In this document: one piece after another, positions 1-49,283 of the stretch | How the letters are laid out: each line of letters begins with the position of its first letter | Numbering within the stretch: the stretch's first letter is position 1 | Assembly: GCA_043806955.1 (NCBI GenBank) | Contig: JAZDGK010000257.1 | Location: 1 to 49,283, forward strand | Length of the DNA: 49,283 nucleotides | From: Pseudomonadota bacterium | GTDB taxonomy: Bacteria > Desulfobacterota > QYQD01 > JAZDGK01 | Direction: 5' to 3' | Position numbers and translations under genes: made by a program | Notes under the pieces: model-generated | Seen by the model: the letters and a program-made list of their open reading frames with translations, nothing else | Told to the model about the DNA's origin: nothing | The model's database searches: none

Positions 1-140
1 GCCTCTTGCAAAATGTTCAATTTTGGCCAAGGTCAAGGAAGGCGAAGATTTTAACCGGAGGAATACTGGACGTATTTTGAGGATTAAAATCTGAGCCTGA
101 CGCAGAGATTGGGCAAAAGAGGACGTTTTGCAAGAGGCTC
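1..140. mobile_element. MITE-like inverted-repeat element (family A), left end at window edge
   Basis: Ends GCCTCTTGCAAAA / TTTTGCAAGAGGC are inverted; the interior (CAAGGTCAAGGAAGGCGA...GAGCCTGACGCA..GATTGGGCAAAA) recurs at 42536..42772; non-coding. Confidence 0.7.
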
Positions 141-247
141 TATAGACTTCCAGATAAAGTTTTTGGGTGCGTTATCGGTCGGGGATGTACGAACAGGTAC
201 TATCCCCTCCCTGCTGCCTTCCCAAAAACATTATCTGAAAGTCTATA
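141..247. mobile_element. 107-bp MITE-like element (family B)
   Basis: TIRs TATAGACTT(C/T)CAGATAA; near-identical reverse-complement copies at 22703..22809 and 5458..5725, partial copy at ~12005..12048. Confidence 0.8.
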
Positions 248-278
248 AATGGGACGCCTTTCGGTGAACGGTGAACGG

Positions 279-1337
279 TCAACGGTGAACGTTTAGGGCT
301 TTTTCGATTGTTCCTCCGCCGAGCACGATGTCTCCGTCATACAGTACAACTGATTGACCCGGTGTTACCGCCTCGTGGTCTTCGTCGAAGACTATTCTGA
401 GCTTATCTCCTTCGGGGAAAACGCGACAGGGAAACTCACTTTGTCTGTATCTCGTTTTGGCATGGGCCGTTGAGGGCCATGTTCCTGCGAGGTTGTTCAA
501 GTCTCCGGCCATGAGCCCGGCGGCACGCAGGTCTTTCTTCTCACCCACAATAATCGTGTTTAGGAAGGCATCTATAGAGAGTACGTAGAGGGGATGCTTG
601 TGAGGCACGCCTAAACCGCCCCTCTGACCGACAGTATAATGGATGATGCCCTTATGCTGCCCGAGGATGTTTCCATCAAGGTCAACGATAGGGCCTGTTT
701 TCACTCCGGAGATTCTCTGCAGAATGAAAGCTCGAAATTCGTCCTGCTGCAAAAAGCAAAGGTCCTGGCTCTCGGGCCTTTCCGCGATCGGCAGCTTTTC
801 CCGTCTTGCAATCTCTCGCACCTCTTCCTTCGTGAGGCGCGCCAAAGGAAAGAGTATGGAGTTGAGTTTGTCGCCGGGGATGCGGTAAAGGAAATATGTC
901 TGATCCTTATTTCTGTCCCTGGGCTTTGCCAGAAGGTATCTTGACCCAGTCCTTTCGGTTTGGGCATAGTGGCCGGTGGCAAAAAAATCAAAGCCAAGAG
1001 AAAGCGCCCTTTCGAGAAGGACCCCGAACTTGAGAAAGCGGTTGCAGTCTACACAGGGGTTCGGTGTCCTTCCGATCGAGTACTCTGTTGCGAATTTCTT
1101 AATCACCAAGTCCTCGATTTCTCTCGAAAGGTTAATAATCTGATGAGGCATTCCGAGGAAGCCGCATATTCCGGCGGCGTCGCCTGCCGGAGTTAAACCC
1201 GACCTTGAGGGTTTATTTGCAGCCCCAGGAAACTCCATTGTAATTCCGGTTACGTCATAACCTTCTTTTCTGAGCAAATATGCGGCAACCGAAGAATCAA
1301 TTCCGCCGCTCATAGCTATCAGGACTCTTGTCTTCAT
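279..1337 (-). CDS. mnmA: tRNA 2-thiouridine(34) synthase MnmA
   Basis: AMSGGIDSS PP-loop, TPNPCVDCN, ATGHYA, KDQTYFL, ESQDLCF, TPGQSVVLY motifs; start taken at MKTRVL. Confidence 0.96.
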   Translation of the reverse strand: MKTRVLIAMSGGIDSSVAAYLLRKEGYDVTGITMEFPGAANKPSRSGLTPAGDAAGICGFLGMPHQIINLSREIEDLVIKKFATEYSIGRTPNPCVDCNRFLKFGVLLERALSLGFDFFATGHYAQTERTGSRYLLAKPRDRNKDQTYFLYRIPGDKLNSILFPLARLTKEEVREIARREKLPIAERPESQDLCFLQQDEFRAFILQRISGVKTGPIVDLDGNILGQHKGIIHYTVGQRGGLGVPHKHPLYVLSIDAFLNTIIVGEKKDLRAAGLMAGDLNNLAGTWPSTAHAKTRYRQSEFPCRVFPEGDKLRIVFDEDHEAVTPGQSVVLYDGDIVLGGGTIEKALNVHR

Positions 1338-1374
1338 ACTTTCATTAAACAGCAAGACTCATCACCGTCAACAA

Positions 1375-1496
1375 AAAGAAGTGAAAAGTAAAACGTGAAG
1401 TGTGAAGAGTGAAGAGTTAGAGTCGGTAAAGAGTGAAAAGCCTCTTTACTTTTCAACTTTTACCTTTTACTTTTCACTTGTTTTTACTTTTCACTT
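1375..1496. repeat. Inverted pair of degenerate heptamer tracts (GTGAAAA / TTTTCAC)
   Basis: AAGTGAAAAGTAAAACGTGAAG... followed by ...TTTTCAACTTTTACCTTTTACTTTTCAC, between divergent mnmA and terC. Confidence 0.65.
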
Positions 1497-1516
1497 GTTG
1501 CTGCCGGAGGTTGGGA

Positions 1517-2338
1517 ATGGAATGGCTTTTAGATCCGGAGGCTTGGATCGTCTTCGCGACCTTGACTGCAGTTGAGATCGTTCTGGGTATAGACAATATA
1601 GTTTTCATATCCATCCTGGCCGGCAAGTTACCCTCTAATCTACAGCCCAGGGCCCGGATGATCGGACTTACACTGGCCATGGTTACACGAATTCTCCTGC
1701 TCCTTTCCCTTTTGTGGTTCATGGGCATTACCAGGCCTCTTTTCTCTATTGCGAATCTGGATGTCTCGGTTCGGGACCTGATACTCGTTGCCGGGGGCTT
1801 GTTTTTGCTCGGCAAGAGCACCGTAGAAGTCCACGACAAACTGGAGGGGATGGAGGGAAGATCTTCGGAAAGAGCTGCCTGCGGCTTCACAGCGGTCATT
1901 ATGCAAATTGCCCTGCTCGATATTGTTTTTTCACTCGATTCGGTAATAACCGCAATCGGTCTTGCTAACCAGATCGGCATCATGATGCTCGCGATAGTCT
2001 TTGCCGTCATATTCATGCTGTTCTGTTCCAAAACGGTGAGTGACTTTATAGAGCGCCACCCGACGGTCCAGATGCTTGCTCTGAGTTTCCTGCTCCTGAT
2101 CGGTTTGACCCTTGTAGCCGACGGCTGCCACATGCACATTCCAAAGGGGTATATCTACTTTGCCATGGCCTTTTCCGTTTTTGTGGAAATGCTGAATACG
2201 AGGATCAGAAAAAGAACGGAGATGCCGCTGAGACTGAGGAAGGCATATCTTTCGAATCCCCCGGAAGAGCCAAGTCTTCAAGAAACGGGAGAAAACGGGG
2301 AACGGCAGCGACTCCAAAGCAGCCTTGGTGACCGCTGA
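1517..2338 (+). CDS. TerC family integral membrane protein
   Basis: EIVLGIDNIVFISIL, DIVFSLDSVITAIG, HIPKGYIYFAMAFS motifs; GGAGG RBS at 1506-1510 before ATG 1517. Confidence 0.93.
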   Translation: MEWLLDPEAWIVFATLTAVEIVLGIDNIVFISILAGKLPSNLQPRARMIGLTLAMVTRILLLLSLLWFMGITRPLFSIANLDVSVRDLILVAGGLFLLGKSTVEVHDKLEGMEGRSSERAACGFTAVIMQIALLDIVFSLDSVITAIGLANQIGIMMLAIVFAVIFMLFCSKTVSDFIERHPTVQMLALSFLLLIGLTLVADGCHMHIPKGYIYFAMAFSVFVEMLNTRIRKRTEMPLRLRKAYLSNPPEEPSLQETGENGERQRLQSSLGDR

Positions 2339-2339
2339 A

Positions 2340-2523
2340 AGCCTGTCGGACTTAGGGATGATCTACTGCGGAAGTGGGGGGAACGGCCCAAATATCCCCG
2401 AAGTTTCGTTGCATAGCAACACTATGCGCCTCAACTTCGTGAATATTCGGTCTCGTTCCTCCGCTTTCTCGTGACGATCCCTTCGGCCTGTGCGTGCACG
2501 CAGACAGGCAAGTCCGACAGGCT
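2340..2523. mobile_element. MITE-like element (family C)
   Basis: TIR AGCCTGTCGGACTT / AAGTCCGACAGGCT with a folded interior; related copies at 3187, 33116, 33513, ~46200-46272 and ~47905-47980. Confidence 0.75.
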
Positions 2524-2901
2524 CTTGGGCAACAATTCCTGCGCGGTACTCACTCTCCGTTCGGAAACCAAAGAAACTTCGGACGAACAGCCCGTGCCTT
2601 CCCGTGTCGGAGGGTATTTCGCGTATGATTCGCGTTGTTCTGCGATGAAATTGGTCAAAGGACCGAAAGAGAAATCGAGAGCCCATTCCAGAATGAAAGT
2701 ACGGTGATCACGCATTAAATGGCAAGTCGAGCAAACAACTACCAGATTTTTCGTTGCATTTCTTCTTAGAATAGTGTCAAATATAAAGATTAAATAGTGA
2801 AAGCCTCCGTCTGGATTTGCCTGCTGCAAAGGCTGCCATGGCCAATGCAGTTTTTTTTTACCCGGCCGGATGTCTGGATACAGAGAAAGGAGGTGGAATG
2901 G

Positions 2902-3102
2902 GTGGCTAAAGGTTATGTGAAATGGTTCAATGAAACCAAAGGATTTGGATTTATCGCTCAGCAGGACGGATCAGATGTTTTTGTACATTTTTCGGCCATT
3001 GAAGGCGATGGATTTAAGACGCTGAAGGAAGGCCAGGAGGTCGTTTTCGACGTCGTCGAAGGCAAGAAGGGCTTCCAGGCCGTGAACGTTATTCCCGCCT
3101 AA
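2902..3102 (+). CDS. Cold-shock protein (CspA family), 66 aa
   Basis: [13 protein letters not shown] (RNP1) and DVFVHFSAI (RNP2); AAGGAGG RBS before GTG 2902. Confidence 0.96.
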
Positions 3103-3186
3103 AAGGGAGAGTATGCCAACAGGAAACCGATCCTCGTTGGAGGATCGGCGTTCCATGCATTTGCAGTCTCGGAGCAAATGTTGAAT

Positions 3187-3248
3187 CTAGGAGCCTGCCG
3201 GACTTAGGATGATCTACCGCGATCCCCCTAAGTCCGACAGACTCCTAG
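3187..3248. mobile_element. Internally deleted family C MITE / hairpin
   Basis: CTAGGAGCCTGCCGGACTTAGG ... CCTAAGTCCGACAGACTCCTAG, with CTAG at both ends. Confidence 0.7.
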
Positions 3249-3278
3249 ACGGCCAGTCTGAGCATTGGAGCAAAAACG

Positions 3279-3491
3279 ATGGCACAAAAATCTGGGGCTA
3301 GCTTTCAGAAACGCGAGAAGGAGAGAAAGCGGCAAGAGAAACAAAGGATGAAGAGGGATCGCCGGATCGAAGCGAAGAAGGACAAAATTGACGGAAAGTC
3401 TCGGACGGAAGAGGAAGGTGGGGACACTGCCTACCTTGCACCTGACCTTGAAGACGCGCCCCCAAAGGCTGATGAAGAACCGAGTGAATAG
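3279..3491 (+). CDS. Small highly charged hypothetical protein (basic N-terminus, acidic C-terminus)
   Basis: 70-aa ORF with GGAG RBS, FQKREKERKRQEKQRMKRDRR helix; lies between csp and the helicase. Confidence 0.7.
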   Translation: MAQKSGASFQKREKERKRQEKQRMKRDRRIEAKKDKIDGKSRTEEEGGDTAYLAPDLEDAPPKADEEPSE

Positions 3492-3899
3492 ACCGTAATT
3501 GGTGGTCAGGGCTTGCGAACTCTGGAACGACCATCGGGAGAGAATGGTTGGCAACTTTCCAGAAAAGAGTGTATGATGCCTTGACCTCGACTGGGGTAGG
3601 ATGTTTCCTGAATAGACTTTTGAGATTTCCTGCCATTTTCATCGATTACTGACTCTGCTCTCAGCAATCCCCTAAATTGCAGTGGCACAACCGGTTGGAG
3701 ACGACGATGCATTTGTATCAGTCTTGGCAGTGCTGCTGCCGTATTCGCAATCCGATTGATAATTGCCTGCGGCCTTGAACATAACCAGTAAGCGTATTCT
3801 TCGCTGCTTGCTGCATTGAGGCTGGCCGGACGGTTTGCCGTTCGGCATCGGCTGAGGTACAAGATTGTGCCTCGGAACTCAAAATGAAAGGAATTAATT

Positions 3900-5252
3900 A
3901 TGTCTTTTGAAGATTTACAGTTGGTTACACCGATAATGAAAGCCCTGTTGGAATGCGGCCACACAGCCCCAACAGAAATTCAGGCCCAGGCCATTCCCAA
4001 GATTCTGGCCGGTAGTGATTTGATCGCCTCCGCCCAGACCGGCACGGGTAAGACTGCAGCGTTTTTGCTGCCGATCCTGCAACGCCTGAGCGCTGCCGGC
4101 TCCGGGAGCAAACGCGGCCCGCGAGCGCTGGTGCTTACGCCGACCCGTGAATTGGCGGAGCAGGTCGCGCAAGCTGCCCGGGTTTACGGCAAATACCTGG
4201 GTGTGAGAGGCGCCTGCATTGTAGGTGGAATGCCGTATCAGGAACAGCGCAGAGCATTGTCGAAAGCGCCCGATCTGATCATAGCAACCCCGGGACGTCT
4301 CCTGGATTACCTGGAACGAGGATCCATTAATCTGTCAGGCCTGATAGTGCTGGTATTGGATGAGGCGGACAGAATGCTTGACATGGGGTTCATAGAGGAT
4401 GTCGAGAGAATTGCCGCTGCTTCGGGAGCGGGACGCCAGACACTCTTGTTCGCGGCAACATTCGACAGGGCTGTGGCCAAATTGGCAGAGCGTATTTTGA
4501 GGAATCCGGAGCGTGTTGAGGTGACGGGTGTAAAAACAACCCATGAGCTTACGGAACAGCGCTTGCACATGGCTGACAACCTCGAACATAAGCACCGGCT
4601 GCTGCGGCATCTTGCTGCGGATCGCAGTCTGACCAAGGTGATCATATTTTCAGCCACGAAAAGGGACGCCGAGAGTCTTGCGCAAGAGCTTCGTTCCCAG
4701 GGTCATGCTGCGGCAGCGCTGCACGGCGACATGAACCAGAGCGCGCGAAACCGCACCATGAACAGCATGCGGCATGGCAGGATCAGGCTGCTTGTTGCAA
4801 CGGATGTTGCTTCAAGAGGCATCGATGTGGCCGGCATCAGTCATATCATTAATTTTGATTTACCGAGAAGCGCCGAGGATTATGTACATCGAATAGGCCG
4901 CACCGGCAGGGCCGGGGCTTCGGGTATCGCCATATCTTTTGTGCTGTCGAGGGAATTCGATGAGCTCTCACGTATCGAGAAATACATAGGGGAGACTCTG
5001 TCGGAATCCGTAATCCCCGGGCTTGAGCCCGAACGATCCTTATCTCTAATGAGAAGAAACAACCGGGGATGGCGGCAGCCGTATCACGAAAGTGGGCGAA
5101 GCAGGTTGCATCAGGGCGAATTCGACCGGAAACGCAATAGACTGACCGCCGGAGACTCCGGGAAGAGGGGATGGGGCTCGGACGGAGAGTCGAAAAAGGT
5201 GATTGTTGAATACCGGAATGGAAGATCAAGCCGGACAAAATGGATAAGCTGA
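3900..5252 (+). CDS. rhlE: DEAD-box RNA helicase (RhlE-like)
   Basis: Q motif, AQTGTGKT, PTRELA, TPGRL, DEAD, HRIGRTGRAG; motif III reads AAT; basic C-terminal tail. Confidence 0.9.
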   Translation: MSFEDLQLVTPIMKALLECGHTAPTEIQAQAIPKILAGSDLIASAQTGTGKTAAFLLPILQRLSAAGSGSKRGPRALVLTPTRELAEQVAQAARVYGKYLGVRGACIVGGMPYQEQRRALSKAPDLIIATPGRLLDYLERGSINLSGLIVLVLDEADRMLDMGFIEDVERIAAASGAGRQTLLFAATFDRAVAKLAERILRNPERVEVTGVKTTHELTEQRLHMADNLEHKHRLLRHLAADRSLTKVIIFSATKRDAESLAQELRSQGHAAAALHGDMNQSARNRTMNSMRHGRIRLLVATDVASRGIDVAGISHIINFDLPRSAEDYVHRIGRTGRAGASGIAISFVLSREFDELSRIEKYIGETLSESVIPGLEPERSLSLMRRNNRGWRQPYHESGRSRLHQGEFDRKRNRLTAGDSGKRGWGSDGESKKVIVEYRNGRSSRTKWIS

Positions 5253-5267
5253 TGATCAACAACTTAT

Positions 5268-5453
5268 GGATTCCCACTTTCGTGGGAATGACAAATGACG
5301 GCCTCGTAAAAAGTCGTCACTCCGGTGAAAACCGGAGTCCAGAGCTGCGGCAACTACTTGAATAGACCGGATTCCCGCTGGAGTTTACCCCGTACTTGAT
5401 ACGGGGCTGGAATGACAAGAAGTAGTACTTTCCGACTTCTTACGAGTTCATCA
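5268..5453. repeat. Cluster of REP-like hairpins, most inside an inverted-repeat element
   Basis: GGATTCCCACTTTCGTGGGAATGAC; TGACGGCCTCGTAAAAAGTC...GACTTCTTACGAGTTCATCA enclosing GTCACTCCGGTGAAAACCGGAGTCCAG; related hairpins at ~12048-12128 and ~44540-44626. Confidence 0.65.
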
Positions 5454-5457
5454 CAAA

Positions 5458-5725
5458 TATAGACTTTCAGATAATGTTTTTGGGAAGGCAGCAGGGAGGG
5501 GATAGTACCTGTTCGTACACCCCCGACCAATAAGGGTCTGTCACGGAATAACTTGAGCATTCTGAGCGCCGATCCATCCCGTCCGGCTGCGTTGCTCGTC
5601 GGTTGCATACTCACAGTATGCGCCCTCCTCGCGCCTTGCCAGACGGGCGCCTCAGCACGCAGAATTGCGCAACTTATTCCGTGACAGACCCTAACGCACC
5701 CAAAAGCTTTATCTGGAAGTCTATA
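5458..5725. mobile_element. Family B MITE interrupted by a nested element
   Basis: Equals the 107-bp copy at 22703..22809 plus a 161-bp insert. Confidence 0.85.
5534..5691. mobile_element. 158-bp MITE with TAA target-site duplication
   Basis: Perfect 18-bp TIR GGGTCTGTCACGGAATAA; TAA at 5531-5533 and 5692-5694. Confidence 0.9.
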
Positions 5726-6072
5726 TCAGGCGCATTCTATTAAAAAACTATACCACGATTCTCATAAAGTCAAGGGTGCCGGCGTAACCGTTCGCCGTTG
5801 ACCATTTTCCGTTCACCCTTTTAACCTACCCAACTTCTCACCTTCTCACCTTCCATCCTTTTCGCATTCCGCAATTGATGCACCCCACGCAGTATTTTTT
5901 GTACAAGGGACCAAGATGGAAAAACCCCGATCAATTCTGGCAGGATTGAAACGTACGCAACTGGATCAGCCAATAACCATCCCCTCCAGCCGCAAAAGCG
6001 ATTGCCCTTTGCAAATAATTGTGCTATAGGGAGCTATCCTTATGATGTGGATTTCTCGCAATTAAACCGGCT

Positions 6073-7341
6073 GTGAATTCTCCCCAGAGCGCAAGTTCAG
6101 AATCTTTCCGCTTGGACGATCTTCCTGACTTTCTCGATCAACTGGATCGGGCAGGTATTGCTGCTTTCTTCGTGGAAGACGGCCGGTGCAGGAGCGTAAA
6201 CAACTCGTTCTGCATTCTGTTCCAAATAGAATCTGCAGGCAAAGCGATCGGCGCCAGAATGACTGATTTCCTGCCCGATACATCTTCGTCGCAGAACTTG
6301 ACATCATTCTGCACCCAACCCTCCCCGGTATCCGAAAGGCCGTTTCGTCTGGAAATACAATTCGCGTCCATAGCAGGGAGAACGGGTGCGTACCTGGGTG
6401 TGATTAAGCATCCGTCCATAAATCTACTCAAAAAAAGGACCATGCCGGCCGGCGCTGCGTCACCTGAGTTCTCATCGAGTTCCTCCGGCGACAGTTTCGG
6501 CCCTTGCGCCATGGAAGGATTCGAAGATCTCGCCGCATGGATAAAAAGAGAATCGGATCTAAACCTTGACTATTACAAGTCCAGAACCGTTGTGCGCCGT
6601 ATCGAAAAGCGCTTGCTGGAGACAGGATGCAAAAATTGCCATGACTACTTGAATCTCCTGAAGAACAGTGCGGGCGAAAAGCGAAACCTGACTGAGTATC
6701 TGACAGTCGGGTTCACGGAGTTTTTCAGGGACGTCAAGGTTTTTGGCTTCTTGAAGGAGAGAATCTTTCCCGAAATTATTAACGGCAGGAAGTGTGCCGG
6801 CTCCGAATGCAACGGCCGCGATGCCCGAAAAGACGACATAAGGATCTGGTCCGCGGGAACGGCCAGTGGAGAAGAGGCTTATTCTGTGGCCGCTCTTGCG
6901 CTTGGCGCCTCTTCGGGCACGAGTCTGTTGCCCGTAGTATTTGCGACCGATGTCAGCGAAAACAAGATAAATATAGCGCGCAAGGGTGTGTACAGTTCAG
7001 AAAAGAGCTGGGGGATTCCCGCCGAGATGAGAAACCTTTATTTCTCATCAACTTCCAAGCTTTCCTTCAAAGTGTCCGATGCCATCAGGCGTCTATGCGT
7101 CTTTGGGCGCCATAACCTGATTGCGGATCCCCCTTACGGAAACATGGACCTGGTGCTTTGCCGGAACGTAATGATTTATTTCACGCCAAAACTTCAAGAG
7201 CAGATCACAGCAAACTTGATGTGGTCCTTGATCCCCGGCGGCTATCTGGTGCTCGGAAGCTCTGAATCGCTGCCGGGATCCGCAATGGGTAAATTTGAAG
7301 TAGTCGAGTCGGAATTGCACATTTATCGGAAACGCAGATAA
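6073..7341 (+). CDS. cheR: CheR-type protein-glutamate O-methyltransferase with N-terminal extension (possibly PAS-like)
   Basis: YKSRTVVRRIEKR, TEFFRD, IRIWSAGTASGEEAYS, DLVLCRNVMIYF, GGYLVLGSSES; start uncertain. Confidence 0.88.
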   Translation: MNSPQSASSESFRLDDLPDFLDQLDRAGIAAFFVEDGRCRSVNNSFCILFQIESAGKAIGARMTDFLPDTSSSQNLTSFCTQPSPVSERPFRLEIQFASIAGRTGAYLGVIKHPSINLLKKRTMPAGAASPEFSSSSSGDSFGPCAMEGFEDLAAWIKRESDLNLDYYKSRTVVRRIEKRLLETGCKNCHDYLNLLKNSAGEKRNLTEYLTVGFTEFFRDVKVFGFLKERIFPEIINGRKCAGSECNGRDARKDDIRIWSAGTASGEEAYSVAALALGASSGTSLLPVVFATDVSENKINIARKGVYSSEKSWGIPAEMRNLYFSSTSKLSFKVSDAIRRLCVFGRHNLIADPPYGNMDLVLCRNVMIYFTPKLQEQITANLMWSLIPGGYLVLGSSESLPGSAMGKFEVVESELHIYRKRR

Positions 7342-7353
7342 GGAGCGTAGTTC

Positions 7354-9723
7354 ATGGGTGTCAACGGGGCTGCACGCGTAATGATTATCAACGCTTACGA
7401 GAAAGCGATGGATAAGATCGCAGAGTATTGGAAAACTGAAATAGAACCCGTAATCGGCGGGAGTTTTGAAGAATCCACCGGGCTGAAACCGCTGTTTTAT
7501 GATCTCTGGCATTTTCCACCGGAATCCACCCATAATTTCTTAAGAGAACTGACTCGCGATGTTCAGCAGTGGCCCAAAATTTCTGAGGCCGTTGTAGCTA
7601 TATCTACAAATATCTTAATCCCGCAGATTCTGGAAGAATGTCGAGACAGAACCGATCCGGCAAAGTGCATGGAGTTGTTCCATCATAGTCTTTCGCAGAC
7701 TGTGGCCGAGATTACAAGGGCTTCCATTCTGGAACTCAATACTACACTGCGTCAGTTCCAGGAAGAACACCAGTCCACTGTTGAAGAGATCCGTTCCATG
7801 AATGAAGAGCTTCGCACGGCAAATGAGGAAATTAGAGCTTCTCTTGATGAAGTGCGACAGTTCAAAGACAGATTGGAACTGATGACCAATCAGGCGAGTG
7901 ATGCCATACTCGTTGTCGATGCTTCAAGCTATCAAATTACTGAGGCAAATCGTAAAGCCGAAGAAATATTTGGCTGGTCGCGCAGTGACATGATAGGCAG
8001 CTCACTGGTGCGACTCTGCCCGGCATCCCACCTTCGGCTTCTTTTTGAACGTTTAGATAAATTGGGGCGCGGCGGGCAAATCCGTTTTGATGACGTACCC
8101 TTTATCTCCAGAGATGAAAGGGAATTTCCGGTAAGTGCAAGTATCGCACGGGTCCAGACGGACGAAGAGAGCGTATATTTTATGATCCTGAGGGATATCC
8201 TTGCACGCAAGCAGACAGAAGAAGCGCTGGTTCGTGCCAAAGAGGACTGGGAAAACACATTTGATGCCATAACCGATCTGGTTATGCTCCTGGACAACGA
8301 ACACACCATAGTCCGTGTAAACAAAGCGGCAGCAGAAGCCCTGGCCGCGACAAAAGAGGACCTGATCGGGAGAAAATGCTACGAGATCATACATGAGACC
8401 AGCCGTCCGATCAAACAATGTCCCCTCACTGTAACCATAAATAAGATGAAACCCCATACACGTGAAATCACCATCCCGATGATTGGAGGGACATTTATAT
8501 GCGCCACGGCCCCCATGATCGATCGTGAAGGGAAGACAGTGGGATTTACCCATACTCTCAAGGATATTACCAAATCAAAACAGCTTGAGCTCTCCTTTCA
8601 TCAGGCAATGAGGATGGAATCCATAGCAACTCTGGCCGGAGGCATTGCTCATGACTTCAATAATCTCCTGATGGGCATCCAGGGATATACATCTTTAATG
8701 ATGAACTCACTTCCGCCCACTCATAACCACTACGACATGCTCAAGAGGATTGAGGCCTCGGTGACCAGCGGTGCGGAATTGACAAAACAACTCCTGGGTT
8801 TTGCCAGAAAAGGCAAATATGATGTGAAGCCGGTCAGCCTCAATGAAATTATCAGGAAAAGTCTGGCCATATTCGGACGCGCCAGAAAAGAGATAATTAT
8901 TGGAGAAAAGTACAGAGAAGACCTGTGGGCGATTGAAGGTGACCAGGGTCAGATAGAACAGGTGCTCTTAAACTTGTACGTGAATGCCTGGCAGGCCATG
9001 CCGGCGGGCGGCGAACTCCATTTGGAAACCGACAATCTGGTTGTAACGGAAGACGTTATCAGTCCTCTGAATCTAGACTCCGGCAAATACGTTCGCGTCT
9101 CTGTAGCCGATACCGGTATCGGCATGGATGAAAAGACCCAGCAGAGAATCTTTGACCCGTTCTTTACGACGAAAGAGATGGGGCGGGGCACGGGACTCGG
9201 ACTGGCATCTGCATATGGCATCATCAAGAACCACGGTGGCATTATTACCGTCAAGAGCAGAGTCGGTTATGGTACCGTGTTCACCATATATCTGCCCGCC
9301 TCGGACAAAGAAATAACCCCGGATATTCCTCCGGGAAAGGCAGAAATGGAAAAAGGCAGTGAAACCATTCTGTTGATTGACGATCAACAGATCGTCCTCG
9401 AGGTCGGAAAGGAACTTCTGGACGCTCTGGGATACAATGCAATTCTGGCGCGATCGGGTCACGAGGCCGTCGAAGTCTATAAACAGAGGATAAACGAGAT
9501 AGACCTGGTGATCATTGATATGATTATGCCCGGCATGGATGGCGGGGAGACTTACGATGTCTTGAAACGTTTGAACCCCGGGATAAAAACGATTCTTTCG
9601 ACAGGTTACAGCATCGATGGAGATGCTGCAGAGATTATGAAACAAGGGGTAAACGCCTTTATCCAGAAGCCGTTCAGCATGAAAGACCTCGCGAACAAGA
9701 TAAGGGAGGTGCTGGATAAGTGA
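7354..9723 (+). CDS. Cytoplasmic hybrid sensor histidine kinase (coiled coil-PAS-PAS-HisKA-HATPase-REC)
   Basis: H-box AGGIAHDFNNLL, N-box, DTGIGM, GTGLGL, receiver LIDD...IDMIMPGMDG...KPF; no obvious TM segment. Confidence 0.94.
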   Translation: MGVNGAARVMIINAYEKAMDKIAEYWKTEIEPVIGGSFEESTGLKPLFYDLWHFPPESTHNFLRELTRDVQQWPKISEAVVAISTNILIPQILEECRDRTDPAKCMELFHHSLSQTVAEITRASILELNTTLRQFQEEHQSTVEEIRSMNEELRTANEEIRASLDEVRQFKDRLELMTNQASDAILVVDASSYQITEANRKAEEIFGWSRSDMIGSSLVRLCPASHLRLLFERLDKLGRGGQIRFDDVPFISRDEREFPVSASIARVQTDEESVYFMILRDILARKQTEEALVRAKEDWENTFDAITDLVMLLDNEHTIVRVNKAAAEALAATKEDLIGRKCYEIIHETSRPIKQCPLTVTINKMKPHTREITIPMIGGTFICATAPMIDREGKTVGFTHTLKDITKSKQLELSFHQAMRMESIATLAGGIAHDFNNLLMGIQGYTSLMMNSLPPTHNHYDMLKRIEASVTSGAELTKQLLGFARKGKYDVKPVSLNEIIRKSLAIFGRARKEIIIGEKYREDLWAIEGDQGQIEQVLLNLYVNAWQAMPAGGELHLETDNLVVTEDVISPLNLDSGKYVRVSVADTGIGMDEKTQQRIFDPFFTTKEMGRGTGLGLASAYGIIKNHGGIITVKSRVGYGTVFTIYLPASDKEITPDIPPGKAEMEKGSETILLIDDQQIVLEVGKELLDALGYNAILARSGHEAVEVYKQRINEIDLVIIDMIMPGMDGGETYDVLKRLNPGIKTILSTGYSIDGDAAEIMKQGVNAFIQKPFSMKDLANKIREVLDK

Positions 9724-9915
9724 GTTGCGAGTTTCGGGTTTCGGGTTACGAGTCGCGTGTCAAAAGCTTCGATTTAACTGGTTTGTTTAGTTTGTTTGGT
9801 TTGTTTCGTTTGTTTCGTTTCCCAATTCACTCCCGTATACAACCCGCAACTCCTCAGCACTCAATACTCAGCACTCATCACTCTCTTCTCAATCCGCAAT
9901 CCGCAATCCGAAATC
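9723..9915. repeat. Composite short-tandem-repeat tract
   Basis: GGTTTCG, TTTGTTTGG, CAGCACT and AATCCGC units around a core TTCACTCCCGTATACAACCCGCAACTCCTC that recurs at ~21521-21640, ~24608-24697 and ~31535-31628. Confidence 0.75.
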
Positions 9916-9933
9916 AGGACGCCCGCAACTCGA

Positions 9934-11847
9934 CTATATCTTCAATGCCACCTCCGTGGCGCTTCGGAGCGCCGAACCGAGATTGCCCGGGGTTTCGGCT
10001 TCGCCCACATGGACGAGCTCTTTCACCCTACCTTTCAACTGCTCGAACAGCGTCTTGTCAGGTCTTGCACCTGCCGCCAGTACGATAGTGTCCACTTCGA
10101 CCTGGAACTCTGATCTGTCCTTATTCTCAAGAGAGACAAAGGTTCCTTTTATTTCGACGACCCTCGTCTCGACGAATACTTTTACGCCCTTTTCTTCTAA
10201 TCTTTCAATCAATCGTCCCCGCGGAATTTCTTTGCTCTTCGGAATGATTTCAGGGAGGACTTCCACAATCATAACCTCCCTTCCCGGACGGGCGATCAAA
10301 TCCGCAGTTTCGCATCCAATGTCGCCGCCGCCGATAACAAGCACTCTTTCTCCCAAAGAGGCCCCTTTCCGGTAGAATTCCCGTGCATCAATAACCATCT
10401 CGGATTCTATGCCGGGGATCGGCAGGCGGTTCGGTATTGACCCGGTCGCCAGAACCACCGTGTCTGCGTGCGAGTCAATCACGCTCTGTGCCGTCCCCGC
10501 AAGGACCAGACTTATTTTGGCGCCGCTTCTCTTTACAGAGTCTTTGAGATGACGCAGGGCCTCTGTCATTTCGTCTTTGAACAGGGCCTTGTTTGCCAGG
10601 CGCAACTGTCCCCCAAGTTCGGCCTCACGCTCCCACAGATCTACGTCATGGCCTCGTTTTGCCGCTACGATTGCGGCTTGCATCCCGGCCGGCCCCCCGC
10701 CTATAACCAGGACCTTTTTTCTCACTGCTGCGGGCAAAACCGCCCAGAGATATTCAAGGCCTGAAAATGGATTAACTGTGCACGCCCTGCCCAAACCGGG
10801 CACCCCCTTCTCCGTACAATCCTCAAGACAGTATACGCATCCTCTTATGCCTGCGACATCGCCGGAAAGCGCTTTGGATGGCAGGTCCGGATCAGCCACA
10901 AGCGCCCTGGCCATTGCCACAAAATCTGCTTTTCCGCTTGAGATTATCTCTTCGGCCAGAGCGGGGGTATTTATTTTTCCTATGGCGATTACGGGAATGG
11001 AAACTGCCGCTTTAATACGGGCAGCCACATCAGTCAGGCAGCCCGGAGCCGCATCATGACCCGGTATGGTTATGTATTTGGTGCTTTTGTTTCCCGCATT
11101 GGCAAGGATTGCATCACAGCCGGCCTTTTCCGCCCACACAGCGACCGCAGCGGCATCCTCAACTGTCAAGCCGCCGGGAACAAACTCGTCGCACGCGAGC
11201 TTGACCATAACAGGAAAGCTTCCGCCGGTATATTCTTTAGCTTTCGAGATAAGATCCGTCAGAAAACGAGACCGGTTCTCGAGCGTTCCGCCCAAGTCGT
11301 CAACCCGCTTATTAGTAAGCGGAGATAATAGCCGGGATATCAGGTCCCCATAACTTGCCTGAATCTCTATCCCGTCATATCCCATGTTTTTTGCAAGTGC
11401 CGTACCTCGGGCCATAATTTCCATTATTTCCGATGCGTCTCTTGAAGACATACCGTTGGCCAGGTCAATCGCCCAGGTCTCGCCCTTCTTCTTGGCCCCG
11501 GGAACCCCGGCTTCACAGACTCTCTCCTTGGGATAGTTCAATTGCATGAAGGCCTTCGCGCCTGCCATATGGATGGTGTTGAGCAACTCCGAAACGCCGG
11601 CACGATGTTCATCGGTATCCGCCCGGATTTCCTGCGGTCCCTTGTAGGCACGAGGATAATCCAGGCAAAGGCAATCCAGGATAATCAAAGAGACCCCGCC
11701 TCTGGCACGCCACGCGTAAAACGCCTTCATACGGTCGTTCACTTTGCTGTCGGTGGCGTATTTGGTGGGATAAAGAGGCATGATAATCCTGTTCCGCAAA
11801 TCGCATTTGCCGATTCTGCCCGGCTGAAAAACGTGGGGAAAATGCAT
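9934..11847 (-). CDS. NADH:flavin oxidoreductase (Old Yellow Enzyme TIM barrel + Fe-S motif + FAD/NAD domain)
   Basis: LRNRIIM, SPLTNKRVDDLGGTLENRSRF, ARALVADPDLP, CVYCLEDC..C, VIGGGPAG, VIGGGDIG; AGGAGG RBS before ATG 11847. Confidence 0.9.
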   Translation of the reverse strand: MHFPHVFQPGRIGKCDLRNRIIMPLYPTKYATDSKVNDRMKAFYAWRARGGVSLIILDCLCLDYPRAYKGPQEIRADTDEHRAGVSELLNTIHMAGAKAFMQLNYPKERVCEAGVPGAKKKGETWAIDLANGMSSRDASEIMEIMARGTALAKNMGYDGIEIQASYGDLISRLLSPLTNKRVDDLGGTLENRSRFLTDLISKAKEYTGGSFPVMVKLACDEFVPGGLTVEDAAAVAVWAEKAGCDAILANAGNKSTKYITIPGHDAAPGCLTDVAARIKAAVSIPVIAIGKINTPALAEEIISSGKADFVAMARALVADPDLPSKALSGDVAGIRGCVYCLEDCTEKGVPGLGRACTVNPFSGLEYLWAVLPAAVRKKVLVIGGGPAGMQAAIVAAKRGHDVDLWEREAELGGQLRLANKALFKDEMTEALRHLKDSVKRSGAKISLVLAGTAQSVIDSHADTVVLATGSIPNRLPIPGIESEMVIDAREFYRKGASLGERVLVIGGGDIGCETADLIARPGREVMIVEVLPEIIPKSKEIPRGRLIERLEEKGVKVFVETRVVEIKGTFVSLENKDRSEFQVEVDTIVLAAGARPDKTLFEQLKGRVKELVHVGEAETPGNLGSALRSATEVALKI

Positions 11848-11880
11848 ATATCCTCCTGTAAGAAACTTAGAAGTCTCAAT

Positions 11881-11996
11881 CATACCATTTTAGGATCGAT
11901 TTCCAATGTTCAATGCTCAATAACCAATTTCCAATCAGGATCAACTACCTTGGTGGACATTGAGTATTGGCCATTTGATATTGGGAATTGACCCAT
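11881..11996. repeat. Dispersed ~120-bp element of inverted CAATGTT / ATTGGAC heptamers
   Basis: CATACCATTTTAGGATC...CAATGTTCAATGCTCAATAACCAAT...GGGAATTGACC; copies at 24473..24585 (reverse), 33152..33278, 33543..33662, partial at 22819..22892. Confidence 0.8.
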
Positions 11997-12204
11997 GCGC
12001 GGTATATTGACTTCCAGATAAAGCTTTTGGGTGCGTTATCGGTCGGGGTCATTCCGGCGAAAGCTGGAATCCGGTAATTTCAAGCAGATTAGAATACTCC
12101 TGGACACCGGTTTTCACCGGGGTGACGACTCTTGCAAGAGCCTCATGCGAAAAAGTCTTTTCGGTGAACGGTCTACTGTGAACGGTGAACGGTTTATGGC
12201 GGGA

Positions 12205-12780
12205 CTACTGCTCTGTAGTCGTAAACAATCGATAGAAACGAACAAAATAATCGACCCCCGACCAGACTGTCAGAATAAGAGCCAGCCACAAGAGAACTGT
12301 GCCGAGATCATGAAAATCGATGCCGACATACTGGAAATGAATGAGGATCGCTATCAGCGAGATGATTTGTAATGTAGCTTTCATTTTGCCCAGAGCGCTG
12401 GCATCGATCACGACCCCCCCGGTTACGCCGATCGCACGAAGACCGGTTATTGCCATTTCTCTTCCAATGATGAGAAAAGCCACCCATGCGCTCACTCGAC
12501 CTTTTGGGATCAAAGCGATAAGTGCCGCGGATATCAGTAGCTTATCAGCCAAGGGGTCGAGCAGTTTACCCAAGGCGGTCACACATCTCTGCCGCCGCGC
12601 GAGGAATCCGTCCAGAAGATCTGTTATCGAAGCCAGAGAGAAAAAAAAAGCCGCCCAGAAAGCCGCAAGCGGCCCATCCGAGCGGCTGACCAGAAGCATC
12701 ACTAAAGGGACACAACCAATGCGAAAAAGAGTCAGACTATTAGGCAGATTCCATATTCTGACCGGCCTTGTTCTTTCCAT
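12205..12780 (-). CDS. pgsA: CDP-diacylglycerol--glycerol-3-phosphate 3-phosphatidyltransferase
   Basis: NLPNSLTLFR; TDLLDGFLARR...LGKLLDPLADK CDP-alcohol phosphatidyltransferase motif. Confidence 0.95.
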   Translation of the reverse strand: MERTRPVRIWNLPNSLTLFRIGCVPLVMLLVSRSDGPLAAFWAAFFFSLASITDLLDGFLARRQRCVTALGKLLDPLADKLLISAALIALIPKGRVSAWVAFLIIGREMAITGLRAIGVTGGVVIDASALGKMKATLQIISLIAILIHFQYVGIDFHDLGTVLLWLALILTVWSGVDYFVRFYRLFTTTEQ

Positions 12781-12787
12781 AGCGCAA

Positions 12788-13402
12788 TCATAACATCTTG
12801 TTATCTCCGGGACCATATTTCTTTTTATAGCTTCTGAGATAGGTCAGGACCTTCTGAACGTAGCCCTGTGTTTCCTCAATCTTTGGAATTTGCCATGTTT
12901 GGGCTACTCTTTCAGGGCCTGCATTGTATGCGGCCAAGGCGAGGGGAACGTCTCCGTTGAACATGCCCAGAAGCCGCTTCAAGTATTGTACGCCACCAAA
13001 TATGTTGTCTGCCGGATCGAATGGGTCCATTACAGACATTTCCTGAGCCGTCACCGGCATAAGCTGCATCAGGCCCTGTGCTCCCTTGCGGGAAACGGCG
13101 CGATGATTAAAATTTGACTCTGCCTTAATCACCGCCCTGACCAGATCATTATCCACACCAAAATACCGGCAGGCGGCATCGATCAGCGGCTCGTACTTTT
13201 TTGACCCTCCTTGAGATATGCGCCGTGTACGCTTAGGTTGCCGGGGATCATCGACCTCGAGAAAAACCTTGTAGCGGCCATCATTCGGTACGTTGCTGAA
13301 GTGCACAACACCCTCTTCATCCGTGAAACTGTAGATATTCGCCTCTGCAACTGTGGCGCCTGCAAAAAGGGCCGCCAGAAAAAAGAAGAGTATGACCTGC
13401 AC
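12788..13402 (-). CDS. Lytic transglycosylase (SLT domain) with N-terminal signal and small DUF4124-like domain
   Basis: IKAESNF, GAQGLMQLMP, ALAAYNAG; GGAGG RBS before GTG 13402. Confidence 0.92.
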   Translation of the reverse strand: MQVILFFFLAALFAGATVAEANIYSFTDEEGVVHFSNVPNDGRYKVFLEVDDPRQPKRTRRISQGGSKKYEPLIDAACRYFGVDNDLVRAVIKAESNFNHRAVSRKGAQGLMQLMPVTAQEMSVMDPFDPADNIFGGVQYLKRLLGMFNGDVPLALAAYNAGPERVAQTWQIPKIEETQGYVQKVLTYLRSYKKKYGPGDNKML

Positions 13403-13570
13403 CCGATAACCTCCCTTGTAATGGTTCACCGTTATCCGTTCACCGTTCACCGTAAAGGCTCATAAGAGTCGAGTCCATGCGACCTGTTGCTGGAGCTGGT
13501 TCCAGGTTCAGGGTTCAGAGTTCACGGTTAAATTTGGAACTGTAAACCGTGAACGTAGAACCATCAAGTC

Positions 13571-13647
13571 GGATAGGCGGCCCTTTCCAGGGCCGCCCGG
13601 CGACCGAGGCGTCCATTGTGGGCGGGGTTAGAAAACCCCGCTTATCC
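13571..13647. repeat. REP-like hairpin doublet
   Basis: GGATAGGCGGCCCTTTCCAGGGCCGCC ... GCGGGGTTAGAAAACCCCGCTTATCC. Confidence 0.5.
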
Positions 13648-13717
13648 GCGTCTCGTGTTACGAACCCATTTTGGATGCCCATTTGTGTGGATCCATACTT
13701 AGTCTCCGTTCAGAAAA

Positions 13718-14368
13718 CTATTTAGCCGTACCTACTTTCTTCCAATCCTCCAAAAACTTCTCCAATCCGCTGTCGGTTAGAGGATGTCTTGCAAGCTGAG
13801 AAATAACCTTGAACGGTATTGTTGCGATATCGGCGCCCATCAGTGCAGCCTCGAGTACGTGCACCGGGTTTCGGACGCTTGCAACTATGATCTCCGTCCC
13901 AAATCCATAGTTATCATAAATACTGATAATATCTCTTACAAGATCCATGCCCACTTGAGAGATATCATCAAGTCTCCCCACAAACGGACTGACATAGGTC
14001 GCCCCGGCCTTAGCTGCCATTAATGCCTGAACCGGCGAAAAAACGAGGGTTACGTTCGTCTTGATCCCGGCGTCACTGAGGGCTTTGGTAGCCTTGATGC
14101 CCTCGGTAGTCATGGGGACCTTGATTACTATATTATCGGCGATTTTGGCCAATTCTTTAGCCTCTTCCACCATTGCCCCGGCTTCGAGGCTAACGACCTC
14201 CGCACTCACCGGGCCTTTCACTATTTTACAGATTTGCTCCAGCAGCTCGGCAAATGGTTTGTCTTCTCTGGCAATGAGAGACGGATTTGTAGTTACGCCG
14301 TCAATCAGGCCCATGGTATTTGCTTCGCGTATTTCGTCCAGGTTGGCCGTATCTATAAAAAACTTCAT
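13718..14368 (-). CDS. fsa: Fructose-6-phosphate aldolase / transaldolase (TalC/MipB type)
   Basis: [22 protein letters not shown] (Schiff-base Lys), [11 protein letters not shown]. Confidence 0.95.
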
Positions 14369-14485
14369 TTGATACTCTCCTTTTTCGAGTTACGTGTTGC
14401 GTGTTGCGTGTTGCGTGTTATCGAAACTCGATTTGTTACTTCTAGTATTTCAAGCGGAATCAATCTTTGTCGGGTTTCGCCTTGC

Positions 14486-14743
14486 TCATGCCGGCTTATG
14501 CAGATCAAGGAACTTCTCTCTGCATTCGGTGCTGCAAAAATAACACGTTTTGCCTTTCCAATCAATTGTCAGGGCCTGGTTTTTGGGAAAATAAATATGG
14601 CAAACGGGATCTTCGACCAGTTCTGCGGTAACAACATCCGGCCTTTGCGGGCTCTTTTTTGCGGAAGACTGACTGACCGACCGCATGCCCTTATATATCT
14701 GGTAAACTACGAAAGCCACCGCAAGGTAAAAAAATAGTCTCAT
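14486..14743 (-). CDS. YHS/TRASH domain small membrane-anchored protein
   Basis: N-terminal TM segment, DPVC and YFCSTEC motifs; abuts folK. Confidence 0.85.
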   Translation of the reverse strand: MRLFFYLAVAFVVYQIYKGMRSVSQSSAKKSPQRPDVVTAELVEDPVCHIYFPKNQALTIDWKGKTCYFCSTECREKFLDLHKPA

Positions 14744-14744
14744 T

Positions 14745-15251
14745 TCAAATTTTTTTCTCTATCCTGAGAACTCTTTGTCCCTTTTCAGACGTCTCAGCCA
14801 GCAGATCGCTAATGGGCCGCTTGAGGGTCGGATGCACCAGTTCGGGATTCAATTCGCAGAGAGGAATCAGTACAAAGCGGCGCTCTGTGAGCTTGGGATG
14901 CGGTACAATCAGATCATCGGCTTCGCATACGTCATCCCCGTACAGAAGCAAATCGAGGTCGATAACACGCGGGCCGTACCTTCCGATTTCCCGCCTGCCC
15001 ATACCAGCCTCGATCCTTTTCAGTAGATCGAAGATTTCCCGTATCCTCAGGGCACTTCTAATCTGTGCTGCCGCATTGACATACCATCCCTGCTCTTTCA
15101 GCTCCTGAGGCTCGGTTCGGTACAAGGATGAAAGCCGCAGTGCACCATCAAGGGACCCGGACAGAAGCCTCACTGCCTCCAGGCAATTGGCTTCGGCATC
15201 GCCCATGTTGGATCCAATTCCGATATATGCTACGGATTCACATTTGTTCAC
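14745..15251 (-). CDS. folK: 2-amino-4-hydroxy-6-hydroxymethyldihydropteridine diphosphokinase
   Basis: AYIGIGSNMG, SSLYRTEP, GPRVIDLDLLLY, PHPKLTERRFVL. Confidence 0.96.
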   Translation of the reverse strand: MNKCESVAYIGIGSNMGDAEANCLEAVRLLSGSLDGALRLSSLYRTEPQELKEQGWYVNAAAQIRSALRIREIFDLLKRIEAGMGRREIGRYGPRVIDLDLLLYGDDVCEADDLIVPHPKLTERRFVLIPLCELNPELVHPTLKRPISDLLAETSEKGQRVLRIEKKI

Positions 15252-15336
15252 CGTTCACCGATTTGGTTTGTCTGGTTTATCTGGTCTGTTTAGTTTCTTG
15301 GTTCCGTGTCATTCCGCAATCCGCAATCCGCAATTC

Positions 15337-16506
15337 CTAGAGCCCGATCTTCTTGATCCTCTCCACTGCCTCCCGCAATCTCTCTTTATTGACAGTCAGG
15401 GCCATACGTATATATCCCTCGCCGGGGTCGCCGAACCCGTTGCCGGGGGTAGTCACTATGCCGGTTTTCTCCAGGAGAAGAGAAGTGAATCCGGCCGAAG
15501 TGTAGCCCCCCGGCACTTCTATCCACAAATAAAAAGTGGCCTTAGGGCTTTCCACTGAGAGGCCTGACTCTCTCAAGCCGTTAACCAATAAGCTGCGTCT
15601 TTCCGCATAAACGGCCTGCATCTCCCGAACGCAAGCCTGATCGCCGTCCAGTGCCGCCATTCCCGCCATCTGTATGGCCTGGAACACGCCCGAGTCGATA
15701 TTGCTCTTTATCTGTCCCAGCCCGGCGATCACCTGCGGATTTCCCACGGCAAACCCGATGCGCCATCCGGTCATATTGTACGTCTTCGACAAGGAGTGAA
15801 ATTCAATTCCCAAATCCTTGGCACCTTCGACCTCGAGAAAACTCGGAGGCCTGTAACCATCAAAAGCCATTTCGCTGTACGCCGCATCATGGCAGACAAT
15901 GATCTCGTATTCTGCCGCAAAATCCACAACTTCTCTAAAAAAGTCCGGAGAGGCCACCGCGGAGGTGGGATTATTCGGGTAGTTTATGAACATCAAACGC
16001 GCTTTTCGAGCCACATCCGAAGGGATAGACTGGAGGTCGGGCAGGAAAGCGTTTTCCTTCAGAAGCGGCATATGGTAGGGCTCGCCCCCGGCAAAGAGAG
16101 TACCGATATCATAAACCGGGTATGCGGGAGTCGGTACCAGCGCCACGTCTCCGGGGTTGATAAAGGCAAGGGGAATGTGAGCTATCCCTTCCTTTGATCC
16201 AATCAGGGATACAACCTCCTTCTTCGGATCAAGTGAGACCCCAAAGCGCCGCTCATACCATCCGGCCACGGAAAACTTGAAATCCTGCATCCCGGAATAG
16301 GAAGGATAGCGATGGTTTTTCGGGTCAGCCGCAGCTTCTTTGAGCTTGTCAATGATATGAGGCGGGGTCGGTATGTCCGGGTCTCCGACTCCAAGATCGA
16401 TGATATCAACGCCTCTGGCCCGTACCTCTTCTTTCATCCGATCTATCTCTGCAAAAAGGTACGGCGGCAGTTTTTTCAGCCGCTCTGCTCTTTCTATCTT
16501 CATCAT
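15337..16506 (-). CDS. dapL: LL-diaminopimelate aminotransferase
   Basis: [41 protein letters not shown] (PLP Lys); dap cluster context. Confidence 0.92.
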
Positions 16507-16548
16507 CTCAAATTACCTTTCATAATAATAGCTTTCAGCCCTCAGCCA

Positions 16549-17391
16549 TCAGCTTTCAGCAAGTCGAGCAGGGTGCCTTCGCCCGCTCTTTTCAATCCGA
16601 AATCCGCATTCCGAAATCCGAAATAAGGCATCACTCAGCACTCTATTTCTAAGTGTCCCAATCCCCTCCACCACTATTTCTACGGTGTCTCCCGGGACCA
16701 TAGGGCCGATTCCGGAAGGCGTTCCTGTGGAAATAATATCGCCAGGCAAAAGCGTCATAACTGAAGAGATAAACTCTACCAATTCGGGCACCCCAAAGAT
16801 CAAATTGCTCGTATTTGAGGATTGGCGCAACTTGCCATTGAGGTAGGACTCGACCTTCAGGGACGAGGGATCCAGTCCTCGCGCGATGCAGGGACCAATG
16901 GGGGCGAAAGTATCGAAACTCTTTGAACGTGTGAACTGAACGTCCTTCTTCTGCAAATCCCGGGCGGTCACATCATTCACGCAGGTATAACCAAGGATTA
17001 CATCGAATGCTCCGGCGGCCGGCACAAAACGGGCCTTCTTTCCGATAACTACGCCCAGTTCGGCCTCATAATCCACCCTGGTACTCATTCGCGGGTAGAC
17101 TATGGGCGCATCCGGTCCGGTTACAGCCGTTCCCGGCTTGAGAAAAATCAGAGGGTCCCCGGGTATCGCAAACCCGAGTTCCGCTGCATGGTCCCGGTAA
17201 TTCATGCCCAGCGCCACGATTTTTCCGGGCTGACACGGCGCCAGCAGTCTGACTTCCGACAGCTCGCGGAACTCTTCGGTTACCTCAAAATCGGCAAATA
17301 TGTCGCCCCGGATTACCTCTACGTTCTCTTCCGACAGTCTCCCGAATCCGATCCGACCATCGATTTCGAATCGCACGTATCTTTCGATCAC
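16549..17391 (-). CDS. Fumarylacetoacetate hydrolase family protein
   Basis: GKIVALGMNY, VDYEAELGVVIG, NDVTARD, KSFDTFAP, GDIISTGTP; C-terminal tail runs through a heptamer repeat. Confidence 0.92.
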   Translation of the reverse strand: MIERYVRFEIDGRIGFGRLSEENVEVIRGDIFADFEVTEEFRELSEVRLLAPCQPGKIVALGMNYRDHAAELGFAIPGDPLIFLKPGTAVTGPDAPIVYPRMSTRVDYEAELGVVIGKKARFVPAAGAFDVILGYTCVNDVTARDLQKKDVQFTRSKSFDTFAPIGPCIARGLDPSSLKVESYLNGKLRQSSNTSNLIFGVPELVEFISSVMTLLPGDIISTGTPSGIGPMVPGDTVEIVVEGIGTLRNRVLSDALFRISECGFRIEKSGRRHPARLAES

Positions 17392-18194
17392 TTTTTCAGC
17401 CCCAGAACGTCCTGCATGTCATACACGCCGTTTGGCTGTCCGACGATCCATTTGGCTGCCCGTATCGCACCCCGGGCAAAATTGTCCCGGCTGTGTGCGC
17501 GGTGGGTTATCTCAATTCGTTCACCCATTCCGGCAAAAAGGATTGTATGCTCTCCTACGATATCACCGCCCCGGACCGTCTGGATGCCTATTTCCTGTGC
17601 GGTCCTCTCTCCGATCATGCCATGGCGTGCATAGATTCCGGCCTTTTCCAGGTTGCGGCCCAGAGTGTCGGCAATAACCTGCGCCAGCTTGATTGCCGTC
17701 CCGCTCGGGGCATCTTTCTTCAGACGGTGATGGGCTTCCACAATCTCCACATCGTAACCGTCACCCAAGAGCCTCGCGGCCTCCTGAACCAGCTTGTAGA
17801 GCACGTTTACTCCGACGCTCATATTGGGCGCCACAACGCAACGAACCTCGCCGGCCATTTTTTTGATTTCGCTCAGCTCGTCCGGCATAAAACCGGTAGT
17901 CCCCACGACTATGGCCTTTTTGTGTCTGGCCGCAAGCCTGACATGCTCCAGCGATGCCGTATGATAAGTGAAATCCACGATCACATCACCTTTATCGATA
18001 ACTGATTCCAGTCCGCCCGAGATGGGAATCCCCATCTTTCCAAGTCCCGCCACATCGCCCACATCCTGGCCCACGGCAGCATGCCCGGGCTTTTCAAAGG
18101 CTGCAACCAGTTCAATTCCGTCGGCATCTTTCACCATGTGAATATTGCGTCCGCCCATCTTGCCGGCTGCCCCGGCCACTATCGCCTTAATCAT
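17388..18194 (-). CDS. dapB: 4-hydroxy-tetrahydrodipicolinate reductase
   Basis: GAAGKMG, VGTTG, EAHHRLKKDAPSGTA. Confidence 0.97.
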   Translation of the reverse strand: MIKAIVAGAAGKMGGRNIHMVKDADGIELVAAFEKPGHAAVGQDVGDVAGLGKMGIPISGGLESVIDKGDVIVDFTYHTASLEHVRLAARHKKAIVVGTTGFMPDELSEIKKMAGEVRCVVAPNMSVGVNVLYKLVQEAARLLGDGYDVEIVEAHHRLKKDAPSGTAIKLAQVIADTLGRNLEKAGIYARHGMIGERTAQEIGIQTVRGGDIVGEHTILFAGMGERIEITHRAHSRDNFARGAIRAAKWIVGQPNGVYDMQDVLGLKK

Positions 18195-18485
18195 CATTAC
18201 CTCCAATCGGGTTGCGAGTCAGTAATTAGTATCCGTTCACCGTTGACCGTTCACCGTTCACCGAAAAGACGTTTCTCGCGCTTTTCAGGTAATATTTGGC
18301 TCCTGGTCTCTGGTTCCTTGTCTTTTGGCATCAGGGACTAAAAACCAAAACGGAATACGCGATCACCGTGACTCTTTGCCAAAAGACGCTTTTCAGGTTC
18401 TTACGGACAACGGTGAACGGTTACAGTAATTACAAGTTTCGCGTCCTTTAACTCGCAACACGGAACCCGTAACTCGGAACGTTCT

Positions 18486-19385
18486 TTACTTAATCAGCCC
18501 GTAGTCCTTCAGCACCGCCTTCAAACGGTCGATATTTTTGGATGACATCGGCACGAGCGGCAGCCTCACTTCATCGGAAATCATACCCATCAGTCCGAGA
18601 GCCGTCTTGGCCGGTACCGGATTGGTCTCGAAAAACATTGCCTGGAAAAGCGGGAACAACTTATAATGGAGTTCCTGCGCCTTTTTCAAATCTCCGGCAT
18701 CAAAGGCGTTGTACATATCGGCCATGTCCTTTGGGGCCACGTTCGAGGCCACAGATATCACGCCCTTGCCCCCCACGGCCAGTGTGGGAAGAACCGTAAA
18801 ATCATCACCGGACACAAGGCTGAATCCTTTCTTTGCCAGCAGGATTACTTCGCTGACCTGCTGAAGACTACCCGTAGCCTCCTTTATGCCCACGATAGTC
18901 TTTATCTCCGAAAGACGAGCAACCGTTTCAGGCAGCATGTTCACGCTGGTCCGGCCCGGCACGTTATAAAGAATCATAGGAATATCAACTTCTTCCGCGA
19001 CGGCCTTGAAATGCTGGTATAGGCCTTCCTGTGTGGGTTTATTATAGTAGGGCGTAATTAACAGCGCCGCATCCGCCCCCGCCTTCTTTGCGCTCTTGGT
19101 AAGCTTTATGGCCTCATCGGTGCTGTTCGAACCTGTCCCGGCGACGACCGGCACCCGTCCGGCCACGGTCTGTATGGTGATATCGACCACGAGCTCGTGC
19201 TCTTCGTAGGACAATGTCGCAGATTCACCGGTTGTTCCACAGGGGATGATGGCGTGCGTTCCATTCTTCACCTGGAATTCAATCAGCTTCTTCAGCCCCT
19301 TCTCATCCACCTTGCCTTTTTTGAAGGGGGTAACAATGGCCACCATCGCACCCTTTACTATCTCCTTTTTCGTCTTGCTCTTCAT
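18486..19385 (-). CDS. dapA: 4-hydroxy-tetrahydrodipicolinate synthase
   Basis: GTTGES, PYYNKP, LYNVPGRT, GIKEA; ATGA overlap with dapF stop. Confidence 0.97.
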   Translation of the reverse strand: MKSKTKKEIVKGAMVAIVTPFKKGKVDEKGLKKLIEFQVKNGTHAIIPCGTTGESATLSYEEHELVVDITIQTVAGRVPVVAGTGSNSTDEAIKLTKSAKKAGADAALLITPYYNKPTQEGLYQHFKAVAEEVDIPMILYNVPGRTSVNMLPETVARLSEIKTIVGIKEATGSLQQVSEVILLAKKGFSLVSGDDFTVLPTLAVGGKGVISVASNVAPKDMADMYNAFDAGDLKKAQELHYKLFPLFQAMFFETNPVPAKTALGLMGMISDEVRLPLVPMSSKNIDRLKAVLKDYGLIK

Positions 19386-20215
19386 AGCGCCTCCCATATT
19401 AGGCCCTCATAGATGATCCTGGCTTCGCCTTCCAGAAACACGTCGCATATCCCATCCGGGGCCGATTTGAAATATACATTGAGTGTTTCACCGCCGCGCG
19501 TATGTACGCAGACCGGTGATTTCACGCCCTCGCGTAAAGATGCGATAATGGCTCCGGCTACGGATCCCGTGCCGCAGGCCAGAGTTTCGTCCTCCACACC
19601 GCGCTCGTAAGTGCGTATGGCAATGCTGTTCTTATCGAGCACTTTCACAAAATTGGCATTAGCACCGGCGGGTTGGAATTCTTCATGAAAACGTATTTTC
19701 CTGCCGATTTCCCGCACATCGATGCTCTCCAGTTCGGGAAGGAGACAAACCGCATGCGGCACCCCGGTGTTTATGAAATGTAGCACCCACGGGTCCCCGT
19801 TTGTCAATATCTTTATGCCGGGCCGGAGGCCGTGCGGGCGAACCATCTCCAGATTCACTCTGAGGTCCAGGACTTCCGCTTTGATCAGCCCGGCCAGAGT
19901 CTCGAAAACCATTTTCTGCCCGGCAATTCCGTTTACATAGGCAAACCGGGCCGCACATCTCCCGCCGTTGCCGCACATTTCAGCCTCGCTGCCGTCGGCG
20001 TTATAGAACCGCCACTTGAAATCAGTGCCCGATTGCGCCGGAGACTCGATCAATATCAATCCGTCAGCGCCCACTGAGACTTTGGGCCGGCAAAGGCGCC
20101 GTGCTGCGTTTGATCCCTCAGAGATCGAAATGACCCCGGAACGATTATCGATAACGATAAAGTCATTTCCGCTCCCGCTCATTTTAAAAAAAGGGATTTT
20201 CTTACCGGGGATCAT
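19382..20215 (-). CDS. dapF: Diaminopimelate epimerase
   Basis: GSGNDF, EMCGNGGRC, YERGVEDETLACGTG. Confidence 0.97.
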   Translation of the reverse strand: MIPGKKIPFFKMSGSGNDFIVIDNRSGVISISEGSNAARRLCRPKVSVGADGLILIESPAQSGTDFKWRFYNADGSEAEMCGNGGRCAARFAYVNGIAGQKMVFETLAGLIKAEVLDLRVNLEMVRPHGLRPGIKILTNGDPWVLHFINTGVPHAVCLLPELESIDVREIGRKIRFHEEFQPAGANANFVKVLDKNSIAIRTYERGVEDETLACGTGSVAGAIIASLREGVKSPVCVHTRGGETLNVYFKSAPDGICDVFLEGEARIIYEGLIWEAL

Positions 20216-21479
20216 CTGCCCCTCGATCCGCGAAATCCGGGATTTCCTCGCCGCGCACGAGCGACTCGTAATCTTCCCTGCGTCGTATAACGGAAAACTG
20301 ATTACCTTTGGCCATGACTTCCGCTACCCGTGGACGGCTGTTGTAATTCGATGACATGGAAAAGCCATAAGCCCCCGCGCTCATCACTGCAATGAGCTCT
20401 CCCGGCCTGAGAACCGGAAGCTCTCTACCCTTTGCCAGAAAGTCCCCGGACTCACAGATCGGTCCGACCACATCGGCCTTTACTCTTCCTCCGTTACTAC
20501 TGTTGACCGGCCAGATAGCATGGTACGAACTGTAAAGGCTTGGTCTCGCCAAATCGTTCATTCCGGCATCAACGATATAGAAAGTCTTGTGACCGTTATT
20601 CTTGGTGTATAATACTTTGGAGACCAGCGCTCCTGCGTTTCCCACAAGCACGCGCCCGGGTTCGAGAATCAGTGTTGCGTCAAGAGAGCTCATCTCGTCC
20701 ATGATAGCGGAGGCGTATGCCGCAGGGTGAGGAGGCTCTTCCTGATCATACGTTATCCCCAGTCCCCCCCCAAGGTCGAGATAGCGGATACGTATACCTT
20801 CAACCTGGAGTTCTGCAATGAGTTCCTTCAGTTTTTTCAGGGCCTCCACAAACGGCTCAACTTCGGTGATCTGAGACCCTATGTGGCAGCTCACTCCAAT
20901 GATCTCAATATTTGACAGTGCCCGCGCCTTCTTGTACTCGGCAATAGCGCGCTTGATCTCAATCCCGAACTTGTTCTTTTTTAGACCCGTTGAAATATAG
21001 GGATGAGTTTTCGGATCCACATCCGGGTTGACCCTCAGTGCTATCCGCGCTTTCGCGTTCATTCTGCCGGCGGTCTCGTTCAAGGCATCCAGCTCTTCTG
21101 AGGATTCGACATTAAACATCAGGATACCGGCCCTGAGCGCGAACCGGAGCTCGTCGAGACTCTTTCCCACGCCCGAATAGACAATCTTTTCCGGTGGGAC
21201 ACCGGCGCGCAGTGCCCGGTAAAGTTCCCCGCCTGAAACGATGTCCGCGCCTCCCCCCATTCGAGCGAACAGGCTGACAATAGCGAGATTCGAATTCGCC
21301 TTAAGAGCGAAACAGACCATGTGGGGAACCTTACCAAAAGCTTGGTCAAATGTCTCAAAGTGGTGAGTGAGGGTACTGTGGCTGTAAATGTAAAAAGGCG
21401 TGCCCACTGTTTCCGCTATGGAAGCAATCGGGACGTCTTCACAGTATAGATGATCATCCCTGTAATTAAAGTGGTGCAA
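20202..21479 (-). CDS. lysA: Diaminopimelate decarboxylase
   Basis: FALKAN (PLP Lys), HIGSQ, DLGGG, EPGR, GPICESGD, SNYNSR. Confidence 0.97.
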   Translation of the reverse strand: MHHFNYRDDHLYCEDVPIASIAETVGTPFYIYSHSTLTHHFETFDQAFGKVPHMVCFALKANSNLAIVSLFARMGGGADIVSGGELYRALRAGVPPEKIVYSGVGKSLDELRFALRAGILMFNVESSEELDALNETAGRMNAKARIALRVNPDVDPKTHPYISTGLKKNKFGIEIKRAIAEYKKARALSNIEIIGVSCHIGSQITEVEPFVEALKKLKELIAELQVEGIRIRYLDLGGGLGITYDQEEPPHPAAYASAIMDEMSSLDATLILEPGRVLVGNAGALVSKVLYTKNNGHKTFYIVDAGMNDLARPSLYSSYHAIWPVNSSNGGRVKADVVGPICESGDFLAKGRELPVLRPGELIAVMSAGAYGFSMSSNYNSRPRVAEVMAKGNQFSVIRRREDYESLVRGEEIPDFADRGADDPR

Positions 21480-21654
21480 ATCTCACGTCCTCCAGAAGAT
21501 GTTAACCGTTCACCGAGGAAGTTTATTAGTTTATTTAGTTTGTTTGGTTTCCCTACTCACTCCCGCATACCACCCGAAACTCCTCATCACTCAGTACTTT
21601 CCCATCATTCCGAAATCCCAAATCCGAAATCCGAAATAGAAAGACTCAGCACTT

Positions 21655-22616
21655 CTATTCATCCCTGATTTCCGGTCTCGGTGGCGGCGTCTCTCTCGCG
21701 GCCTCGGGTAGGGCGGTCGCCTCATTGCTTTCGCCCCCTTCGATAAACGTCCCTCTAATCTCCCTGAAGCTCCTGATCTTATAGGCGTACGATATACCGT
21801 TAATTACAGAATGGTCCTCGAACACGCTCTCAGTAAGATTCCCCGGAACAGTCAGGCGCTTGAACGCGCCGTTTCCCTCGCGCCGGTATATATGATAATA
21901 CACTGGTCCCGTGACGGAAGCATTACCAGGGGGGTCCAGCTCAATTTCACCCATCCATCCCCGGCCTGAGCCTCGAGTTCGGAAGGAGACCCCGGTGGCG
22001 CCTCAAAATAGACTGCCATGGGAGCGGATATCTGGCCCTCCCACCCATCCTCATCTACAGCCTGAACGGCATATACGTATTTATGCCCGCAGGCAACGTC
22101 CTTGTCTTCGAAACGGGCCGCATTATTCGCAGACCCGTCTCTTCCTACGCGTGCCCAACTGACGAAATGGGTTCTCGTGAACCGGACAGGGCAGCTTGGG
22201 CAGTCTTCGGCAAAGCTGTTCATACCTTTGTATACTTTAAATCCTGAAATCTCAACCGGAGATCCCTCCTTGCGCTTCAAAGGCGGTTTCCAGGTCAGGA
22301 TAACGGATCGATCGGTTACCGCTGAGGAAAGCTCTGTTACTTCTCTGGGGACAGCCTGTGACGGGGACACCGGCAGCATCTTCTTCCCGCAGGAAGCGGT
22401 GCACATGAACAGAGTCGACGTAAGGGACGCGGCCAAAAGTAATTGTCCCACCTTGCTTGTCCTTTGGTCCGTCTTCCGCGTTGCACCACAGGTTACATAC
22501 GAAAAGTATGCGCCCTTTGATGCGCCTTGAATACGAACCAAAATCCTGCGCCATCTGGAACAATTATTTTCGGCCGAGTCCCTAAAACATATACTCAAGA
22601 GATCACGAATACGCAT
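21655..22616 (-). pseudogene. Fibronectin type III-like lipoprotein, frameshifted, with a MITE in its signal peptide
   Basis: Lipobox ASC-GKK and FN3-like LTWKPP / YAVQAVD / YKIRS segments; split into ORFs 21852..22634 and 21655..21954 at the G6 run 21929-21934. Confidence 0.75.
22424..22582. mobile_element. 159-bp MITE with TAA TSD, inserted in frame
   Basis: Imperfect TIR GGGAC(G/T)CGGCC(A/G)AAA(G/A)TAATTGT; TAA at 22421-22423 and 22583-22585. Confidence 0.85.
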
Positions 22617-22702
22617 AAAGACTTTTTGAACCAAAGAATAGTGCCCAGGGTGAGCTAAAGTGCCCGCCTATGTTTCTGAGGCGGACCTGAAGTTGGGGAT
22701 GC

Positions 22703-22809
22703 TATAGACTTTCAGATAATGTTTTTGGGAAGGCAGCAGGGAGGGGATAGTACCTGTTCGTACATCCCCGACCGATAACGCACCCAAAAGCTTTATCTGG
22801 AAGTCTATA
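22703..22809. mobile_element. 107-bp family B MITE, uninterrupted copy
   Basis: Near-exact reverse complement of 141..247. Confidence 0.85.
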
Positions 22810-22993
22810 TCAGTAATTAATGTCCAATGTTCAGTGCTCAATATCCAATCCTCAATTAGGAGATCTATTGGAACTTGGACATTGGACATTCGTCTTACCC
22901 ATCTTCGCACCTTCTCACCTTCCCAACTTCCATCTCTCCCATTCCGCATTCCGTAATGAAAAAATCCCTCAACGATCCTCTTCTGCCTGCTGC

Positions 22994-24397
22994 CTACCGC
23001 CTTACCTTAGCCTTTCCCTCCCTCAGCTCCTTTTCCGCCGCCCTGATGGCAGCCAGGACTTGCTTGCCTGCCGTTCCACCTGTCAATGCCCGGCTCTCTA
23101 CAGAGTGCCTGGGATCAATACGCTCGACAATGTCGGAATCGATTTGGTCGGAAAAAGACCTGAATTCCTCAATGGAAAGGTCTTTCAGTTCACAATCCTT
23201 TTCAAGGCAATAACGGACCAGGCGCCCGACTATTGCATGAGCCTCGCGGAAAGGCACCTTCTTAAGCACCAGGTAGTCGGCAAGATCCGTCGCGGTCAAG
23301 AAGCCCTGCTGGACCGCGGCCTTCATTCTGTCTTCTCTGAATTCAACCTCCCGCAGCATGGCGTTGAAGACCGCAAGTACCTGAGTGACCGTATCAACCG
23401 TGTCAAAAAGTGCCTCTTTGTCTTCCTGCATGTCCCGGTTATAGGACAACGGCAAACCCTTCATCATTGTCAGAACTGACACAAGGTTCCCAAAAACGCG
23501 GCCTGATTTACCTCTGACCAGTTCGGGGACATCCGGATTCTTTTTCTGGGGCATAATGCTGCTTCCCGTACAGAAAGCATCCCCGATATCGACAAAAGAA
23601 AACTCCGTGCTCGACCAGAGGACAAGCTCTTCAGCAAAGCGGCTCAGGTGCATGGCCAGGATCGCGCAATCGGACATGAATTCGATAACAAAGTCTCTGT
23701 CACTTACGGCATCGATGCTGTTTGCGGATACGGCCGGAAAATTCAGCAGCTTCCCTGTATAGTCCCTGTCGATGGGCAGCCCGGTGCCCGCCAGGGCCGC
23801 ACTCCCGAGCGGCAGCACATTTATCCTTTTGAGACATTCGGAAAAACGCTCTCCATCCCTCTTGAGCATCTCATAATACGCCATGAGATGGTGGGCGAGA
23901 AGAACCGGCTGGGCATGCTGCATATGCGTGAATCCGGGCATTATGGTCTTTGAAAACCGCCGGGCGAGACCGACTATGGTTCCCTGGAGCAGCCTTATGA
24001 GTTCCACTATCTCCAGGGTTTTTCCCCGCAGGTACAGGCGCAAATCCGTGGCCACCTGATCGTTCCGGCTCCTTGCTGTATGCAGTTTTTCACCGGCCGG
24101 ACCGATCCGGTCGACGAGCGCCTTTTCAATATGCATGTGGATATCTTCAAGCGCCGGGGTAAAAACAAAGCTCCCCTGATCGAGATCTTTCTTGATGGCC
24201 AGAAGCCCGTCGATAATCAGTCGAGCCTCTTCACGGGTAATCAGCTTCTGCTTTGCGAGCATGCGACAATGGGCGATACTGCCCTCGATATCATAAGGAT
24301 ACAGTCTATGATCAAAATGAATGGAGGCGGTAAAGTCCTCAACCAGCTTTGAGGTATCCTGCCTGAACCTTCCCCCCCAGGGTTTTTTCTCAGCCAT
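22994..24397 (-). CDS. argH: Argininosuccinate lyase
   Basis: WGGRF, HTARSRNDQ, GSSIMPQKKNPD; start taken at MAEKK. Confidence 0.97.
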   Translation of the reverse strand: MAEKKPWGGRFRQDTSKLVEDFTASIHFDHRLYPYDIEGSIAHCRMLAKQKLITREEARLIIDGLLAIKKDLDQGSFVFTPALEDIHMHIEKALVDRIGPAGEKLHTARSRNDQVATDLRLYLRGKTLEIVELIRLLQGTIVGLARRFSKTIMPGFTHMQHAQPVLLAHHLMAYYEMLKRDGERFSECLKRINVLPLGSAALAGTGLPIDRDYTGKLLNFPAVSANSIDAVSDRDFVIEFMSDCAILAMHLSRFAEELVLWSSTEFSFVDIGDAFCTGSSIMPQKKNPDVPELVRGKSGRVFGNLVSVLTMMKGLPLSYNRDMQEDKEALFDTVDTVTQVLAVFNAMLREVEFREDRMKAAVQQGFLTATDLADYLVLKKVPFREAHAIVGRLVRYCLEKDCELKDLSIEEFRSFSDQIDSDIVERIDPRHSVESRALTGGTAGKQVLAAIRAAEKELREGKAKVRR

Positions 24398-24690
24398 TTT
24401 CGTCTCGTTCACCGTTGGCCGTTCGCCGATTGCGGTTTGTTTAGGGACCCGGAAAATGCCGGTATACCGTCCATAGGTCAATTCCCAATATCGAATGTCC
24501 AATACTCAATGTCCAAGGGAGGACTCTCTCCTGATTGGAAATTGGTTATTGAGCATTGAACATTGGACATTGATCCTAAAGCGGCATGCTAGACAGTTCT
24601 AACTCCATTAGTTTGTTCAGTTTATTTGGCTTGATTCCCTATTCACTCCCGTATACAACCCGCAACCCCTCGTCACTCAGTACTCAGCAC

Positions 24691-25908
24691 TCAGCACTTT
24701 TTGTCATTCCGCATTTGTAACGCCTGCACTTTTAGTCGCAATGCATTGAGCCGGATGAATCCTTCAGCGTCTTTTTGCCGGTAAATACTGTCCTCTTCAA
24801 AGGTGGCCAACGCCGGGACATACAAAGAGCAGTCGGATTTCCGGCCCACGACCGTACAATTGCCCTTATATAGTTTCAGCCTTACTGTGCCTGTGACATT
24901 GATCTGGGTCTCGTCAACGGTCTTTTGCAGGAGGCGCATCTCGGGCGAAAACCAGAAACCGTAGTAGATTATCTCGGAATAACGGGGAATCAGGCTGTCT
25001 CTAATACGCATCACTTCCCGGTCCATGGTTATCGATTCAAGGGCTTGATGGGCGATTCTTATGATGGTCCCGCCGGGAGTTTCATATACACCACGAGACT
25101 TTATCCCCACAAACCGGTTCTCGACCATGTCGATTCGTCCTATCCCGTTCAATCCGCCCAACTCATTCAGCCTGGTTAGAGTCTCGGCGGGACTGCCGGC
25201 AACCCCATCGATGGCCACAGGATCGCCCTTTGCAAAGTCGATTTCCAGATATGAAGACTTGGAAGGCGCTTTTTCAGGCGACCGTGTCAATCTGAACATG
25301 TCTGCCGGCGGTTCTTTCCACGGGTCCTCCAGTATTCCGCCTTCATAACTCGAATGGAGCAGATTACTGTCGCAACTGTACGGTCTCTTTTTGGTAGTCG
25401 GAACCGGGATACCGTGTTTACGGGCAAATTTGATCAGGTCCTGCCGTGAGCGGAAATCCCATTCCCTCCAGGGAGCAATTGCCTTGAGCTCCGGGTTGAG
25501 AGCCATATAGGTTAGTTCGAAGCGAACCTGGTCATTTCCCTTCCCGGTCGCACCGTGACTTACGGCATCCGCCTTCTCTTTTTTCGCTATTTCAACCTGC
25601 CGGCTGGCAATCAGCGGCCTTGCCAGCGACGTACCGAGCAGATAACCGCTCTCATAGACAGCATTGGCCCGGAATGCAGGAAAAACATAATCCCTTACAA
25701 AAGTCTCCCGGAGGTCATCTATATAGACCTTGTCCGCCCCGGTATCAACGGCCTTTTTCCTTACCGCTTCCCAGTCCTCTTCCTGGCCGATATCGGCCGA
25801 AAAAGCTACAATGCGGCAATCATACGTCTCCTTCAGCCATTTCAGAATAACCGAAGTATCCAATCCCCCTGAATATGCCAGGACTATCTTCTTAATCCCC
25901 TCACCCAT
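24691..25908 (-). CDS. argG: Argininosuccinate synthase
   Basis: [35 protein letters not shown]. Confidence 0.97.
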
Positions 25909-25956
25909 TCGAACCTCTCACATCAAACATCATGTTCACCACCCGCTCCGCTGAAG

Positions 25957-26175
25957 ACCACGAAGCACACGAAGGAAATTGTTTCTCTTTTGAGCCTCCT
26001 GCAAAACTCCGACATGGACCTCGCGCCCGCGATCAGCGAAGCGGCGCTCGTAATCGAAAAGTAGTGTCGTGCACAAGGAATCGATTACGATTACGGGCAC
26101 GAAGTGAAGGCAGGACACTTGCAAGAAGCTCTTTAGAAAATAAGTTCTTCGTGTTCTTCGTGCCCTTCGTGGTGC
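25957..26175. repeat. CACGAAG / CTTCGTG inverted repeat element enclosing a family A-like TIR element
   Basis: ACCACGAAGCACACGAAG...CTTCGTGTTCTTCGTGCCCTTCGTGGT; inner GAGCCTCCTGCAA...TTGCAAGAAGCTC; similar element at ~38776-38866. Confidence 0.6.
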
Positions 26176-26183
26176 AAATTCTT

Positions 26184-27098
26184 CTATTTTATCATCTTGA
26201 CCAGTATGGCCTTGTGTACGTGGAGTTTGTTCTCGGCTTGGTCAAAGACGACGGACTGCGAGCCCTCAAGGACTTCATCCGTTATTTCCTCGCCCCTGTG
26301 GGCAGGCAGGCACTGGAGAACTATGCAGTCCTTCTTCGCACACATCAACAACTCGTTGTTTACCTGGTACGGCTGAAACACCTTTTTGCGTTCCGACGCC
26401 TGGTCTTCCTGTCCCATACTGGCCCATACGTCCGTATTGATCACGTCCGCATCTTTGCAGGCATCTTTTGCGTCCTCCGTCACTTCGATGAGTTTCGGGG
26501 CTCTCCGCCGAGCCGGTTCCAGTATCTCAGTTCTGGGATAGTATCCTTTCGGACAGGCCAGGGTCAGAGAAAAGCCGACCAGTGCAGCCGCCTCTATCCA
26601 TGAGTGGGCGACATTGTTGCCGTCCCCCACCCAGACAACTTTCAGGTCCTCTATGGGGCCTTTTTTCTCGTTCACTGTCATCATGTCACTCAGAACCTGG
26701 CAGGGATGGTACAGATCGGTCAGCCCGTTAATAACCGGAATAGCCGCATTCGCCGCAAGTCCTTCCACGACGTCCTGACCGAACGTTCGCACAACCAACC
26801 CGTCCAGATAACGCGAGAGGACCCGGGCCGTGTCGGACAGTGGTTCATTGCGCGATAATTGTGTATCCCGGCTGGACAAAAATGTGACATTTCCGCCAAG
26901 CTGAAACATGGCCGCCTCAAAAGAGACACGGGTACGCGTCGATGCCTTTTCAAAGATGAGGCCGATGGTCTTTCCGACCAAGGGCCGGTGTTTGTAGCGC
27001 AATTCATCTTTGTTCTCTTTCAGGGCCGCTGCCTGGTCGATAATGCCCTCGATTTCCGTTTTGGTCAGGTCTTTTATGGCCAGAAGATCCTTCTTCAT
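26184..27098 (-). CDS. argF: Ornithine carbamoyltransferase
   Basis: STRTRVSFE, HPCQ, DGNNV, WASMG, CLPAHRGEE. Confidence 0.97.
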   Translation of the reverse strand: MKKDLLAIKDLTKTEIEGIIDQAAALKENKDELRYKHRPLVGKTIGLIFEKASTRTRVSFEAAMFQLGGNVTFLSSRDTQLSRNEPLSDTARVLSRYLDGLVVRTFGQDVVEGLAANAAIPVINGLTDLYHPCQVLSDMMTVNEKKGPIEDLKVVWVGDGNNVAHSWIEAAALVGFSLTLACPKGYYPRTEILEPARRRAPKLIEVTEDAKDACKDADVINTDVWASMGQEDQASERKKVFQPYQVNNELLMCAKKDCIVLQCLPAHRGEEITDEVLEGSQSVVFDQAENKLHVHKAILVKMIK

Positions 27099-28303
27099 AA
27101 CATCTCCCTGCATTCCTTATCCAGCGCCAAAAGGAGCGAGTCGATTTCCAACTTAGTAATGATAAGAGGCGGTGCAAACCGAAGGATACTCCCTTGGGTA
27201 CAATTGATCAGAAAGCCTTTTTCCAGGAGTGCCTTTACGATTCCGCCTCCTTCACCCGTCAATTCCATCCCGAGAATAAGTCCCAGCCCGCGCACATCTT
27301 TTATCAGCGAAGGATATTGGCCTGCCAGGCTCTCAAGTCCCTCTTTGAAATACGCTCCCATCTCTCGGCAGTTCGCCAGGAGACTTCCCTCGATCAGCTT
27401 TTGAACTACGACTTTGGCCGCGCTGCACGCCACGGGATTGCCTCCAAAAGTTGAAGCGTGCGTGCCGGGTGTGAAGGCCCGGGCAACATCCTCTATGGCC
27501 AGAAGCGCCCCAAGCGGGAGCCCGTTTGCCAAAGCTTTGGCCAGAGTCAGAATGTCGGGCTTAACATCATAGTGCTCATAGGCAAAGACTGTCCCCGTCC
27601 GCCCCATACCAACCTGAACTTCATCGAAAATGAGTATCAGCCCGCGTTCATTGCAGAGTTCTCTTACACCGTTCAAATAATCGCGACTGAACGAAATCAC
27701 CCCTCCCTCGCACTGCAATGGTTCCATCAAAACAGCACAGGTCTTCTGGGTGATGCCCTCCCTCATGGCCTGAAGGTCGCCTGCAGCCACATGTTTAAAT
27801 CCGTCGACTAAGGGTTCGAATCCTTTATGGAATTTTGTCTGCCCGGTTGCAGAGAGCGCGGCAAGAGTGCGCCCATGAAAAGACCCTGTCAGGGAAATGA
27901 GCTCATACCGGCCGGTTCCGAACCGGTCATGCGAGTACTTCCTCGCAAGTTTGATGGCAGCTTCATTGGCCTCAGCCCCGCTGTTACAGAAAAAGGCCTT
28001 GTCCGCGAAGGAATTGTTTACCAGAAGCTCAGCCAGCTCTACCTGGGGAATTGTGCCGAACAGATTGGAAGTATGGACCAGTTTCCCGGCCTGATTGCTT
28101 ATCGCTTCAGCCACTTCGGGATGAGCATGGCCCAGGCTGCAAACAGCTATTCCCGCAATAAGGTCAAGATAGCTCTTCCCCTCTGAATCCCACACCCGGC
28201 AGCCTTGTCCCCTTACGATAGTGATCGGGGGGGGACTGTACGTATGCATCAGATACTTGTCGATCAAATCCAGCCAGTGTTTGTTATTCATGTTCAATCC
28301 CAA
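27095..28303 (-). CDS. argD: Acetylornithine aminotransferase
   Basis: NSGAEANE, SFHGRT, DEVQVGMGRTG, AKALANG, HASTFGGNP; arg operon context. Confidence 0.95.
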   Translation of the reverse strand: MGLNMNNKHWLDLIDKYLMHTYSPPPITIVRGQGCRVWDSEGKSYLDLIAGIAVCSLGHAHPEVAEAISNQAGKLVHTSNLFGTIPQVELAELLVNNSFADKAFFCNSGAEANEAAIKLARKYSHDRFGTGRYELISLTGSFHGRTLAALSATGQTKFHKGFEPLVDGFKHVAAGDLQAMREGITQKTCAVLMEPLQCEGGVISFSRDYLNGVRELCNERGLILIFDEVQVGMGRTGTVFAYEHYDVKPDILTLAKALANGLPLGALLAIEDVARAFTPGTHASTFGGNPVACSAAKVVVQKLIEGSLLANCREMGAYFKEGLESLAGQYPSLIKDVRGLGLILGMELTGEGGGIVKALLEKGFLINCTQGSILRFAPPLIITKLEIDSLLLALDKECREML

Positions 28304-28487
28304 TCATAAGAGTGCCTGAAGTGCCCAGACGGCTGGGAAGCCAGGAAGCTGGGAGGCCGGATGAGATGCGGCCTGCCGCGATGCGCACGCCTCTTCAGCC
28401 TCCCAGCTTCCCAACTTCGCACCTTCTCACCCTCCCAACTTCCATCCTTTTCCCATTCCCAAATCCGAAATCCGAAATCCGAAATCT

Positions 28488-29370
<883 letters not shown>

Positions 29371-29394
29371 CTAATACCCTTCCACCGCAGAGCA

Positions 29395-29486
29395 CAATGC
29401 TGTTGAATTAAGGAATACTGTCAGGATACCCTCGCCCCGTCCGCGGGGAGAGGGCAGGAGTCAGATTCCTTAATTCAACAGCATTG
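29395..29486. mobile_element. MITE-like element (family D)
   Basis: Perfect 22-bp TIR CAATGCTGTTGAATTAAGGAAT; flanks ACCGCAGAGCA / ACCGCAGAGGA; longer opposite-orientation copy at 36980..37145. Confidence 0.8.
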
Positions 29487-29575
29487 ACCGCAGAGGACAC
29501 GAAGTACGCAGAGATAATCCGAAAAGAGGAGACAGAATCCCTTCTCTGCGATCTCGGCGTGCTCTGCGGTAAATA

Positions 29576-30946
29576 TCACAGTATAAACCTGCTCAGGTCT
29601 TCGTCTTTGATAATCTCGCCTAACCGGTCCCGAACATAGTCGGCGCTTATGGCAAAATCCATATGCTCCATGTCAGGGGCGTTAAACGATAGCTCGTCGA
29701 GCAGCTTCTCCATGACTGTATGGAGCCGCCGGGCCCCGATATTCTCTGTCCGCTCATTTACCAGTGAAGCTATCGACGCTATTTCCTCGATCGCTTCGGA
29801 TTCAAAATTCAGGGTAAGGCTTTCCGTTTCCATAAGGGCCTGGTACTGCTTAAGCAAGGCATTCCGGGGCTCCGTCAGGATGCGCACGAATTCCTTCTTG
29901 CCCAGGGCGTCAAGCTCCACGCGGATCGGAAAACGGCCCTGCAATTCAGGGATCAAATCGGAAGGTTTGGACATGTGAAAAGCCCCGCTTGCGATAAAAA
30001 GAATATGGTCGGTCCTCACCATGCCGTATTTCGTATTGACCGTAGTGCCTTCCACAATGGGCAGAAGATCCCGCTGAACCCCGAGGCGCGACACATCGGG
30101 ACCGTGTCCCTGCTCCCGGCTGGCGATCTTGTCTATTTCGTCAAGAAATATTATTCCGGCATGTTCGACCCGTTTTATGGCCTGTTCCGTAACCGCCTCC
30201 ATATCGATAAGTCTCTGGCTTTCCTCCTGTATCAGAATCTCAAGCGCCTCCGGCACTTTCACCTTGCGCCTTTTCGTCCGCTTTGGGAAGATGTTGCCGA
30301 AAACCTCGCGGAGGTTGATATCCATCTCTTCCATGCCGGCGGCTGAGAATACCTCAACGACCGGTGTGGCCCTTTGCGACACTTCCAGGTCCACAAAGCG
30401 GTCATCAAGCTTCCCGTTCCGAAACAGCTTCCGGAGTTTTTCCCGGGTTTCGCTCTTCTCCGGCAAGGATATCCGGGGCGCATGCTCTTCGGGCGCGTCC
30501 GGAACAGGATGTGTCTCTTTTCCCGCGGGCAGGAGAATATCCAGGAGCTTTTCTTCGGCAATCTCAGAAGCCTTCAGTTTCACGTTTTCCCGTTCTTCCG
30601 CCTTTACTATGTTCACAGCCAGTTCGGTCAAATCCCGAATCATGCTTTCTACATCGCGTCCGACATAACCGACCTCCGTAAACTTGGATGCCTCTATCTT
30701 CAGAAACGGAGATTGAGTAAGTTTGGCCAGACGTCTGGCGATTTCGGTCTTTCCCACTCCAGTGGGCCCGATCATTATGATATTCTTGGGAGCAATCTCG
30801 TCTCGCAGATGCTCCGGAACCTGTTGTCTCCGCCATCTGTTCCTCAGGGCGATGGCTACGGACCTTTTGGCCCTGTCCTGCCCCACAATATACTTGTCCA
30901 GTTCCGCCACGATTTGACGCGGCGTCAGGGTTTCTATATCAATCAT
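29576..30946 (-). CDS. hslU: ATP-dependent protease ATPase subunit HslU
   Basis: [46 protein letters not shown]. Confidence 0.97.
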
Positions 30947-31488
30947 AATTTCTCCACGACTATCATTTCGTTGGTATATATGCAGATGGAGGCCGCGATG
31001 CGCAATGCCTCTCTGCAAATGTTCTCAGCATCAAGATCTGACTTGGAGACTAAGGCCCTGGCCGCAGCCAAGGCATACGGCCCGCCTGATCCTACAGCCA
31101 GGAGACCGTCATCGGGTTCGATTACGTCACCGGCCCCGGAGATAAGAAAAGATCTTTCTCCGTCCACCGCGACCAGGAATGCTTCCAAACGCCTCAGAAT
31201 TCGGTCCGTGCGCCAGTCCTTGGCCAGTTCCACAACAGAACGGGTCAGATTCCCGGAATGCTTCTCCAGCTTCTGCTCCAGACGTTCAAAAAGTGTGAAT
31301 GCGTCGGCGGTTGCGCCGGCAAAGCCGGTTATCACCCTGTCTTCATAAAGTCGCCGCACCTTTTTCGCCTGCTGTTTCATAATGGTATTGCCCAATGTAA
31401 CCTGCCCGTCTCCGCCAACAACCACCTCGCCCTTATGACGCACGGCTATTATTGTTGTACCCCTAGTCTTTGCCATGTCATAATCCAT
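30943..31488 (-). CDS. hslV: ATP-dependent protease peptidase subunit HslV
   Basis: TTIIAV (catalytic Thr), [25 protein letters not shown]. Confidence 0.97.
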
Positions 31489-31627
31489 GTCTTGTCACCT
31501 ATTAAGAACGTTCACCATTGACTGTTCACCGACTTGGTTTGTTTGGTTTGTTTGGTTTGTCTGCTTTCCCTACTCACTCCCGCATACAACCCGAAACTCC
31601 TCAGTACTCAGCACTCAGCACTCGTCA

Positions 31628-32521
31628 CTAGTCTTTCTTGGCCTTCGGATGTGCGGCGTCATACACAGCCATTAGTTTGTCCACTTTGACGTGCGTATAT
31701 TTCTGTGTAGTGGAAAGGCTGGCATGCCCGAGCATCTCCTGCACCGACCGGAGATCCGCGCCCATGTCGAGGAGATGGGTGGCAAATGTATGTCTCAGCG
31801 CATGGGGGTGCGCACCGTTCAATAGTCCGGCCTCCGCGCTGTATTTTTCGACAAACCGCTCCACGCTCCTCGCTGTAATGCGGCCGCCCCGATGGTTCAA
31901 AAAAAGCGGCCCTGAATCCCCCTCCTCCGGCCCCCGGACAATTTCTTTTCTCTTTGGCAGATAGCCTCTAACCGCTTCAAGGGCCTGCGCACCGATCGGG
32001 ACTATGCGTTCTTTTCTGCCCTTTCCAATCACGCGCACCACACCCAGGGAGAAATCGATGCTTTCAACATTCATGGATACGAGTTCCCCGACCCGAAGGC
32101 CGCAGGAATACAGAACTTCGAGAATGGCCTTGTCCCGCAACGCCTGAAAGGAGTTCCCGCTGGGAGATTCGACAAGGGCAAACGCCTCATCGACCGGCAA
32201 AAACCTCGGGAGATATTTCTCCTGTTTGGGGCTCGAAACCAATTCCGCAGGGTTCTGTTTCAATATACCACGTTTTACCAGGTAACGAAAAAAGGCGCGG
32301 ATCGAGGCGAGCTTTCGATTGATCGAGGAGCGTTTGTTCTTGCCGTGCAATGACGCAAGAAAGGCGCGGATCGCAAGATGATCAACGGAATCCGGCCGGT
32401 TCTTGTCTCCCAGAAAGTCCGCGAACTGCAGCAGATCGCTCTCGTAGCCCCGAAGAGTATTTCCCGAATAGTTCTTCTCGACCGTAAGATACGAAATGAA
32501 CATGCTCAGATATTCTCTCAC
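31628..32521 (-). CDS. xerC: Tyrosine recombinase XerC
   Basis: GLRVGE, GKGRKER, HPHALRHTFATH, LGHASLSTTQKY; upstream of hslVU; start uncertain (ORF extends to 32557). Confidence 0.9.
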   Translation of the reverse strand: MREYLSMFISYLTVEKNYSGNTLRGYESDLLQFADFLGDKNRPDSVDHLAIRAFLASLHGKNKRSSINRKLASIRAFFRYLVKRGILKQNPAELVSSPKQEKYLPRFLPVDEAFALVESPSGNSFQALRDKAILEVLYSCGLRVGELVSMNVESIDFSLGVVRVIGKGRKERIVPIGAQALEAVRGYLPKRKEIVRGPEEGDSGPLFLNHRGGRITARSVERFVEKYSAEAGLLNGAHPHALRHTFATHLLDMGADLRSVQEMLGHASLSTTQKYTHVKVDKLMAVYDAAHPKAKKD

Positions 32522-32913
32522 CGGTAAACCCCAGTGAATCAATAGAGGTTCTTGCAAAACTCTGTTTCGTGTTCCGAGTTCCGGGTTTCGGGTTTCGGGT
32601 TAGAAAAACTTAAAACGTCGAATCCGAAAACTGAACGGTTTTCTATGATGTTAACGCGTAACCCGTAATCCGAACATCCATTACGAGTAGGAGCACGAAG
32701 TAAAAACGGGACTTTTGCAATAGACTCATTAAGATGAAAGACAACTCTTAACATATCCATTTTTATTTTCAATATCAAACCGGACCAGGGTTGCAAGTGC
32801 TTTCTCTTTCAAGAATCAGTCCATCCTGTACCTTGTTTCCCGCTGAAGATAAACAAAAACAACTCGAATACCAAAAAAAAAGAACGGGCCGGACGGCTCC
32901 ATATAATAAAGGC

Positions 32914-32949
32914 AAAAAAAAGGGGCTACAGCTTACACCGTAACCCCTT
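32914..32949 (-). terminator. Rho-independent terminator after tRNA-Val
   Basis: Minus strand AAGGGGTTACGG-loop-CTGTAGCCCCTT followed by a T run. Confidence 0.8.
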
Positions 32950-32958
32950 GATTTCATA

Positions 32959-33033
32959 TGGTGGGCGGTACTGGGTTTGAACCAGTGACTTCCACCGTGT
33001 GAGGATGGCACTCTACCGCTGAGTTAACCGCCC
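32959..33033 (-). tRNA. tRNA-Val (anticodon CAC)
   Basis: GGGCGGT/ACCGCCC acceptor stem, anticodon loop CT-CAC-AC, GGTTCAAACC T arm, encoded CCA; 75 nt. Confidence 0.96.
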
Positions 33034-33115
33034 TGAATTCGACTATTTCATATCTAACTAATGGCAGAGTAAATTTCAAGATTATTCTTTACCACAAGCG
33101 TCACAAAGGCACGGA

Positions 33116-33383
33116 GGAGCCCGTCGGACTTAGGGACTTAGAAGTCTCCGTCATACCGTTTTAGGATCAGGATCAATATCCAATGTCCAATGCTCAATAA
33201 CCAATTTCCAATGAGGAGTGAATCCCTTGGACATTGAACATTGAGCATTGGACATTCGATATTGGGAATTGACCTATGGGTATATCAGCATGTTCCGAAG
33301 CCTTTAGGGGATCGTCCCCCCACTTTCCGCAGTAGATCATCTCGCAAGAGTCGAGTGTTAACGACCTGAGTCCGACAGGCTCC
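33116..33383. mobile_element. Family C MITE with a nested heptamer element
   Basis: GGAGCCCGTCGGACT...AGTCCGACAGGCTCC; contains the ~120-bp CAATGTT element at 33152..33278. Confidence 0.65.
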
Positions 33384-33475
33384 TGGAATTCAATCCGTGT
33401 GGCGCGGCAGACAGAGCGTGAAAGCTCGAAAGGAAGTCCCGCGCACTATTTTTTGCGGAGCGTCCGGTCTCAAGC

Positions 33476-33505
33476 TTGACACCTGCACTGACATTGTAGT
33501 AACCT
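33476..33505 (+). promoter_or_regulatory. Possible sigma70 promoter for the hybrid kinase
   Basis: TTGACA-N18-TAACCT; motif match only. Confidence 0.3.
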
Positions 33506-33716
33506 CCCGTCCCAGGAGCCTGTCGGACCTGGAAGTTTCCATCATACCATTTTAGGATCAATTTCCAATGTTCAATGCTCAATAACCAATTTCCAATTAG
33601 GAGCAAATTCCTTGGACATTGAACATTGAGTATTGGACATTCAATATTGGGAATTGACCTATACGTTGTGTCGCTTCGATCTGCTTTTCCTAACCCGCCG
33701 GAGTTGGTGACAGCAA

Positions 33717-36125
33717 ATGTCAAGTAATCTGCAAAAAACAGAGGCCCTGAGCCCCCGCATCTCAGAGCATATCCTTATGGCGGTCACCGATCCTGTCGTT
33801 GTTCTGGATCATGACCTCAGGATAGTCTGGGCTAACGAGGCCGGAAGCGCCGTTCATAAACTGACCTTTCAAGATATCCACAAACAGCACTGTTATCAGG
33901 CATTCTTTAATCGTTCCGAGGCTTGCGAAGACTGTCCGGTGCTCGAGAGTTTTAAGACCGGCAAGGCTTGCACTCGCGAGCTCGTTGACAGGATTAGTGG
34001 GGATTCCTGGTGGGAACTCCATACCTGGCCTATCCCCGACGAGAATGGAGGAGTTGCCTGTGTCGTGAAGTATGCTCGCGACATTACCGAGCGTAAGCGG
34101 GCTGAGGCGGGACTTGCATGGGAAGCCGAGATTAACAAAGTCATAGCCGGCCTTTGCAGCGCGCTCGTATCCCTCGCATCCACGGAAGAGATATCGTCTC
34201 TGGTCCTGGAACACGCCTTGCGTCTGACCGGCAGCCAATGCGGTTATGTGGGATACATGGACCCTAATACCGGGTTCCTGGTTTGTCCCTCTGTCTGCGG
34301 GAATCTTTGGCAATCCCGCGGCAGCCTGGACACCGGTCTGGTTTTTGAAGAATTCTACGGCCCATGGGGCTGGGTCCTTCAGAATCGAAAATCCCTGCTG
34401 ACTAACAGGCCCGAAGACTATTGCGAGAACGGCTCCCCTCCTTCAGACGCCGTGCAGCGATTACTCTCAGTTCCGGCCATAATGGGCCATATGCTCGTAG
34501 GCCAGGTGACGGTTGCCAATGCGCGTTCCGACTACGCGGAACGGGACCTGGTACTTGTGGAAAGACTGGCGGCCATATATGCGATAGCCATTCAGCGAAA
34601 ACAAGCCCTGGAAGCCGTGATTCGGGCCAAGGAAAACTGGGAAAAAACCTTTGACGCTATCAGCGACATGGTGATGCTCCTGGATAAGGAACATCGAATC
34701 CTGTTGGTCAACAAGGCCGCATCAAAATTCCTTAAGACCACCAAGGAGCGTCTTGTCGGCCAGAAATGCTATCAGCTTGTCCATGGTCTGAACCGTCCCG
34801 CCGAGAACTGCTCCCTCTTGCAGACTTCACGCACGCTGATGCCTTATTCGCGGGAGATAGCCGAGTCTCGCATCGGCGGGACTTTTATCTGTTCCACGTC
34901 TCCGATACTCGACCAGGCAGGCTCGATAGTGGGATATACGACGGCGCTAAAGGATATAACGGAGTCAAAACACTTGGAGGCACAGCTTCTTCATGCTGAA
35001 AAAATGACGGCGATAGGAACTCTGGCCGGAGGAATTGCCCATGATTTCAATAATATCCTTCAGGCTATATCGGGATACACCCAGCTCCTCTTAATGAGAA
35101 AAGGAGGGGAGGACAACGATTACCCCTATCTGAGTCAGATTGACAAGTCAGTGCAAAGAGCTGCGGAGCTGATCCAGCAATTGCTTCTTTTCAGCCAGAA
35201 GATTGAGAGCAGGCTGAGACCGGTCGATCTTAATCACGAAGTTGAGAACATTAAAAGACTCCTCGAGAGAATGATACCGAAAATGATCGCAATCGAAGCC
35301 CGCCTCAAGGAGGGCATGAGAGATATCAACGCCGATCCCGTCCAGCTCGAGCAGATAATCATGAACATAGCAATTAACGCCAAGGATGCCATGCCCGACG
35401 GCGGGAAGCTTGTCTTTGAGACGGATGATGTGGCTCTCGATGCAGAGTATTGCAAGGCCCATTTCAGTGCCAAACCCGGTGAATACGTCATGTTATCAAT
35501 CAGGGATACCGGGATCGGGATGGAAAAGAAGACGCTCGAGCGCATTTTTGAGCCGTTTTATACGACTAAGGAACCCAGCAAGGGAACGGGACTGGGTCTG
35601 GCAATGGTCTACGGCATCGTAAACAGCCATGGCGGGCATGTTACCTGCCAGAGTGAACCCGGCCGCGGGACGACTTTCAGAATCTATTTCCCTGCACTTC
35701 CTGTAGAGTCTTCAGATAATTGGTCTCAGAAGATGGTCTCATCCGAAACCCACGGTGGAAACGAGGCCATCCTCCTGGTAGACGACGACGAAAACCTCCT
35801 TGATATCGGAAAAAATCTTCTGGAGCAGTACGGCTACGCCGTGATTACCGCTGAAAGCGGAGAGGAAGCCCTTGATATCTTCCGCTCCGGCAAATCCCGG
35901 GTGGATCTTGTCGTCCTGGATATAGGAATGCCGGGAATGGGCGGACATAAGTGCATGAAAGAGTTGATCAAACTCGATCCGGAAGTGAAATTCATCTTTG
36001 CCAGCGGTTATTCGGCGGACAGCGACCTGAGAGACGCCATCGAACTCTATTCCGCCTTCTTCATTCCTAAACCCTACCGTCTCATGGACATGCTTAAGAA
36101 AGTAAGAGAGGTGCTGGATAGTTGA
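33717..36125 (+). CDS. Hybrid sensor histidine kinase (PAS-GAF-PAS-HisKA-HATPase-REC)
   Basis: AGGIAHDFNNIL, DTGIGM, GTGLGL, receiver LVDD...LDIGMPGMGG...KPY. Confidence 0.94.
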   Translation: MSSNLQKTEALSPRISEHILMAVTDPVVVLDHDLRIVWANEAGSAVHKLTFQDIHKQHCYQAFFNRSEACEDCPVLESFKTGKACTRELVDRISGDSWWELHTWPIPDENGGVACVVKYARDITERKRAEAGLAWEAEINKVIAGLCSALVSLASTEEISSLVLEHALRLTGSQCGYVGYMDPNTGFLVCPSVCGNLWQSRGSLDTGLVFEEFYGPWGWVLQNRKSLLTNRPEDYCENGSPPSDAVQRLLSVPAIMGHMLVGQVTVANARSDYAERDLVLVERLAAIYAIAIQRKQALEAVIRAKENWEKTFDAISDMVMLLDKEHRILLVNKAASKFLKTTKERLVGQKCYQLVHGLNRPAENCSLLQTSRTLMPYSREIAESRIGGTFICSTSPILDQAGSIVGYTTALKDITESKHLEAQLLHAEKMTAIGTLAGGIAHDFNNILQAISGYTQLLLMRKGGEDNDYPYLSQIDKSVQRAAELIQQLLLFSQKIESRLRPVDLNHEVENIKRLLERMIPKMIAIEARLKEGMRDINADPVQLEQIIMNIAINAKDAMPDGGKLVFETDDVALDAEYCKAHFSAKPGEYVMLSIRDTGIGMEKKTLERIFEPFYTTKEPSKGTGLGLAMVYGIVNSHGGHVTCQSEPGRGTTFRIYFPALPVESSDNWSQKMVSSETHGGNEAILLVDDDENLLDIGKNLLEQYGYAVITAESGEEALDIFRSGKSRVDLVVLDIGMPGMGGHKCMKELIKLDPEVKFIFASGYSADSDLRDAIELYSAFFIPKPYRLMDMLKKVREVLDS

Positions 36126-36283
36126 CAGCGGGCCTTTTGATTTCGGATTTCGGATTTCGGATCTCGGATTGTTCCAAATGCGGAGTGCGGAATGAAAGCC
36201 GCGTCCTTCCATGTCCGGCACAGCAGAAAAAAACGGCCGCAAAGGATAAAGCTCGGTACTACTCAGCACTCAGCACTCAGCAC

Positions 36284-36940
36284 TCAGCACTTCCTGATAT
36301 CCGCCTGGATCTCTTTCCCTTTGACGATGATATCCACATAACCGCCGTTCTTGAGCATTCCCGGGTTCAGGATCAGCGTTTTCCCGATGACATCTTTTCC
36401 TGAAGATTCATGAATATGACCCGTTATGCATAATTGCGGCTGGAACTCCTCTATAAAAGAACGAACGGAGCTGCTGCCTACGTGGTGGTCTCCCGATACC
36501 ATATCTGTTTCCGTGTCCAGAGGCGGAGCATGACTAACAAAAATCTTTACTTCGGCATCCTTCACTTTTTCATAACCGGCGAGAATAAAATCCTTGATTT
36601 CCATCTCGCTATACTCCAATGGTGTATTGAAGGGCGTATAGTTCGATCCCCCCACACCAAAAACTCCGATATGCGTCTTCAGCAAAAAACCATTGCCGTG
36701 AAGATTAATCCCCAGTTCCGCAAGGTATTGATCGACCGATCTCCGGTCAAAATTACCGGCTTGGGCATATATGCACCGGTTGAGATCTTCTACTTCCCGC
36801 ATGACCGCCTCAGCCCGGTCTCGTTCTCCCATATTGGTAAGATCTCCCGTAACGATCAAACAATCGGCGCTTGAAATACTCTTGATCCTCTTGAGATTCG
36901 ATGTCTGTTCGTGGATATCTCCGAATGCAATGATGTGCAT
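36284..36940 (-). CDS. Metallophosphoesterase (Icc-like)
   Basis: GDIH, GDLT, GNFD, SHAPP, GHIHE. Confidence 0.92.
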   Translation of the reverse strand: MHIIAFGDIHEQTSNLKRIKSISSADCLIVTGDLTNMGERDRAEAVMREVEDLNRCIYAQAGNFDRRSVDQYLAELGINLHGNGFLLKTHIGVFGVGGSNYTPFNTPLEYSEMEIKDFILAGYEKVKDAEVKIFVSHAPPLDTETDMVSGDHHVGSSSVRSFIEEFQPQLCITGHIHESSGKDVIGKTLILNPGMLKNGGYVDIIVKGKEIQADIRKC

Positions 36941-36979
36941 AATCTATCCTCTCACACTCTGCTCTCCGCCCCATGCTCT

Positions 36980-37145
36980 CAATGCTGTTGAATTAAGGAA
37001 TCTGACTTCTTAACCTCCTCTCCACCATCTTGGGGGAGAGGATTGAGGTGAGGGGGAAACCGGCCTGGTTGCGTCCCCTCACCCTGCCCTCTCCCCGCGG
37101 ACGGGGCGAGGGTATTCTGACTGCATTCCTCAATTCAAGAGCATT
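36980..37145. mobile_element. Family D MITE carrying CCCTCTCCC / GGGAGAGG hairpins
   Basis: CAATGCTGTTGAATTAAGGAAT...ATTCCTCAATTCAAGAGCATT; interior is the reverse complement of part of 29395..29486. Confidence 0.75.
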
Positions 37146-37176
37146 TCCCCCTGTCCCGTGCTCCATATTCTCTGCC

Positions 37177-37824
37177 CTATGCAGTGACCAAATCCGTTAT
37201 ATACGGATTTGTTTCCTTCTGTTCTTTCAGGGTCGAACTGGGGGTATCTCCGTAATCATGACCGGGCCAGACTACGGTATTGTCCGGCAGCGGGAGAATC
37301 CTTTCTCGAATCGACTTGAGAAGGGTTTCGAGAGACCCTCCGGGCAGGTCCGTCCTGCCTACGGCCCCGACGAACAGAGTGTCTCCTGTAAACAGATTTC
37401 CTTTTCCATAAAGGCACATACCACCGGGCGTATGTCCCGGGGTATGAATTACCTCAAGAGAGCTCTCTCCAAACGTAATAAGGTCCCCATCTTTGATCCG
37501 GATATCGGCAGCGGGTGCGGGCGCAAATCCCCACTGTCTGAAGAGCATCTGAATACCGGGTTCACTGAAAAGTTGATCATCCAGCTCGTGCATGATCACC
37601 GGAGCCCCAGTCAGGGATTTCACTCTCTCGTTCCCGCAGGTATGATCCGGATGGCCATGTGTATTAACGATGTACCGGACCCGGAGGCCGAGTTTCCTTG
37701 TTGTTTCGACAATCCTTTCTTCATCTCCGGCAGGATCTATCAGCACTGCTTCCTTTGACCCGGGGCAGCCGACGATATAGCAGCAGACCTCCATTGCACC
37801 AACCGGCATCTGTGTAATCATCAT
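37177..37824 (-). CDS. MBL-fold metallo-hydrolase (glyoxalase II-like)
   Basis: THGHPDH, TPGHT, GDTLF, PGH. Confidence 0.94.
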   Translation of the reverse strand: MMITQMPVGAMEVCCYIVGCPGSKEAVLIDPAGDEERIVETTRKLGLRVRYIVNTHGHPDHTCGNERVKSLTGAPVIMHELDDQLFSEPGIQMLFRQWGFAPAPAADIRIKDGDLITFGESSLEVIHTPGHTPGGMCLYGKGNLFTGDTLFVGAVGRTDLPGGSLETLLKSIRERILPLPDNTVVWPGHDYGDTPSSTLKEQKETNPYITDLVTA

Positions 37825-38750
37825 AGTTCCTCACTTTCCGTCTTGTCGTCTGTACGCTTCAGGAAGTTGGTTGCAGCTATTGCCGCAACGCAGCCCTCCC
37901 CTACCGCCTTCGCCATCTGAAAGGGCGGACCACAAATATCGCCGGCGGCAAAAATTCCGGGGACGTTCGTACTCTGCCGCTTATCGGTCATCACAAATTT
38001 GAATGACTCAGAGTCCAGTTGAATATCCAAGCCGGCAGCAAGTTCCATGATCCCCTTGGCCCCCAGCTCCACAAACAATCCGTTTACGGCGAGGATGCGA
38101 TCATCTTTCAAAACTATATCCTTGAGTTCATCTTCTCCGCGGAGCTCCTTGATCCAATTATTCTCGATCAGTTCGATCTCGCTCTCTCTGATTTCTCTCT
38201 CAAGGGCCGGCGCTACCGATAGCTTTTTGCAGATGAAACAGGTTTTGGACGCATATTTGGAGAGTGTGAGTGCGCCTGCAGCCGCGCCGGAACCGTCTCC
38301 TATGATTGCCACAACCTGGTTCCGAAAAAAGCCCGCGTCGCAGTCAACACAGTAGCTCAGGCCCCGGCCAAGAAAATCCTTTTCTCGCTTGAGGCCGAGC
38401 TTCTTTCGAGAAACCCCGGTGGCAAAAATCAGAGCGCCGCAGGTTATCTTCGCTCCGCTTTCAGTCAGGACCGAAAACGAGATCTCCTCCTTTTCGATCC
38501 TTATCGCATCCTCTGCGAGAAAATGGGCGCCAAACGATTCTGCCTGTTTCTTTCCAATATCGAGCAGGTCAGCGCCGCGTGATTTCGGCACGGAGCAGTA
38601 ATTCTCGATATGTGCGGCCAAAAACAGGCTCGATTTATCCGGCTTGCCCATAACCAGAACCGAGACTCTGCGTTTGGCGGCGTGGATAGCGGCCTGAAGA
38701 CCGGCCGGCCCGGCGCCCAGGATTATGATGTCATAGCTTTTCGATTCCAT
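37821..38750 (-). CDS. Thioredoxin reductase-like FAD/NAD(P) oxidoreductase
   Basis: GAGPAG, ATG, SYCVDCD redox motif, IFAAGD. Confidence 0.9.
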   Translation of the reverse strand: MESKSYDIIILGAGPAGLQAAIHAAKRRVSVLVMGKPDKSSLFLAAHIENYCSVPKSRGADLLDIGKKQAESFGAHFLAEDAIRIEKEEISFSVLTESGAKITCGALIFATGVSRKKLGLKREKDFLGRGLSYCVDCDAGFFRNQVVAIIGDGSGAAAGALTLSKYASKTCFICKKLSVAPALEREIRESEIELIENNWIKELRGEDELKDIVLKDDRILAVNGLFVELGAKGIMELAAGLDIQLDSESFKFVMTDKRQSTNVPGIFAAGDICGPPFQMAKAVGEGCVAAIAATNFLKRTDDKTESEEL

Positions 38751-38906
38751 CTAACCTCCCCATAACAGTCTTATTCACCACCCGCTCCCTCCGGTCGCTG
38801 AAGAACACGAAGATCGCCCCCTCTTGACATGAGATTTCTTCGTGTCCTTCGTGTTCTTCGTGGTGAAATCTCTGCTTGCAGCCCTGCCGCGCCGCGTGCA
38901 CTGAGT

Positions 38907-39089
38907 TCAATCTTCTTCATTCCGGTCCGGCCGTTCCTCGGGTTGCCTCTCAATTTCTCCGGGAATTCGGTAATCCTCGTCAAACCATTTCCCGAGATCG
39001 AGAAGCTTGCATCTGTCCGAACAAAATGGACGAAAAGGATTCCCTTCCCATGGACATAACCTGCTGCAAATAGGGCATTTTACTCTCAT
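38907..39089 (-). CDS. yacG: DNA gyrase inhibitor YacG
   Basis: CPIC...PFCSDRCKLLDLGKW..E.YRIP. Confidence 0.92.
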   Translation of the reverse strand: MRVKCPICSRLCPWEGNPFRPFCSDRCKLLDLGKWFDEDYRIPGEIERQPEERPDRNEED

Positions 39090-40030
39090 CAAACGATCCA
39101 GCACGCAAGGTTATTGGCCATGGACAAGACCTTGTTTGAAACACTCCCCATGAAAAACTCTTTCGATTTCGAGACCCCCCGCCTGGCCAGTACCACAGTA
39201 CCGAAATTACGTCTTGTGGCCTCGCTCACTATATCTCTGGCAATATTAGTGGAACATTTTTTGATCTTGATAGAAACTTGCCTCTCCGACACCCCGGCAT
39301 CAAGCAGAATCTTTCTTGCCTGGAAAAAGAAGGGCTGAATTCTCTCGGCGCCTTTTTCCGTCATGATCTCTTCTATCCCATCCAGCTCAATTTCGGTCTC
39401 CTCCATACTCAAGAACCTGAGACCGGGGATGACGTGATAGAGCAGGATTTTCATATTGGGCAGGCCATTGATGATAAACCCCAGATGATCAACTGCCATC
39501 AGTGAGGTATCCGAGGCATCCACGGCAACAAGTATCTTTCCCGAAGACACGTCTCCGTCTATAACCCAGACCGGTCTCGTCTGGACTCCCTGAACTATTT
39601 TGGTAGATATGCTTCCCATTATGGCCGACTGCATTCTGGACAGTCCGCGCCGTCCTATGACCACTGCGTCATAGTCGCCTCTACCCGCCTCATGAATGAT
39701 GTCCCTGGCCAGACCCACCTTCTTTTCATGGACTGTGGCCGCTGTGGCCTCTGCGGAGATCTGCCCTTTCCTGATCAGGATATCGACCCCTTTGTCCATG
39801 AACACCTTTGCCTTTTCCTTCTGCATTTTTATCAGTTTAGCAGCTTTGGCGGAAGTTATCTGCCATTCTCCACCATACTCCCGGTCTGTCAGTATGGGCG
39901 GCAAGGGAGGCAAAATGTTGAGCAGGGTTACACGGAGTTCCGGGTCTCCGGCAAACAACCGGGCGACATACGAAACAGCTCGTTCCGAATTAAGAGATCC
40001 ATCCGTAGCTACAAGTATCTTTTTCTCCAT
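39089..40030 (-). CDS. Universal stress protein, tandem USP domains
   Basis: ILVATDGS / ILVAVDAS and two RRGxS...GS motifs. Confidence 0.93.
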   Translation of the reverse strand: MEKKILVATDGSLNSERAVSYVARLFAGDPELRVTLLNILPPLPPILTDREYGGEWQITSAKAAKLIKMQKEKAKVFMDKGVDILIRKGQISAEATAATVHEKKVGLARDIIHEAGRGDYDAVVIGRRGLSRMQSAIMGSISTKIVQGVQTRPVWVIDGDVSSGKILVAVDASDTSLMAVDHLGFIINGLPNMKILLYHVIPGLRFLSMEETEIELDGIEEIMTEKGAERIQPFFFQARKILLDAGVSERQVSIKIKKCSTNIARDIVSEATRRNFGTVVLARRGVSKSKEFFMGSVSNKVLSMANNLACWIV

Positions 40031-40060
40031 AAGCCGATCCTTTTTACAACATTCACCGAT

Positions 40061-40137
40061 TTAGTTTGTCTGGTTTGTTTGGTTTATTTGGTTTATTTAG
40101 TTTATTTAGTTTGTTTGGTTTGTTTGGTTTGTTTGGT
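40061..40137. repeat. 9-mer tandem repeat (TTTGTTTGG-like)
   Basis: About eight degenerate units of TTT(G/A)TTT(G/A)G. Confidence 0.85.
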
Positions 40138-40139
40138 CA

Positions 40140-40276
40140 GTAGGGTGGGCTTTGCCCACCGTCCTATCCGCCATCCGCTGGCCATTCCCAATCCCGGCTA
40201 TCATTCGCTCTCCACGCCCCTGGCAATCTCATTTTCGCATCAATCCGGAGTCATCGGTGGGCAAAGCCCACCCTAC
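40140..40276. repeat. GTAG-type REP inverted doublet (REPIN-like)
   Basis: GTAGGGTGGGCTTTGCCCACC at 40140-40160 and its exact reverse complement at 40256-40276. Confidence 0.85.
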
Positions 40277-40353
40277 GTTACTGAAGTCAAGGATGCTGTC
40301 GATTCTATTTTTCTTTCCATTCCGCAATCCGAATTCCGAAATCCGAAATTGAA

Positions 40354-40737
40354 TCACTCAGCACTCAGCAGTACTTTCTTTAGAACCGGCAGCGCTTCCT
40401 CAAAAGTCACGTTCTTGTTAAAACCCGGACAATTCTGCTGGATCGTAGTGAAACTCGATTTTTCGAGCAGGCTCGGCACGAACGGCCATTCCCGGCATCG
40501 GTCCGGCTTATAGCCATGTACGGAGCACCTGCCGGTCCAGAATATACAATGATCGGCCACGACCTTCATTTGGACCCGTCCCGGCTTGAGCACGCAATAC
40601 TCCGTCAGGAATTCTTTCTCAGTTAATTCCAGGCCTGCGGCCATCCTCGATGTATCCGCCGGATTCAAACAAATAGTATCCTGGCCGTAGCAGCACTCAT
40701 CACACATTTGACATGTAAACAGGTCTTCAATTTGCAT
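40354..40737 (-). CDS. YkgJ family cysteine cluster (CxxCxxCC) protein
   Basis: CQMCDECC, CIF, CSVHGYKPDRCREWPF, CPG. Confidence 0.9.
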   Translation of the reverse strand: MQIEDLFTCQMCDECCYGQDTICLNPADTSRMAAGLELTEKEFLTEYCVLKPGRVQMKVVADHCIFWTGRCSVHGYKPDRCREWPFVPSLLEKSSFTTIQQNCPGFNKNVTFEEALPVLKKVLLSAE

Positions 40738-40788
40738 ATGTTTTCCTATTCCTCGGTGAACGGTCAACGGTCAACGGTGAACCGTTCC

Positions 40789-42525
40789 CTACCGCACCGG
40801 CAGATATATCGTGAAGACCGTGCCTTCTTCCGGATCGCTCCGGCATTCAATTCTACCTCGATGCGCCTCAATAATGCCCTTGACTATGGAAAGGCCGAGG
40901 CCGGTTCCTGACTTACGCTTCGTGGTGAAAAACGGCTCGAATATCTTTTCCATTATACCAGGATCTATGCCGGACCCTGAGTCGGTCATGTTTATCCGGA
41001 GGTTCTCTCCGCTTATCGAGCCTTCGATAAGTATCTTCCCCCCGCTGCCGATCGCGTCCAGACTGTTCTTTATCATATTGTTAAACACCTGGTAAATCTG
41101 TCGATAGTCGATACTTATGGCCGGAATACCAGGCTGCCATTCAAACCCAAGAACAATGCCTCTCCGCTCCGCCTCCGGCCCGTATACGAACAAGACCTCT
41201 CGAATAATATCGTCCACGGAAGAGGCAACCAGATGGAGCTCCGGTTTCCTGGCGAACTGAAGGAAGTCCTGAATAAAACTCCTCACCCGAACCGAATCCT
41301 TCTCCAGGATCTCCAACGCTTTCTTCCCCCGGGAAGTGGATGCCTCGTCCTTTAGTATGGAAACGACAAGACCTATATTGTTGAGCATGTTCCCGACCTC
41401 GTGCGTAACCTTGCTGGAAGCGGATCCCAGAATGGCCAGGTTTTTCGCATGTACCAGTTCTTTAGCCGTCTCGATCTCCCGCTTTATGTAGTTCTTCAGT
41501 GAATCGGTCATCTGGTTGAAGGATACGCCAAGATCACCGATTTCGTCCTGAGCGTCTATAGATACCTTTTTATCCAAATCGCCCTCGCTGATACTCTTTA
41601 CCTGACGGTGCAGGTCCTGAATGGGCAGGAGGAAGCGCCTCACCCGGTTCAGTCCCAGGAGTATGGCTGCAAGACAAATGAAACACGTCATGAAAACGGC
41701 CCAGTGGGCGTTATCGTAAAGATAGGTGTAGATCTCTGCATACGTTTGGCTGAGCACGACAATCCAGTCGAGACCGCTTATGTAATAACCTAGACAGTAC
41801 AACTGCTGATCCCCTTCTTCTTCCATCCATTGCACAGGAGCCTCAGTCTGTGATATTCTTTCCATTATGGCCCGGTCCTTGCGGGGACCTTGTTTGATGA
41901 CGCGATCGATTTCCCGGTGGCCGATAATCCGTCCTGACCGGTCCAGAATATAGACTTGCCCGGTCTGCCCAATACGGATTCCTTCGAGAATGTCCCAAAC
42001 GGACTTAAGATTGAGCTCGGCCCAGAGGACCTCGCCTGCCTGTCCCAGTTTTTTTACCGGAACAGCTAGACAGAGGTACGGCAACCCTTCTTTGGTTATC
42101 AAAACGGGAGAAACAGCGGATTGCCCTGCAAATGCCTTCGCCAGTATTTCCCTCTCACAGCGCCCCGGGTGGGTTCTCTCGGTACCGGCTGCCTGTATTT
42201 CGGTTCCGTCTCTGGAGATCAAGGATACGGAGATGAATTGAGGAGAGGTATGGGTAAATGCCGTGAGAGAAATCTGCTTTTGCCACTGGTCCAGCTTTGT
42301 GGCTGCAATAACCAGGGCCAGACTGTCCAGGCCCTTCCGGGCGTTTTCCATGTAGAGCCTGATCTGACCTGCGCAGCTCTTGAGTATGTTTTCATAGTCC
42401 TGGTTTATAGTCTTCAGGGCGTAATTATGACTTGTCCAGGTTAGAATAAGACTGGTAAGTATGATCGAGAATATTACCAGAGGGAGTACAAACAGGAGGA
42501 ACTTATAGATGATCTTGGTCTTCAT
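40789..42525 (-). CDS. Membrane sensor histidine kinase (TM-Cache-TM-HAMP-HisKA-HATPase)
   Basis: Two TM segments, Cache-like GQTGQVYILD..G.IIGH, HAMP DEIGDLGVSFNQM, H-box THEVGN, DSGSG, GTGLGL. Confidence 0.92.
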   Translation of the reverse strand: MKTKIIYKFLLFVLPLVIFSIILTSLILTWTSHNYALKTINQDYENILKSCAGQIRLYMENARKGLDSLALVIAATKLDQWQKQISLTAFTHTSPQFISVSLISRDGTEIQAAGTERTHPGRCEREILAKAFAGQSAVSPVLITKEGLPYLCLAVPVKKLGQAGEVLWAELNLKSVWDILEGIRIGQTGQVYILDRSGRIIGHREIDRVIKQGPRKDRAIMERISQTEAPVQWMEEEGDQQLYCLGYYISGLDWIVVLSQTYAEIYTYLYDNAHWAVFMTCFICLAAILLGLNRVRRFLLPIQDLHRQVKSISEGDLDKKVSIDAQDEIGDLGVSFNQMTDSLKNYIKREIETAKELVHAKNLAILGSASSKVTHEVGNMLNNIGLVVSILKDEASTSRGKKALEILEKDSVRVRSFIQDFLQFARKPELHLVASSVDDIIREVLFVYGPEAERRGIVLGFEWQPGIPAISIDYRQIYQVFNNMIKNSLDAIGSGGKILIEGSISGENLRINMTDSGSGIDPGIMEKIFEPFFTTKRKSGTGLGLSIVKGIIEAHRGRIECRSDPEEGTVFTIYLPVR

Positions 42526-42535
42526 AATCCTCTAA

Positions 42536-42772
42536 GAGGGTATCTAAAAAGTCTCAATTTTGTTCAAGGTCAAGGAAGGCGAGGATTCTAACCCTTGAAG
42601 GCTGGAAGGCTGGGATGCTGGGAGGCGAGAAGGCTGAGAGGCAATCCCAGCGGGTCGGCTTTCCAGCTTTCTGGCTTCGGCCTCCTGGCTTCCTGGCTTC
42701 CTGGCCTTCTGAGGATTAGAATCCGAGCCTGACGCAAAGATTGGGCAAAAGGGAGACTTTTTGGATACCCTC
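42536..42772. mobile_element. Family A MITE with TAA TSD and inserted octamer repeats
   Basis: TIR GAGGGTATC(T/C)AAAAAGTCTC; TAA at 42533-42535 and 42773-42775; interior matches 1..140 plus GGCTGG(A/G)A / CCTGGCTT tracts. Confidence 0.8.
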
Positions 42773-42874
42773 TAAGGAATTGCCGGACTCGCTGACCTCA
42801 CGTATAAGGGATCTTGGGAGAATTGTAAAGATTTTTGAGAAGAGACCATGCGCGGGTCCCTCGCAACCCCCGGT

Positions 42875-44185
42875 TCATGCAGCATTTTCTATCCTGGAGG
42901 CTGTATCTTCAGGGGGTATTCTGGAGGCTTGTTCCATTATGTAATTCTCCAGAAAAAAGCGGTTTGCGTCATAGTGGCAATCGATCCCGTTAAAACCGTT
43001 GTTGCCGACCAGGGCCTGCAGCCGGCAGCCGCCCATACAGATGGGGAGGATCGGGCATTCCTTGAGGCATTTTTCCGGCAGGATACGGTTCAGCTTCTGG
43101 CTTTCCAGGATAAAATCGATTCCCTTATTCACGTGACCGTAGGCCATCTCGCCACCCTGCACAGACGGACAGGGTATAATGGAGCCGTCGGTATCAAAAA
43201 TGAACTTGGACTGGAAATCGGCCATACAAGCAGTGGAGGGAGGCTCTTCGAATTGCGGATAGCCCCTCTTTTCCGCTTCCTGCATCAGAAATAGGGCAAT
43301 TTTTGGATCGCCCATACCCGACTCATAGCTGTCCTCCTTTCTGCTCCGCAGAATAGCAGTAAAGGCAATGTTTTCAACAACGATTCCCCTTTCTTTGAAA
43401 TCATCCAGCATCACGGGTATGCTTAAGTAATCCTGGGATCCGCTGTCGTACTGGCATTCTATATTTATCCGAACCTGGCCTGATATGGCTTGGAGATTCT
43501 TTACTATCCGGTCGTATGTCTTTCCATTCTCTTTTGAGGGGCGCAGGGCATCATGGACCGGCGCCGGTCCGGCCATACTGACACGAATCCCGCCGAGTCC
43601 TGTCTCCTGCATTTTTGCAATCAAATCGTAATTGACCAATGTCCCATTTGTCGTGATTGTGAAGGAGTATTCGACTCCCTTCCCCAGACAGTAATGGAAC
43701 CGCCTCGATGCACTTTCCAATATAACTCCGGGGTTTAATAGTGGTTCACCACCGAGATAGTCGTCACTGACGTTCTTGGGATTCCTCTCGTTGATAATAC
43801 CGATGTAGAAATCATCCATAACCTTGGCCACTTCCGGAGACATATGTCCGGCTTCAGCATCCAGGATGCAATAGCGGCAGCGATTATTGCATTGCCGGGT
43901 GACGAGGACCTTTGATTTGACCGTGCTTGAATCGTATACATGCTGGTGCTTCCAGTGATGAAATACCGCTGTCTCGTCGGTATCTTCCTTTAACAGAAAG
44001 CCTTGTTCACAGAGGGTATCACCATCATCGGGCGACATGTCGACCTCCCCGGTCACAGAGTGCCAAGCCATCCCGGGCATCAGCGCCAGGGCTTTACTCA
44101 TGGTGTGAAACAAGGCCACAAAATCCCGGCCATCCTTTTCAACGGGGACTTCCACCACGAACCGCGACTTCTTGAGGCGAGCCAT
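42875..44185 (-). CDS. Radical SAM/SPASM domain protein, putative peptide maturase
   Basis: CNNRCRYC, GGEPLL, TTNG; SPASM-type C..DGSIIPC...CLKECPILPICMGGC...C; ~90-aa N-terminal extension; AGGAG RBS. Confidence 0.92.
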   Translation of the reverse strand: MARLKKSRFVVEVPVEKDGRDFVALFHTMSKALALMPGMAWHSVTGEVDMSPDDGDTLCEQGFLLKEDTDETAVFHHWKHQHVYDSSTVKSKVLVTRQCNNRCRYCILDAEAGHMSPEVAKVMDDFYIGIINERNPKNVSDDYLGGEPLLNPGVILESASRRFHYCLGKGVEYSFTITTNGTLVNYDLIAKMQETGLGGIRVSMAGPAPVHDALRPSKENGKTYDRIVKNLQAISGQVRINIECQYDSGSQDYLSIPVMLDDFKERGIVVENIAFTAILRSRKEDSYESGMGDPKIALFLMQEAEKRGYPQFEEPPSTACMADFQSKFIFDTDGSIIPCPSVQGGEMAYGHVNKGIDFILESQKLNRILPEKCLKECPILPICMGGCRLQALVGNNGFNGIDCHYDANRFFLENYIMEQASRIPPEDTASRIENAA

Positions 44186-44226
44186 ATCTTCTCCTTGACA
44201 GGACTACGGTCAAAGCGAATAAACAC

Positions 44227-44260
44227 GCCCCCCGGTGAGGTCAAACCTGTCCCGGGGGGC
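44227..44260 (-). promoter_or_regulatory. GC-rich hairpin between peptide and maturase genes
   Basis: GCCCCCCGG / CCGGGGGGC 9-bp stem with inner AGG/CCT pairing; only a weak U tail. Confidence 0.7.
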
Positions 44261-44275
44261 TTTGTTACTGCAGAA

Positions 44276-44368
44276 CTAACTTCGGCCGTTGGGGGCATTT
44301 TTACAGCAGACCAATCCGGTTTTGCTGATTGTGAAATTGCCCTTTTTGATGACTATCAGTCCTTTCAT
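44276..44368 (-). CDS. Putative RiPP precursor peptide MKGLIVIKKGNFTISKTGLVCCKNAPNGRS (30 aa)
   Basis: Translated by hand (absent from the ORF track); strong AAAGGAG RBS just upstream of ATG 44368, TAG stop, directly upstream of the rSAM/SPASM gene. Confidence 0.8.
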   Translation of the reverse strand: MKGLIVIKKGNFTISKTGLVCCKNAPNGRS

Positions 44369-44696
44369 CGCTTACTCCTTTCCTGGGTTTAATAGGCACT
44401 CCTGAGATAGCCCTTCTTATCGGCAACCATGATCTCATGCTTTAACGTGTTTTGACAAAAATGAATGCAAATCCCTATACTAGTGATTCCGTCAGGGAAT
44501 CAGAATGACAGGCGCCCAGTGCTTAATTGCATTAATCCATTGTCACTCCTGTGGAAACGGGAATCCAGTATTTTCGATGGATTCCTGCTGGGGTTTACCC
44601 TGGCGAAAGCGGGGGCGGGAATGACAAGATATATTGGTTATTTCTGCAATTTGACACTGGACTTGGGCGGAAGGGGATTGAATCTCGCGGAGATGG

Positions 44697-46253
44697 TTAT
44701 GGAGAGGATTTTCCGCTCATGCTTCTGTCCAGCGATGCATGCTTCAGTCGAGACCTGCCTTCCAGCGTGAGGCTAAAAGGATACCGCAATCTGAATCTCT
44801 TAGACATTACATCCACTACGGTCTTTCGAAAAAGAAACAAGGCTGGATGGTTCGAGATGACCAGATCGTATGATGGGTTGATAGATATGCCTTTCCCCTT
44901 CAAATTCTTCGTCAGGCCGGATTGACAGGCCAGTCTGCGGAGGGTATCAGGATCAACACTCCCGGTTCTTTTCCCCACATTGGATGCGGGGCAAAAAAGC
45001 GAAGGGCCAAGCCTGTATTCGGTGATAACCGCCTGGAAATCCCTGCTATTTCGATAACGGGCAGCAAGAGACTCAAAAGGAAGTGCCTTTATTTGCGTCC
45101 TGATCCCCAGGTCACTGAAACAGAGCTGCAGACAGGCGGCAACCTTCTTTTCAACCTGATACTCATCAAATACATAGATCGTGAAATCGAAAGGCCTTCC
45201 GTCCCTTCGAAGCCTGCCATCTTCCGATAGATTCCAGCCTGCTTCTTTCAAGAGCGCGAGAGACTTCGCCGGATCAGGTCTCTCTTCGGGAGACAAATCT
45301 GTTGGTATCTTACCAAATCCCGACAAGGCTTCTTCAACAATGCGCTTTCTGTCCACCGCGCAAGCAAGGGCCTGCCTTGTCTTCAGGTCTGAAAACAGTG
45401 GATCGCACACATTGAAAAGCAGCACCGTACAGTAATTGAGACAGTTGACGTTGAAATAATACTCCGCCTTCTTGTCCTTCATAATATCATAATCGCCCGG
45501 AGCTATTTCCGAAGCCACATCGGTCTCGCCTGAGAGCAGTCTCGCCCAGGTTTTCTCCCCGTGACGCTGGCAATAAAAAACAATTCGGTCCAACTCCGGA
45601 CGGCCGCCATAGTATTTCTCGTTGGCCACAAGCCTTACTTCCGTGTTACCTTTTTTAGATTCAAACCTGAATGGACCCGAACCTATCGGGGAACAATGAT
45701 CGGCGCCATTTTTGCCGGGTTGTGGGATTATTTCAACAGGCCATATTCTGGTCAAAAAGTCAGGCTGTTCTTTTTTCAATACTATGACTATCCTGTTGTC
45801 GGAAACAGGAAGAACCTCTCGAATTGAAGCAAAGAGAATCGGGTCGTAATTCCGTAACACAGTATCTATTGAATAAACTACATCATCTGCTCTAACCACT
45901 CTTCCGTCATGGAATCGTGCGTCTTTTCTAATAGATATAGTCCAGGTAAACGTCTTCGAATCGTAGGTCCATTTTTCTGCAAGATCCGGTTCCAGTTCAC
46001 CTTCGGGATTGGGAATGCAAAGGTAGCTGTACAAGAAAGGAAACAAATGATCTGAACCGCAACAGGCATCTGCTGGATTGAGCGAGGCCAAAGGCGCGTT
46101 TACATCGTACCGTAGCACATTCTCACTTCGGATTTCGTCTTTGCCGTGACCATCTATTCGATTGCACGAAGCAAGCAGAAACAGCGCCAGCAAAGCAAAG
46201 AGAATTCGGGGATGCTTAGGCCGTTCCCCCCACTTTCCGAGGTGGATCTTCAT
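44697..46253 (-). CDS. ABC transporter family 5 solute-binding lipoprotein, paralog 1
   Basis: Lipobox LASC, PDLAEKW, FHDG, ADDVVYS, PIGSGPF. Confidence 0.88.
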   Translation of the reverse strand: MKIHLGKWGERPKHPRILFALLALFLLASCNRIDGHGKDEIRSENVLRYDVNAPLASLNPADACCGSDHLFPFLYSYLCIPNPEGELEPDLAEKWTYDSKTFTWTISIRKDARFHDGRVVRADDVVYSIDTVLRNYDPILFASIREVLPVSDNRIVIVLKKEQPDFLTRIWPVEIIPQPGKNGADHCSPIGSGPFRFESKKGNTEVRLVANEKYYGGRPELDRIVFYCQRHGEKTWARLLSGETDVASEIAPGDYDIMKDKKAEYYFNVNCLNYCTVLLFNVCDPLFSDLKTRQALACAVDRKRIVEEALSGFGKIPTDLSPEERPDPAKSLALLKEAGWNLSEDGRLRRDGRPFDFTIYVFDEYQVEKKVAACLQLCFSDLGIRTQIKALPFESLAARYRNSRDFQAVITEYRLGPSLFCPASNVGKRTGSVDPDTLRRLACQSGLTKNLKGKGISINPSYDLVISNHPALFLFRKTVVDVMSKRFRLRYPFSLTLEGRSRLKHASLDRSMSGKSSP

Positions 46254-46404
46254 GAGTCCGACAGGCTCCTGGAAGGTTTAGGCTCTTTGTATGTAAAAAT
46301 GTGACAAAAATCAATCATGTTTTTGCCGGACAGTCAACGGACAACGGTCCCATCCGCTTCGTAGGATGCACTGCACAAAAGGGGAGTGAATCACGCGGAG
46401 ATGG

Positions 46405-47961
46405 TTATGGAGAGGGTTTTCCGCTCATGCTTCTGTTTAACGATGCATACTTCAATCGAGATCTGCCTTCCAATGTGAGGCAAAAAGGATATCGCAGTTT
46501 GAACCTCCCGGACATCACGTTTACGACCGTCTTACGAAAAAGAAACAAGGCCGCCTGGTTCGAAACAACAAAATCGTATGTTGGATTGAAGGATATCCCT
46601 TTCCGCTGCAAATCTTTCATAAGGCCTGATTGACAGGCCAGTTTGCAGGGGGTGTTGGGATCAAGACCTCCTGCTTTCATTCCTGTATGGGACGGGCAGA
46701 AAGGAGAGGAACCAAGCCTGTATTCGGTAATAACCGCCTGGAAGTCCCTGTTATTTCGATAACGGCCGGCAAGAGACTCAAAAGGAAGGGCCTTTATTTG
46801 CGTCCTGATCCCCAGGTCACTGAAACAGAGCTGCAGGTAGGCGGCAACCTTCTTTTCAACCTGATACTCATCAAATATATAGATCGTGAATTCGAAAGGC
46901 TTGCCGTCCCTTCGAAGCCTGCCGTCTTGTGATAGATTCCAGCCTGCTTCTGTCAAGAGCGCCATAGACTTGGCCGGATCAGGTCCCTCTTCGGGAGAAA
47001 TATCTGTCGGTATCTTACCAAATCCCGACAACACTCCCTCAACAATGCGTTTTCTGTCTACCGCGCCGGCGAGGGCCTTCCTTGTCCTCAAATCTGAAAA
47101 CAACGGATCCTTTACATTGAAAAGCAGCACTGTACAGTAGTTGATACAGTTCGTATCGAAATAATACTGTTCCTTTCTTCCCTTTATCATATCGTAATCA
47201 TCCGAATCTATTTCCGAAGCCACATCGGTCGCACCCGAGAGCAGCCTTGCCCAGGTCTTTTCCTTGTGAGGCTGGTAGTAGAAGACAATTCCGTCCAACT
47301 TCGGACGGCCGCCATAGTATCCTTCATTCGCCACAAGCGTCACTTCTGTGTTGCCCTTTCTGGATGCAAACTTGAACGGACCCGAGCCTATAGGGCGATA
47401 CCCATTCGAGCCATTCTGCCCGGGCTGCGGGACTATTTCTGTGGGCCAGATCTTGGTCAAATAGTCCGGTTGGTCTTCTTTCAGTACTATGACTATCCTG
47501 CTGCATGAAACAGCATAAACCTTTCGGATCGAGGCAAAGAAGACCGGGCTATGATTTCGCAATAGAGTATTTATTGAATAAACTACATCATCTGCTTCAA
47601 CCTGCCTTCCGTCATGGAATTGCATGCCCCTTCTAATCGATATCGTCCAGGTAAACGTCTTCGAATCATAGGTCCATTTTTCTGCAAGATCCGGTGCCAG
47701 TTCACCTTCGGGATTGGGAATGCAGAGATAGCTGTACAAAAAAGGGAAGAAATACCCTGAACCGGAAGAAGGATCATCCGCAGGATCGAGCGACGTAAAG
47801 GGAGCATTCACGTCGTACCGCAACACATTTTCACTTCGGATCTCGTCTTTGCCATGACCATCCATTTGATTGCACGAAGCGAGCAGCAGCGGTACCAGCA
47901 AAGCAAAGAGAATTCGGGGATGCTTGGGCCATTTCCCCCACTTTCCGCAGTGGATCGTCAT
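46405..47961 (-). CDS. ABC transporter family 5 solute-binding lipoprotein, paralog 2
   Basis: Same motifs and length (518 aa) as paralog 1. Confidence 0.88.
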   Translation of the reverse strand: MTIHCGKWGKWPKHPRILFALLVPLLLASCNQMDGHGKDEIRSENVLRYDVNAPFTSLDPADDPSSGSGYFFPFLYSYLCIPNPEGELAPDLAEKWTYDSKTFTWTISIRRGMQFHDGRQVEADDVVYSINTLLRNHSPVFFASIRKVYAVSCSRIVIVLKEDQPDYLTKIWPTEIVPQPGQNGSNGYRPIGSGPFKFASRKGNTEVTLVANEGYYGGRPKLDGIVFYYQPHKEKTWARLLSGATDVASEIDSDDYDMIKGRKEQYYFDTNCINYCTVLLFNVKDPLFSDLRTRKALAGAVDRKRIVEGVLSGFGKIPTDISPEEGPDPAKSMALLTEAGWNLSQDGRLRRDGKPFEFTIYIFDEYQVEKKVAAYLQLCFSDLGIRTQIKALPFESLAGRYRNNRDFQAVITEYRLGSSPFCPSHTGMKAGGLDPNTPCKLACQSGLMKDLQRKGISFNPTYDFVVSNQAALFLFRKTVVNVMSGRFKLRYPFCLTLEGRSRLKYASLNRSMSGKPSP

Positions 47962-48074
47962 GAGTCCGACAGGCTCCTGGAAGGTTTGGGTTCTTTGTAT
48001 GTAAAAATGTGAAAAAAATCAATCATGTTTTCTGCCGGACGGTCAACGGTGAACGGTTACTAAAGTCACACGGG

Positions 48075-49271
48075 TCAGAAATCTGTCCATGCAGTTCTGA
48101 ATTGTTTTCCGGCGACAACTAATGATGACGCCAGCATTAGCAATGCCCCGAGTGTGAATAGTAACTGCGGACCCCATGTGTTCAGAATCACAGCGCTGCT
48201 CAGCATGACACCCAGGAAGCATGTGCCTTTGAATGCGGCGAGCGCCGGCATCGTCCTACTCAAAGCGCCGGTGCTTTCCTGCTGGATGAGGCTTTCGAGA
48301 AGGACGTGCAGCAGGGAAAAACCGAAGCCGAGCAGGATCATGAGTGGAAGCATGTGCGCATGGAAGGAGGGGACTCCTGCTATAGCCATGCTTCCCCCGG
48401 CTATCAGCAGGCCCAGAGAGACCAGGACCTCGCCCTTCCATATCAATGAGCATTTCGGGAGCAAACACGTAGCCAGAAAAGAACCGGCGGTATACCCGGA
48501 CATGAGGATGCCCCAATCGGCAATGGTTCCGGACTGTGCCTTGACGAGCATGGGAAAACCAAGATTCAGAGTTCCGCCCCCAATCAGCACAATCCCGAGC
48601 ACGGCGAAACGGCCTTTCAGAACAGGACTGAGCTGGAAAGGTTCCACGTATTTGCAGAACAAGGACCTCGCGTCCGTACCCTCTCCCCTCTTCGCCCCCC
48701 CTGACCTTGCCTCACATGACGGCAGTTTACTGCCGGCAAACGCGGCAATCAAGAAAAGAAGCGCAGCAACGGCTAAGGCCGTTTCTCGACCTGCCTTCAA
48801 AACAATCCAACTGATAATCCATGGCCCGCATATTCCCCCGGCGAGGGCCACTCTTTCGTTTAGAGAGTTAAAAGATATAATCCAGTCTTTTTGTACGATC
48901 ATGGGTGTAATATAAAGTCTGCCGATGTAGAAGAATAATGAGCCGACAATTATGAGGAGATAGAGGGGCAGGACCGTACAGCGGGAGACAGACAGGATGA
49001 GAAGGACGGCCACGGCGGCCTTGCCGAGGTTCACGCCGGCAAGCCACTTCTTTCCTTCAGAACGATCAATCCAGAAGCCGGCAACATGGCTCAAAAGAAT
49101 TGAAGGGCCCTGTTCAAGGATACCCATCAGGAGGAGATTAGAAAACGCGTTTTCTCTCGTGAAGACAAGCAAATTGAGGAGAGCCAGCCCGACAAACCGG
49201 TTTCCCAGATCTGCCAGCAAATCACACACGATTAAGAGATTTCCGGCACGGCTGCGAACGAATCCAGGCAT
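48075..49271 (-). CDS. MFS transporter (H+ antiporter / macrolide efflux-like)
   Basis: About 12 hydrophobic segments and motif A-like AGFWIDRSEGK; true start may lie near or beyond the window edge. Confidence 0.85.
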   Translation of the reverse strand: MPGFVRSRAGNLLIVCDLLADLGNRFVGLALLNLLVFTRENAFSNLLLMGILEQGPSILLSHVAGFWIDRSEGKKWLAGVNLGKAAVAVLLILSVSRCTVLPLYLLIIVGSLFFYIGRLYITPMIVQKDWIISFNSLNERVALAGGICGPWIISWIVLKAGRETALAVAALLFLIAAFAGSKLPSCEARSGGAKRGEGTDARSLFCKYVEPFQLSPVLKGRFAVLGIVLIGGGTLNLGFPMLVKAQSGTIADWGILMSGYTAGSFLATCLLPKCSLIWKGEVLVSLGLLIAGGSMAIAGVPSFHAHMLPLMILLGFGFSLLHVLLESLIQQESTGALSRTMPALAAFKGTCFLGVMLSSAVILNTWGPQLLFTLGALLMLASSLVVAGKQFRTAWTDF

Positions 49272-49283
49272 ATACCCCCCGTC

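Follow-up and report, generated by a model that had tools for sequence, protein, structure and literature searches.

Peptide signaling is textbook biology in monoderm bacteria. In diderm bacteria, to our knowledge, it is almost unknown, since a peptide of ~3 kDa cannot freely cross the outer membrane. TonB-gated periplasmic sensing is established for PfeA with PfeS/PfeR (enterobactin, Pseudomonas) and for the SusC-type transporters of Bacteroides with their hybrid two-component sensors. As proposed below for the locus described here, a TonB-dependent transporter in these systems admits a large ligand to the periplasm, a kinase reads it, and the system is induced. Their ligands, however, are siderophores or glycans rather than the cell's own ribosomal peptide, and no binding protein intervenes.

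Binding-protein-dependent signaling is an established mechanism of sensor kinases and chemoreceptors and is represented by LuxP-LuxQ and TorT-TorS. We know of no system of the LuxP-LuxQ, TorT-TorS, or DppA-Tap type that uses a TonB-delivered, self-made modified peptide. These sensors share with the present locus an orphan solute-binding protein (SBP) beside a membrane kinase, without a cognate permease, but the ligand proposed here would be made and modified by the cell itself and brought in by a TonB-dependent receptor, and the SBP-kinase contact is putative. DppA-Tap is listed as a binding-protein-dependent receptor pair in a section of PMC10443332, where SBPs are also described as able to stimulate sensor kinases.

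A further point of comparison is the methanobactin operon, with its MbnA precursor, MbnB/C maturases, MbnM exporter, MbnT TonB-dependent transporter, and MbnE binding protein. Methanobactin operons are regulated by an ECF sigma pair and export through a MATE protein, whereas the present system has a Cache kinase, a sigma-54 regulator, and a putative MFS exporter. Pfam and NCBIfam scans of the cluster proteins returned no MbnB/MbnC-type maturase, only a radical SAM/SPASM enzyme. They did return a methanobactin-like pair, namely a TonB receptor (Plug and barrel, on the adjoining contig C200) and family-5 SBPs. The likeness also extends to the peptide's route: in the part of PMC7558416 that treats these operons, a ribosomal peptide is exported, brought back through its own TonB-dependent transporter, and then held by an OppA/AppA-like protein, and the operons encode no known inner-membrane importer.

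The family with the best match to the maturase is TIGR04280 (geopeptide), whose status in NCBIfam is "hypothetical equivalog". We found no experimental study of a geopeptide maturase in the literature searched and, judging from titles and abstracts, no publication on the system in the window. The gene set that we describe is conserved in sulfate-reducer relatives and was previously uncharacterized.

A conserved module that runs past the contig end

The window (the whole stretch of DNA analyzed, 49,283 nucleotides) is one entire contig, and the module runs past its end. Domain searches, together with a ribosome-binding site and open reading frame for the precursor, confirm the six features proposed in the initial annotation: an MFS transporter, two family-5 SBPs, a precursor peptide, a radical SAM/SPASM enzyme, and a Cache-HAMP kinase. 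All six are co-oriented on the minus strand, at the places it gave. The last 141 bases of the window are identical to the first 141 of C200, the sole other contig to contain the window's terminal 100-mer. The join, based on this 141-base overlap, brings in another paralog of the precursor, the third of the family-5 binding proteins (SBP3), a sigma-54 response regulator, and a TonB-dependent receptor. The statement that ABC components, protease, and response regulator are missing thus holds within the window and fails for the genome, since the sequence beyond position 49,283 supplies a sigma-54-dependent regulator. That sequence, examined on C200, holds no cognate permease.

The region holds most of a conserved module of ~seven genes: a sigma-54 regulator, a TonB-dependent receptor, a family-5 SBP, a Cys-Cys precursor, a SPASM maturase, often an MFS transporter, and a dCache kinase. 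Recurring as it does in dozens of other genomes, this arrangement can hardly be due to chance. We gathered 34 related loci with a radical SAM profile, 16 of them well flanked (at least 6 kb upstream and at least 4.5 kb downstream). Among these 16, which derive from related MAGs and are not independent, the SBP and the TonB receptor are each present in 16, the kinase in 15 (the exception being locus L019), a full-length sigma-54 regulator in 11, and the MFS transporter in 9. The proposed co-occurrence with radical SAM homologs therefore stands for the SBP (16/16) and the kinase (15/16), and for the MFS transporter in only about half of the loci (9/16). The receptor, as conserved as the SBP, was not part of the initial annotation, nor were the second precursor, the third SBP, and the geopeptide kinship discussed below.

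The DHA3-like MFS transporter (48075..49271), a putative peptide exporter, is assigned from MFS_1, TIGR00900, and synteny. Its domain match is weak, at 25.3 bits for MFS_1, where the cut-off is 33.4, and 37 bits (E 1.9e-9) for TIGR00900. It is also the least conserved part of the module, with orthologs after the radical SAM gene in 17 of 31 loci overall; because it is absent from 7 of the 16 well-flanked loci, export is not always encoded.

SBP1 (46405..47961; SBP_bac_5 E 1.2e-63), a lineage-specific duplicate, and SBP2 (44697..46253; E 1.8e-61), directly upstream of the precursor, are tandem lipoprotein paralogs with 77% identity. SBP1 has a lipobox-like N-terminus with a Cys and is 48% identical to the canonical SBP3 on C200. 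An SBP lies directly upstream of the precursor in all 16 well-flanked loci. The closest solved relative is the nonapeptide binder AppA (1.4e-39), with NikA at ~1e-22, and MbnE is absent among the 54 solved SBP relatives at E ≤ 1e-10. NikA and the staphylopine binder CntA are the top NCBIfam models for all three SBPs, with scores 4 to 8 times below their cut-offs. An Opp-type ABC permease or ATPase is found near the radical SAM gene in only 1 of 34 loci, and the genome's single Opp system sits on a different contig, so the concern that cognate permeases lie just outside the window is not borne out.

The precursor (44276..44368) is an open reading frame of 30 codons, preceded by a strong ribosome-binding site, that encodes a 30-residue peptide with an invariant Cys-Cys core. 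We scanned 33 of the fetched loci, a set that leaves out L028, which is cut at the radical SAM gene; in 30 of the 33, a small Cys-Cys open reading frame occurs upstream of that gene. The resulting 32 precursors (30 from related loci and the two own-genome copies, so that 31 homologs join the window's own in the alignment) share an invariant Pro and Cys-Cys (32/32) and a nearly invariant Gly. A profile built for the precursor retrieved 31 cluster representatives of 27 to 61 amino acids from 1.84 billion proteins, and the precursors matched no NCBIfam family at E values up to 10. Directly after the precursor stop is a G+C-rich hairpin (44227..44260, minus strand; −31.7 kcal/mol, z −2.8), and a second hairpin lies 3' of the C200 precursor (−35.3 kcal/mol, z −4.2). 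These hairpins may act as attenuators, terminators, or transcript stabilizers; matches in a terminator scan were no commoner than in shuffled sequences.

Several further neighbors were considered as module parts and rejected. A CxxCxxCC protein (40354-40767) and a Usp protein, both downstream of the kinase, have counterparts in 0 of 34 loci. Next to the sigma-54 regulator lies a divergent pair, a hybrid kinase with an OmpR-type regulator, which we considered as a downstream cascade; it recurs in just 7 of 34.

Kinship with geopeptide loci

The maturase (42875..44185) has a region of ~90 residues ahead of its radical SAM core and matches Radical_SAM (PF04055; 44 bits) and the SPASM model TIGR04085 (42 bits against a cut-off of 27). 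Its radical SAM and SPASM cysteines are invariant across 19 homologs, and 208 homologs are found at E ≤ 1e-20. Against TIGR04280 it scores 204.1 bits (cut-off 400), with residues 7-418 of 436 aligned, while the phylum's true members reach 419-679 bits and are present in 25 of its 401 sampled genomes. Judged by its sequence, the maturase is a sub-threshold sister of the geopeptide maturase. Its closest solved relative is 5wgg (E 2.4e-13), which we take to be CteB, a thioether-forming maturase. The models for PapB (92.9 against 340), SCIFF (72.4 against 425), and CcpM (87.7 against 500) all match. The likeness to SCIFF/ranthipeptide (CteB) and PapB systems includes a substrate that is Cys-rich at the modified site, but the window precursor has two Cys only and the scores are far under the family cut-offs.

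Geopeptide loci and the present system have much in common: a radical SAM/SPASM enzyme of ~430 residues that aligns with the model over its full length; a neighboring ~30-residue peptide whose Cys-Cys, close to the C-terminus, is invariant; and an adjoining TonB-dependent receptor, orphan periplasmic binding protein, and histidine kinase. In 11 of the 12 loci that we fetched from those above the TIGR04280 cut-off, receptor, binding protein, and kinase are packed tightly beside the radical SAM gene. Several traits set the window family apart. The N-terminal half of its precursors is basic, whereas that of geopeptides is acidic, and a conserved Pro follows four or five residues past the Cys-Cys. 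Its kinase has a dCache sensor, and the loci usually include an MFS transporter and a sigma-54 regulator. A scan of five geopeptide loci showed no exporter.

The binding protein of the geopeptide loci belongs to PF04392, which is unrelated to family 5 (PF00496), the family of the window's SBPs. No PF04392-like match occurs in the main-family loci or in the own contigs. The family of the binding protein has been swapped while its position and kinase partner were kept, which argues that the binding protein serves sensing rather than an ABC importer. Loci whose radical SAM enzymes are just 26-28% identical retain receptor, family-5 SBP, Cys-Cys peptide, radical SAM enzyme, and kinase. Over the entire superfamily, the receptor is the partner retained most widely.

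Sensor kinase and control of the precursor gene

The membrane kinase (40789..42525) is composed, by Pfam matches, of periplasmic dCache, HAMP, HisKA, and HATPase domains, and its core is AtoS/ZraS-like. The periplasmic domain is conserved among 24 sequences and has weak Cache matches only among solved structures (PctB, E 0.0015), which are uninformative about the ligand. Cache domains frequently bind small ligands directly. For SBP3 (28-523) and the kinase periplasmic domain (31-270), a complex prediction from alignments, run without controls, gave a best score of 0.27 against a mark of 0.32, which we take as neither for nor against contact.

The C200 regulator consists of receiver, sigma-54 AAA+, and HTH_8 domains. 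Of the 32 precursor genes, 22 have a −24/−12 sigma-54-type motif 50-95 nt upstream of their start codon, against a background of ~1% expected in the same loci, with the promoter window and score threshold set after the data were seen. The second own-genome precursor, on C200, has such a motif. The window's own precursor has no convincing one (best, 8 of 12) and only a sigma-70-like match; the 12 sigma-70 matches found are no excess over the 8.6 ± 3.1 of shuffled sequences. The own assembly, which is 86% complete, carries 22 strong sigma-54 activators, and rpoN was not found in it. A sigma-54-dependent regulator, together with sigma-54-type motifs before most precursors, fits a feedback circuit.

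Possible roles of the peptide

These observations partly support the initial reading of the locus as a system that makes, exports, binds, and senses a peptide. We tentatively favor a loop, plausible though somewhat short of probable, in which a self-made peptide is released, taken up again by the receptor, and detected by SBP and kinase, with feedback through the sigma-54 regulator. The maturase would cross-link the ~30-residue peptide via its two adjacent cysteines, as its kinship with thioether-forming SPASM enzymes suggests. The peptide would leave the cell, crossing the inner membrane presumably by the MFS transporter, and the dedicated TonB-dependent receptor would draw outside peptide back into the periplasm. 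There, the orphan lipoproteins may capture it and pass it on to the kinase, or the kinase may read it jointly with them through its Cache domain. The kinase would then phosphorylate the NtrC-type regulator, which would fire the sigma-54 promoter before the precursor gene, closing a self-reinforcing, TonB-gated peptide-sensing loop. Our observations cover the parts and the conservation of their linkage, the promoter motif, and the absence of a linked ABC importer; the binding and transport steps and the chemistry are what we infer from them.

If this reading is true, a self-made peptide with its own TonB gate, orphan SBP, and kinase would show how the outer-membrane barrier can be crossed, and the bioinformatically defined geopeptide family would gain a concrete, testable function. 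A broader proposal is that geopeptide-type Cys-Cys peptides are autoinducers of an undescribed form of communication among diderm anaerobes, with release of a radical SAM-cross-linked ribosomal peptide, TonB re-import, relay from orphan SBP to kinase, and sigma-54 amplification at the precursor's own promoter. We regard this as possible but open to considerable doubt; if it is true, the tandem SBPs and two precursors found here would be diverging signal-receptor pairs.

A different role, which we consider rather unlikely, is that of a methanobactin-like metallophore. The modified Cys-Cys peptide, once secreted, would chelate a thiophilic metal that is scarce in sulfidic habitats (Ni, Co, Cu, or Zn), return via the TonB receptor, and be held by the SBPs, with kinase and regulator only tuning production to the loaded peptide. 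Its appeal lies in a gene logic like that of methanobactin, which in the part of PMC7558416 on these operons combines a receptor, an OppA/AppA-like orphan SBP, a ribosomal precursor, a maturase, and an inner-membrane exporter. The invariant Cys-Cys pair and the wide retention of the receptor also accord with metal uptake. NikA and CntA are the top-scoring models for the three SBPs, but they score far under their cut-offs, and the best solved relative is a peptide binder. A two-component system and sigma-54 provide the control, and in the loci we saw neither a metal-responsive regulator nor a riboswitch, for cobalamin or otherwise; an Rfam scan of the window, C200:1-12000, and three related loci returned tRNAs only, leaving the receptor without a preceding riboswitch. 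A linked cytoplasmic importer is lacking in 33 of 34 loci, and the binding-protein family of geopeptide loci has solved members that bind aromatic amino acids. Finally, the nearest characterized relatives of the maturase consume cysteine thiols to form thioethers. If the peptide does carry metal, a radical SAM-made metallophore of sulfidic habitats would also be new.

It is less likely still that receptor, SBP, and kinase are tuned to a foreign cue, for instance a nutrient or a peptide from a different organism, with the Cys-Cys peptide as a regulated output (for example, an antimicrobial or an intracellular factor) rather than the ligand. Binding of the peptide by the SBP is indeed our inference, and such an output would suit the loci without a visible exporter, namely 7 of the 16 well-flanked loci and the five geopeptide loci in that scan. 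It would also suit locus L049, which retains only precursor and radical SAM gene within 16 kb, beside a transposase. However, precursor and maturase stay linked to receptor, SBP, and kinase from 26% to 65% radical SAM identity, despite the change of SBP family, and this persistence is difficult to account for if the molecule sensed is not the product itself. The nine-residue peptide bound by the SBP's best solved relative also speaks against a foreign cue. An immunity role, offered initially as an alternative to signaling, is unlikely because the cluster encodes an outer-membrane importer and not a protection device.

Whether the peptide is a signal or a metal carrier, the parts list, precursor family, and promoter are now known in enough detail to support expression, binding, and reporter experiments.

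Small shares of the region were contained in four groundwater sequencing runs. In one RNA library, exact contigs fell on the MFS gene and the MFS-SBP1 junction only, leaving the precursor uncovered; they are a weak hint of expression, possibly DNA carry-over. Three groundwater runs were compared, and the DNA runs contained relatives that are mostly 90-95% alike.

Gene content of the cluster and its continuation

Six features, all on the minus strand, lie within 40789–49271 of the window, and Pfam and NCBIfam domains bear out the co-oriented set that the initial annotation had proposed there. The MFS protein (48075–49271, 398 residues) is a weak call: its Pfam score of 25.3 bits falls short of the 33.4 cut-off, and NCBIfam gives a match to TIGR00900 at E 1.9e-9. 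Two family-5 solute-binding proteins (SBPs) of 518 residues each, SBP1 (46405–47961; SBP_bac_5, E 1e-63) and SBP2 (44697–46253; E 2e-61), are tandem copies with 77% identity, and both start with a lipoprotein-like signal ending in Cys. They are followed by a 30-codon precursor ORF (44276–44368), which has a strong ribosome-binding site and a 3' hairpin (-31.7 kcal/mol, z -2.8), and by a radical SAM/SPASM protein of 436 residues (42875–44185; Radical_SAM and SPASM matches), hereafter the maturase. The last feature is a 578-residue kinase (40789–42525) with dCache_1, HAMP, HisKA, and HATPase_c matches, whose core is AtoS/ZraS-like according to family models.

Three intergenic stretches of the cluster (42493–42776, 44481–44764, and 46185–46468) have 12–413x coverage in three groundwater runs, compared with 0–6x for the surrounding genes, and show numerous loose ends. 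They resemble copies of a short, REP/MITE-like interspersed repeat that many organisms share. Short internal repeats were also detected at 42597–42700 (TRF).

The window is a complete contig, and its final 141 bases are identical to the first 141 of C200, another contig of the same genome; its terminal 100-mer occurs in no other contig. The join is based on this overlap only, and synteny in other genomes agrees with it. C200 carries a second precursor paralog (32 residues) in the orientation of the window cluster, which likewise has a ribosome-binding site and is accompanied by a hairpin (-35.3 kcal/mol, z -4.2). Between this paralog and the MFS start, C200 162–370 is bounded by 21-nt inverted arms with 95% complementarity and 167 nt between them; this may be a small palindromic insertion that splits the cluster into two halves. 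Further along in that orientation, C200 encodes a third family-5 binding protein (SBP3), a TonB-dependent receptor (Plug and barrel; BtuB-like, far below any cut-off), and an NtrC-type sigma-54 response regulator (receiver, AAA+, and HTH_8; AtoC/ZraR-like, 379 bits). Judged by sequence, the kinase core fits this regulator as a putative partner. Between SBP3 and the receptor come two ORFs of 116 codons without assignment, and a TPR gene on the opposite strand.

A conserved neighbourhood and its geopeptide relatives

None of the 208 maturase homologs (E<=1e-20) has an informative name. A profile built from 19 of them recovered 34 loci in species-representative genomes, nearly all of them MAGs labelled Desulfobacterales, Desulfobacteraceae, Syntrophobacteraceae, Desulfarculales, or Thermodesulfobacteriota. 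The gene order that recurs in tblastn searches with the genome's own proteins is regulator, receptor, SBP, precursor, maturase, MFS, and kinase. Among the 31 loci with a maturase at least 40% identical, we find an SBP in 26, the kinase in 26, the TonB receptor in 22, the MFS in 17, and a full-length regulator in 13; contig ends account for many of the absences. The corresponding counts for the 16 loci with at least 6 kb upstream and at least 4.5 kb downstream are 16, 15, 16, 9, and 11. In one locus (L019), the kinase was not found within 6.4 kb. The SBPs of nearly all loci match SBP3 best, which indicates that SBP1 and SBP2 (48–50% identical to SBP3) are lineage-specific duplicates.

Another locus (L049; G293:C193, 1826–8675) has only a 55%-identical maturase and a precursor within 16 kb, with no receptor, SBP, or kinase; it is possibly a copy that has moved or is wired differently. 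Next to this pair are an IS1634 transposase and a gene resembling B12-binding radical SAM methyltransferases. In the window, a CxxCxxCC (PF03692) protein of 137 residues (40354–40767) begins 22 bases past the stop of the kinase gene, also on the minus strand; no counterpart was found in any of the 34 loci. A 9-bp tandem repeat (40060–40137; 8.7 copies, 89% matching) separates it from a Usp gene.

Of the 33 fetched loci that were scanned, 30 (all except L030, L037, and L039) have a small Cys-Cys ORF upstream of the maturase gene; L028, cut at the maturase gene, was left out. With the two own-genome copies, these give 32 aligned sequences of 26–37 residues, in which Cys-Cys and a Pro four or five residues after it are invariant. 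More than 90% have a Gly, with an aromatic residue one position on, about ten residues ahead of the Cys pair. The sequences have a basic, hydrophobic N-terminal part, and most end in Arg-Asn. The precursor profile matched only 31 of 1.84 billion representatives (E<=0.001; 27–61 residues each), reaching the C-terminal end in nearly all. The precursor family is small and specific, and its members are always free-standing.

The window maturase matches TIGR04280 (geopeptide radical SAM maturase) better than any other family, at 204 bits against a 400-bit cut-off. Its best solved relative is 5wgg (2.4e-13), which we take to be CteB, the SCIFF maturase forming thioethers. In a phylum sample of 401 genomes, the window-type maturase occurs in five (19-homolog profile, E<=1e-60), strongly in two (its own genome and G293), and within the class in its own genome alone among nine; TIGR04280 exceeds its cut-off in 25. 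Intermediate loci, with maturases 26–28% identical and scoring about 300 bits on TIGR04280, retain the receptor, an SBP5, a longer-tailed Cys-Cys peptide, the maturase, and the kinase. Twelve loci were fetched from the TIGR04280 search, eleven above the cut-off and one (L072) below. In 11 of the 12, the maturase gene adjoins a packed unit of receptor, binding protein, and kinase with gaps of a few bases, while L072 has an SBP5 and kinase in its place. In those 11, the binding protein belongs to PF04392, a family that has no kinship with family 5 and was found in no main-family locus. Geopeptide-locus precursors again contain Cys-Cys and have an acidic N-terminal half, whereas the window family combines basic precursors with family-5 SBPs. 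What stays constant across the superfamily is thus the combination of a Cys-Cys peptide and its SPASM maturase with a TonB-dependent receptor, a kinase, and an orphan binding protein from one or the other family.

A candidate sensing loop and rival readings

Opp-type permease/ATPase genes occur in one of the 34 loci (L014). The single Opp-type system of the window's genome is encoded on contig C154 together with an SBP of its own; a remote permease is thus possible, though unlinked. The exchange of non-homologous binding proteins with place and kinase partner kept, together with the lack of linked ABC importers, argues for a role of the binding protein in periplasmic sensing. Furthermore, that the module has a receptor of its own points to a large ligand from outside, and the close linkage with precursor and maturase points to the product itself as that ligand. 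We therefore favour, tentatively and at somewhat less than an even chance, a loop in which the peptide would be made, released, re-imported through the TonB-dependent receptor, bound, and sensed, with sigma-54 feedback. Among solved structures, SBP3 is closest to AppA of B. subtilis, a nonapeptide binder (1.4e-39), with NikA at about 1e-22. Family 5 is described as the main peptide-binding SBP family, and kinases stimulated by loaded SBPs are known, according to a review (PMC10443332).

The main rival, a methanobactin-like metallophore, is less likely and draws on the same parts: the methanobactin system likewise has a receptor, an orphan OppA/AppA-like binder, and a missing inner-membrane importer (PMC7558416). 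The NikA/CntA-type model matches and the Cys-Cys pair also favour it. That the module senses a foreign cue and the peptide is output only appears less probable still, the linkage to precursor and maturase pointing to the product as ligand; other functions take the remaining weight.

The individual parts are ordinary, and the enzyme and peptide belong beside the geopeptide family, which so far is a curated model with no experiments behind it. We found no literature on "geopeptide", and none on such a module in abstracts and titles, with subscription journals outside this coverage. The architecture as a whole would be a kinase loop that is TonB-gated, coupled to a binding protein, and centred on a self-made RiPP; we found no characterised precedent for it.

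Sigma-54 motifs and regulators

A -24/-12 sigma-54-type motif lies 50–95 nt ahead of the start codon in 22 of the 32 precursors. Equal scores occur at 238 of 1,029,928 positions of the loci, or about 1% per 46-nt window; threshold and window were chosen after a first look at the precursor motifs, and the contrast is post hoc, though large. The second precursor, on C200, is preceded by such a motif at a distance of 69 nt. The window precursor has no convincing one (best score 8 of 12); it shows just a sigma-70-like match, and matches of this type are not enriched. The rpoN domains PF04552 and PF04963 were not found in the window's assembly, which is 86% complete and has strong sigma-54 activator domains in 22 genes; the rpoN gene is probably in the missing 14%.

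About 12 loci have a sigma-54 activator without a receiver or detected HTH between receptor and SBP (e.g., L012 6740–7876, L015 3484–4695, and L030 8098–9345), which is absent from the window's genome. A strong sigma-54-type motif at C200 9482 (plus strand) points away from the regulator to a divergent PAS/hybrid kinase gene, and like outward motifs occur on the minus strand at L010 4308, L012 3233, L013 4144, L014 4123, L018 4405, and L019 4524. The module's regulator may drive a second, outward-facing target.

Follow-up and report, generated by a model that had tools for sequence, protein, structure and literature searches.

A 30-residue peptide with a Cys-Cys pair (pep1) and the radical SAM (rSAM)/SPASM enzyme encoded beside it very probably form a precursor-maturase pair, and the best explanation of the locus, which we consider likely, is such a pair together with a dedicated receptor. 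Because the gene set would provide for export, outer-membrane re-uptake and sensing, the product is probably a secreted, uncharacterised peptide (a metal carrier or a signal) of sulfate-reducer-type bacteria. By sequence, the maturase belongs to a lineage that is sister to the uncharacterised geopeptide family and has diverged from it.

The stretch of DNA analysed here (the window) comprises 49,283 nt on the forward strand of contig JAZDGK010000257.1, from assembly GCA_043806955.1 (Pseudomonadota bacterium; GTDB Desulfobacterota; QYQD01; JAZDGK01). It overlaps a second contig of the same genome (C200), which carries the remainder of the locus, i.e., a second peptide (pep2), a solute-binding protein (SBP3), a TonB-dependent receptor and a sigma-54 response regulator. 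The original prediction contained only the peptide-enzyme pair; pep2, the receptor, three family-5 solute-binding proteins (SBPs), a major facilitator superfamily (MFS) pump, and a kinase with the sigma-54 regulator were absent from it, and together they change the likely biology.

Probable Cys-Cys precursors upstream of maturase genes

44276..44368, minus strand: pep1, precursor peptide, 30 aa (ORF; orthologs, paralog, dN/dS)
44375..44383, minus strand: Shine-Dalgarno site GGAAAGGAG, 6 nt before the pep1 ATG
L031 508..618, minus strand: pep2, on C200

The pep1 ORF reads MKGLIVIKKGNFTISKTGLVCCKNAPNGRS and can be divided into a leader (approximately residues 1-14, with the motif LIVIKKG), a core containing C21-C22, and the tail KNAPNGRS. 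Orthologs were found in three other loci (L019, L053 and L088), and the adjoining contig carries a paralog, pep2, at a distance of 5 kb upstream. Synonymous change exceeded non-synonymous change, with dN/dS values of 0.34 against the L019 peptide and 0.22 against pep2.

We searched within 250 nt upstream of maturase homologs for an ORF that starts with ATG, encodes 20-60 aa and has a Shine-Dalgarno site, the leader motif and CC. Such a peptide was present at 30 of 39 places; at random places within these loci it occurred in 2 of 1900 cases. All 30 accepted peptides, pep1 included, carry a comparable Shine-Dalgarno site (score of at least 4), and an additional CC peptide in L065 lies 586 nt upstream of its maturase. 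These results bear out the claims that the 30-residue ORF is real and has a strong ribosome-binding site, that short CC peptides are conserved beside homologs of the enzyme, and that a precursor-like peptide adjoins an RRE-like/rSAM/SPASM enzyme as a conserved arrangement.

An alignment of 31 peptides (A2) was constructed after dropping two spurious ORFs (L071 9288-9431 and L086 3831-4052) and leaving out the L065 and L088 peptides. Only M1 and the Cys-Cys pair were invariant, although for the latter this is circular, because the peptides were chosen partly by CC; the independent test is the one in which ORFs were chosen by leader motif alone, and 30 of 31 of these contained CC. G10 was at least 90% conserved. 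The tails varied widely; their recurring features were a Pro and, 6-8 positions past CC, a basic residue.

That pep1 is an untranslated chance ORF, and that the enzyme acts on some other substrate, seems to us most improbable. Such a view would fit the lack of a match between pep1 and any Pfam or NCBIfam model, and the 8 of 39 homolog places at which a CC peptide was not found upstream; it is opposed by the conservation at the other places, the excess of synonymous change, the strong Shine-Dalgarno sites, the paralog within the same genome, and the modelling of the leader with the enzyme described below. A protein atlas search with the peptide also gave no usable match. We take pep1 and pep2 to be probable precursors of a ribosomally made, rSAM-modified peptide.

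The maturase and the geopeptide family

42875..44185, minus strand: rSAM/SPASM peptide maturase, 436 aa (TIGR04280 best family, below cut-off; motifs)
43868..43891, minus strand: CX3CX2C motif (C99, C103, C106), radical-SAM cluster, invariant in 35/35 sequences
42977..43228, minus strand: SPASM cysteine array C320, C339, C373, C377, C383, C387, C403 (homolog alignment)

The CX3CX2C motif, a GGE motif (G145-G146-E147) and the seven-Cys array identify the enzyme as an rSAM/SPASM peptide maturase. Pfam Radical_SAM (PF04055) scored 44.1 bits, and the NCBIfam SPASM domain TIGR04085 scored 42 bits against a cut-off of 27. In 35 aligned homologs, five of the seven SPASM cysteines were invariant, and C373 and C403 were at least 90% conserved. 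As predicted from the DNA alone, the CxxxCxxC motif and full cysteine array were accompanied by an N-terminal extension, with approximately 95 residues ahead of CX3CX2C. The alignment (A1) covered 35 of 39 maturases, omitting three with a long C-terminal extension (L052, L070 and L076) and one near copy (L059, of L057). The extension, of about 290 aa, had no Pfam match and was not an MFS domain.

The original prediction also likened the layout to the geopeptide system of Geobacter (TIGR04229 peptide and TIGR04280 maturase), which is defined by sequence models only. The resemblance held up: TIGR04280 was the best-scoring family for the maturase, with a full-length alignment (E 3.8e-60, 204.1 bits), and the peptides are of the same type, with a short leader carrying an IxVLxxG-type motif, CC and a short tail. 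In a true-family example, MEIEVLNQGVEECQIVAGCCTGGANSARK adjoins a 679-bit TIGR04280 enzyme in L075. The locus also has the TIGR04280-type context, i.e., an adjacent CC precursor and a linked TonB-dependent receptor from a dedicated clade common to both.

Membership of the family did not hold up. The score of 204.1 bits is below the curated cut-off of 400, whereas the true members compared scored 471-679 bits, and approximately the cut-off was reached by 23 of the 35 aligned homologs. In an IQ-TREE phylogeny, which was midpoint-rooted only, the window enzyme grouped with those of L019, L088 and L053 (100/100) outside a clade of 23 TIGR04280 rows (100/99), on a long stem of 2.08. Neither pep1 nor pep2 matched TIGR04229 at E ≤ 10 (cut-off 30 bits), so the peptide search proposed earlier was negative. 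A six-frame scan of the genome with TIGR04229 gave chance-level matches only, the best (12.2 bits) lying elsewhere. Even the peptide beside the 679-bit maturase scored just 28 bits; of eight other neighbouring peptide ORFs, seven gave no match and one scored 9.8 bits (E 0.73), and none in 401 genomes of the phylum exceeded the cut-off. The sub-cut-off score, the absence of a TIGR04229 match and the position in the tree together define the divergent sister lineage. True TIGR04280 loci also differ in their transport genes, having a PF04392 binding protein instead of the family-5 SBPs, MFS pump and dCache kinase of the window.

Searches with the single protein recovered one close locus among genome contigs (L019; two relatives in all) and one new close locus among metagenome contigs (L088; L089 repeats L019). 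Besides the window's own, no fewer than 119 protein clusters (50-83% identity) belong to the sister lineage, and those named by their source are all called "radical SAM protein" or "uncharacterized". A literature search, with genome-mining tables in supplements outside its scope, found no paper on geopeptide, TIGR04280 or TIGR04229.

The geopeptide family has so far been a name without a function. Together with the unnamed sister lineage, it retains a dedicated outer-membrane receptor alongside one rSAM/SPASM enzyme and an invariant Cys-Cys precursor, and the retention of all three features together points to a secreted, re-imported peptide in strictly anaerobic bacteria. One enzyme with a 30-residue substrate makes a small, testable system. 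Its study could bring to light new radical chemistry at neighbouring cysteines, and the means by which anaerobes in sediments obtain metals or communicate.

Modelled leader docking and proposed core chemistry

43916..44185, minus strand: N-terminal RRE-like domain of the maturase, residues 1-90 (AF2 secondary structure, complex model)

In the AF2 model of the maturase (pLDDT 89.4), the N-terminal domain contains strands at residues 4-6, 10-17, 20-27 and 32-37 and helices at 38-45, 52-60 and 71-83, an order that fits the RRE winged helix (three strands plus three helices). Modelling of pep1 in complex with the maturase gave an ipSAE of 0.74 (0.71-0.75 between runs), compared with 0.01 for the best of three controls; 58 of 80 solved complexes attain the mark used, as do 2 of 110 mismatched pairs, and because similar complexes have already been solved, this pass may partly reflect memory. 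The runs shared at least 36% of contacts, with a partner pLDDT of at least 53. The modelled contacts joined pep1 residues 2-12 and 14 to enzyme residues 24-37, 51-61 and 78-87, with the leader pairing with strand 32-37 and helix 52-61. The N-terminal part of pep1, previously proposed to be a leader, thus behaves as one in the model, on enzyme residues 24-37 and 51-61.

The secondary-structure order and the modelled leader pairing fit the suggested RRE/PqqD fold of the extension, but a Pfam scan of the maturase gave no PqqD match, and a fold search with the isolated domain gave no match at E ≤ 0.001. The top three matches in that search were weak (E 0.015-0.1, TM 0.35-0.39; best E 0.015, TM 0.38), and all were the RRE protein TbiB1 with leader. 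According to these models, the leader would dock as a strand on the RRE-like domain, much as in CteB/CteA, where the leader also lies on the N-terminal domain.

Among solved structures, the closest to the window maturase both in sequence (E 8e-42) and in fold (Foldseek E 5e-19, TM 0.65-0.67 over the full length) is CteB, the maturase of the SCIFF ranthipeptide CteA (PDB 5WGG/5WHY); the identity is only 19-21%. The substrates differ: SCIFF peptides have six spaced cysteines and PapA has CX3D repeats, whereas pep1 has one adjacent Cys pair and no conserved Thr, Asp or Glu acceptor.

As the auxiliary clusters are described in PMC10177961, CteB has AC1 with three cysteines and AC2 with four, and the substrates of PapB and Tte1186 bind AC1. 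The 3+4 pattern and spacing of the SPASM cysteines in the window match this scheme for the CteB, PapB and Tte1186 maturases (PMC10177961). By analogy, the short core, i.e., Cys-Cys followed by about eight residues ending near a conserved Arg, would enter the active site, where the thiols would most likely be bound at the three-Cys cluster and joined to nearby carbons as thioethers. Such chemistry at Cys21/Cys22 is plausible, and we put its chances at about even. No ranthipeptide-type side-chain acceptor (Asp, Glu, Thr or Asn) was conserved at a fixed spacing before or after CC in the 31 aligned peptides. The chemistry cannot therefore be read from the sequence, and α-carbon (sactipeptide-like) and side-chain links are equally likely.

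Wide retention of the Pro, and of the basic residue 6-8 positions past CC, suggests that the product includes the tail. This argues against the idea, which we consider improbable, that only the Cys-Cys pair matters and that a small cofactor-like molecule is excised from the precursor, as with PQQ and mycofactocin, and scavenged by the receptor. Invariance of CC alone (initial Met aside), with highly variable tails, would suit that idea, and NCBIfam contains a TonB-dependent receptor family, PqqU (NF041535), which we take to be a PQQ importer. There is also the precedent, set out in PMC10114670, that PQQ and mycofactocin are made from peptide precursors by rSAM/SPASM enzymes. Among the locus ORFs scanned, on the other hand, no tailoring enzymes or proteases accompany the one maturase. 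The reading we prefer is a modified, probably secreted peptide.

Proposed transport, sensing and fate of the product

44697..46253, minus strand: SBP1, family-5 periplasmic solute-binding lipoprotein (SBP_bac_5 E 1.8e-61), directly upstream of pep1
46405..47961, minus strand: SBP2, tandem paralog of SBP1 (77% identity)
48075..49271, minus strand: MFS transporter, candidate exporter (Pfam MFS_1 E 8.6e-06, 25.3 bits, below the 33.4 cut-off)
40789..42525, minus strand: sensor histidine kinase, dCache_1-HAMP-HisKA-HATPase (Pfam), directly downstream of the maturase gene
49143..49283: contig overlap, 141-nt exact match to the start of C200
L031 880..2451, minus strand: SBP3, on C200
L031 5554..7413, minus strand: TonB-dependent receptor, on C200
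L031 7756..9141, minus strand: sigma-54 response regulator, on C200

A Pfam scan of the locus ORFs identified the rSAM enzyme, SBP_bac_5 and MFS_1 proteins, kinase, receptor, sigma-54 regulator and a TPR protein. Among the ORFs scanned we saw no protease that might remove the leader, and we found no genes in the locus for an inner-membrane ABC permease or ATPase. The order SBP-peptide-maturase-MFS-kinase is kept in L019 and L088, where the SBP again precedes the peptide, MFS orthologs (49% identity) follow the maturase gene, and full-length kinase orthologs occupy the same position (60% identity in L019, 58% in L088).

A TonB-dependent receptor gene lies no more than 6 kb from the maturase at 31 of 39 places, in genomes that have just 2-9 such receptors; in one (G169), both receptors adjoin its two maturases. 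Thirty of 32 linked receptors group in a single clade that takes in just 1 of 20 unlinked receptors from those genomes; this clade branches in parallel with the maturase tree. A counter-case is G293, where a peptide-maturase pair stands amid unrelated genes and the receptor and binding-protein orthologs are on other contigs. A precedent for a TonB-dependent transporter gene in an rSAM peptide cluster is the Itf cluster of Bacteroides thetaiotaomicron, which, as described in PMC11002830, encodes precursor ItfA, YcaO protein ItfB, rSAM enzyme ItfD, ABC/C39 protein ItfE and TonB-dependent transporter ItfF. That description sets it apart from the present locus, since its chemistry is a C-C link plus amidine, with extra enzymes, a peptidase-exporter and an Ile-Thr-Phe precursor motif.

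Judging from conserved gene linkage, the mature peptide would probably be exported by the MFS pump, retaken across the outer membrane by the dedicated receptor, bound in the periplasm by the family-5 SBPs, and sensed via the dCache kinase and sigma-54 response regulator. We rate this full route as slightly better than an even bet.

One use of such a route, possible by analogy yet doubtful, is metal acquisition. The Cys-Cys peptide would be a secreted metallophore for a soft metal (Ni, Co, Cu, Zn, Mo or W) in short supply in sulfidic habitats. The MFS pump would export it, and the receptor and NikA-like SBPs would recapture its metal complex, following the logic of methanobactin. In the account of methanobactin loci in PMC7558416, a short ribosomal precursor is likewise found with a maturase, efflux pump, TonB-dependent receptor and OppA/AppA-type SBP (MbnA, MbnBC, MbnM, MbnT and MbnE). 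The maturase in the window is rSAM/SPASM rather than MbnBC, and no MbnB/C-like protein was among the locus ORFs scanned by Pfam.

The best NCBIfam relatives of SBP1-3 bind nickel or staphylopine-metal (for SBP1, NikA/Opp5A/CntA), all with sub-cut-off scores, and their solved relatives include NikZ, CntA and NikA; however, AppA oligopeptide binders score equally well. The dedication of a receptor clade to maturase loci would suit a metal carrier, as would an orphan receptor of that clade in G255 (L101), reminiscent of siderophore piracy. If both thiols became thioethers, on the other hand, the best metal ligands would be lost. The locus also lacks an inner-membrane importer. We saw neither a metal-responsive regulator nor a riboswitch; over eight loci (144,827 bases), Rfam matched only a tRNA.

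Signalling systems just as typically employ two-component sensing with a sigma-54 regulator, and a second reading, to which we give limited credence, is that the peptide is an autoinducer. It would enter through the receptor, the dCache kinase would receive it from an SBP, and the sigma-54 regulator would activate the precursor genes in a positive loop. In keeping with this, at 26 of 39 places a kinase adjoins the maturase, and 28 of 39 have a periplasmic binding protein (PF04392 at 19, SBP_bac_5 at 9) without ABC permease genes, while full-length kinase orthologs co-occur with a family-5 SBP in L019, L055, L066, L081, L085, L086 and L088. The SBP-peptide unit has also been duplicated as a unit within the genome (SBP3-pep2 and SBP1-pep1). 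Set against a signal are the cost of a TonB-dependent receptor as a route of entry, and the fact that control of a receptor gene by a two-component system sensing a periplasmic ligand is also known for siderophores.

Promoter sites likewise bear on the autoinducer reading from both directions. At a distance of 69-87 nt, pep2 and the L019 and L053 peptides (9/11 positions) and the L088 peptide (8/11) are preceded by sigma-54-like promoters. None was found for pep1 (best 5/11 positions), which has a weak sigma-70-like site upstream (9/12 positions), and sigma-54 regulators occur at only 5 of 39 places.

The most specific proposal, which we regard as rather unlikely, is that these loci specify a metallophore made by a radical-SAM enzyme, which would be the first of its kind. 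A tiny Cys-Cys peptide, modified by a single cross-linking enzyme and secreted by anaerobic Desulfobacterota-type bacteria, would be recaptured via a receptor clade whose diversification has paralleled that of the maturase. The bacteria would thereby obtain soft metals in sulfidic sediments, and the window lineage would have added paired SBP/precursor cassettes and a kinase/sigma-54 sensing loop.

One further element lies between the pep1 and maturase genes:

core 44227..44260, minus strand: GC-rich hairpin in the pep1-maturase spacer (folding energy z -3.7)

The original prediction had noted a hairpin after the pep1 ORF, and folding confirmed a stable one, with an energy of -41.9 kcal/mol compared with -29.8 +/- 3.3 kcal/mol in shuffled sequences, none of 200 of which folded as well. 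It is probably a partial terminator or an RNA-stability element that would raise the precursor-to-enzyme ratio. Hairpins of differing sequence also follow pep2 and the peptides of L019, L053 and L088.

The precursor and maturase genes

Our analysis established that the precursor-maturase pair is conserved, that the Cys-Cys of the precursor is conserved too, and that the receptors form a dedicated clade. Direct reading, folding, and Pfam and NCBIfam searches confirmed every detail of the original prediction at this site, i.e., a 30-aa ORF with a ribosome-binding site, a hairpin and a radical SAM/SPASM enzyme:

44276..44368, minus strand: precursor peptide ORF (pep1), reading MKGLIVIKKGNFTISKTGLVCCKNAPNGRS
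6 nt 5' of the pep1 ATG, minus strand: Shine-Dalgarno site, reading GGAAAGGAG
42875..44185, minus strand: maturase gene (436 aa), the next gene after pep1

The 90-nt spacer between the two genes contains a GC hairpin (-41.9 kcal/mol, z -3.7), matched on folding by 0/200 shuffles. The maturase, which matched Radical_SAM in Pfam and the SPASM domain in NCBIfam (above cut-off), has a CX3CX2C motif (C99/C103/C106), a GGE motif, about 95 residues ahead of the radical-SAM core, and seven SPASM Cys residues; across 35 homologs, five of these never vary and the other two are kept in 90% or more.

The proposed resemblance to geopeptide systems held in part. The maturase is geopeptide-like, its top NCBIfam family being the geopeptide maturase model TIGR04280 (full-length alignment); membership of TIGR04280 or of the geopeptide model TIGR04229 was rejected for the window pair, which failed the curated cut-offs. 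Among 35 aligned maturase homologs, 23 scored about the TIGR04280 cut-off or more.

TIGR04280 scores of the window maturase and of homologs at other loci (L numbers); cut-off 400 bits
L075: 679 bits, pass
L071: 654 bits, pass
L072: 622 bits, pass
L080: 611 bits, pass
L062a: 594 bits, pass
L074: 594 bits, pass
L087: 471 bits, pass
L055: 313 bits, fail
L081: 308 bits, fail
Window: 204 bits, fail
L053: 190 bits, fail

In a maximum-likelihood tree, the maturases of the window, L019, L088 and L053 formed one clade (support 100/100, long stem) outside the 23-row TIGR04280 clade. The window system thus belongs to a sister lineage of the geopeptide kind, itself known but uncharacterised, and has accessory genes of its own. 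A wide protein search found 197 maturase relatives at E <= 1e-30, and the 119 best listed, excluding the window's own protein, were 50-83% identical. Where given, the sources of those listed were metagenomes or metagenome-assembled genomes and the names only "radical SAM protein" or "uncharacterized"; the labels were Deltaproteobacteria, Desulfobacterales, Desulfobacteraceae, Thermodesulfobacteriota and, once, Pseudomonadota.

Two irregular forms of the maturase were seen. Homologs at L052 (579..2762, minus strand), L070 (5019..7100, plus strand) and L076 (7960..10140, plus strand) are longer at the C-terminus by about 290 aa, and the added part neither matches a Pfam model nor resembles the MFS protein of the window. 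At L019 (about 7150..7180), from an assembled genome, the reading frame shifts within the SPASM motif at about codon 385 and the correct C-terminus continues in another frame; the gene is a pseudogene or the assembly is in error here.

Conservation of the Cys-Cys peptide

Contig C200, from the same genome, begins with exactly the 141 bases that end the window, which places a second peptide (pep2) about 5 kb upstream in the locus of pep1. Orthologs of pep1 precede three related maturases:

L031 (contig C200) 508..618, minus strand: pep2, just past the window's 3' end, reading MRIKMKTKRVIIVAKGGFKTRTSALMCCRGGPSARS or starting at an inner Met
L019, before a 65% identical maturase: pep1 ortholog, reading MKLIVINKGTYRVKKSGLMCCGNAPSSRN
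L088, before a 64% identical maturase: pep1 ortholog, reading MKLIVVNKGTYKVRRSGLFCCFRNGPTSRN
L053, before a 55% identical maturase: pep1 ortholog, reading MRVVMVNKGFFGIRTSGLICCYSGPYTRA

The paralog, 40% identical to pep1, has its own hairpin, with a gene for a family-5 periplasmic solute-binding protein (SBP3) before it and an MFS gene after it, and the SBP-peptide unit looks to have been duplicated as a cassette in this genome. Synonymous exceeded non-synonymous change in pep1 (dN/dS was 0.34 for the comparison with L019 and 0.22 for that with pep2; the remaining peptide pairs were saturated).

We searched 401 genomes of the phylum, 34 of which contained a maturase homolog at E <= 1e-30; 37 loci were fetched with 38 maturase places, giving 39 with the window. 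A conserved small ORF beside such homologs, as anticipated, was indeed found: an ATG ORF of 20-60 aa with a Shine-Dalgarno site, a hydrophobic leader motif and CC lay within 250 nt upstream of the maturase at 30/39 places, compared with 2/1900 random places in the same loci. In an alignment of 31 peptides, Met1 and both Cys were the sole invariant positions, although the invariance of CC is circular there, since rows were chosen partly for it; the leader-motif Gly was at least 90% conserved, and a Pro and a basic residue recurred 4-8 positions past CC. A non-circular test of the Cys pair is selection by leader motif alone, and 30 of the 31 ORFs so selected contained CC.

At L065 one more CC peptide lay 586 nt upstream of the maturase. 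L081 and L085, both family-5 SBP loci, have single-Cys peptides of the same leader type (MKLQVIKKGTRKDDKKTLYCAWFVST and MKIIKKGTRRNSRSVNRCVWVISH, respectively) about 120-280 nt 3' of the maturase stop, which may represent a form of this system with one Cys. No peptide was seen near the maturase at five of the 39 places, and the L052 maturase was too near a contig edge to be scored for an upstream peptide.

Modelled leader recognition and predicted chemistry

Residues 1-90 of the maturase are predicted to form four strands and three helices. A model of the maturase-pep1 complex, built with our own alignments, scored 0.74 (runs 0.71-0.75) against 0.01 for the best of three controls; the mark was reached by 58/80 solved complexes and 2/110 mismatched pairs, and because solved complexes of a similar kind exist, the pass may in part reflect memory. 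At least 36% of contacts agreed between runs, and partner pLDDT was at least 53. Confident contacts joined pep1 residues 2-12 and 14 to maturase residues 24-37, 40, 51-61, 78-87 and 419-428, the model showing strand addition as used by RRE domains. A fold search with the isolated N-terminal domain was weak (the top three matches were the leader-bound RRE protein TbiB1, E 0.015-0.1, TM 0.35-0.39), and we therefore grade its assignment as an RRE as likely only. The modelled complex, together with the CC peptides conserved upstream of maturases, supports the original reading of pep1 as the precursor, with a leader, of a modified peptide.

The AlphaFold model of the maturase was confident (pLDDT 89.4), and the top solved relative was the thioether-forming CteB (E 8e-42 by sequence and, along the full length, E 5e-19 by Foldseek); TigE, anSME, SuiB and ChlB were also among the best. 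The seven SPASM Cys share the 3+4 pattern of CteB, with similar spacing. The first auxiliary cluster of CteB is described as having three Cys ligands, related enzymes holding the substrate Cys there (PMC10177961). By analogy with CteB/PapB-type enzymes, thioethers would form at the Cys pair; because there is no conserved side-chain acceptor, links to alpha-carbons appear as likely as links to side chains.

Receptors, accessory genes and regulation

The window's own genome has two TonB-dependent receptors, and five genomes have 2, 6, 9, 7 and 9; in G169, one of the genomes searched, both receptors adjoin its two maturases. A FastTree analysis took in 32 maturase-linked receptors and, from these same genomes, 20 unlinked ones. 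A single clade (support 100, a local value; several unlinked rows are long branches) comprised 30 of the linked receptors and one unlinked, and the branching mirrored the maturase tree. The linked/unlinked label changed three times, compared with 16.3 in shuffled data (0/500 shuffles as low). The small number of receptors per genome, the single linked clade and the mirrored branching mark the receptor as a dedicated, co-inherited partner of the maturase. One orphan receptor of this clade (L101; G255:C22:95400-98800) had no CC peptide in the 3.4 kb fetched around it, and may take up product made by others.

Genes recurring beside the maturase (unbiased clustering of every ORF up to 6 kb from the 39 maturase places; the window's receptor, about 10.5 kb away, is outside the 31 counted)
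TonB-dependent receptor: 31/39
Histidine kinase: 26/39
PF04392 periplasmic binding protein: 19/39
SBP_bac_5 binding protein: 9/39
Sigma-54 regulator: 5/39

PF04392 accompanies TIGR04280 proper, and family-5 binding proteins accompany lineages outside it. On the minus strand, the joined window-C200 locus runs: sigma-54 response regulator, TonB-dependent receptor, TPR membrane protein (oriented opposite to the rest), SBP3, pep2, MFS pump, SBP2, SBP1, pep1, maturase and dCache histidine kinase. The original prediction did not include this gene context. L019 and L088 have the simpler order SBP-peptide-maturase-MFS-kinase with a sigma-54 activator in front, preceded at L019 by a receptor gene.

44697..47961, minus strand: SBP1 and SBP2, paralogous genes in tandem (77% identity), their 5' flanks also duplicated

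SBP3 is 51% identical to SBP1/SBP2. No ABC permease or ATPase gene was found near SBP1/SBP2, and no inner-membrane importer is encoded nearby. In G293 the peptide-maturase pair (L053) lies amid unrelated housekeeping genes, with an orthologous receptor (46% identity) on another contig and, on a third, an SBP (43% identity) preceded by a sigma-54 activator; this arrangement counts against obligatory coupling of the pair with receptor and SBP genes.

The MFS pump would export the peptide product, the receptor would re-import it, the SBPs would bind it and the kinase would sense it. The gene set parallels that of methanobactin loci, and the Itf cluster, as described in PMC11002830, is a precedent for a TonB-dependent transporter within a radical SAM peptide cluster. 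The product could be either a metal carrier or a signal: the SBPs are as close to oligopeptide binders as to nickel/metallophore binders, an Rfam search over eight loci found no riboswitch, and the surrounding genes include no inner-membrane importer.

Sigma-54-like sites lie 69-87 nt ahead of the start codons of pep2 (TGGCAGGTCTCTTGCG, 69 nt upstream, 9/11 positions) and of the L019 (9/11), L053 (9/11) and L088 (8/11) peptides. At least 9/11 positions were reached by 6/32 peptides, compared with 33/1280 control windows. No such promoter was found before pep1 (best 5/11), where a weak sigma-70-like site was the only candidate.

Other features of the window were as follows:

42597..42700, maturase-kinase interval: two short tandem arrays, mutual reverse complements, forming a long imperfect hairpin (-53.4 kcal/mol, z -2.9)
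37821..40767, minus strand, past the kinase: PF03692 CxxCxxCC protein (putative zinc- or iron-chelating), tandem-Usp protein, and an ORF assigned by eye only as thioredoxin-reductase-like
40060..40137, between the universal-stress-protein and CxxCxxCC-domain genes: 9-nt tandem repeat TTTGGTTTG, 8.7 copies
32962..33033, minus strand: tRNA gene (Rfam, 64.1 bits)
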